From: Campylobacterota bacterium
GTDB lineage: Bacteria > Campylobacterota > Campylobacteria > Campylobacterales > Nautiliaceae
Assembly: GCA_009659955.1 (NCBI GenBank)
Contig: PUXY01000154.1
Coordinates: 1 to 31,700 of the forward strand
Length of the DNA: 31,700 nt
Direction: 5' to 3'
Shown one piece after another: positions 1 through 31,700 of the stretch (the stretch's first letter is position 1; the number at the start of each line of letters is the position of its first letter). The position numbers were made by a program, and so were the translations under genes. The notes below the pieces were generated by a model that had not been told where the DNA came from, did not search any database, and saw only the letters and a program-made list of their open reading frames with translations.

Positions 1-189
1 AATGAGATAAGAATTCATTGTGAAGGAATTCCGTATACTACTAATTATATAGATATTACCAAATGTGAAGGATATCGCTCAAGCGGTATTTTCTATAGTA
101 GTGACAATAACAATACTTTTGTTTTGAAAAATATATTTCTTTATGAGAAAGGGTTAATAGATCATACAGAAGTAGTATTTGAATACTAA
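1..189 (+). CDS. 3' end of a hypothetical protein (partial, runs off left edge)
   Basis: Frame 1 is open from base 1 to TAA at 187-189 (NEIRIHCEGIPY...KCEGYRSSG...HTEVVFEY*). About 26% GC in 1-240 by hand count. Not in the ORF track because no start lies in the window. Confidence 0.55.
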   Translation, partial: NEIRIHCEGIPYTTNYIDITKCEGYRSSGIFYSSDNNNTFVLKNIFLYEKGLIDHTEVVFEY

Positions 190-246
190 ATACTAATAAT
201 AAAATTATGATATGATTATCCATATCCCAATAAAAGGAGGTGTGCA

Positions 247-489
247 ATGAAAAAAATTGCATTGGTAGCATTGGTTAGTGCCGGATTTGTATTTGCAAGC
301 ACCGATTGTGCAATGTGCCACAAAGCAAATGGGACTGCTGCACCTTTGGACAATTTGACTCCTGCACAAATTGTTCAAAAAATGAAAGAGTTCAAAGCTG
401 GAAAAGGCAATCCTATGATGGTTAACATTGCCAAAGGTATGAGCGACGAGGAGATTAAAAAATCTGCTGAAAAATATGGAAAGAAATAG
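247..489 (+). CDS. Periplasmic monoheme class I cytochrome c (c553-like)
   Basis: Sec signal peptide (MKKIALVALVSAGFVFA), CxxCH motif CAMCH, distal PMM Met-ligand region, SD AAAGGAGG at 233-240. Confidence 0.92.
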   Translation: MKKIALVALVSAGFVFASTDCAMCHKANGTAAPLDNLTPAQIVQKMKEFKAGKGNPMMVNIAKGMSDEEIKKSAEKYGKK

Positions 490-516
490 GGGTTTTCCCT
501 ATTTCTCTTTTTTTTC
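482..516 (+). terminator. Rho-independent terminator of the cytochrome c gene (shared junction with convergent mltG)
   Basis: Perfect 10-bp stem AGAAATAGGG(482-491)/CCCTATTTCT(497-506), 5-nt loop, then a T-run. Confidence 0.8.
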
Positions 517-1491
517 TCTCTTTTTTTGAGCCCATTCCCTATTAACTTTTCTACACTTTTCAATATTTGCCCGATGCTCTTCCCAAGTTGATGCAAAAAG
601 GTGATGGTCTCCGCATTTTGTAAAGTAGAGATAGGGGACTTTGGCAGGAAAAATTGCTGCCAAAATCGCTTCCCTTTGAACTACACAAATGGGAGTTGGA
701 GGAAGTCCTTTATATTTATAGGTATTGTAAGGGGAGATATCTTGTCGAATCCGTTGGGGGGTAATTGGGGTATGGGAAAATTTTCCGTAATTTAAACTCC
801 CGTCCATTTGGAGTTTCATTCCCTTTTTAAGTCGATTATAAATTACTGCTGAAACCAGTTTAAACTCTTTGGGATTGGCAGCCTCTTTTTGGATAATGGA
901 GGCGATAATCAGATACTTTTTATAAACCCGGAAATTAAAACCTTCAAAAACTTTCTCTCCTATATGTTTATGCCACTGGTAGGAGACCCCATAGAGATAT
1001 TGGCAAAGTTGTCGGGGAGACATTCCAATGGGAAGTTTGTAGGTATCCGGTTTAATAAATCCTTCTGGAATATTGGAGCATTGGAAAGGGGGGAGTTTCA
1101 ATTTTTTTGCCAGTTCTCTATAGATAAAATAGTTGGTCTCTCCCGGTTTGATGGTAACATCTACCAGTGCTGCTTTGGCGGTGGTAAGTCTATAGAGGAA
1201 TTCTCCTTTGCTCATTTCTGTTTTACCCAAATCTATCCACCCGGCTTGGAGATATTTTCCTGCCAGTTTTATTAGCAACCCATCAAAGAGTGAGATATCT
1301 ACCCCATCTTTTCGGAGTTGTTCTATTGTATAATTTAACCCACCCCGGGGAAGATAGAGCACCCTTTCGGTAATTACCGGTTGTGCCAAATAAAAAAGGA
1401 GAAAGAGGGTGAATAATAAGAAAATTTGGATTAAATCGGTTACAATTGTTACCGCTCTAATGAGTATTGTAGGCTTTGTCTCCGTTTTCAA
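499..1491 (-). CDS. mltG: Endolytic transglycosylase MltG
   Basis: N-terminal TM helix, IIASIIQKEA catalytic Glu motif, VIYNRL, LQMDGS, SPYNTYKYKGLPPTPI. TTG start with SD AAAGGGAG 6 nt upstream. Confidence 0.93.
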   Translation of the reverse strand: MKTETKPTILIRAVTIVTDLIQIFLLFTLFLLFYLAQPVITERVLYLPRGGLNYTIEQLRKDGVDISLFDGLLIKLAGKYLQAGWIDLGKTEMSKGEFLYRLTTAKAALVDVTIKPGETNYFIYRELAKKLKLPPFQCSNIPEGFIKPDTYKLPIGMSPRQLCQYLYGVSYQWHKHIGEKVFEGFNFRVYKKYLIIASIIQKEAANPKEFKLVSAVIYNRLKKGMKLQMDGSLNYGKFSHTPITPQRIRQDISPYNTYKYKGLPPTPICVVQREAILAAIFPAKVPYLYFTKCGDHHLFASTWEEHRANIEKCRKVNREWAQKKREKKEK

Positions 1492-4400
1492 AGGTATCTC
1501 CCTTTATGATTTGAAATTTGGTCCCGTCTGGATTGGGAAACTCTTTTTTCAGATAGATAAAAAGTTGGTCGTTAGGATTTACGACCTGAATATAACCCCT
1601 TCCAATACCCCCTCCAAGCCTTCCGAGTTGGGGAATTTTAGCTTAAAATACTTAAAAGCCCTCTCTCTTATTCAGGAAGTTACAATAAAAAATATTCATA
1701 TTCCCGGCAGTTTTGATGGAAATTTTTCCTTTCTGAATCCCCATTTGGAACTCCATTCCAATCTGGTTTCCACCTCTGGGGAGCTTTTGATTCAACCTAA
1801 ACAGGTGGGGTTGCAACTCAATTACATTAAAACCCCCTTTGTAAATTTCGATAGTTCCTATCTGGAGTTGGACGGGGAGGAGTTGAAAAAAGGACTAAAA
1901 ATTGGAGGGTATGTAAGTCCCGGGGGAGGGGTGCTCTATTTAAATGGGGAAATAAATACCACCCAAGTGACTCTCTTTTTGGAGGGAAAAATAGGGGTAG
2001 TGGGGTATCAAGGGGTAAAAATAGAGGGATTGGATCAACTTTCCGGCAATGTTAAATATATTTTTCCCAAAGCTCAACCCTTTGTCCACCTGAAAATTGG
2101 AAAAGGGAGTGTAGATTACAACAACTCTTTGGCGGTTGGGGAGGTTGATGGAGCCACCATCAATTTCCAAACCGGAGAGAATATCTCTCCCATTTCAGTA
2201 AATTTAAAAGTAGAAAAGTTACATTTGGACTATAACAACTCTTTGGCAACGGGCTCTATGGGAGGGGTTATTTTAAATCTCAAAAGCGACTCCAACTCTT
2301 CCAGATTGGTGGGGGATTTGAATTTAAGCCAATTGAGACTGGATTACAACCACTCCCTTGCTAAAGGGGTAGTAAAAGGTGGAAATATTCGATTTAAAGT
2401 TGGTGGGGGAGGTTCTCCTGAAGTAGAAGGAAAAATTGCTAAAGTTGTAGGGGAATACAACAGAACCAATCGGGGAACTTTGTCCAAACTCTTTTTCCAC
2501 TTGAAAAATAATCAACTTTTTGGGGTAGTAAACCATTTCCGGGCAACTGCCCCCACTTTTTTTGTAAAAAAATTGGCAGGACGGGATTTAAATCTCTCCT
2601 TTGATATTGAAAATCAACTCTTCTCCCTTCTCCTTTGGGGTGTAGGGGTTCAAACAACCCAAATTGAGGGGAACCGGGTTGGGGGATATCTCTCCAAATT
2701 ATTGGTGGCGGGAGCCCTTAAAGAAGGGAAGTTCAGTGGAGAAATGGAGAGGGTAGGGGTCCGGGTAAAGGGGAAATATCCGGTAAAACTCCTTTTCAGT
2801 AAGGGGGGGGTAAATGGGAATTGGAAAAAGATGGAGTATCGGGGAACTCTCCAAAAAGCGGTAATGAATTATCAAAAAAATTTGGTTGATGTAAAGGAGA
2901 TAAATTTAACCTATACCCCCAAAAAAATGGCAGTGATAGGGAAAGTGGTAGAGGTTGAAACCCCCCAAGTAAATGGAAAAATTGGGGGATTGGCGGTGGA
3001 AAAATTGAAAAAAGGAATTGCCTATAGTTTGGCTTCGGGTATTTTTAAAGGTAAACAATTTCCTTTCCAATTCCAATTTCCGACCCTTTTTGGAAACCTC
3101 CATAAAGTAGAGTTACCTTATGGAAGGTTTAAAGCGTTGGGTGCCCCCGGAGAGATAGGGAAAGTTATTTTTAACATTGACCAAAAACGGGGAAAAATCC
3201 AGTGGGTCAAATATAGCGGATTGGAGGTTAGTCCCATTGAGATAAATTTAACCGATAAAATGGCAGTTATCTCCTTTGAAAGTAACACTACCCTCAATCC
3301 CCGCCTCCTCACCCTATTGAAAAAGGGTGCCCATATAAATTTACCTGTGGTGGAAAAAAAAGGGAAAAACTGGATTGTTGGGTGGATAAAAATCCCCTTC
3401 TCCAATCCTTCTCCAATTTATAACATCAATGCCCAAATTTCAGACGCCCTTTTTCAAATTACCACTCTTCCACTGGCTCTGAAAAAAGCTATTGCCCAAG
3501 TAAACCCCGACCAAATCCAATTTCAGGTTTCCAATCTTCTTTTAACCCTTCCCGGAGGGGGAGAGTTTGGATTTACCGGCTCCGGTCAATTACCAATGAA
3601 AGTTAAACGGCTCATTCTGGACGGCAATTTAACTCTCCACTATCTCCCCTTTCTTAAAATGGATAACTTTCCAGAAAAGGCTACTTTAGACCTCAACAAT
3701 CTCCAACTTACCCTTGCCAATTTGGGGGGAAAAGTAGATATTAAAAAAAGTTGGGTGGAATTGCCCCTCCAACCGGTGGTAAAATATACCCCCTTTACCC
3801 CTTTAATTGAAAATGGGGAGGTCAATCTCTCCTATGCTTCACCCCTTAAAATAAATGGTGATGTTCTCCTTACAACCCCCATTTTCCCTGCCCAACCCAA
3901 TCCCCACCTTCTCCGCACCCAAGTTGAAATTGGAAAGGAGATAAATTTAACCCTTCCCCCCTATGGAAAAGTGGAAATTGCCGGGGAAAATATCCATTTT
4001 TCTCTCCACGATATGGAAATAAATTTAACCCAACTTCCAGATTTGGCTCAAAAAGTGGTGGAGAATATGAAAAGGTGGGAGAAAAAAGGGAAAGGGGGAG
4101 AAGTAAATACCACCGCTGAAACCAATGTAACTACCCCCTCTCCAACCGCCACTGCCCAAAAGAGAGAACAGAAGGGGAAAAAGGGGGAAAGTAATTTAAC
4201 CATTGTTGGAGAGCTAAAAAATCTTACCCTTTACTATAATCAATTTACAATTCCTATCCAAAAGGGAAATGTAGATTACCGCCGGGGAGAGTTGAAAAAA
4301 TTGAAAATTTTGGTAGAGCCTCCTTTAAAGGTTGAAGCTTATCAACACAATGGGTATACCATTGCCCGGTGGAATAAATTGGATAAACCTCTCTTTGAAA

Positions 4401-5020
4401 AATTGACGGGATATAAAGAAATTTTTGGGCAATTGAACCTCTATGGAGGAGCCGTTGTAACCCCCTACGGCTACACTTTGGTAAATGTCCGATTGAAGGA
4501 TACCATTATCACCAAAATGAAACTACTCAACAATCTTTTGGCACTTCTCAATACCCTTCCCGCTATTCTCTCCTTCCGCTCTTTGGGATTCAGTGGAAAG
4601 GGGTATAAAATTGAAAAAGGCGGAATTACCGCAATAATTATAGGGGACACAATCCATATTACCCGGGGAGCAGTTTTGGATAAAAATCAAAATCTCAACC
4701 TCTTTTTTTGGGGATACATCTATCCCAAAACCAAAAAGATGGATATGATGATCCGGGTTGTAGTGCCCATTAAAGTAAAATATATTCCGGTAGTGGGTCC
4801 CCTTTTGAGTTATATTGTCTTTGGAAAGAGTGGGGGGCTTGTGGTTGATGTAAAAGCTACCGGAGATTTGGCAGACCCTTCCCTTTCAGTTTCTACCGTT
4901 AAAGATGTGGCTTCTGCTCCCTTTAAAATATTTATGAGGGTGTTGAAGGCCCCATTCAAACTCCGGTCAATTTACCGCCCTGACGATTATTACGGGGGTG
5001 CAATGGAGGGGGAAGAGTAA
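1409..5020 (+). CDS. AsmA-like/YhdP-family periplasm-spanning protein (putative lipid-transport bridge), 1203 aa
   Basis: N-terminal TM anchor, long alternating beta-strand pattern, AsmA-type C-terminus (NTLPAILSFRSLGFSGKGY...IPVVGPLLSYIVFGKSG...KATGDLADP), divergent pairing with mltG as in Campylobacterota. GTG start, SD AAGGAG at 1396-1401. Confidence 0.78.
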   Translation: MNNKKIWIKSVTIVTALMSIVGFVSVFKGISLYDLKFGPVWIGKLFFQIDKKLVVRIYDLNITPSNTPSKPSELGNFSLKYLKALSLIQEVTIKNIHIPGSFDGNFSFLNPHLELHSNLVSTSGELLIQPKQVGLQLNYIKTPFVNFDSSYLELDGEELKKGLKIGGYVSPGGGVLYLNGEINTTQVTLFLEGKIGVVGYQGVKIEGLDQLSGNVKYIFPKAQPFVHLKIGKGSVDYNNSLAVGEVDGATINFQTGENISPISVNLKVEKLHLDYNNSLATGSMGGVILNLKSDSNSSRLVGDLNLSQLRLDYNHSLAKGVVKGGNIRFKVGGGGSPEVEGKIAKVVGEYNRTNRGTLSKLFFHLKNNQLFGVVNHFRATAPTFFVKKLAGRDLNLSFDIENQLFSLLLWGVGVQTTQIEGNRVGGYLSKLLVAGALKEGKFSGEMERVGVRVKGKYPVKLLFSKGGVNGNWKKMEYRGTLQKAVMNYQKNLVDVKEINLTYTPKKMAVIGKVVEVETPQVNGKIGGLAVEKLKKGIAYSLASGIFKGKQFPFQFQFPTLFGNLHKVELPYGRFKALGAPGEIGKVIFNIDQKRGKIQWVKYSGLEVSPIEINLTDKMAVISFESNTTLNPRLLTLLKKGAHINLPVVEKKGKNWIVGWIKIPFSNPSPIYNINAQISDALFQITTLPLALKKAIAQVNPDQIQFQVSNLLLTLPGGGEFGFTGSGQLPMKVKRLILDGNLTLHYLPFLKMDNFPEKATLDLNNLQLTLANLGGKVDIKKSWVELPLQPVVKYTPFTPLIENGEVNLSYASPLKINGDVLLTTPIFPAQPNPHLLRTQVEIGKEINLTLPPYGKVEIAGENIHFSLHDMEINLTQLPDLAQKVVENMKRWEKKGKGGEVNTTAETNVTTPSPTATAQKREQKGKKGESNLTIVGELKNLTLYYNQFTIPIQKGNVDYRRGELKKLKILVEPPLKVEAYQHNGYTIARWNKLDKPLFEKLTGYKEIFGQLNLYGGAVVTPYGYTLVNVRLKDTIITKMKLLNNLLALLNTLPAILSFRSLGFSGKGYKIEKGGITAIIIGDTIHITRGAVLDKNQNLNLFFWGYIYPKTKKMDMMIRVVVPIKVKYIPVVGPLLSYIVFGKSGGLVVDVKATGDLADPSLSVSTVKDVASAPFKIFMRVLKAPFKLRSIYRPDDYYGGAMEGEE
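2084..2425 (+). repeat. Three tandem 114-bp (38-aa) intragenic repeats, plus a degenerate fourth
   Basis: DYNNSLAxG/DYNHSLAxG cores start at 2114, 2228 and 2342 (exact 114-bp period). EYNRT follows at 2453. Confidence 0.8.
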
Positions 5021-5025
5021 AAAAG

Positions 5026-5034
5026 TGCTAAAAT
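5026..5034 (+). promoter_or_regulatory. Candidate extended -10 promoter for the parvulin gene
   Basis: TGcTAAAAT 30 nt upstream of the ATG, with SD AAAGGAG downstream of it. Confidence 0.55.
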
Positions 5035-5064
5035 AGTGCCTAAATTTCTCTAAAGGAGAGCAGA

Positions 5065-5931
5065 ATGGTCAAAAAAATAGTTATGGCTGGTCTCACTGCT
5101 GGTTTGTTAATGGCATTCCCCGGAATGAAAGGAATGATGGGAGGACACGGAGGACTCAATGGAAAACCGATGAAAGGATTGACCGATTCCACAGTATTGG
5201 CAACCCTCAATGGGAAACCTATCACCGTCAAAGATGTCAACAACTATCTCCAAGGAATTACCGGCGACCCCAATATCAAGTTGCAACAACTCCCTGCCCA
5301 ACATGTTAAACCCTTTGTAAAAGAGTATATTAAAACCCACCTCATCTATCAAAAAGCCAAATCTGTTACCACAACCCCCCAATTTCAAGAGTTGATGAAA
5401 AAAATAGCAGATGATTATTGGTATCGGACTCAACTGAATACCATCAAAATCTCAGATGAGGAAGCAAAGGCTTTTTACGAAAAGAACAAAGATATCTACT
5501 TTAAAACTACTCCCAAAGTCAAAGTCCGCCACATTCTTGTAAAAGATGAAAAAGAGGCAGAAAAACTCCTTGCCCAATTGAAGGGACTCCACGGAAAAGC
5601 TTTGGAGGAGAAATTTGCCCAATTGGCAAAAAAATACTCCATCGGTCCCAGTAAAGTAAATGGAGGAGAATTGGGGTGGATTGATCCCAATCAAATGGTA
5701 AAACCCTTTGCTCAAGCGGTGGAAAAGATGAAACCGGGAGAATTGAGTCCTAAACCGGTAAAAACCAGATTTGGGTATCACATTATTCTGGTGGAAGGCA
5801 AGAAAAATAATAGTTATATTCCTTTCAAAGAGGTTAAAACCCAAATTGTCGAGTATCTTAAACGGGCAAAACTCAAAAAAGAGATTGACCAAGTTATGAA
5901 ATCTGCCAAAGTGGAATATAAAATTAAATAA
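5065..5931 (+). CDS. Periplasmic parvulin-type peptidyl-prolyl isomerase/chaperone (PEB4/Cbf2/PrsA-like)
   Basis: Signal peptide, VLATLNGKPIT, VRHILV, GGELGW, MVKPF, TRFGYHII. Confidence 0.9.
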   Translation: MVKKIVMAGLTAGLLMAFPGMKGMMGGHGGLNGKPMKGLTDSTVLATLNGKPITVKDVNNYLQGITGDPNIKLQQLPAQHVKPFVKEYIKTHLIYQKAKSVTTTPQFQELMKKIADDYWYRTQLNTIKISDEEAKAFYEKNKDIYFKTTPKVKVRHILVKDEKEAEKLLAQLKGLHGKALEEKFAQLAKKYSIGPSKVNGGELGWIDPNQMVKPFAQAVEKMKPGELSPKPVKTRFGYHIILVEGKKNNSYIPFKEVKTQIVEYLKRAKLKKEIDQVMKSAKVEYKIK

Positions 5932-5951
5932 GAAAGGGGACTCCTTACCCG

Positions 5952-6728
5952 ATGAGGTTACTTTTTATTGGGGATATTGTCGGAAAACCGGGGAGAAAAA
6001 TGGTGGAGAAATGGGTGCCACTCCTCCGGAAAAAGTATCAACTGGAGTATGTTATCGCCAATTATGAAAATAGTGCCCACGGCTTTGGAATTACTTTAAA
6101 AATCTACCACCAACTCTCCCCTTTTATCGATATTTGGACTGGAGGAAACCACACCTTTGACAAAAAGGAGGTTTTACCCCTTTTGGAGGAGGAAAAACTC
6201 CTCCGCCCCCTCAACTATTACGATGTGCCGGGAAAATGGTATTGGGAAGATGAAAAATTGGTAGTTATCAATGCAATGGGACAATATGGTCTCCCCTGTG
6301 GAAAAAATCCCTTTCGGAAATTGAATCGGGAAGTGGAAAAGTGGAAAGAAAAATTTATTTTTATCGATTTCCACGGAGAAGCTACTTCAGAAAAGCAGAT
6401 GCTTTTTCACCTTTTAAAAGGGAGAGTAGGGGCAATTATCGGCACCCACACCCACATCGGCACCGACGACCTCCAAATTGAAGAGGGAACCTGCTATTTG
6501 ACCGATGTAGGATTGACCGGTTGCAATGATGGAATGATAGGTTTCGATTGGAAAAAAGCCCTCCCCGGTTATCTCACCGGCACCCGCTCCAAACTGGAGA
6601 TAGATGATAAATGTAAATCCATTTTCCAAGGGGTAATTTTAGAGTGGAATGGAACCCAAACCTGTTGGGCCATCAAAGTTAAAGGGGACTCCCATACCCT
6701 CCACGAAACCCAATTGGTAAGAGGATAA
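5952..6728 (+). CDS. ymdB: YmdB-like (TIGR00282) metallophosphoesterase
   Basis: GDIVG, NYEN, GGNHT, DFHGEATSEK, GTHTH, TDVGLTG motifs. Confidence 0.92.
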   Translation: MRLLFIGDIVGKPGRKMVEKWVPLLRKKYQLEYVIANYENSAHGFGITLKIYHQLSPFIDIWTGGNHTFDKKEVLPLLEEEKLLRPLNYYDVPGKWYWEDEKLVVINAMGQYGLPCGKNPFRKLNREVEKWKEKFIFIDFHGEATSEKQMLFHLLKGRVGAIIGTHTHIGTDDLQIEEGTCYLTDVGLTGCNDGMIGFDWKKALPGYLTGTRSKLEIDDKCKSIFQGVILEWNGTQTCWAIKVKGDSHTLHETQLVRG

Positions 6729-6836
6729 AAACTACCCTATTTCCCCCACTTTCCCCCCTTTAGAAAAATTTAGTATGATAGATTTTAAGTAAGAGTTAAT
6801 GGCTTACCCCTTTCCATCTTCCCACAAAGGAGACAA

Positions 6837-7745
6837 ATGACACTCTTAGGCTCCATTCTGGAATTGGTTACTTTGGGAGGTGCTTTTATTGTGCCCCAAA
6901 ATGAGGTTGGTATTGTTGAAAGATTTGGGAAATTCCAACGGATAGCCCGGGCTGGACTCAATTTTAAAATTCCCCTTGTCGATAGTTGTAGATACCAGTC
7001 TTTGAGAATCCAACAACTTGATGTAGAAGTGGCTACTAAAACAAAAGATAATGTCTTTGTGGAATTGCAAGTCTCCGTCCAATATCGGGTCAAAGATGAT
7101 GACCAACAAATCTACCGCTCCTTTTATGAACTGGAGGATCCGGAAGGGCAGATTACCGCCTACATTTTCGATATCGTCCGGGCGGAAGTGCCCAAATTGA
7201 CCATCGATGAAATTTTCAATGAAAAGGGAAAAATAGCCTCCGCCATTAAAACCGGCGTGGGAAAAGCTATTGAAGAGTTTGGGTATCAAATTATCCAAGC
7301 TCTTATTACCGATATTAAGGTAGATGAGAGAATTATTCAGGCTATGAATGATATAGTAGCCAGTGAAAGGGAAAAACAGGCGGCAATTGAAAAAGCGGAG
7401 GCAAAAAAGATATTGAAAGTAAAAGAGGCAGAGGCGGAAGCGGAAAGTAAAAGACTTCAAGGGATAGGGATTGCCAACGAACGGAAAGCAATTATAGATG
7501 GTTTGGTGGATTCTATTGAAGATGTCCGGAAATTGGAGGATATTTCCACCCAAGAGGTAATGAAACTGATTTTAATTACCCAATATTTCGATACCCTGAA
7601 AGATGTCTCCCAAGCCCCCAGTAATACCATTATGCTCCCGGGCACCCCCGACGGATTTCAACAGATCAGTAAAGAGATAGGGGCTATTCTCTCCGCTACT
7701 TCCCAATTCAAAAAAGAGTTAAGCTCCCCAGAAAAGGAGAGTTAA
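6837..7745 (+). CDS. SPFH/Band 7 family membrane protein (HIR-like subfamily)
   Basis: Short N-terminal hydrophobic segment, IVPQNEVGIVERFGKF, TKTKDNVFV, Ala/Glu-rich coiled coil, LITQYFDTLK C-terminal motif. SD AAAGGAG. Confidence 0.88.
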   Translation: MTLLGSILELVTLGGAFIVPQNEVGIVERFGKFQRIARAGLNFKIPLVDSCRYQSLRIQQLDVEVATKTKDNVFVELQVSVQYRVKDDDQQIYRSFYELEDPEGQITAYIFDIVRAEVPKLTIDEIFNEKGKIASAIKTGVGKAIEEFGYQIIQALITDIKVDERIIQAMNDIVASEREKQAAIEKAEAKKILKVKEAEAEAESKRLQGIGIANERKAIIDGLVDSIEDVRKLEDISTQEVMKLILITQYFDTLKDVSQAPSNTIMLPGTPDGFQQISKEIGAILSATSQFKKELSSPEKES

Positions 7746-7831
7746 GTTTTCTTCCTCCCCTTTTCCTTGAAAGTAAATTTTTAGAAGGGGGGATTCTCCC
7801 CTCCAAACAATCTTTTTACCAAAAAATAGAT

Positions 7832-7906
7832 GGGTAAAGAGGGGCACCCCTTCAAAAAGGAGTAATTTACTCCTCTTTTAAAGGGCAAAATACCCCTACT
7901 TTACCC
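7832..7906. repeat. ~75-bp imperfect palindrome in the SPFH/tRNA intergenic region
   Basis: GGGTAAAG(7832-39)/CTTTACCC(7899-7906), AGGGG/CCCCT, CCCTT/AAGGG and central AGGAGTAA-T-TTACTCCT (7858-7874). Confidence 0.7.
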
Positions 7907-7940
7907 TTTACCCGGGCAATTGGATTGGGAAAATGATGGG

Positions 7941-7971
7941 AAAAAACCAACCAATAAAAGATTGGATTGGT
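7941..7971 (-). terminator. Rho-independent terminator of the tRNA pair
   Basis: ACCAACCAAT/ATTGGATTGGT stem (one bulge), followed on the minus strand by a T-run, 10 nt downstream of tRNA-Val. Confidence 0.7.
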
Positions 7972-7981
7972 ATGGAGGTGA

Positions 7982-8058
7982 TGGTGGTTCCGGCAGGACT
8001 CGAACCTGCGACCCCTACCATGTCAAGGTAGTGCTCTAACCAACTGAGCTACGGAACC
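7982..8058 (-). tRNA. tRNA-Val(GAC)
   Basis: Reverse complement GGTTCCGTAGCTCAGTTGGTTAGAGCACTACCTTGACATGGTAGGGGTCGCAGGTTCGAGTCCTGCCGGAACCACCA; full cloverleaf, encoded CCA. Confidence 0.97.
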
Positions 8059-8119
8059 AAATTGGGAAATAGGTGAAAGAACTTCCTCTGCAGTTGAATA
8101 GAGGATAGCATTAAATAGG

Positions 8120-8195
8120 TGGCTCCGGCGGCAGGACTCGAACCTGCGACCCGACGGTTAACAGCCGTCTGCTCTACCGACTGAGCTACGCCGGA
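8120..8195 (-). tRNA. tRNA-Asn(GTT)
   Basis: Reverse complement TCCGGCGTAGCTCAGTCGGTAGAGCAGACGGCTGTTAACCGTCGGGTCGCAGGTTCGAGTCCTGCCGCCGGAGCCA; full cloverleaf, encoded CCA. Confidence 0.97.
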
Positions 8196-8206
8196 TTACG
8201 GGTGAA

Positions 8207-8235
8207 ATGATACAAAAAATAATTGGTTGAGTCAA
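8207..8235 (-). promoter_or_regulatory. Sigma70-type promoter of the tRNA-Asn/tRNA-Val operon
   Basis: Minus strand TTGACT-17 nt-TATCAT, ending 11 nt before tRNA-Asn. Confidence 0.75.
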
Positions 8236-8315
8236 GGGATTTAAGGGTAGAGAGGCAAATTTCCAAAAAAAATTTTGAAAGTTGGAGGGGAAAATAGATG
8301 AGAAAGAAAAAAGTT

Positions 8316-9236
8316 TTATTTTCCTTCTCTTTTTCTCCAATGGGAGGGGAGGAGTTGGGGAAGTAGATGAAACCGGTTGGAGGACATAAAGTGGATTTTG
8401 GGGTGAAGCTCCCAAAGTTGATGAAATAATTCTCTACTTATTTTAAGCCCCTCCTCCAACTCCCACTCTTTCCCCTTTTGATGGGCTTTTTCCATTATTT
8501 TAAAAATTTTTTCTGGAAGGGTTACCCCCGGTAATTTTTCTTTGAGGAAAAGGGCAGTCCGATAGGAGGTAATAGGAAAAAAGCCCAAAATAATCTCTCC
8601 CCGTCCAAACTCCTTTTTTACTTTTTCCATAATTTGAAGGAGTCTTTCTCCATCTCCCAAATTGTAAACCGGTTGGGTAATAATTCCTTCCGCCCCTTTT
8701 TCAATCTTTTTCCAGATTTTTCTTTCCAACCCCCTCCAATTGTTGGGGGAAGAGTTGGAGACTGCCAGAGGGAGAAAAGGTTTCGGGGAAGTTTTAAACT
8801 CTTTCCCGGTAACTGGATCAATTCCCCGGTTAAGGGTAGCTATCAACTCCAACAGAAAAAGACTATTTCCCTCAAATACCCCCTTAGCCTCAATGGGGGA
8901 GAGTCGCACCGGATCCCCTGTCAAAGCCAATATTGTGGTAACCCCCAAATCGTTGGCTCCCAAAAGCTCGCCTATCAGGGCAATTTTATTTCTATCCCTC
9001 ATTGTAATAGTAGTAATTACCGGCTTCCCAAATCGGGATTGGAGCCGATAACCGGCAATTACAGAATTGTATTTGGGGACACTCAAAGGGGCATCGGTAA
9101 CCGAAAAAGCATCTATATACTCCAATACGCCACTCTCTTCAATCTTTTCCAGTAGGGGATTTAAAGTCGGCTCCCGGGGCGGGGAAACCTCCAAACTTAA
9201 AAAACTCCCCTTCAATTTTTCAGGGGTCAATTCCAT
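8316..9236 (-). CDS. metF: Methylenetetrahydrofolate reductase (MetF family)
   Basis: LEVSPP, FSVTDAP, TITMRDRN, LALTGDP, GIITQPVY motifs. Confidence 0.85.
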   Translation of the reverse strand: MELTPEKLKGSFLSLEVSPPREPTLNPLLEKIEESGVLEYIDAFSVTDAPLSVPKYNSVIAGYRLQSRFGKPVITTITMRDRNKIALIGELLGANDLGVTTILALTGDPVRLSPIEAKGVFEGNSLFLLELIATLNRGIDPVTGKEFKTSPKPFLPLAVSNSSPNNWRGLERKIWKKIEKGAEGIITQPVYNLGDGERLLQIMEKVKKEFGRGEIILGFFPITSYRTALFLKEKLPGVTLPEKIFKIMEKAHQKGKEWELEEGLKISRELFHQLWELHPKIHFMSSNRFHLLPQLLPSHWRKREGK

Positions 9237-9261
9237 CGATATCCTTACTCAACTCACTTTT

Positions 9262-10101
9262 TTACATTTTGGGAAAAGGTAGCAAATTGAGAAGATATTT
9301 TACCTTAAACTGGGGAGTAATCTCAATAATGGAAAAAAATTTCTCCCCCACTGGAACCCAATAGCGTCCCGGAATCTCTTTTTCAAACTGGGAAGGAGAG
9401 AGGCTTTTCCCATTTAAAATATCTTCCAGAGAGCCCCGGTAGAGGTTTTTTGAAAAAGGGAGATAGTCAATAGGATTTAAAGGTTGTTCACACTGATAAA
9501 TAAACTTCCCTTCGTTGAGACGCACCAAAGAGGTTAAAAAGGCAGTAGTGCCCAACTTTTTTCCAATATCGGCACCCAAAGAGCGGATATAACACCCTTC
9601 CCCAACTTCCGCCTCTATTGTCAAAAAAGGGTGGGAGTAATCAATTAATTTTATCCCTTTTACCTCAACTTGAACCGGTTTAAGCTCCAAATCCTTTCCC
9701 TTTTCCGCCAACCTATAAGCCCTCTCCCCTGCCACTTTTTTGGCGGAATAGAGGGGAGGATATTGGAAATATCCGGGGAGAAAATGGGAAAAGACCCCTT
9801 CTATTTCCTCCCGACTGAAGGGGGGAATGGAGTCAATTCTTTCTACCTTTTCAATATCGAGGGTTGGAGATACTCCCCCCAACAGAAGGGTTGCCCTATA
9901 TCTTTTGGGGCTTTTTTCCAAAAATTGAAAAAGTTTTGTATACCTTCCAAAGGCTATCACCAATACCCCTTCGGCAAAGGGGTCTAAAGTGCCCGAAAAT
10001 CCCCCTTTTTTGACCCCATATTTCCTTTTCAATTTTCCCAAAAAGCGATTGGAAGAGATAAAAGGGGGTTTATAGGCTACAAAAAGTCGCTCTTCACCCA
10101 T
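9262..10101 (-). CDS. truB: tRNA pseudouridine(55) synthase TruB
   Basis: GFSGTLDPFAEGVL (catalytic Asp), QYPPLYSAKKVAGERAY, GCYIRSL. Start moved to ATG 10101 (SD AGGGAG) from the track start 10143. Confidence 0.95.
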   Translation of the reverse strand: MGEERLFVAYKPPFISSNRFLGKLKRKYGVKKGGFSGTLDPFAEGVLVIAFGRYTKLFQFLEKSPKRYRATLLLGGVSPTLDIEKVERIDSIPPFSREEIEGVFSHFLPGYFQYPPLYSAKKVAGERAYRLAEKGKDLELKPVQVEVKGIKLIDYSHPFLTIEAEVGEGCYIRSLGADIGKKLGTTAFLTSLVRLNEGKFIYQCEQPLNPIDYLPFSKNLYRGSLEDILNGKSLSPSQFEKEIPGRYWVPVGEKFFSIIEITPQFKVKYLLNLLPFPKM

Positions 10102-10537
10102 TTTCTCCCTTTTTTCCAAAAAAATTTTTCCCCTCCTTTTCAATTCCCAATAAAATAATCTCCTTTTCCAATTGATAAAGGGTATATCTTATTTTTTTGA
10201 AAGTGGACGCCCAATTGGGATCCAAAAGTTTAAAAATCTCCTCCAATACCCGGGCACTCTCTTCCCCCCTTTTCAGATTGGAAATTAACACCTCTCCTAC
10301 TCCTTCTCTCCTCCCTTTTTCCGGTTCTTGACGGAGAATATCCCCTTCTACATTTCTACTTTCAATCAATTGACGGGTCCAATCGGAAGGTAAATGGGTA
10401 GTATGGCGGAGAATTTTAAATTGTTTAGCAAGGGGAGAATTCCAGTGATAGCGGAGGATATCCTCCACTACCCGGAGCCCCTCCCGGAGCCGGTTGAGAT
10501 TGGCATCTACAACCCGCCACGGGAAAGGATTAATCAT
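10094..10537 (-). CDS. Stand-alone ThiD2-like protein (N-terminal domain of long thiamine-phosphate synthases)
   Basis: RVVDANLNRLREGLRVVEDILRY and NLKRGEESARVLEEIFKL...RYTLYQLEK motifs. Confidence 0.8.
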   Translation of the reverse strand: MINPFPWRVVDANLNRLREGLRVVEDILRYHWNSPLAKQFKILRHTTHLPSDWTRQLIESRNVEGDILRQEPEKGRREGVGEVLISNLKRGEESARVLEEIFKLLDPNWASTFKKIRYTLYQLEKEIILLGIEKEGKNFFGKKGENG

Positions 10538-11246
10538 CGTTGAGGAAACCTAAAATTTGAAGGAGAGAGACAAAAAGGTTGACAAAGTCAAGGAAAAGCA
10601 TTACCGCCCCCTCAATAGGGGTTTCCACATTTCCCCGAATAATATTTTGGGTGTCATAGAGGATAAAGAAACTGAAAAGAATTGCAGAAACTACTGCAAT
10701 TCCCAATTGGAGAAGGGGTAGTTGGAGAAAAATGTTTAAAATGGAAGCTACAATTAAAACAATCAAAGTTACAAAAAGGGCTTTTCCCCATCCACTAAAA
10801 TCTTTTTTTGTAACCATCGCAAACCAAGTCAATCCAAAAAAGGCTACACTGGTCAAAATGAAAGCCTCTGCAATTAAATTTCCCCAACCTCTTCCGATAA
10901 AAGCTCCCAAAAGGGGTGCCAAAGTGAATCCACTCATAAAAGTGAATCCGAAAAGCAAAAAGAGATTTAAAGGTGAACTCTTCCGTTTAATTTGGAGAGC
11001 AATTAATAATATAAACTCCACAATTACCGCTCCCCAGAAAAAGAGTTTATTGGAAGCCATTGCGGAAGCAAATGGCAATCCTACATACGCTCCCACTGCC
11101 CCTGCCAAAAGGGAGCCGGCAAAGAGTTGATAGACCTTTTTTACAAATTGATTTATATCGGTAATCTCCCTTGTTTCGGTAGGGGATTGGGCGTCGACCA
11201 GAATCTGTCTCTCCCCCTTCTTCACTTCCAGATTTTCCATTTTCAT
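10530..11246 (-). CDS. yccA: Bax inhibitor-1/YccA family membrane protein
   Basis: About 7 TM helices, VYQLFAGSL, ILYDTQNII, LFLDFVNLFVSLLQI. Start at ATG 11246 (SD GGAGG). Confidence 0.9.
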   Translation of the reverse strand: MKMENLEVKKGERQILVDAQSPTETREITDINQFVKKVYQLFAGSLLAGAVGAYVGLPFASAMASNKLFFWGAVIVEFILLIALQIKRKSSPLNLFLLFGFTFMSGFTLAPLLGAFIGRGWGNLIAEAFILTSVAFFGLTWFAMVTKKDFSGWGKALFVTLIVLIVASILNIFLQLPLLQLGIAVVSAILFSFFILYDTQNIIRGNVETPIEGAVMLFLDFVNLFVSLLQILGFLNDD

Positions 11247-11281
11247 CGAAAAACCTCCTTTTGTTACTTTACTCTCTTTTA

Positions 11282-11291
11282 TATAATACCA
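11282..11291. promoter_or_regulatory. Overlapping divergent -10 elements (candidate bidirectional promoter)
   Basis: + strand TATAAT 11282-87; - strand TGgTATTAT 11291-83; lies between divergent yccA and the orphan ORF. Confidence 0.55.
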
Positions 11292-11320
11292 TATTAACAC
11301 CTAAATGAAAGGTTATGAAA

Positions 11321-11668
11321 ATGGATTTTTTAAGAAAAATTCTTTTCTCTATTCTTATTTTTAATGGATTTGCCTCGGGTGGAATTCCTACCACCATTGA
11401 AGGATATTTTACAACCCTTTATCAACAATGTGGAACTATTTTAAGAAAGAGCAATTCAGATTGTAAGGCGTTGGGAAAAGAGGTAGCAAGAGAGTATAAG
11501 GAGAGCATATTGGGGAGTGGAGTAGCCCCCAAAGAGATAATTTCCATTGTGGAAATTGTGGAAGAGGTGTGTCAAATGGGGTGCCAAAATAGGGGCAAAA
11601 AAGGGGAGAGGATTATCGAAAGTGCCGTGGTAAAATATCAAACTCTGGAGAAAAACCGGAAAAAATAG
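11321..11668 (+). CDS. Small exported hypothetical protein with four Cys (CxxxC near C-terminus)
   Basis: Signal-like N-terminus (RKILFSILIFNGFASG), amphipathic helical pattern, C..C..CQMGC. SD AAAGG favours ATG 11321 over 11315. Confidence 0.7.
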   Translation: MDFLRKILFSILIFNGFASGGIPTTIEGYFTTLYQQCGTILRKSNSDCKALGKEVAREYKESILGSGVAPKEIISIVEIVEEVCQMGCQNRGKKGERIIESAVVKYQTLEKNRKK

Positions 11669-11904
11669 ATTATTTTTCCCCCTCTATTTTCTTTAATTAA
11701 GACTCGGAATCTTCTTGATTGATAACAAAATTTTTTGTTTTATAGATAATTTATTGGAATTGATAGGATTTTTTTTAAAATAGATGAATTAAGTTTCGAT
11801 TTTTAAGCCTTTTATTCTTTGTCTGCAAAATTAAAGGGGATAGATTAAAATTTTTACTCTTTAAGGCAGTTTTTCAATAAAGAGAGAAAAATCTGAAAAG
11901 AAAA

Positions 11905-11931
11905 AAGGGAAAAATCTCTCCCTTTGGGAGA
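11905..11931 (-). terminator. Candidate terminator of the era-pilus-rnr operon
   Basis: TCTCCC(11917-22)/GGGAGA(11926-31) stem followed on the minus strand by T-rich runs, 14 nt after the last stop. Confidence 0.45.
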
Positions 11932-11945
11932 ATTGGAAGGGGATA

Positions 11946-12302
11946 TTACCAATCGTTCCAAGAGTGGACTTTTTTGGCAATGGTAAAGTTATCAATCCGA
12001 CTGATAGCCGAAAAACCGATATCGTTGAGTAGATTCTCCTCCACCGAAAAATTGGTAAAAATGAGATATCCCCCATTCCGGAGGGCACGGAAAACCGGTT
12101 TCAACTCCAAAGGTCTATCCAAAATAATAAATTGGTAATACCTTTTGGCGTCGGGCTCCTCCTCCAAAATCTCCACACTCCTCCCCTCCCGTTGCCCCAA
12201 CTCTCTCCCTATCTCCCGGTTGGTGGTGGCTATATTTATGGGAACATCATCGCCAATAATCTGCTCCAAAAGTTCAAGGCTTTTTCTATCGATTTTCTCC
12301 AT
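11946..12302 (-). CDS. Hypothetical protein, truncated SAM-methyltransferase-like fold
   Basis: 118 aa from ATG 12302 (SD GGAGG), overlaps rnr stop by 17 bp. YQFIILD...VFRALRNGGYLIF resembles class I MTase strands; no GxGxG motif. C-terminal KKVHSWNDW. Confidence 0.65.
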   Translation of the reverse strand: MEKIDRKSLELLEQIIGDDVPINIATTNREIGRELGQREGRSVEILEEEPDAKRYYQFIILDRPLELKPVFRALRNGGYLIFTNFSVEENLLNDIGFSAISRIDNFTIAKKVHSWNDW

Positions 12303-14340
12303 TTTCTTCCTCCTCCTCTTCGTCCAAAGAGATGGGCTCTCCCAACGGGTAAGGGGTTGCCAATTTTTCGGTAACTTTTCCGGAAATTTTGGCAGTGGGA
12401 ATATCACTTTGGGTAATTTGAAATTTCACCCGTTGGAAAAGGGGAAATTTTTCCCTATCTTCCAAAAATATCCGGGCTCCGAAAATTTCATCGTCCAATC
12501 GGGCAATGGGGGGAATTTCCGGGTCTTCAATAATCCCCTCAAACTCTTCTCCAATATGTTTGGCTCCCCATCGGGCAAATTTCCGGTCATAGAAATCCCA
12601 CTCCACCCTTTGAGCCTCCCGCTCCAGTTGGGAGAGTCGCTCTGCCACCGCTTCCACCTCCCGACTCAAATAGTCCAGTTGTCTCTTCTCTCCCCGGAGG
12701 AGGGCTTTTAAAATCCGATGGAGAAGGAGGTCGGAGTATCGGCGGATTGGGGAAGTAAAGTGGGTGTAGCTTTCAAATCCCAAAGCAAAATGCCCCCGGT
12801 TTTCCCCACTATACTCCGCCTGTTGTTGGGCTTTGATAATCAATTTATCCACATATCGGCGGAGTCCCATCTCCTCTGCCTGCTCCTGAATCTCCTCCAC
12901 CACTTTGGGAAAGGGGCGTTTCTCCCCCTTTTTTACTTCAATTCCCAACTCCTCCAAAAGGGTCATCAACTGGGTTACAGCGGTGGGGGAGGGTTCATCG
13001 TGGACCCGATAAATTCCATTCTCCACCATCTCCGCCGCCCCCCGGTTTGCCAAAAGCATACACTCCTCTATCAACTGGTGGGAGCGGGTCTCCTCCTCCA
13101 ATTTCACCTCCGCCAACTCCCCATTTTCGTCCAGTTTCATTCTAATCTCATCACTTTCAAAGGTCAATCCCCCTTTCAATCTCTCCTGTCGGAGTTGGGC
13201 AGTCAAAAGGGAAAGGGGGTGAAGCCATCTTCCTATCTCCCTATCAATCTCGTCTTCCGGTTCCCCCAAAAACCCCTTTTTCCCCTCTTTTTCCCTATCC
13301 CAATATTCCAAAAGTTCATCTATCCGGTCATAGGTATATTTCCGCCGGGAGTTGATAATTCCTTCAAAAAGTTTGGTATCGACAACTTCCCCTTGGGGAT
13401 TAAAGGAGATTTTAAACACAAATGCCAACCGGTCTTCCCCCTCCCGGAGGGAGCAGAGATTTTCACTCAACTGGGGAGGTAGCATTGGCACCGCTTTGTG
13501 GGGAAAATAGATGGAGAATCCCCGCTCCTTTGCTTCCCGGTCTATTGCCCCATTGGGATAGACATACTCCGACACATCGGCTATAGCTACAAAAAGCTCC
13601 CTCTTCTCCGGGTCAAAATAGATGGCGTCGTCGTGGTCCTTTGCCCCCTCGGGGTCGATGGTTACAAAGGGCAAGTGAGTCAAATCGATTCGATGGGGGT
13701 AAAATTCCCTCTCCACCCGGTCTCCAAAGGACTCCGCCTCCAAAATCGCCCTTTTGGAGAACTCCTCCCGTTTATTGTAGAGTCCCAAAGAGATTTTTTC
13801 ATCGACCCACGGGTCTGAAAGCACCCCCAACACTTCCAAAATCTGATTTGTGTAATTGTCAATTTTTAAAACCGCCCCCTCCGGTAACTTTTTCAATTGT
13901 TTCTGTTTTTTTACAAAAATGGGCTCTTTGGTCTTTATGTTCCGCAAAATAGGAATTTTAGTCCCTCCCCGTTTCATAAATTCCAGATAAACAATCCGAA
14001 CGGGAAACTTTTTTTCCAAAAGGTAAATCACCTCCGCCTTTTTCCGTCCCCGCTTTTTCCGGTGGAGGAGTTTGGCTATTACCAAATCTCCATCTCCCGC
14101 CCCGTGGAGGTCGGGGATTTCTATCAAATAATCTTTCTCATTTACCCCTATCGGTATCAAAAATCCAAACCCCTTTTTGGTTATATCAATCTCTCCAACC
14201 CGATACTCTTCCCTCAACTTTACAACTTTGCCATTTTCAACAATCCCCAAAGTTATTAGGTCATTGACCAAATTCCGTTTATCCCGGGGAATATCTTTCC
14301 TCAAAATTCCCCGGGTCAATTTGAACATAAACTCCCTCAC
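12286..14340 (-). CDS. rnr: Ribonuclease R (RNB family)
   Basis: FVTIDPEGAKDHDDA, IADVS, LIEECMLLAN, HFTSPIRRYSDL. Confidence 0.93.
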   Translation of the reverse strand: MREFMFKLTRGILRKDIPRDKRNLVNDLITLGIVENGKVVKLREEYRVGEIDITKKGFGFLIPIGVNEKDYLIEIPDLHGAGDGDLVIAKLLHRKKRGRKKAEVIYLLEKKFPVRIVYLEFMKRGGTKIPILRNIKTKEPIFVKKQKQLKKLPEGAVLKIDNYTNQILEVLGVLSDPWVDEKISLGLYNKREEFSKRAILEAESFGDRVEREFYPHRIDLTHLPFVTIDPEGAKDHDDAIYFDPEKRELFVAIADVSEYVYPNGAIDREAKERGFSIYFPHKAVPMLPPQLSENLCSLREGEDRLAFVFKISFNPQGEVVDTKLFEGIINSRRKYTYDRIDELLEYWDREKEGKKGFLGEPEDEIDREIGRWLHPLSLLTAQLRQERLKGGLTFESDEIRMKLDENGELAEVKLEEETRSHQLIEECMLLANRGAAEMVENGIYRVHDEPSPTAVTQLMTLLEELGIEVKKGEKRPFPKVVEEIQEQAEEMGLRRYVDKLIIKAQQQAEYSGENRGHFALGFESYTHFTSPIRRYSDLLLHRILKALLRGEKRQLDYLSREVEAVAERLSQLEREAQRVEWDFYDRKFARWGAKHIGEEFEGIIEDPEIPPIARLDDEIFGARIFLEDREKFPLFQRVKFQITQSDIPTAKISGKVTEKLATPYPLGEPISLDEEEEEENGENR

Positions 14341-14343
14341 CGG

Positions 14344-15435
14344 TTATTTCCCCCCTTCTATCTGAACCAAAAGGGTATTGATTTTGTCGCTATACCCATA
14401 CTGATTCAGATAAGTTTTTAAAACTTTGATGGCATCGTGCCGGTAACCCCTTTTCAACAAAATTTTTGCAAAAAGGAGCCAACTTTCCGGTTTTTTTACA
14501 TCGATGGCATTGGCTTTCAAAGCCCAAATTTTTGCCAAATAGAGATTACCTCCATTGTAGAACATTTTTGCTATCATAATTGCCTTTTCATAGGAAGGAT
14601 TATTGTTGTAACTCTCAATTAGTCCCGGAATTGTAACCTTTTTTTCCACAATTTTTGGGGTTGTATGTCTTTTTCTGGTTTTATGATAAGTCCGACGGGA
14701 AGGGGAGGGGCGGGTGGGAGAGACTACCTTTTTACTGATTGTAACCTCTTTAAATCCGGAATTGGCTATCCTCTCTCCCCTCCGGTAATTCCCCTTTTGG
14801 GAAAAGGTTTTTTCAAAAAAACCTCCGGTATCCCATCTTTGGCGGGCTTCCATCTCTTCCTCCCGGGAAGGGAGACGCTTGGGCAATTGGAAGGTAAGGG
14901 CGGAGGTTTCCCCAGTTTTGGGAGAAGTTGAAGTAGAGGTTGGAGATTGTTGATAAGAAGGGGAGGGGGTGGTATTTGCTACCCCTTTTTCCGGAGAAGG
15001 TGGAGGGGAGGAGGGGGAGAAGTTTTTCTCCGGAGAAGTGGAAGGATAAGAAGGGGTAGCGGATTGGGGAGAGGAAGAGGTTGGAGATTGAACAGAAGAA
15101 GAGGAAGAGGCAGAAATAGAGGTTCCGGTAGAGGAAGGAGATTGGGAGTTTTCCCCTTGGGAGACCTTTACCACTTTCACTTTTTTTACCTCCACTCCCC
15201 CTTGGGAAGGGGTGCCTGTGGAAGAGTTGAGTTGGGCGACCGGTGGAGATGTCACTGCCCCTTTGACCGGCTCTCCCCGGGAGAGTTTAGATTTAAAAAA
15301 GTGGTAGATTTGAGGTGCGTGGGTAATTCCATAAAAACCTCCCCCTATCAAAAGAGCCCCCACTCCCAATTTAATTCCCCATCTTATCCACAATCGCTTG
15401 TAATACCGCTTTTCTAACTCCTCATATCTATGCAT
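14344..15435 (-). CDS. CtsX-like bitopic membrane protein with Ser/Thr/Pro-rich linker and C-terminal TPR domain
   Basis: N-terminal TM, ~115-aa low-complexity S/T/P stretch, TPR-like helices (AKIWALKANAID...ESWLLFAKILLKRG), position after the CtsP-like ATPase. Confidence 0.7.
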   Translation of the reverse strand: MHRYEELEKRYYKRLWIRWGIKLGVGALLIGGGFYGITHAPQIYHFFKSKLSRGEPVKGAVTSPPVAQLNSSTGTPSQGGVEVKKVKVVKVSQGENSQSPSSTGTSISASSSSSVQSPTSSSPQSATPSYPSTSPEKNFSPSSPPPSPEKGVANTTPSPSYQQSPTSTSTSPKTGETSALTFQLPKRLPSREEEMEARQRWDTGGFFEKTFSQKGNYRRGERIANSGFKEVTISKKVVSPTRPSPSRRTYHKTRKRHTTPKIVEKKVTIPGLIESYNNNPSYEKAIMIAKMFYNGGNLYLAKIWALKANAIDVKKPESWLLFAKILLKRGYRHDAIKVLKTYLNQYGYSDKINTLLVQIEGGK

Positions 15436-16165
15436 TAAACTCCTTCAAATCCATAATTGCAATTTCAATATATTTGTTGGAGAGCTTCCGGAGATTTACT
15501 TTGGCGGGACTCCGGGTATAAAAGTAATCCAATACATCAAAAAGTTTAAACATTAACTGATTTGTCCCCCGGAGAGAGCCTTTGGCAAACTTATAAATTT
15601 TTCTGAAATTGCTTTTGGTAAACATTTTTGCCACATCATTTAACCCCGCCCGATTCAATTTGGTAAGGATAAAGTTTTGGGTCTCCTCAAAGGAGATAGG
15701 GTCGGTGGGAATAATATAGTTTATTCGGCTTTTAAAATGTTTCTTTTTCAAAAGTTCGTCCACATTGGTATCGTGGGTTGCAAAAAGGAGAGTTACATTT
15801 CCCCTATCGGCGTAAATCCGGAGATTTTCCCAAGTTTCTGCCGATAGAAGTTGGGCTTCATCAATTAAAAAGGTTTGATGATTGGTCGGTTTTACCTTTT
15901 TCAAAAGGCTCAAAATGGAGTTTATCTCCGAATAGGGATTGGAAACAAAAAAGATAATCTCCTCATCTTTAATTTCTTCATAAATTTTTTTGAGAATCAT
16001 ACTTTTTCCACTCCCTGCCTCCCCGGTCAGAATAACAATTTTATCCCTTTGCCGGATAATGGAGATGAGGTCAATTTTGACCTTTTCTTGGGAGGGGAGG
16101 GGAACATAAAGGTCAGTTTTGACCACATCTCTAAAAAGTTCCCGTGCCTTTTTAAAATCCTCCAA
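15428..16165 (-). CDS. CtsP/ExeA/MshM-like AAA ATPase
   Basis: Walker A GEAGSGKS, Walker B FLIDEAQ, position directly after the secretin. Confidence 0.82.
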   Translation of the reverse strand: MEDFKKARELFRDVVKTDLYVPLPSQEKVKIDLISIIRQRDKIVILTGEAGSGKSMILKKIYEEIKDEEIIFFVSNPYSEINSILSLLKKVKPTNHQTFLIDEAQLLSAETWENLRIYADRGNVTLLFATHDTNVDELLKKKHFKSRINYIIPTDPISFEETQNFILTKLNRAGLNDVAKMFTKSNFRKIYKFAKGSLRGTNQLMFKLFDVLDYFYTRSPAKVNLRKLSNKYIEIAIMDLKEFNA

Positions 16166-17582
16166 AGCCCAAATCCCTTAAAGTTTTTTTCTCATTGAGT
16201 TTAATAATGTGGGGGGTGATGATAAAGACCAACTCTTTTTTATTACTGATTTTCTCTTTATAGGAGAAGAAAAAGTTGAGAATGGGGATCTCTTTTAAAA
16301 TTGGAACCCCATTCCGGGTAAAACTTTTATCATTGAGGATAAGTCCCCCCATTACCAGAGTTTGTCCATCTTTCAATCGAACCACGGTGGAGATGGTTTT
16401 ATCACTGGTGTTTGGTGGGCGGTCAAGGGTGTTATTATAGACATCTTCGGGATTTACAAAGGAGCTAATCCGGGGGTAAACATTGAGAATAATAGTTCCG
16501 TCATCGGAAATTTGAGGGGTAATATCCAAAATTACTCCCACAAATTTTGAACCTACCACATAACTAACTTGGGTGGTTCCATTATCGGTAGTGGTAGATT
16601 TATTGGGATATTTGTAATAGACGGTATCTCCGACGGTTACAATCGCTTTCTGGTTGTTGAGGGTTACAATTTTGGGGTTGGAAATGGAGTTAACATTCCC
16701 ATATTTAGCCAAAAAGTTTAAGAGAGCTTCTTCTGTAAATTTTGACCCACTTTTAAAGATGGAGTTGCTTCCAAACACATTCCGCAAAGCCAAACTGGTG
16801 CTTCCGGAACTGGAAATCTGTAAGGTTGACCAGTTAATCCCTGTTTGGTGGCTTTCGCTCAAATTTACACTCAAGATTTTTACATCAATTAACACCTCTT
16901 TGGTGAGCCGTTTTACCAGAGTTTTAATATATCGGTCTACAGCGTCCAATTGCCGTTTGGTTCCGGTAACGGTTACCAACCCCGCGGTTTTGTCAATTAC
17001 AACTTCCGGAGTTTTGGCATTGAGGGGGTCGGGGGAGTTGTTTCTCAAAAGGGCGGTTACATCTTTTTTAATTTTACTCCAGAGGTCAGATTTAAATTGG
17101 GATTTGACGGTAGAGCCTTCCAAAGTTGAAGTTCCCCCGCTGGTGGGGGCATTTCCTCCAGTCCCACCGGTCTCTCCTCCACCTCCAGAGTTACTGGAGG
17201 TAGAAACCATATTTGAACCCTGTCGGCTCATTGCAATCCAGTCCAGTTTGTAGGTTTTAGTTTTGTAATAGCTCACTTCCAAAGTGTTACCATTGAGGGT
17301 ATAAAATAGCCCCCGTTTTGCCAAAATCAAATCCAGAATCTGGCGGAGGGTCATATCTTTTATTTTGACAAAGGGCATTTTTTGGTCTACTTTTTTCTCC
17401 GCTTGGGTATCGGTGTAAACCACATTTATACCACACTTCCCGGTTGCCAAATAAGCTAAAAATTCCCGAATTGTCGTCCGATTTTCCGGGTTGAGACTAT
17501 TGGTATAGGAGAAGAGCCGATTGGAGCAACTACCCCATACAACTCCCACTATCAAAAGCAACGCTACCACTACTCTTTTCAT
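16152..17582 (-). CDS. mshL: Outer-membrane secretin, MshL/CtsD type
   Basis: Signal peptide, Gly/Ser/Thr-rich Secretin_N_2-like insert, KEVLIDVKILSV, GINWS, SISNPKIVTLNNQKA, GVILDITPQI, GVPILKEIP, ELVFIITPHII. Confidence 0.92.
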   Translation of the reverse strand: MKRVVVALLLIVGVVWGSCSNRLFSYTNSLNPENRTTIREFLAYLATGKCGINVVYTDTQAEKKVDQKMPFVKIKDMTLRQILDLILAKRGLFYTLNGNTLEVSYYKTKTYKLDWIAMSRQGSNMVSTSSNSGGGGETGGTGGNAPTSGGTSTLEGSTVKSQFKSDLWSKIKKDVTALLRNNSPDPLNAKTPEVVIDKTAGLVTVTGTKRQLDAVDRYIKTLVKRLTKEVLIDVKILSVNLSESHQTGINWSTLQISSSGSTSLALRNVFGSNSIFKSGSKFTEEALLNFLAKYGNVNSISNPKIVTLNNQKAIVTVGDTVYYKYPNKSTTTDNGTTQVSYVVGSKFVGVILDITPQISDDGTIILNVYPRISSFVNPEDVYNNTLDRPPNTSDKTISTVVRLKDGQTLVMGGLILNDKSFTRNGVPILKEIPILNFFFSYKEKISNKKELVFIITPHIIKLNEKKTLRDLGFGGF

Positions 17583-18089
17583 CTATTTCACCTTTATTGG
17601 GAATTGATTAAATAGCCGTTTGGTTATCATTTTTTTGCCACATTTGAGGGTTACCCCATCGTCAAATACCCGCCAAAGGATACAAGTGGCGACCGGTTCT
17701 CCCCGTTTGAACCATTTCTTTTCTACATTTACCAATTGATCTCCCCGATACTTGAGAACTTTCAATTTGGCACTATCGTCCAAAATTGCCAAAACTTCAA
17801 AACTATATCGGGTTTGAATCACCGGCTTTTTGGGTTTAATATCCACTTTCACCGGTGGAGTCCAAAAGGGGGTTTTCATTCGATTGAAATTCTCCAGTTT
17901 AAAATTGTAATTTAAAAGTTTAGTTACTTTTTTGGATAACTCCTCAATCTCCCTCTCCTCCGGAGAAGGTGGTTTAATCTTTTCCGGTTTTTTTGCTTGA
18001 GGTTTAGGCAGATTTGGGGGTTTTGGCATCGGTTTTTCTCCCCCCCAAAGGAGTGCCCCGGTTATCAATAAAAGCACCCACTTTCTCAT
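17583..18089 (-). CDS. PilP/GspC-like periplasmic pilus assembly protein
   Basis: Signal-like N-terminus, Pro-rich linker, KTPF motif, C-terminal beta domain with a Cys pair; position upstream of the secretin. The call rests largely on context. Confidence 0.6.
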   Translation of the reverse strand: MRKWVLLLITGALLWGGEKPMPKPPNLPKPQAKKPEKIKPPSPEEREIEELSKKVTKLLNYNFKLENFNRMKTPFWTPPVKVDIKPKKPVIQTRYSFEVLAILDDSAKLKVLKYRGDQLVNVEKKWFKRGEPVATCILWRVFDDGVTLKCGKKMITKRLFNQFPIKVK

Positions 18090-18859
18090 TTTTTAAACCC
18101 ATACACTTCCAGTTGAATCTGGAAAGTTTTATTTTGATCCATAGAGAATCCTTTTACCCTTACTAAGTCGACTCTTTTTTCCAGATTGTAGATAAAATCG
18201 ACCACATTTTTATAGGGTCCCCCTCCTGTCAAATTGAGGTCCATTCTTGGCACCAAAAATTTTTGTTGGAATCTGGCACCGGTGGCATCTTCCACGGCAA
18301 TTTTTACCTTTTTAATATTTTTTTTCATTTTTTTCCGGAGTTTTTTAATCTCCTTTTTTATTTTACTCTCCTCCCCTTTGGGCTCCTTCTTCTCTTGATT
18401 GACGGCGTAAATTACATTACTCAACCGGGCAAATTTGAGTCCTGTAGTTTTGGTGGTATCGGCAATATAACTCAAAAATTCAATCCACTTTTCAATATTA
18501 AATTGCAGAGGTGAGAGGGCAGAGGTCAACTCCTCCACCTTATTTAAAGTTCTCTCCAATACCACTTTCTCCTTCTTATCTTGGGCAATTTTCCGTTTAA
18601 CTTCCGCAATTTTTCCTTTAATTTCCCGGATATCTTTCCGGAGTTGACTTACTTCATTGGTATACTTGGTGAATCTTTTATAATTTTGATCTTTATAATC
18701 CATTACCGCCGGAAATACAAAATATCCGAAAAGGAAAATGATTAAGGCAACTGCCCCTCCAATTATCATATAGACTTCCTGCTCTTTCCGCCCTTCAAAC
18801 TGCTCATCTATCCGGTCTAAAAACTCTTCAAATTTCTCCTGTTTCCCGTGTCCGTTCAT
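18086..18859 (-). CDS. PilO/GspM-like alignment subcomplex protein
   Basis: Single TM after a short cytoplasmic segment, long coiled coil, ferredoxin-like C-terminus (LNLTGGGPYKNVVDFIYNLEK); ATGA overlaps on both sides. Confidence 0.72.
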   Translation of the reverse strand: MNGHGKQEKFEEFLDRIDEQFEGRKEQEVYMIIGGAVALIIFLFGYFVFPAVMDYKDQNYKRFTKYTNEVSQLRKDIREIKGKIAEVKRKIAQDKKEKVVLERTLNKVEELTSALSPLQFNIEKWIEFLSYIADTTKTTGLKFARLSNVIYAVNQEKKEPKGEESKIKKEIKKLRKKMKKNIKKVKIAVEDATGARFQQKFLVPRMDLNLTGGGPYKNVVDFIYNLEKRVDLVRVKGFSMDQNKTFQIQLEVYGFKK

Positions 18860-20556
18860 TTTTTCCCTTTCTTATTTTCATTTAAGGGTTTTTCAAATTG
18901 GAGGGGAGTGTTTTCATCGGTAATCATTAAAGTGGCAGTATAGACCCCCTTCTCTTTCACAATTTCAGGGGTAAAGACATTGAAGCCGGCATCTTTTAAT
19001 TGTTGGAGAAGTCGGGGGATATTGAATCGGCTATGGGTGTAAACCGAAACATTATACTCCCCATTCTCCATTTGAATCTTTTTCAGATAGACATTATTCC
19101 GATTCATATAGTAGGCAATATCGGTCAAATTTTGGGAGACGGGGATATCTTTATATTTGAATTTGTAGAGGGAGTTTATCAAATCCCGATTCAATTTTAT
19201 ATCCCCTTTCAATTTGGCAATTTTCTCCTCAATTGTCTTTAAAATCCCCTCTTCCCTCTTCAATTCCCCCTGAAGGGAGAGTTTTTGGGAGCTCAATTTG
19301 GTTTTGGTTTCATAAACTTGATTACTCCGGAAATTGTAAAAGAATCCAATTCCCCACAAAATTACCGCCGGGATAGTCAATAGAATTGTAGTGGCAATTG
19401 TTGCCCCCAAAAGTTGCCCACTGGGACGGAAAAAGAGGGTCGGCTTCCGGGGGTGGAGGGTAAAGTTATAATCCAATTTGCCGGTTTTATAGGCGTAGTG
19501 GGTTTCCAGCATTGCCAAAAAGAGGAAAGGCTCAATGGGCAATTGATCAAGGTTATACTTTTTGGCAAATTCGAAACTATTTACATCGCTAATTGTTGAA
19601 AATTGTTTACTCATATACTCTTCAATTCCGGCAATTCCCCCATATTGACTGGTGATAAAGATTCGCTCAATATCTTGAATATTGAAAACATTGGGAATAT
19701 CGGCAATGGTATTCTCGATAATTGTAATCAGTTTATCAAAGACCCGTTTCAATCTTTCAAATACAATCTTTTCCCCTCCCCGATAGCGTCCCTCAATTAA
19801 CCCCTTTTGGTGGAGAAGGCGGATAAAAGTGCTTTTATTAAAATTGGCAATATTGAGTTCATTTAACTCTTCCCACACATCATTTAACCCTTCACTGAGG
19901 GTTTTAATTGTCAAAAGCTCTTTTCCATCATAAAAGGCGATAAAAGTTTTATCTTCCAATAACACCACAAAGGCATCGGTTGCCGGCTCCAAAATATCAT
20001 TATAGAGGGCACCAAAGGAGAAGGCAGGGAAGGAGAGGTAATCCAGATAGCCGGTCTCCTGAATAATATCGGCATACTCAAACTCCACAAAGGTGGAGGG
20101 GATAATTACCGCTTCTACCCCAACTTTTTTCTCATTTTTCAAATTTTTAACCAATTTATATTTGATGATATACTCTTCGGTCTCATCTATCCCGGCATTG
20201 GCATAAATTTCAGTCTCAATCATACTCATCAACTCATCGGGTGATGATGTTCTCTCCACTGCCCCTTTATCCAATTCAAAACTATAAAAGATAGCCTTTT
20301 CCAATGGAAGATAACTACAGAGAAGGGGCTCTCCTTTGAGGGTGGAGCCCCGGTAAATCCGGATAATTTTCCGGTCGGCGTGGAGAATATACCGCTCTTT
20401 ATCCTTTACCCCTATTACCTCATCAACATTATAATCATACTTTTTCAAATATTTTCTGAACTTTTTGGGAATAAGTTTAACCCACCCCTCCTCCTGCACC
20501 CCCTCTTTAAATCTCTTCAATTGTTGCAGTCGCCGGAATCTACCTATCCCCATCAT
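18856..20556 (-). CDS. Fused PilM-PilN (GspL-like) alignment protein
   Basis: ~380-aa cytoplasmic domain, one TM (LLGATIATTILLTIPAVILWGIGFFY), coiled coil and short periplasmic C-terminal domain; context upstream of the pilO/pilP/secretin genes. Confidence 0.68.
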   Translation of the reverse strand: MMGIGRFRRLQQLKRFKEGVQEEGWVKLIPKKFRKYLKKYDYNVDEVIGVKDKERYILHADRKIIRIYRGSTLKGEPLLCSYLPLEKAIFYSFELDKGAVERTSSPDELMSMIETEIYANAGIDETEEYIIKYKLVKNLKNEKKVGVEAVIIPSTFVEFEYADIIQETGYLDYLSFPAFSFGALYNDILEPATDAFVVLLEDKTFIAFYDGKELLTIKTLSEGLNDVWEELNELNIANFNKSTFIRLLHQKGLIEGRYRGGEKIVFERLKRVFDKLITIIENTIADIPNVFNIQDIERIFITSQYGGIAGIEEYMSKQFSTISDVNSFEFAKKYNLDQLPIEPFLFLAMLETHYAYKTGKLDYNFTLHPRKPTLFFRPSGQLLGATIATTILLTIPAVILWGIGFFYNFRSNQVYETKTKLSSQKLSLQGELKREEGILKTIEEKIAKLKGDIKLNRDLINSLYKFKYKDIPVSQNLTDIAYYMNRNNVYLKKIQMENGEYNVSVYTHSRFNIPRLLQQLKDAGFNVFTPEIVKEKGVYTATLMITDENTPLQFEKPLNENKKGKK

Positions 20557-21434
20557 TGTTCAATCCTATAACCCAAATCTGCCAATCGTTTTTTATTTTT
20601 TGTCCATTTGGGAACCACTTTCACATACAACTCCAGATAGATTTTTTTTCCACTGAATTGCTCCAAAAGCTTTCGGGCATACATACCAATTTCCTTTATT
20701 TTTCGTCCTCTTTCCCCAATTATTATACCTTTCTGGGAGGATCTCTCGGCAATAATTGTTGCATATACCCGGTCTAAATGGGGGAGTTCTTCAATTTTTT
20801 CAATAATAACATCGGTTTCATAGGGGAGTTCATCTCCCAACTTCTCAAATAGGGCTTCCCTTATCAACTCTTTGTAAATATCCCTAATATGTTCAGTGGA
20901 AATAATTTCTGGGTCAAAATAGTATGGGTGTTCCGACAATTTCTCTACGATTTTATCCAAAAGCTCCTCTTTTCCTATTCCGGCCACTGCACTGACCGGC
21001 ACAATTTCCGCTTCCCGGTTTACTTCCAAATACTCTTCTTTTTTCTTTTCTACATCTTCCCCTTTTACCAAATCTATTTTGGTTAACACTACAATATGGG
21101 GGATTTTTTTCTTATTCAATTCCAAAAACCACTTGTAACCTTCCAGATTGTCCCGAACATCGGCTACAAATAGAAGTAAATCACTCTCCCCAATGGTTTT
21201 GAGAGCCTCCCCCAACATAAATTTATTCAACAATTTTTCCTGTTGATGGAGTCCCGGAGTATCCACCAAAATAATTTGAGCCCCCTTCCACATTACTATA
21301 CCATTTATCCGTTTCCGGGTGGCATTGGCTTTGGGCGACACCAGAGCAATTTTTTCCCCCAATAACCAGTTTAAGAGTGTAGATTTTCCGCTATTGGGTC
21401 TTCCCACAACCCCCACAAACCCGGCTTTGGTCAT
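20553..21434 (-). CDS. era: GTPase Era
   Basis: GRPNSGKS, DTPG, TKID, KH domain with IIIGERG and LELYVKV. Confidence 0.97.
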   Translation of the reverse strand: MTKAGFVGVVGRPNSGKSTLLNWLLGEKIALVSPKANATRKRINGIVMWKGAQIILVDTPGLHQQEKLLNKFMLGEALKTIGESDLLLFVADVRDNLEGYKWFLELNKKKIPHIVVLTKIDLVKGEDVEKKKEEYLEVNREAEIVPVSAVAGIGKEELLDKIVEKLSEHPYYFDPEIISTEHIRDIYKELIREALFEKLGDELPYETDVIIEKIEELPHLDRVYATIIAERSSQKGIIIGERGRKIKEIGMYARKLLEQFSGKKIYLELYVKVVPKWTKNKKRLADLGYRIEQ

Positions 21435-21575
21435 AGTTCCACCTTTTCAGAAAATTTACCCACTGGTCTAAATCTAAACCCAACTATATTTTCATTTTCT
21501 TTAATTCCCATTAATTTTTACCCCCTCTTTTTGAAAGTTTAACATAATCCCCCCCTTTCCAGTTTCATTTCCGTT

Positions 21576-21584
21576 TGTTACAAT
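21576..21584 (+). promoter_or_regulatory. Candidate extended -10 promoter for PBP1A
   Basis: TGtTACAAT 59 nt upstream of the ATG in the divergent era/PBP1A gap. Confidence 0.5.
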
Positions 21585-21643
21585 CTAACCAACCTTTTTC
21601 CGGTAACTTAATCCCATATCCCAACTTCAAAGGTTTTAGTTAA

Positions 21644-23815
21644 ATGGACGACAAGCGGTTTACTCCTTTTTGGGAAAGAGTAAAAGGGGGATTACACAAC
21701 TTTTTTCGGACTCTCAACTCCTACTTTGTAATTTTCCGATGGAAATTTGGAAGGGTATTGAAGTTTATCTGGAAAATTATTCTGGGGATCCTAATTGGAA
21801 TGGGGCGGATTTTCCGGTTCTTTTTTACCCTTTTTCTGATTATTTCCGCAGTAATTGGAGGAATTGCCCTTCTCTATTTCCTCCATCTCTACAAATCGGT
21901 GCAGTTTATAGAGGAAAAAATCTACTACTACAATCCTCCATTGACCACCCGCTTTTTCGACAATAAAGGGAAGTGGATTGGCTATCGGTATAGTAAAGAG
22001 AATCGAATCTATGTCGATTACAAACATATCCCGGGAAGGGTAATTGAAACCCTTTTGGCTACTGAAGACACCTCCTTTTTTGAACACCCGGGAGTAAATG
22101 TTAACGCCATTTTCCGGGCTTTAATTAAAGATATTAAAGCGGGACGGAAAGTTGAAGGGGCATCTACAATTACCCAGCAATTGGTGAGGAACCTCTACTT
22201 GACCCGGAAAAAGACAATTGAGCGGAAAATAAAAGAGATAATTATCTCTTTGAAAGTGGAAAAGGAGATTTCCAAAGAGAAAATTTTGGAGAGATATCTC
22301 AATCAAGTCTTTTTCGGAAATGGCTACTACGGGATTCGGACTGCCAGTTTGGGGTATTTCCACAAAGACCTGAATCAACTGGATTTGAAAGAGATTGCAA
22401 TGTTAATTGCCCTTCCAAAAGCTCCCAGTCGATATAACCCCATTACCCATTATGAAGATAATATTGAAAGGGCAAACAACATTATTCGCCGACTCTTCTC
22501 TTTGGGGTGGATTAGTTATCCCGAATATAGAAAAGCTATTCTGGAACGCCCCAAAGTCTATAAAAAGATGTTGAAAGAAGAGGCAGGTTACGCAATTGAT
22601 ACCGCCATTGCCCGGCTCAAAGGAAAACTTCCCAAACTTTTGAGCAATGGGTATGATATTTATCTCACCGTTGACCTTCCCACCCAAAAATTGGCAGAAG
22701 AGACAATCAAATGGAACTACAACCGCCTCACAAAAAGATACCACGACCTCCGGGGACAACTCAACGGAGCCCTAATCTCCCTCGACCAGACTACCGGAGA
22801 AGTTAAAGCGGTAGTAGGTGGAAGGAAATACCATCGATTGGGTTATAACCGGGCATATGACGCCCGCCGGAGTGTGGGAAGTAGTATCAAACCTTTTATC
22901 TATTTAATTGCTCTGGACCACGGCTATAATCCCGCCACTTTAATTCCCGATATTCCCCGGACTTTCTGGGTAAAAGAGAATGGAAAGTGGAAACTCTGGA
23001 AACCCCACAACTACGAAAAAGACTCCAAAGGTATGATTCCCCTCCGGGAAGCTTTGGTGCACTCCAGAAACTTGGCTACCGTCAATCTGGTCGCCCAACT
23101 GGGACTGAAAACCGTTGCCCGGGGACTCCGACACTACGGCTTTAAAAATTTCCCTGTTATCTGGAGTATAAGTTTGGGAAGTATAGGGGATAATCTTTGG
23201 GATTTTGCCGAAAGATATACCAATATCTCCAATTACGGAAAAGAGTCTAAAATCTATATAGTAAGGAAAATTATAGCCCAACGGAGTGGAAAGGTAGTAT
23301 TGGAAAATAAACCTACCCACCGGGTTACAGACTCCCCAGCCCAAACCTATATGATTATAGATATGATGAAAGATGTAGTTAAACGGGGAACCGGAAAAAA
23401 AGCCCAAGTTAAAGGGATTGAAGTTGCCGGAAAGACTGGAACCACCAACGATTTCCGCGATGGTTGGTTCAATGGTTTTACCCCCAATAGTGAAACTATT
23501 ATCTGGTTTGGACGGGACGATTACAAACCGATGGGGCATAAATTGACCGGAGGAAAAGTCTCTGCCCCCGCATTTGCCTATTTCTACAGAAAATTACTTT
23601 TAATTCATCCTGAACTGAAACGCCACTTTAAGGTTCCAAAAGGAGTCCATTACTTCACTCTGGGAAATGGGAAAAAAGAGCTTTACACCTCCAAATCTCC
23701 ACCGCCTCCGCCAACTCCTGAACAAACCGGCTCTACCACCGGTGGAGGGGGCGGTGGTGGAGGTGGGGGTGCCACCCCCGGAGTTAAGGGAGATGCCGAT
23801 ACTCCTCTCTTCTAA
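21644..23815 (+). CDS. mrcA: Class A penicillin-binding protein PBP1A
   Basis: GT motifs EDTSF, GASTITQQLVRN, RKIKE; TP motifs SSIK, SRN, KTG. Confidence 0.93.
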   Translation: MDDKRFTPFWERVKGGLHNFFRTLNSYFVIFRWKFGRVLKFIWKIILGILIGMGRIFRFFFTLFLIISAVIGGIALLYFLHLYKSVQFIEEKIYYYNPPLTTRFFDNKGKWIGYRYSKENRIYVDYKHIPGRVIETLLATEDTSFFEHPGVNVNAIFRALIKDIKAGRKVEGASTITQQLVRNLYLTRKKTIERKIKEIIISLKVEKEISKEKILERYLNQVFFGNGYYGIRTASLGYFHKDLNQLDLKEIAMLIALPKAPSRYNPITHYEDNIERANNIIRRLFSLGWISYPEYRKAILERPKVYKKMLKEEAGYAIDTAIARLKGKLPKLLSNGYDIYLTVDLPTQKLAEETIKWNYNRLTKRYHDLRGQLNGALISLDQTTGEVKAVVGGRKYHRLGYNRAYDARRSVGSSIKPFIYLIALDHGYNPATLIPDIPRTFWVKENGKWKLWKPHNYEKDSKGMIPLREALVHSRNLATVNLVAQLGLKTVARGLRHYGFKNFPVIWSISLGSIGDNLWDFAERYTNISNYGKESKIYIVRKIIAQRSGKVVLENKPTHRVTDSPAQTYMIIDMMKDVVKRGTGKKAQVKGIEVAGKTGTTNDFRDGWFNGFTPNSETIIWFGRDDYKPMGHKLTGGKVSAPAFAYFYRKLLLIHPELKRHFKVPKGVHYFTLGNGKKELYTSKSPPPPPTPEQTGSTTGGGGGGGGGGATPGVKGDADTPLF

Positions 23816-23918
23816 TCAAACTCCCCTCTTTCCCCCTCAATTTTGTGATATTATTTGACCCAGTTTTCTCCTCAATTTTTCAGATAGATTTATAAATTAT
23901 GGATAGAAGGAGTTGGGT

Positions 23919-24809
23919 TTGTTTGGATTTATTAAAAAAGGGTTGAAAAAAACCCAAGAGGTAATAAAAAATGTTGTGAGGGGAGAAAAAGTTGGGGAAA
24001 AACTCCCCAAAGAGGTAATTGAAGAGGCATTAATAGAAGCCGATATAGATTATGAACTGGTAGAAAAAATTGTAGATAAACTCCCCAAAGAGGTGGAAAG
24101 AAAGAGATTGAAAAAAGCTCTTTTAAACCATTTTCCCTATCAAGGAGAGGAGTTTAAAATAGGGGAGCATCGCCCTTTTTCTATTTTAATTATCGGCGTC
24201 AATGGAGCGGGAAAAACCACCACCATTGGAAAATTGGCACACCGGTTTAAAAATGAAGGATACTCTGTAATTTTGGGAGCCGGAGATACATTCCGGGCGG
24301 CGGCAATTGAACAACTCTCCATCTGGGCAGAAAAATTGAATGTGCCCATTGTCAAAACTAAACAGGGACACGATCCGGCGGCAGTTGCCTTTGATACCAT
24401 CTCCAAAGCCAAAGCCCGGGGAATAGATGTTGCCCTTATCGATACCGCCGGACGACTCCACAATAGGGTAAATCTCCAACGGGAGTTGGAGAAGATTGTC
24501 CGGGTAGCCAAAAAGGCAGACCCGGAAGCCCCCAGTAAAATTTTTCTAATTTTGGACGGCACCCAAGGAAGTAGTGCCGTAAACCAAGCCCAAATTTTCA
24601 ACCAGATTGTAGGGGTCGATGGAATTATTGTTACCAAACTGGATGGCACCGCCAAAGGGGGAAGCCTTTTTACCATTGTAAACCAATTGAAACTTCCCAT
24701 CTACTTTGTAGGAGTCGGAGAAAAAGAGGAAGATTTAATTCCCTTCAACCGGGAAGAGTTTATCGACACAATCCTCGACGCCCTCTATCAACCCCAAAGT
24801 GGAGAATAG
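23919..24809 (+). CDS. ftsY: SRP receptor FtsY
   Basis: GVNGAGKTTT, DTFRAAA, DTAGR, TKLDGTAKGG. TTG 23919 (MFGFIKK) fits SD AGAAGGAG better than 23913. Confidence 0.96.
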   Translation: MFGFIKKGLKKTQEVIKNVVRGEKVGEKLPKEVIEEALIEADIDYELVEKIVDKLPKEVERKRLKKALLNHFPYQGEEFKIGEHRPFSILIIGVNGAGKTTTIGKLAHRFKNEGYSVILGAGDTFRAAAIEQLSIWAEKLNVPIVKTKQGHDPAAVAFDTISKAKARGIDVALIDTAGRLHNRVNLQRELEKIVRVAKKADPEAPSKIFLILDGTQGSSAVNQAQIFNQIVGVDGIIVTKLDGTAKGGSLFTIVNQLKLPIYFVGVGEKEEDLIPFNREEFIDTILDALYQPQSGE

Positions 24810-24966
24810 AGACTCTTTTTCCATTTTTAATTTTCTGCTCTTGAAGTTTCCACCTTTTAACTTTTTCTCCCTTTGATGAGGTTACAATTTCTCACAGGAG
24901 GGGTTTAACAAACTTTGAAAGTTTTCTTTTTTAAAACGCCTAAAAAAGGCAAAAGAGGAGAAAAAA

Positions 24967-26121
24967 ATGGTTGTCCATCTCTGTTGCAGTGTCGATGCCG
25001 GCTATTTTCTCAAAAGGTTAAAGGAGGAGTTACCGGAGGAGAAATTGATTGGCTACTTTTTCGACCCCAATATCCACCCCTACGCCGAATTTAAATTACG
25101 GAGTCTGGACACCCGGCGGGTCTGTGAAAAATTGGGGGTTGAGTTTGTGGAGGGTCCTTATCTGTTGGAGGAGTGGTATACCCGCACCGCCGGATTGGAG
25201 AGGGAGCCGGAAAAGGGGAGTCGGTGTAGCCAATGTTTCGATTTTTCACTGGAGGAGAGTGCCAGATTTGCCAAAAAGATTGGGGAAAAAAGGGTTACCA
25301 CCTCCCTTTTGATGTCTCCAATGAAGAGTCGGGAGCAGTTGAAACAGGTGGGAGAGTATCTGAAAGAGAAGTATCAAATCGACTTTTTTGCACCAGATTA
25401 TCGGAAAAAGGGAGGCACCCAAGCCCAACAACTTTTTGCCAAAGAGTTGGAAGTTTACCGGCAAGATTATTGCGGGTGCATTTACGGACTTTGGAACCAA
25501 AAAAAGGAGTTGGCAATTGTCGACCTCTCCTCTCCGGTGGGTGGGGAGACCCTCCCGGGGAGTGTGGAGGAGAGATTGGAGCTCTACCGATGGCGGTTGG
25601 AGTTGGAGGAGGCGGGAGTCCCCTACAAAATCCGAAAGGAGGAGTTTTTAAATTATCGACTCCTCCGGGGCGGGGTAAAACGGCGGAAACCGGGAGAGAA
25701 GAGTTGGAAGGGAATTCCAACTTTTATCCTCTTCTACTCCCATTTACCCCGTCCAATACGGGGGGAGATTGTGGGGGGAAGGGGAGGAGTGGGAGAGTTT
25801 AACCGGAAAGGGATTCTCTTTCTGGATTTGGAGGAGTTCAATCGGCTCACCTCCCTCAATTACTCCACAATTTGGGAGCTTTACCAGACTCCCCCCCATT
25901 GGAAAACCCAGTTGAGATTGAGGGAAAAACTCTTCTCCTCCCCCTACTCCCTCTCCCCGGTTGTAGTGGTTGAAAAAATTGAAACAGGTTACCGGTATCA
26001 AATTGAAATTGAGTCGAAACTTTTCCCCGACACCCGGGAGGAGTTGGTTATAATTCCCCAAAACTCCAAAGGAGCCGACAATGGCAGAGGATATTTTGAA
26101 AATAGGGAAGTATCAGTTTAA
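24967..26121 (+). CDS. queH: Epoxyqueuosine reductase QueH (DUF208) with C-terminal extension
   Basis: [38 protein letters not shown]. Confidence 0.88.
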
Positions 26122-26863
26122 AAGCCGATTGATTGTAGGAAGCGGAAAATACCCCGATTTTAAAACCACCCGGGAGGCAACTTTAGCCAGTGGGGCGGAG
26201 CTTATCACCGTTGCAGTCCGGCGGGTCAATATCCTCAACCCCGATGAGGAGAATTTGATGGACTATTTTAAAGATACCAATGTAAAAATCCTCCCCAACT
26301 CCGCCGGGTGCACCACCGCAGAGGAGGCAATTACCCTCTTCCGACTGGTGCGGGAGGCAACCGGTATCGATTTAATCAAATTGGAGGTTATTGGGGATAC
26401 CCAAAAAACCCTCTACCCCGATGTAATTGAAACTTTGAAAGCGTGTGAAGTTTTGGCAAAAGAGGGGTTTGTGGTAATGGCTTACACCAACGACGACCCA
26501 ATTATTGCCAAAAGATTGGAAAACGCCGGGGCAGCGGCGGTAATGCCTTTGGCAGCCCCAATCGGGAGCGGATTGGGGGTTCAAAACCGCTACAATGTGG
26601 TGTTTGTAAAAGAGGCGGTAAATGTGCCGGTAATTGTAGACGCCGGAATAGGCACCGCCAGTGATGCCACCATTGTAATGGAGTTGGGGGCAGATGGGGT
26701 TTTAACCAATACCGCAATTGCCCAAGCCAAAGACCCGGTTAAAATGGCGGAGGCAATGAAATATGGGGTAATTGCCGGAAGAATGGCTTACAAGGCGGGA
26801 CGGATTCCCAAAAAACCCTACGCCACCGCTTCCTCCCCAACTGAAGGTATGATTCAGTTTTAA
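26081..26863 (+). CDS. thiG: Thiazole synthase ThiG
   Basis: [50 protein letters not shown]. Confidence 0.97.
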
Positions 26864-27084
26864 TCTCTTCTTTCCTCCCCTTTTGGGGAAAGGGCAGAAA
26901 TTAAAGGAAAAAAAATTTAGCTTCCCAATTTCTCTCTTTTTTAATTTGTTTTCCGGTAAAAGTGGCAGGGAAATAGATGAAGTAATATTTCTCCTTTACT
27001 TTTTTCATTTTTCCAGTCGAGGTTGAAAAAAAGAATAAGAGGAGTTTTTATTTTTTCTTTCCTGAATAAAAAAAGAAAATCTAT

Positions 27085-28803
27085 TTACCGGTGAAAGACC
27101 GGTTGGAATTTTCCCATACTGGGAGTCAAATACCCCTCTTCTACCATAATTTCTACAATTTTCCGGAAAAGGGGCACGGCGGTTTGGGAGGCGAAATATT
27201 TTCCACTTCCTACCCGGAAAAAGGTAACTCCGATTGTATATCTCTCCCCTTTCTGGTCGTTGGCAAATCCAAAAAAGGAGCTATTATACCAGTCCAAATA
27301 TCCCCGTTTTCCGGCGGAAATGTGGGCTGTTCCGGTTTTTCCGGCGATATAGAGTCCGGGAAAGTAAGCTTTTCGACCAGTTCCCCGGAGGACAACATCT
27401 CTCAATACACTTAAAACATAATTGGAAGTGGTGGGGCTCAAAATTTGAACAGGGGAAGGGGCGGGAGAGGGGGCAATTCGGGGGGTCAAAAGATAACCGC
27501 CATTATTGAAGGCGTTATATGCCCGGAGAAGTTCCATAAAAGAGACCCGGAGTCCATATCCGTAGGCGGTGGTAGTCCGATAGATAGGGGCTTCATATTT
27601 GGAGGCGGGAAGGAGAAAGCCCCCTTTTTCATATGCCAAATCGATGCCGGTAGGGGCATTGAATCCAAATTTTACAAGCCAATTGTAGAAGGTTTCCCCG
27701 TCCAGTCGGAGAACCAATTTGGAGATTCCGATGTTACTGGAGTGGACAACTATATCCCGGGGGGTTAAATAGACAAAAGGTTCATCGTCCAGAATCGGTT
27801 TTTTTCTCCATCGGGGTTTCCAGCGTCCCCGGTTTACATAAATTTTTTCCCCGGGGCGAATTAAACCAGATTCCCAAAGAATGGCAAAGGTTATTGGTTT
27901 CATTACAGACCCCGGTTCGTAAAGGCGACGGATTACAGAAGGGGAAAGATTGGGGATATCCTCTTTTCTAATATGATTGGGGTCATATCGGTTGGTGGTT
28001 GCCAAAGCTATCACTTTTCCGGTGCGACTATCGATAACTCCTGCCACAATTTCGGAAACATTATACTCCCGTTTTGTCCTATCAAGGAGTTGTTCCAATC
28101 TCTTTTGGAGAATTAAATTGATATTGAGGCTCAAATCTTCTCCATTGAGGGGGAGGTGGATTTGGGAAGAGCCGTCATAAATCACATTTCCAATTACATC
28201 TCTATACCCGGAAATTACCCCATCTTTCCGGGGTTTAAGGGAGTAATTGTAGTAGGCTTCCAATCCCTCCATTCCCTTTTTTTTACTCCGATTGTAGAAA
28301 CCCAAAATCGGCTCCAATAGGTCTTGATAAGGGTAAATTCTCTCAATCCGGGGAGAGACAATCTCATATCCCATTCTATACCCCAACCGATTACTCCGGA
28401 AAACCCGGTTTTTATCCAAAACCCTCCGGAGATAGAGGAGGTCTTTCCTTCCCCGTTCATCTACCTCTGCAATTTTTACCCGATGGTTGGCTTCCAATTT
28501 TTTGGAGAGGAGTTGGGGGTCAACTCCGGTGTAACTGGAAAAGAGTTGGACAAAAAAGTCCTTTTTTTCTGGAACCAGATATCGGGGATTGATATAGACA
28601 TCATAAATTAGTCGGGTATAGGCTATTCGGTTCTGTTTCCAGCGGACACTACCTCTAATTCCCTTTTGGACAACTTTTATTTTGGGCACAAAGTAATTGG
28701 GAGGAGGTGTCAACGCAAAATGGAGAAGCACCACTCCTGCTATCGCTCCCAACAGAAGGAACAGAACAAAAAAGAAGATAAGTAAAGGTTTCCGGGAGTT
28801 CAA
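27085..28803 (-). CDS. ftsI: Class B PBP, FtsI/PBP3-type D,D-transpeptidase
   Basis: N-terminal TM, RIYP, GMEGLE, YEPGSVMKP (SxxK), HSSN, AGKTGT; divergent from ftsW. Confidence 0.88.
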   Translation of the reverse strand: MNSRKPLLIFFFVLFLLLGAIAGVVLLHFALTPPPNYFVPKIKVVQKGIRGSVRWKQNRIAYTRLIYDVYINPRYLVPEKKDFFVQLFSSYTGVDPQLLSKKLEANHRVKIAEVDERGRKDLLYLRRVLDKNRVFRSNRLGYRMGYEIVSPRIERIYPYQDLLEPILGFYNRSKKKGMEGLEAYYNYSLKPRKDGVISGYRDVIGNVIYDGSSQIHLPLNGEDLSLNINLILQKRLEQLLDRTKREYNVSEIVAGVIDSRTGKVIALATTNRYDPNHIRKEDIPNLSPSVIRRLYEPGSVMKPITFAILWESGLIRPGEKIYVNRGRWKPRWRKKPILDDEPFVYLTPRDIVVHSSNIGISKLVLRLDGETFYNWLVKFGFNAPTGIDLAYEKGGFLLPASKYEAPIYRTTTAYGYGLRVSFMELLRAYNAFNNGGYLLTPRIAPSPAPSPVQILSPTTSNYVLSVLRDVVLRGTGRKAYFPGLYIAGKTGTAHISAGKRGYLDWYNSSFFGFANDQKGERYTIGVTFFRVGSGKYFASQTAVPLFRKIVEIMVEEGYLTPSMGKFQPVFHR

Positions 28804-28824
28804 CTATCCCCTTTCTTCACAGAA

Positions 28825-28844
28825 TTGGGTAAAATTTTACCCAA
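28825..28844. promoter_or_regulatory. Perfect 20-bp palindrome carrying a TAAAAT -10 on each strand (candidate bidirectional ftsI/ftsW promoter)
   Basis: TTGGGTAAAATTTTACCCAA is its own reverse complement and sits in the 52-bp gap between the divergent starts. Confidence 0.7.
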
Positions 28845-28855
28845 AAAGGGAGTAG

Positions 28856-30010
28856 TTGCAAAAGATAGATTTCTACCTTTTTGGGATAGTTGTAATTATA
28901 ATGGGGATAGGTTTAATAGCCTCCTACTCTCTTCCAATTTACTTTGAATATATCAAAGATCTTCCCAGTGATTACTTTTTTATGAAAGAGTTGGCTTTTA
29001 CAGGGGTTTCTTTAATTTTAATGTTTATTCTGGCTTTGATGAATCCCCGGGTTGCAGTGCCCTTTTTCGGGACAATTCTTTTGATAATTCCCCTTTTGGT
29101 AATTTTTATTATGCCCTTCCTTCCCCCCTCTTTGGTGCCGGTTATCAACGGAGCCAAAAGATGGATTAAAATTTTTGGATTAAAAGTTGCTCCAGTGGAG
29201 TTTTTTAAGATAGGTTTTATCTTCTTTTTGGCGTGGTCCTTCAATCGGAAAATTGAAAAAAAAGAGCGGTTTGTAGATGAGTTGAAGATGATTTTCCCCT
29301 ATTTGGGGGTATTGTTGGTTGTGGCAATTTTTGTGGTTTTTGTCCAATCCGATTTGGGGCAAATTATCCTTTTAACTGGAGTCCTTTTTACAATGCTTCT
29401 GATGGCGGGGGGGAGTTTTAGAATTATTGGGACAATTTTTGCCTTTGGGTGGCTACTTTTGGCTTTGGCAATTTTAACCTCCCCATATCGGTATGAGCGA
29501 TTGGAGGGGTGGCTTCAAATGGTGAGGAGAAACTTTGTAACCGACTCCAATTTAACCAGTCCGGTGGTTGTGCAAACCAAATATCAACAAGTTGCCAACT
29601 CTCTCAATGGAATTTACCACGGGGGGTTATTTGGACAAGGTTTGGGAAATGGAATTTTCAAATTGGGATTTATAAATGATGTCCATACTGACTTTGTAAT
29701 AGCCGGTTTGGCGGAAGAGATAGGGGTAATTGGTATAATAGGAATAATTTTCCTCTTTATCCTCCTCCTTTGGAGAATCTATCGGACGGCTTATCGGGTG
29801 GAGGAGGAGAATCGGGTTTTATCCCTCTTTGCCTTTGGGATTGGAACTTTAATAATGCTCCAATTCTTTTTAAATATATTTGGTATTACTTCCGTAATTC
29901 CCTTAAAGGGAATTCCAATCCCCTTTATCAGTTACGGAGGAAGTTCAGAAATAGCTTTGGCAATTGGAATAGGTCTGGTATTGGCGATTAGTAAATTAAG
30001 GAGGGAATAA
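28856..30010 (+). CDS. ftsW: SEDS family peptidoglycan polymerase FtsW
   Basis: About 10 TM segments, NGAKRWI, PVEFFKI, QSDLG, HTDF, PLKGIPIPFISYGGSS; followed by murG. Confidence 0.92.
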   Translation: MQKIDFYLFGIVVIIMGIGLIASYSLPIYFEYIKDLPSDYFFMKELAFTGVSLILMFILALMNPRVAVPFFGTILLIIPLLVIFIMPFLPPSLVPVINGAKRWIKIFGLKVAPVEFFKIGFIFFLAWSFNRKIEKKERFVDELKMIFPYLGVLLVVAIFVVFVQSDLGQIILLTGVLFTMLLMAGGSFRIIGTIFAFGWLLLALAILTSPYRYERLEGWLQMVRRNFVTDSNLTSPVVVQTKYQQVANSLNGIYHGGLFGQGLGNGIFKLGFINDVHTDFVIAGLAEEIGVIGIIGIIFLFILLLWRIYRTAYRVEEENRVLSLFAFGIGTLIMLQFFLNIFGITSVIPLKGIPIPFISYGGSSEIALAIGIGLVLAISKLRRE

Positions 30011-30013
30011 AAT

Positions 30014-31099
30014 ATGGTTTGTATTACAGGGGGAGGAACCGGAGGGCATCTCCGGATTGTCTCCGTGCTCCGGGAAGAATTGAACAAATTGGGGATTAAA
30101 CCCATCTACATTGGCTCTATCCACGGCAAAGATAGGGAATGGGTTGGTGAAAATCCAGAAGGGTGGACTGCCACCTATTTCTTGGATAGTAGGGGAGTGG
30201 TCAATCAAAAGGGCTTAAAGAGGATTGAAGCGGTGAGAAATATTCTCCGGGAGAGTAAAAAAGCAGTGCAACTGATGGATAAACACAATGTTCAGAAGGT
30301 TATTTCGGTGGGGGGATATAGTGCTGCCCCCGCCTCCTTTGGAGCAGTTACCACCCCCGATAGGGAACTCTATATCCACGAACAGAATTCAATTTTGGGA
30401 AGATTAAATCAAGTATTGGAACCCTTTGCTGTTCGGCTTTTCAACTCTTTTTTTGGGAAAGACCCCTATCCGGTAGATGAATCCTTTTTTACCTATGCCC
30501 GAACCCGGAAAAAGTTGGAAAAAATTATCTTTTTGGGGGGGAGTCAGGGTGCCCACGCCATCAATCAAATAGCCCTCCAGATGGCACCTTATCTTCGGAA
30601 TGCAGGGATTGAAATTATCCACCAAACCGGAGCAAGGGACTTTAAATTTGTAAAGGAAAGATACGAAAAAATGGGGATAGAAGCGGAAATTTTTTCATTT
30701 ACCCACCACCTCCCCGAAAAACTCCACAAAGCCGATTTGGCTATCTCCCGGGCAGGGGCTTCTACCCTTTGGGAGTTGGTCAGTAATGGACTCCCTACAA
30801 TTTTTGTCCCTTACCCCTACGCGGCAGGAAACCATCAATATTTCAACGCCCACTATTTGGAAGAGCGGGGACTTGCCAAAATTATGAAGGAGGAGGAGTT
30901 TGAAGTGGGAAAACTCCTCAATTTGGTTGAAGAGATTGGGCGTCAATTGGAGCCTATTTCAGTTGAACTCCAAAAAATGAATACCCCCAAAGGGGGAGAG
31001 CAGATAGTTAAAGAGATACTCCTTTACACTCCTCCCCCCTCTCTAACCAAAAGGGTTACCCTCTGGGACCTCCTCCTCCGGTGGGTGAGAAATAAGTAA
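30014..31099 (+). CDS. murG: Undecaprenyl-PP-MurNAc-pentapeptide GlcNAc transferase MurG
   Basis: TGGGTGGH, HEQNS, GGSQGA, SRAGAST, HQYFNA. Confidence 0.96.
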   Translation: MVCITGGGTGGHLRIVSVLREELNKLGIKPIYIGSIHGKDREWVGENPEGWTATYFLDSRGVVNQKGLKRIEAVRNILRESKKAVQLMDKHNVQKVISVGGYSAAPASFGAVTTPDRELYIHEQNSILGRLNQVLEPFAVRLFNSFFGKDPYPVDESFFTYARTRKKLEKIIFLGGSQGAHAINQIALQMAPYLRNAGIEIIHQTGARDFKFVKERYEKMGIEAEIFSFTHHLPEKLHKADLAISRAGASTLWELVSNGLPTIFVPYPYAAGNHQYFNAHYLEERGLAKIMKEEEFEVGKLLNLVEEIGRQLEPISVELQKMNTPKGGEQIVKEILLYTPPPSLTKRVTLWDLLLRWVRNK

Positions 31100-31125
31100 T
31101 AAATAGCAGATAGGGATTCCTATAG

Positions 31126-31700
31126 ATGAGATGTGGAATTTTCGATAGTGGGGTAGGGGGACTCACCGTTGCCGGGGAAATTTATCGGGCAAACATTTTC
31201 CGAGAGATTGTATATTATGGAGATACTGCCCGGGTTCCCTATGGAAATAGAAATGAGAGCACTATAATCCGCTACTCTCTGGAGGCGTTGGAGTTTTTGA
31301 AAAATTTCGATATTGATATGTTGGTGGTAGCCTGTAATAGTGCCAGTGCGTGGGCTCTGGAGGAGTTGAGAAAAGAAGCAGATTTTCCAGTAATAGGAGT
31401 AATTGAAGCGGGAGTAGAGGGGGTCAAATCCCTTCCCACCTCAACCAAACTACTTTTGACCGGAACCCGGGCAACTATCACTTCCCAAATCTATCAAAGG
31501 GAGTTGAAAAAGGCAGGATACCACAATCTTATCTCCCGGGCTACTCCCCTGTTTGTCCCTTTTGTGGAAGAGGGGATTTGGAGTGGCTCTCTGATTGAAG
31601 GGGTTTTTGAACACTACTTCCATTCTCTACCCCGGGAAGAGATTGGAGGAGTTATTTTGGGATGCACCCATTACCCATTTCTTTCGGAAGTTTTCCGGAA
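31126..31700 (+). CDS. murI: Glutamate racemase (partial, runs off right edge)
   Basis: ATG 31126, MRCGIFDSGVGGLT, YGDTARVPYG, VACNSAS, and in-frame ILGCTHYP near the window end. Confidence 0.95.
   Translation, partial: MRCGIFDSGVGGLTVAGEIYRANIFREIVYYGDTARVPYGNRNESTIIRYSLEALEFLKNFDIDMLVVACNSASAWALEELRKEADFPVIGVIEAGVEGVKSLPTSTKLLLTGTRATITSQIYQRELKKAGYHNLISRATPLFVPFVEEGIWSGSLIEGVFEHYFHSLPREEIGGVILGCTHYPFLSEVFR

Follow-up and report, generated by a model that had tools for sequence, protein, structure and literature searches.

The window analysed here, a stretch of 31,700 nt from an uncultured hydrothermal-vent bacterium related to Nautiliaceae, contains the gene of a YhdP-family (AsmA-like) protein at positions 1409..5020 of the forward strand, on which all features described below are located. 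The gene consists of a single open reading frame with a GTG start codon encoding 1203 aa, and the N-terminus of the deduced protein aligns with the N-termini of its orthologues. A transmembrane helix, predicted to serve as an inner-membrane signal-anchor, occupies aa 5-28 (1421..1492); the AF2 model places a helix at residues 2-25 with pLDDT values of 86-92, and a hydrophobic N-terminus is conserved in the orthologues. In the model of the 1203-aa protein, this helix is followed by beta strands up to model residue 1158, and in model residues 1-140 and 560-1180 the pLDDT is mostly above 80. Hence, the model has the layout of the YhdP family, with a single N-terminal inner-membrane helix and a long beta-rich periplasmic region. 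The conserved YhdP C-terminal domain is encoded at 4169..4882.

Family assignment of the 1203-aa protein

An AsmA-like nature of the protein had been proposed from reading the sequence, and homology places it in the YhdP family. The Pfam model PF13116 (YhdP) matched the C-terminal part of the protein at an E-value of 2.4e-8 with 32.8 bits, below the cut-off of 46, and NCBIfam yielded no match. However, homologues of 950-1420 aa were found by phmmer with E-values from 1e-16 to 1e-44, and eight of the nine that were tested passed the PF13116 cut-off, with 47.7-71.6 bits. With regard to the continuous hydrophobic beta-groove of the family (taco fold), the best Foldseek match to the whole model was the bridge-like lipid-transfer protein LPD-3 (9cap; E-value 5e-5, with a TM score of just 0.10), while the model of the C-terminal domain (pLDDT 86) retrieved generic open-sheet or barrel-like structures only, including TamAB (9xdd_B, E-value 0.02). 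A search with the YhdP and TamB profile models identified this gene as the only AsmA-like one in the genome, which is 84% complete; the TamB profile (PF04357) had no match.

AsmA-like bridges are a recently recognised route for the bulk supply of phospholipids to the outer membrane. In E. coli, YhdP, TamB and YdbH are AsmA-like intermembrane phospholipid transporters (PMC8593681, PMC8912898, PMC10345924). By analogy with the E. coli work (PMC8593681, PMC8912898), the 1203-aa protein would transport phospholipids from the inner to the outer membrane.

Extended sequons in the 1203-aa protein

The oligosaccharyltransferase PglB resides in the inner membrane with its active site facing the periplasm, and it favours flexible acceptor sites. 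A regular-expression search of the translation returned 23 N-X-S/T motifs (X not P), 20 of which conform to D/E-X-N-X-S/T. These extended sequons span 1583..4201, from Asn 61 in DLNIT (1583-1597) to Asn 929 in ESNLT (4187-4201), and all lie C-terminal to the predicted signal-anchor helix, in the part that would be exposed to the periplasm. Their number, peptides and nucleotide positions agree exactly with the preliminary description, as does the number of motifs without an acidic residue at -2, three; these are LGNFS (N76), GENIS (N258) and LKNLT (N938). The final ~270 aa had been described as free of sequons, and none was indeed found past N929. Taken alone, this gap is not significant, as the last 263 aa contain 12 Asn and only ~1.3 N-X-S/T motifs would be expected there.

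The count was compared with 5000 composition-preserving shuffles of the protein. Against the 20 extended sequons observed, the shuffled sequences contained 0.65 on average (standard deviation 0.80, maximum 6), and N-X-S/T occurred 23 times against a shuffle mean of 8.2. None of the control motifs behaved in this way. K/R at -2 and the reversed motif were both absent (0.95 and 0.62 expected), an acid at -1 or -3 occurred once and twice, respectively (0.7 expected), D/E-X-Q-X-S/T was absent (0.36 expected), D/E-X-N-X followed by a residue other than S/T was found three times (5.3 expected), and D/E-X-D-X-S/T was not enriched either. The excess is therefore specific and far above chance.

A bias of this kind also exists beyond the gene. 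Genome-wide, proteins whose N-terminus contains a hydrophobic segment have D/E at -2 in 32% of their N-X-S/T motifs (29% if the 1203-aa protein is left out), compared with 12.5% in the remaining proteins, despite the lower D/E content of the former, exported class. Among 1268 crude open reading frames the 1203-aa protein has the most extreme excess of acid at -2 (binomial 4e-16), and the next outliers all possess N-terminal hydrophobic, pilin-type or membrane-anchor-like segments. The claim that other exported proteins have 0-2 sequons each holds within the window; outside it, smaller proteins of the genome are denser, with eight out of eight N-X-S/T motifs carrying the acid in 300 aa and eight out of nine in 335 aa. 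A pilin-like protein of the genome has the acid in 8/9 N-X-S/T motifs.

With respect to structure, residues at -1, +1 and +3 are hydrophobic in 70%, 60% and 60% of the sequons. Nine sequon Asn residues are in confidently modelled regions, seven in strands and two in adjoining loops, and the other 11 are in low-confidence segments (pLDDT <60). Strand periodicity would be consistent with glycans on the outer face of a putative lipid groove, the armour pictured in the preliminary description. Because PglB favours flexible sites, sequons embedded in strands would need modification before folding, and several of them may be poorly occupied.

PglB and the sequon excess among relatives

The genome contains an intact PglB homologue (G000:C97:745-3018) of 757 aa, with 79 bits to the STT3 model and an E-value of 1.9e-77 to PglB of C. 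lari (5ogl/3rce). In the alignment, both the WWDYG and the MxxI motif are conserved, as are the positions corresponding to D56, R147, D154, D156, E319 and R331, DxD-type acidic residues among them; this covers the catalytic residues as well as the arginine that reads the -2 position. R331 forms a salt bridge to the acidic residue at -2 of the sequon, yet a conserved Arg331 alone is no guarantee of the -2 rule (PMC4894442). Directly downstream of pglB lies a PglC-type gene of the Bac_transf family (phosphoglycosyl transferase), inside which the contig ends; BacA is encoded nearby. The named relatives were obtained with PglB as the query, and they are labelled as metagenome-assembled genomes of Campylobacterales, Nautiliaceae, Nautiliales or Nitratiruptor. 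The assembly contains no 16S rRNA, and the taxonomic placement follows these relatives.

Since a core envelope-biogenesis protein has orthologues throughout the order, PglB-positive and PglB-negative lineages could be compared. Across 114 full-length homologues there were 457 extended sequons where 95 were expected (4.8x), while control motifs stood at 0.7-1.2x. The last 170 aa, which make up 19% of the residues, contained 5.9% of the sequons, a family-wide depletion. In YhdP orthologues from PglB-positive Campylobacterales, 183/523 N-X-S/T motifs carry the acid (3.1x expectation), compared with 20/168 (0.9x) in PglB-negative lineages, whose individual ratios were 1.0 and 0.65. The odds ratio is 4.0, from a pooled Fisher test that overstates the significance. 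The excess of extended sequons is thus tied to the presence of PglB among relatives, and five named PglB-positive families show it independently of one another. The Campylobacter-sized orthologues of family f12 have 5-11 sequons each. There are exceptions to this association: YhdP orthologues in the PglB-positive f25 genomes have no excess (5/59), and in the Nautiliaceae-like family, genomes in which PglB was detected differ little from those in which it was not.

These comparisons bear on the idea that D/E-X-N-X-S/T is unrelated to glycosylation and instead a structural signature of these beta-groove proteins, for example a motif at strand ends or in turns or a loop that binds cations. The motif does follow the alternating polar and hydrophobic pattern typical of strands, often at strand ends, and a repeated DYN(N/H)SLA module accounts for three of its copies. 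A structural signature should nevertheless also appear in PglB-negative orthologues and in YhdP of E. coli (1/9 N-X-S/T with the acid), neither of which shows an excess; moreover, the sites are seldom conserved in position, the near-miss motifs ending in a residue other than S/T or having Q or D in place of N are not enriched, and unrelated exported proteins of the same genome share the acid bias at -2. We consider this idea largely refuted and very improbable. With 20 sequons where less than one is expected, and an excess in the relatives only where PglB is present, it is very probable that the presumed lipid bridge from the inner to the outer membrane carries a coat of sugars.

Turnover of sites and possible role of the predicted glycans

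Most of the 20 sites are, as judged from alignments, specific to the lineage. Seven are shared with a same-genus relative, over the assembled parts of a gene that is split there over three contigs; six are absent from these assembled parts. Few sites are shared with other genera, and five lie in lineage-specific insertions. One such expansion at aa ~185-490, consisting of insertions relative to 17 family orthologues and modelled at pLDDT <50, contains three repeat cores with a period of 114 nt (2114..2361; direct-repeat family D2), each with one DYN(N/H)S sequon. A Lys/Thr/Gly-rich insertion of aa 892-921 (4082..4171), predicted to be disordered (pLDDT 43-56), is a gap in 17/17 family orthologues and in the same-genus relative. 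Three sequons had been assigned to it; Asn 900 and Asn 906 are indeed inside this insertion, whereas N929 is just past it, at a position that is aligned in the relatives.

An EINLT-encoding 15-mer, GAGATAAATTTAACC, had been noted in three identical copies, which was borne out: copy 1 at 2897..2911 (Asn 499), copy 2 at 3239..3253 (Asn 613) and copy 3 at 3938..3952 (Asn 846). A one-base variant is at 4016, and the 15-mer occurs at no other place in the 1.32 Mb assembly. The sequons at copies 1 and 3 are absent in the same-genus relative, which shares the one at copy 2.

Could the sequons be compatible with PglB and still be functionally neutral by-products, tolerated in a long periplasmic protein that evolves fast and is prone to repeats, occupied rarely or patchily, and carrying glycans that play no role in the bridge? 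Site positions turn over quickly even inside the genus, some copies stem from duplicated 38-aa modules and possibly from copying of the 15-mer, the many sites in strands would be poorly accessible to PglB after folding, and the f25 genomes possess PglB without an excess. However, drift should yield about 0.65 sequons and not 20, should not raise N-X-S/T 2.8-fold and should not clear nearly all N-X-S/T motifs that lack the acid. Neither would it explain why the excess of the five PglB-positive families is gone where PglB is missing, or why the conserved C-terminal domain is depleted of sequons. A neutral origin therefore appears unlikely to us.

We regard as probable, in contrast, that a YhdP-type bridge is exported and glycosylated by the bacterium's own PglB at sequons accumulated under selection. 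According to this explanation, one N-terminal helix would anchor the protein in the inner membrane, and ~1170 mostly beta-strand residues would span the periplasm and deliver phospholipids to the outer membrane. After export, PglB would transfer a lipid-linked oligosaccharide onto Asn of D/E-X-N-X-S/T, with 20 acceptor sites in the first 930 residues and zero in the conserved C-terminal domain. In PglB-bearing lineages, sequons would accumulate under selection while their positions turn over fast. Within the genus, sites would have originated in part from module duplication and from insertion of a disordered, sequon-bearing linker, with short-patch copying of the single EINLT-encoding 15-mer as a possible further source. 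The likely benefit would be that a long amphipathic rod is stabilised or protected in a hot, protease-exposed periplasm.

A more far-reaching and only tentative reading is that, in PglB-bearing Campylobacterota, selection has made N-glycosylation an integral part of the bridge that carries lipids between the membranes. Sugars that cover the polar side of a YhdP-type groove like a sheath would help the long amphipathic rod to stay in solution and to withstand proteases and heat, or would tune its passage through the peptidoglycan. If true, hot-vent lineages would have been pushed to ~20 sites per chain, new sites having come from duplicated modules, from disordered linkers that bear sequons and from short-patch copying of the 15-mer. 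Loss or inhibition of PglB would then compromise the lipid homeostasis of the outer membrane. Such a link between glycosylation and envelope lipid transport would be one of which we met no description.

Why PglB glycosylates many envelope proteins is still debated, and a family-wide, PglB-dependent sequon excess in a YhdP orthologue joins this question to that of the lipid bridges. A literature search for AsmA/YhdP together with PglB, C. jejuni N-glycosylation and Campylobacter, a scope outside which the main C. jejuni glycoproteome studies lie, retrieved no account of glycosylation in an AsmA-like protein. The supplements for C. hepaticus and C. fetus contained neither AsmA/YhdP names nor sequon peptides of the f12 orthologues. 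The C. jejuni locus Cj0530, which we take to be a possible orthologue of the YhdP-type protein, is called just a periplasmic protein in the literature naming it. The proposed role is testable in tractable species by means of the Campylobacter-sized f12 orthologues. In addition, the 1203-aa protein represents a natural multi-site acceptor scaffold, together with a thermophile-type PglB, for glycoengineering.

Compared with the 949-967-aa orthologues of its own family, the vent protein has ~220 residues of lineage-specific insertions. It resembles YhdP of E. coli in its Pfam family, assigned by homology, and in its architecture, in which a single N-terminal inner-membrane helix precedes a long, beta-rich body in the periplasm and the C-terminal domain is conserved, whereas the E. 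coli protein, with the acid at one of nine N-X-S/T motifs, belongs to a host without PglB. As in C. jejuni, PglB is a single-subunit enzyme that has WWDYG and an equivalent of Arg331, and the C. jejuni substrates CmeA and CmeC of the CmeABC pump (PMC7683400; sequon rule in PMC4894442) are likewise periplasm-exposed envelope proteins with D/E-X-N-X-S/T. For that envelope complex, N-glycans are reported to raise thermostability and help assembly (PMC7683400). Unlike CmeA and CmeC, the vent protein presents 20 candidate sites on one chain, in an uncultured vent host.

Sequon excess in a YhdP-type envelope protein

The gene of the focal protein, a YhdP-type envelope protein, is one long ORF with a GTG start (positions 1409–5020 of the window, plus strand) that encodes 1203 aa. 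By direct count it contains 23 N-X-S/T sites, 20 of which carry Asp or Glu at position −2 and hence form the extended sequon D/E-X-N-X-S/T (from here: sequon), the acceptor of the oligosaccharyltransferase PglB. All peptides and coordinates listed in the preliminary description, from 1583–1597 to 4187–4201, agree with this count. Only 8% of the residues in the protein are Asp or Glu, and 5000 shuffles of its sequence yielded 0.65 sequons on average and never more than 6. Plain N-X-S/T sites were likewise elevated (23 versus 8.2 in shuffles). Control motifs with Lys/Arg at −2 or in reversed order did not exceed the shuffle expectation, nor was any enrichment observed in the focal protein when Asn was replaced by Gln or Asp, when a residue other than Ser/Thr stood at +2 or when the acid was shifted to −1 or −3. 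Seen from the acid, 23 Asn residues have it at −2, and 20 of these are followed by Ser/Thr at +2.

Among 1268 ORFs obtained by crude calling from the genome assembly (G000), the focal protein was the most extreme outlier for an acid at −2 (binomial 4e-16). The next outliers had the acid in 8/8, 8/9, 5/5 and 5/6 of their N-X-S/T sites, and most of them possess hydrophobic, pilin-type or membrane-anchor-like N-termini. These four smaller, sequon-dense proteins are encoded at loci L147–L150 (G000:C51:5786–6688, C57:681–1688, C2:3567–4349 and C128:3432–4475), with Pfam hints, all below the cut-offs, to a RodZ C-terminal domain, a prepilin N-methylation motif and a thioredoxin-like domain. At 16.6 sequons per 1000 aa the focal protein is first in count but exceeded in density by three of the smaller outliers. 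In proteins with an N-terminal hydrophobic segment, 32% of the N-X-S/T sites have the acid at −2 (29% without the focal protein), compared to 12.5% in the other proteins, a value identical to the D/E frequency of the latter. D/E content is lower in the exported class than in the rest, and the excess is nonetheless seen there; therefore, the proteome bears the footprint of an oligosaccharyltransferase that requires an acid at −2.

PglB and the distribution of sequons among orthologues

The assembly (1.32 Mb, 156 contigs), in which 16S rRNA is absent, encodes one STT3/PglB homologue of 757 aa on contig C97, which aligns over its full length with PglB of Campylobacter lari (E 1.9e-77). It retains WWDYG, the acidic catalytic residues, E319, R147, the MxxI motif and the equivalent of R331. 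R331 forms a salt bridge with the −2 acid of the acceptor, but possession of this arginine is not in itself sufficient for the −2 rule to hold (PMC4894442). The gene lies in an apparent operon (locus L152, G000:C97:1–4939) between an upstream SIS-domain gene and a directly adjoining downstream gene for a PglC-type sugar transferase, which is interrupted by the contig end; bacA, encoding an undecaprenyl-PP phosphatase, is located nearby in divergent orientation. The nearest PglB relatives among named genomes (47–56% identity) stem from hydrothermal MAGs labelled Campylobacterales, Nautiliaceae, Nautiliales or Nitratiruptor. Seven related genomes (G005, G015, G040, G071, G080, G115 and G145) encode more than one full-length PglB: two or three separate homologues each, located far apart or on different contigs.

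The 17 orthologues from the same GTDB family (949–967 aa, only 5–7% D/E) have 2–11 sequons each among 11–22 N-X-S/T sites, in total 86/268. Over 114 full-length homologues clustered at ≤50% identity, 457 sequons were counted versus 95 expected (4.8x), with control motifs at 0.7–1.2x. The last 170 residues of these homologues represent 19% of the residues but only 5.9% of the sequons. A few reach a density similar to that of the focal protein, e.g. a 976-aa protein with 20 sequons on a JGI metagenome contig.

The association with PglB presence was examined in family groups within Campylobacterales, using 64 genomes from this order with a completeness of at least 95%. Orthologues from PglB-negative genomes matched expectation in group f10 (16/113 versus 15.8 expected) and in the PglB-negative part of f25 (4/55 versus 6.1 expected). 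PglB-positive groups were enriched: f12 with 87/186 (3.7x), f22 with 35/76 (3.9x), f15 with 2.8x, f4 with 2.75x and f17 with 1.9x. The exception is f25, as the YhdP orthologues of its PglB-positive genomes (G062, G075, G150 and G158) lack the excess (5/59), while it is present in every other PglB-positive family tested. PglB of these four genomes is the most divergent from that of G000 (E 1e-25 to 1e-45). Pooling yielded 183/523 for PglB-positive and 20/168 for PglB-negative genomes (odds ratio 4.0), with a Fisher p of 2e-9 that overstates the evidence because related genomes are not independent. The weight of this sequence-based association is on the pattern over separate families rather than on the pooled p-value. 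The alternative reading of the motif as a structural hallmark of this fold is largely ruled out, since the excess is missing from PglB-negative orthologues and from E. coli YhdP, where 1 of 9 N-X-S/T sites has the acid.

Turnover of the sites

In the alignment with the 17 family orthologues, most of the 20 sequon positions are occupied by other residues there, and 5/20 fall within lineage-specific insertions. Together the insertions comprise about 220 residues and explain most of the difference in length between the focal protein (1203 aa) and these orthologues (about 960 aa). The protein of the same-genus relative (genome G001) is 40–61% identical. Seven sites are common to both (61, 105, 613, 626, 740, 806 and 872), two are private to the relative and six (183, 499, 846, 900, 906 and 929) are absent from its assembled parts, the gene being spread over three contigs. 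A repeat with a 114-nt period carries three sequons of the focal protein. A lineage-specific expansion with 38-aa DYN(N/H)SLA modules (window 1868–2700, aa about 155–430) was modelled at pLDDT 21–32 and without secondary structure; it could either lengthen the putative groove or loop out as glycosylated segments.

The 15-mer GAGATAAATTTAACC, encoding EINLT, recurs identically at 2897–2911, 3239–3253 and 3938–3952, as previously described, with a one-base variant at 4016–4030; it was found nowhere else in G000. Its codons for Ile and Leu are minor ones (probability of this combination 0.0045); other E-I-N-L-S/T peptides are encoded by different codons. The copies at residues 499 and 846, both missing from the same-genus relative, share 27/31 bases. 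This similarity suggests recent short-patch copying, with three short copies as the whole basis, and new sequons were perhaps seeded in this way.

Predicted structure, proposed pathway and known systems

The C-terminal part of the focal protein matched the Pfam model of YhdP, an AsmA-like family involved in phospholipid transport between membranes in E. coli, below threshold (E 2.4e-8, 32.8 bits, cut-off 46). An exhaustive phmmer search gave 472 homologues, and 8 of 9 tested passed the YhdP cut-off. The AlphaFold2 model (97 sequences, mean pLDDT 67.4) has an N-terminal helix at residues 5–28 followed by successive strands; confident regions span residues about 30–150 and 560–1190, unconfident ones 161–548 and 900–922. 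In Foldseek with the whole model, the bridge-like lipid-transfer protein LPD-3 ranked best, then LptD and apolipoprotein B, with very low TM-scores, which a long flexible rod would be expected to give. Residues 925–1203, modelled separately (pLDDT 86), yielded matches of a generic kind only (open beta-sheets, barrel fragments), with TamAB at E 0.02. On the grounds of homology and architecture, we assign the protein, with a putative groove fold, to the YhdP family. The YhdP and TamB Pfam models detected no further AsmA-like gene in G000, which is 84% complete. The divergent neighbour encodes YceG/MltG (499–1491, minus strand), and genes for a PpiC-type rotamase (5065–5931) and ymdB (5952–6728) follow downstream on the plus strand. 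Adjacency to YceG recurs at the locus of the distant sequon-rich homologue P0046.

Within the confident regions, 7 of the 20 sequon Asn residues map to predicted strands, often ≤3 residues from a strand end, and 2 to strand-adjacent loops; the other 11 fall in low-confidence segments. Hydrophobic residues occupy positions −1, +1 and +3 in 70%, 60% and 60% of the sequons (background 42%); the motif itself dictates polar residues at −2, 0 and +2. Judged from periodicity, this alternation fits sequon side chains on one polar face of an amphipathic strand. PglB prefers flexible, exposed sites; hence, it would have to modify strand-embedded sequons ahead of folding, and a part of them may be used inefficiently.

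The likeliest pathway would begin with Sec-dependent insertion via the signal-anchor. PglB at the inner membrane would encounter the periplasmic chain while this is unfolded or only partly folded, the glycan would be moved en bloc onto many of the 20 sites, and the chain would then fold into a glycan-decorated rod whose conserved, sequon-poor C-terminal domain would contact the outer membrane. For the focal protein we infer occupancy, glycan identity, lipid transport and benefit. N-glycans increase the thermostability and aid the assembly of the envelope-spanning CmeABC of C. jejuni, according to a published study (PMC7683400). By analogy, a comparable stabilising or protective role on the focal protein is plausible, especially in a vent organism.

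A literature search found no paper connecting AsmA-like proteins to N-glycosylation, and published glycoproteome lists may hold a Campylobacter orthologue unrecognised. Both PglB with its sequon and glycoproteins modified at multiple sites were known before, and the focal protein adds no new system. The apparent novelty, from the sequence comparisons, is the YhdP-type bridge as a preferred, PglB-dependent carrier of sequons across Campylobacterales, with the focal gene at the extreme.
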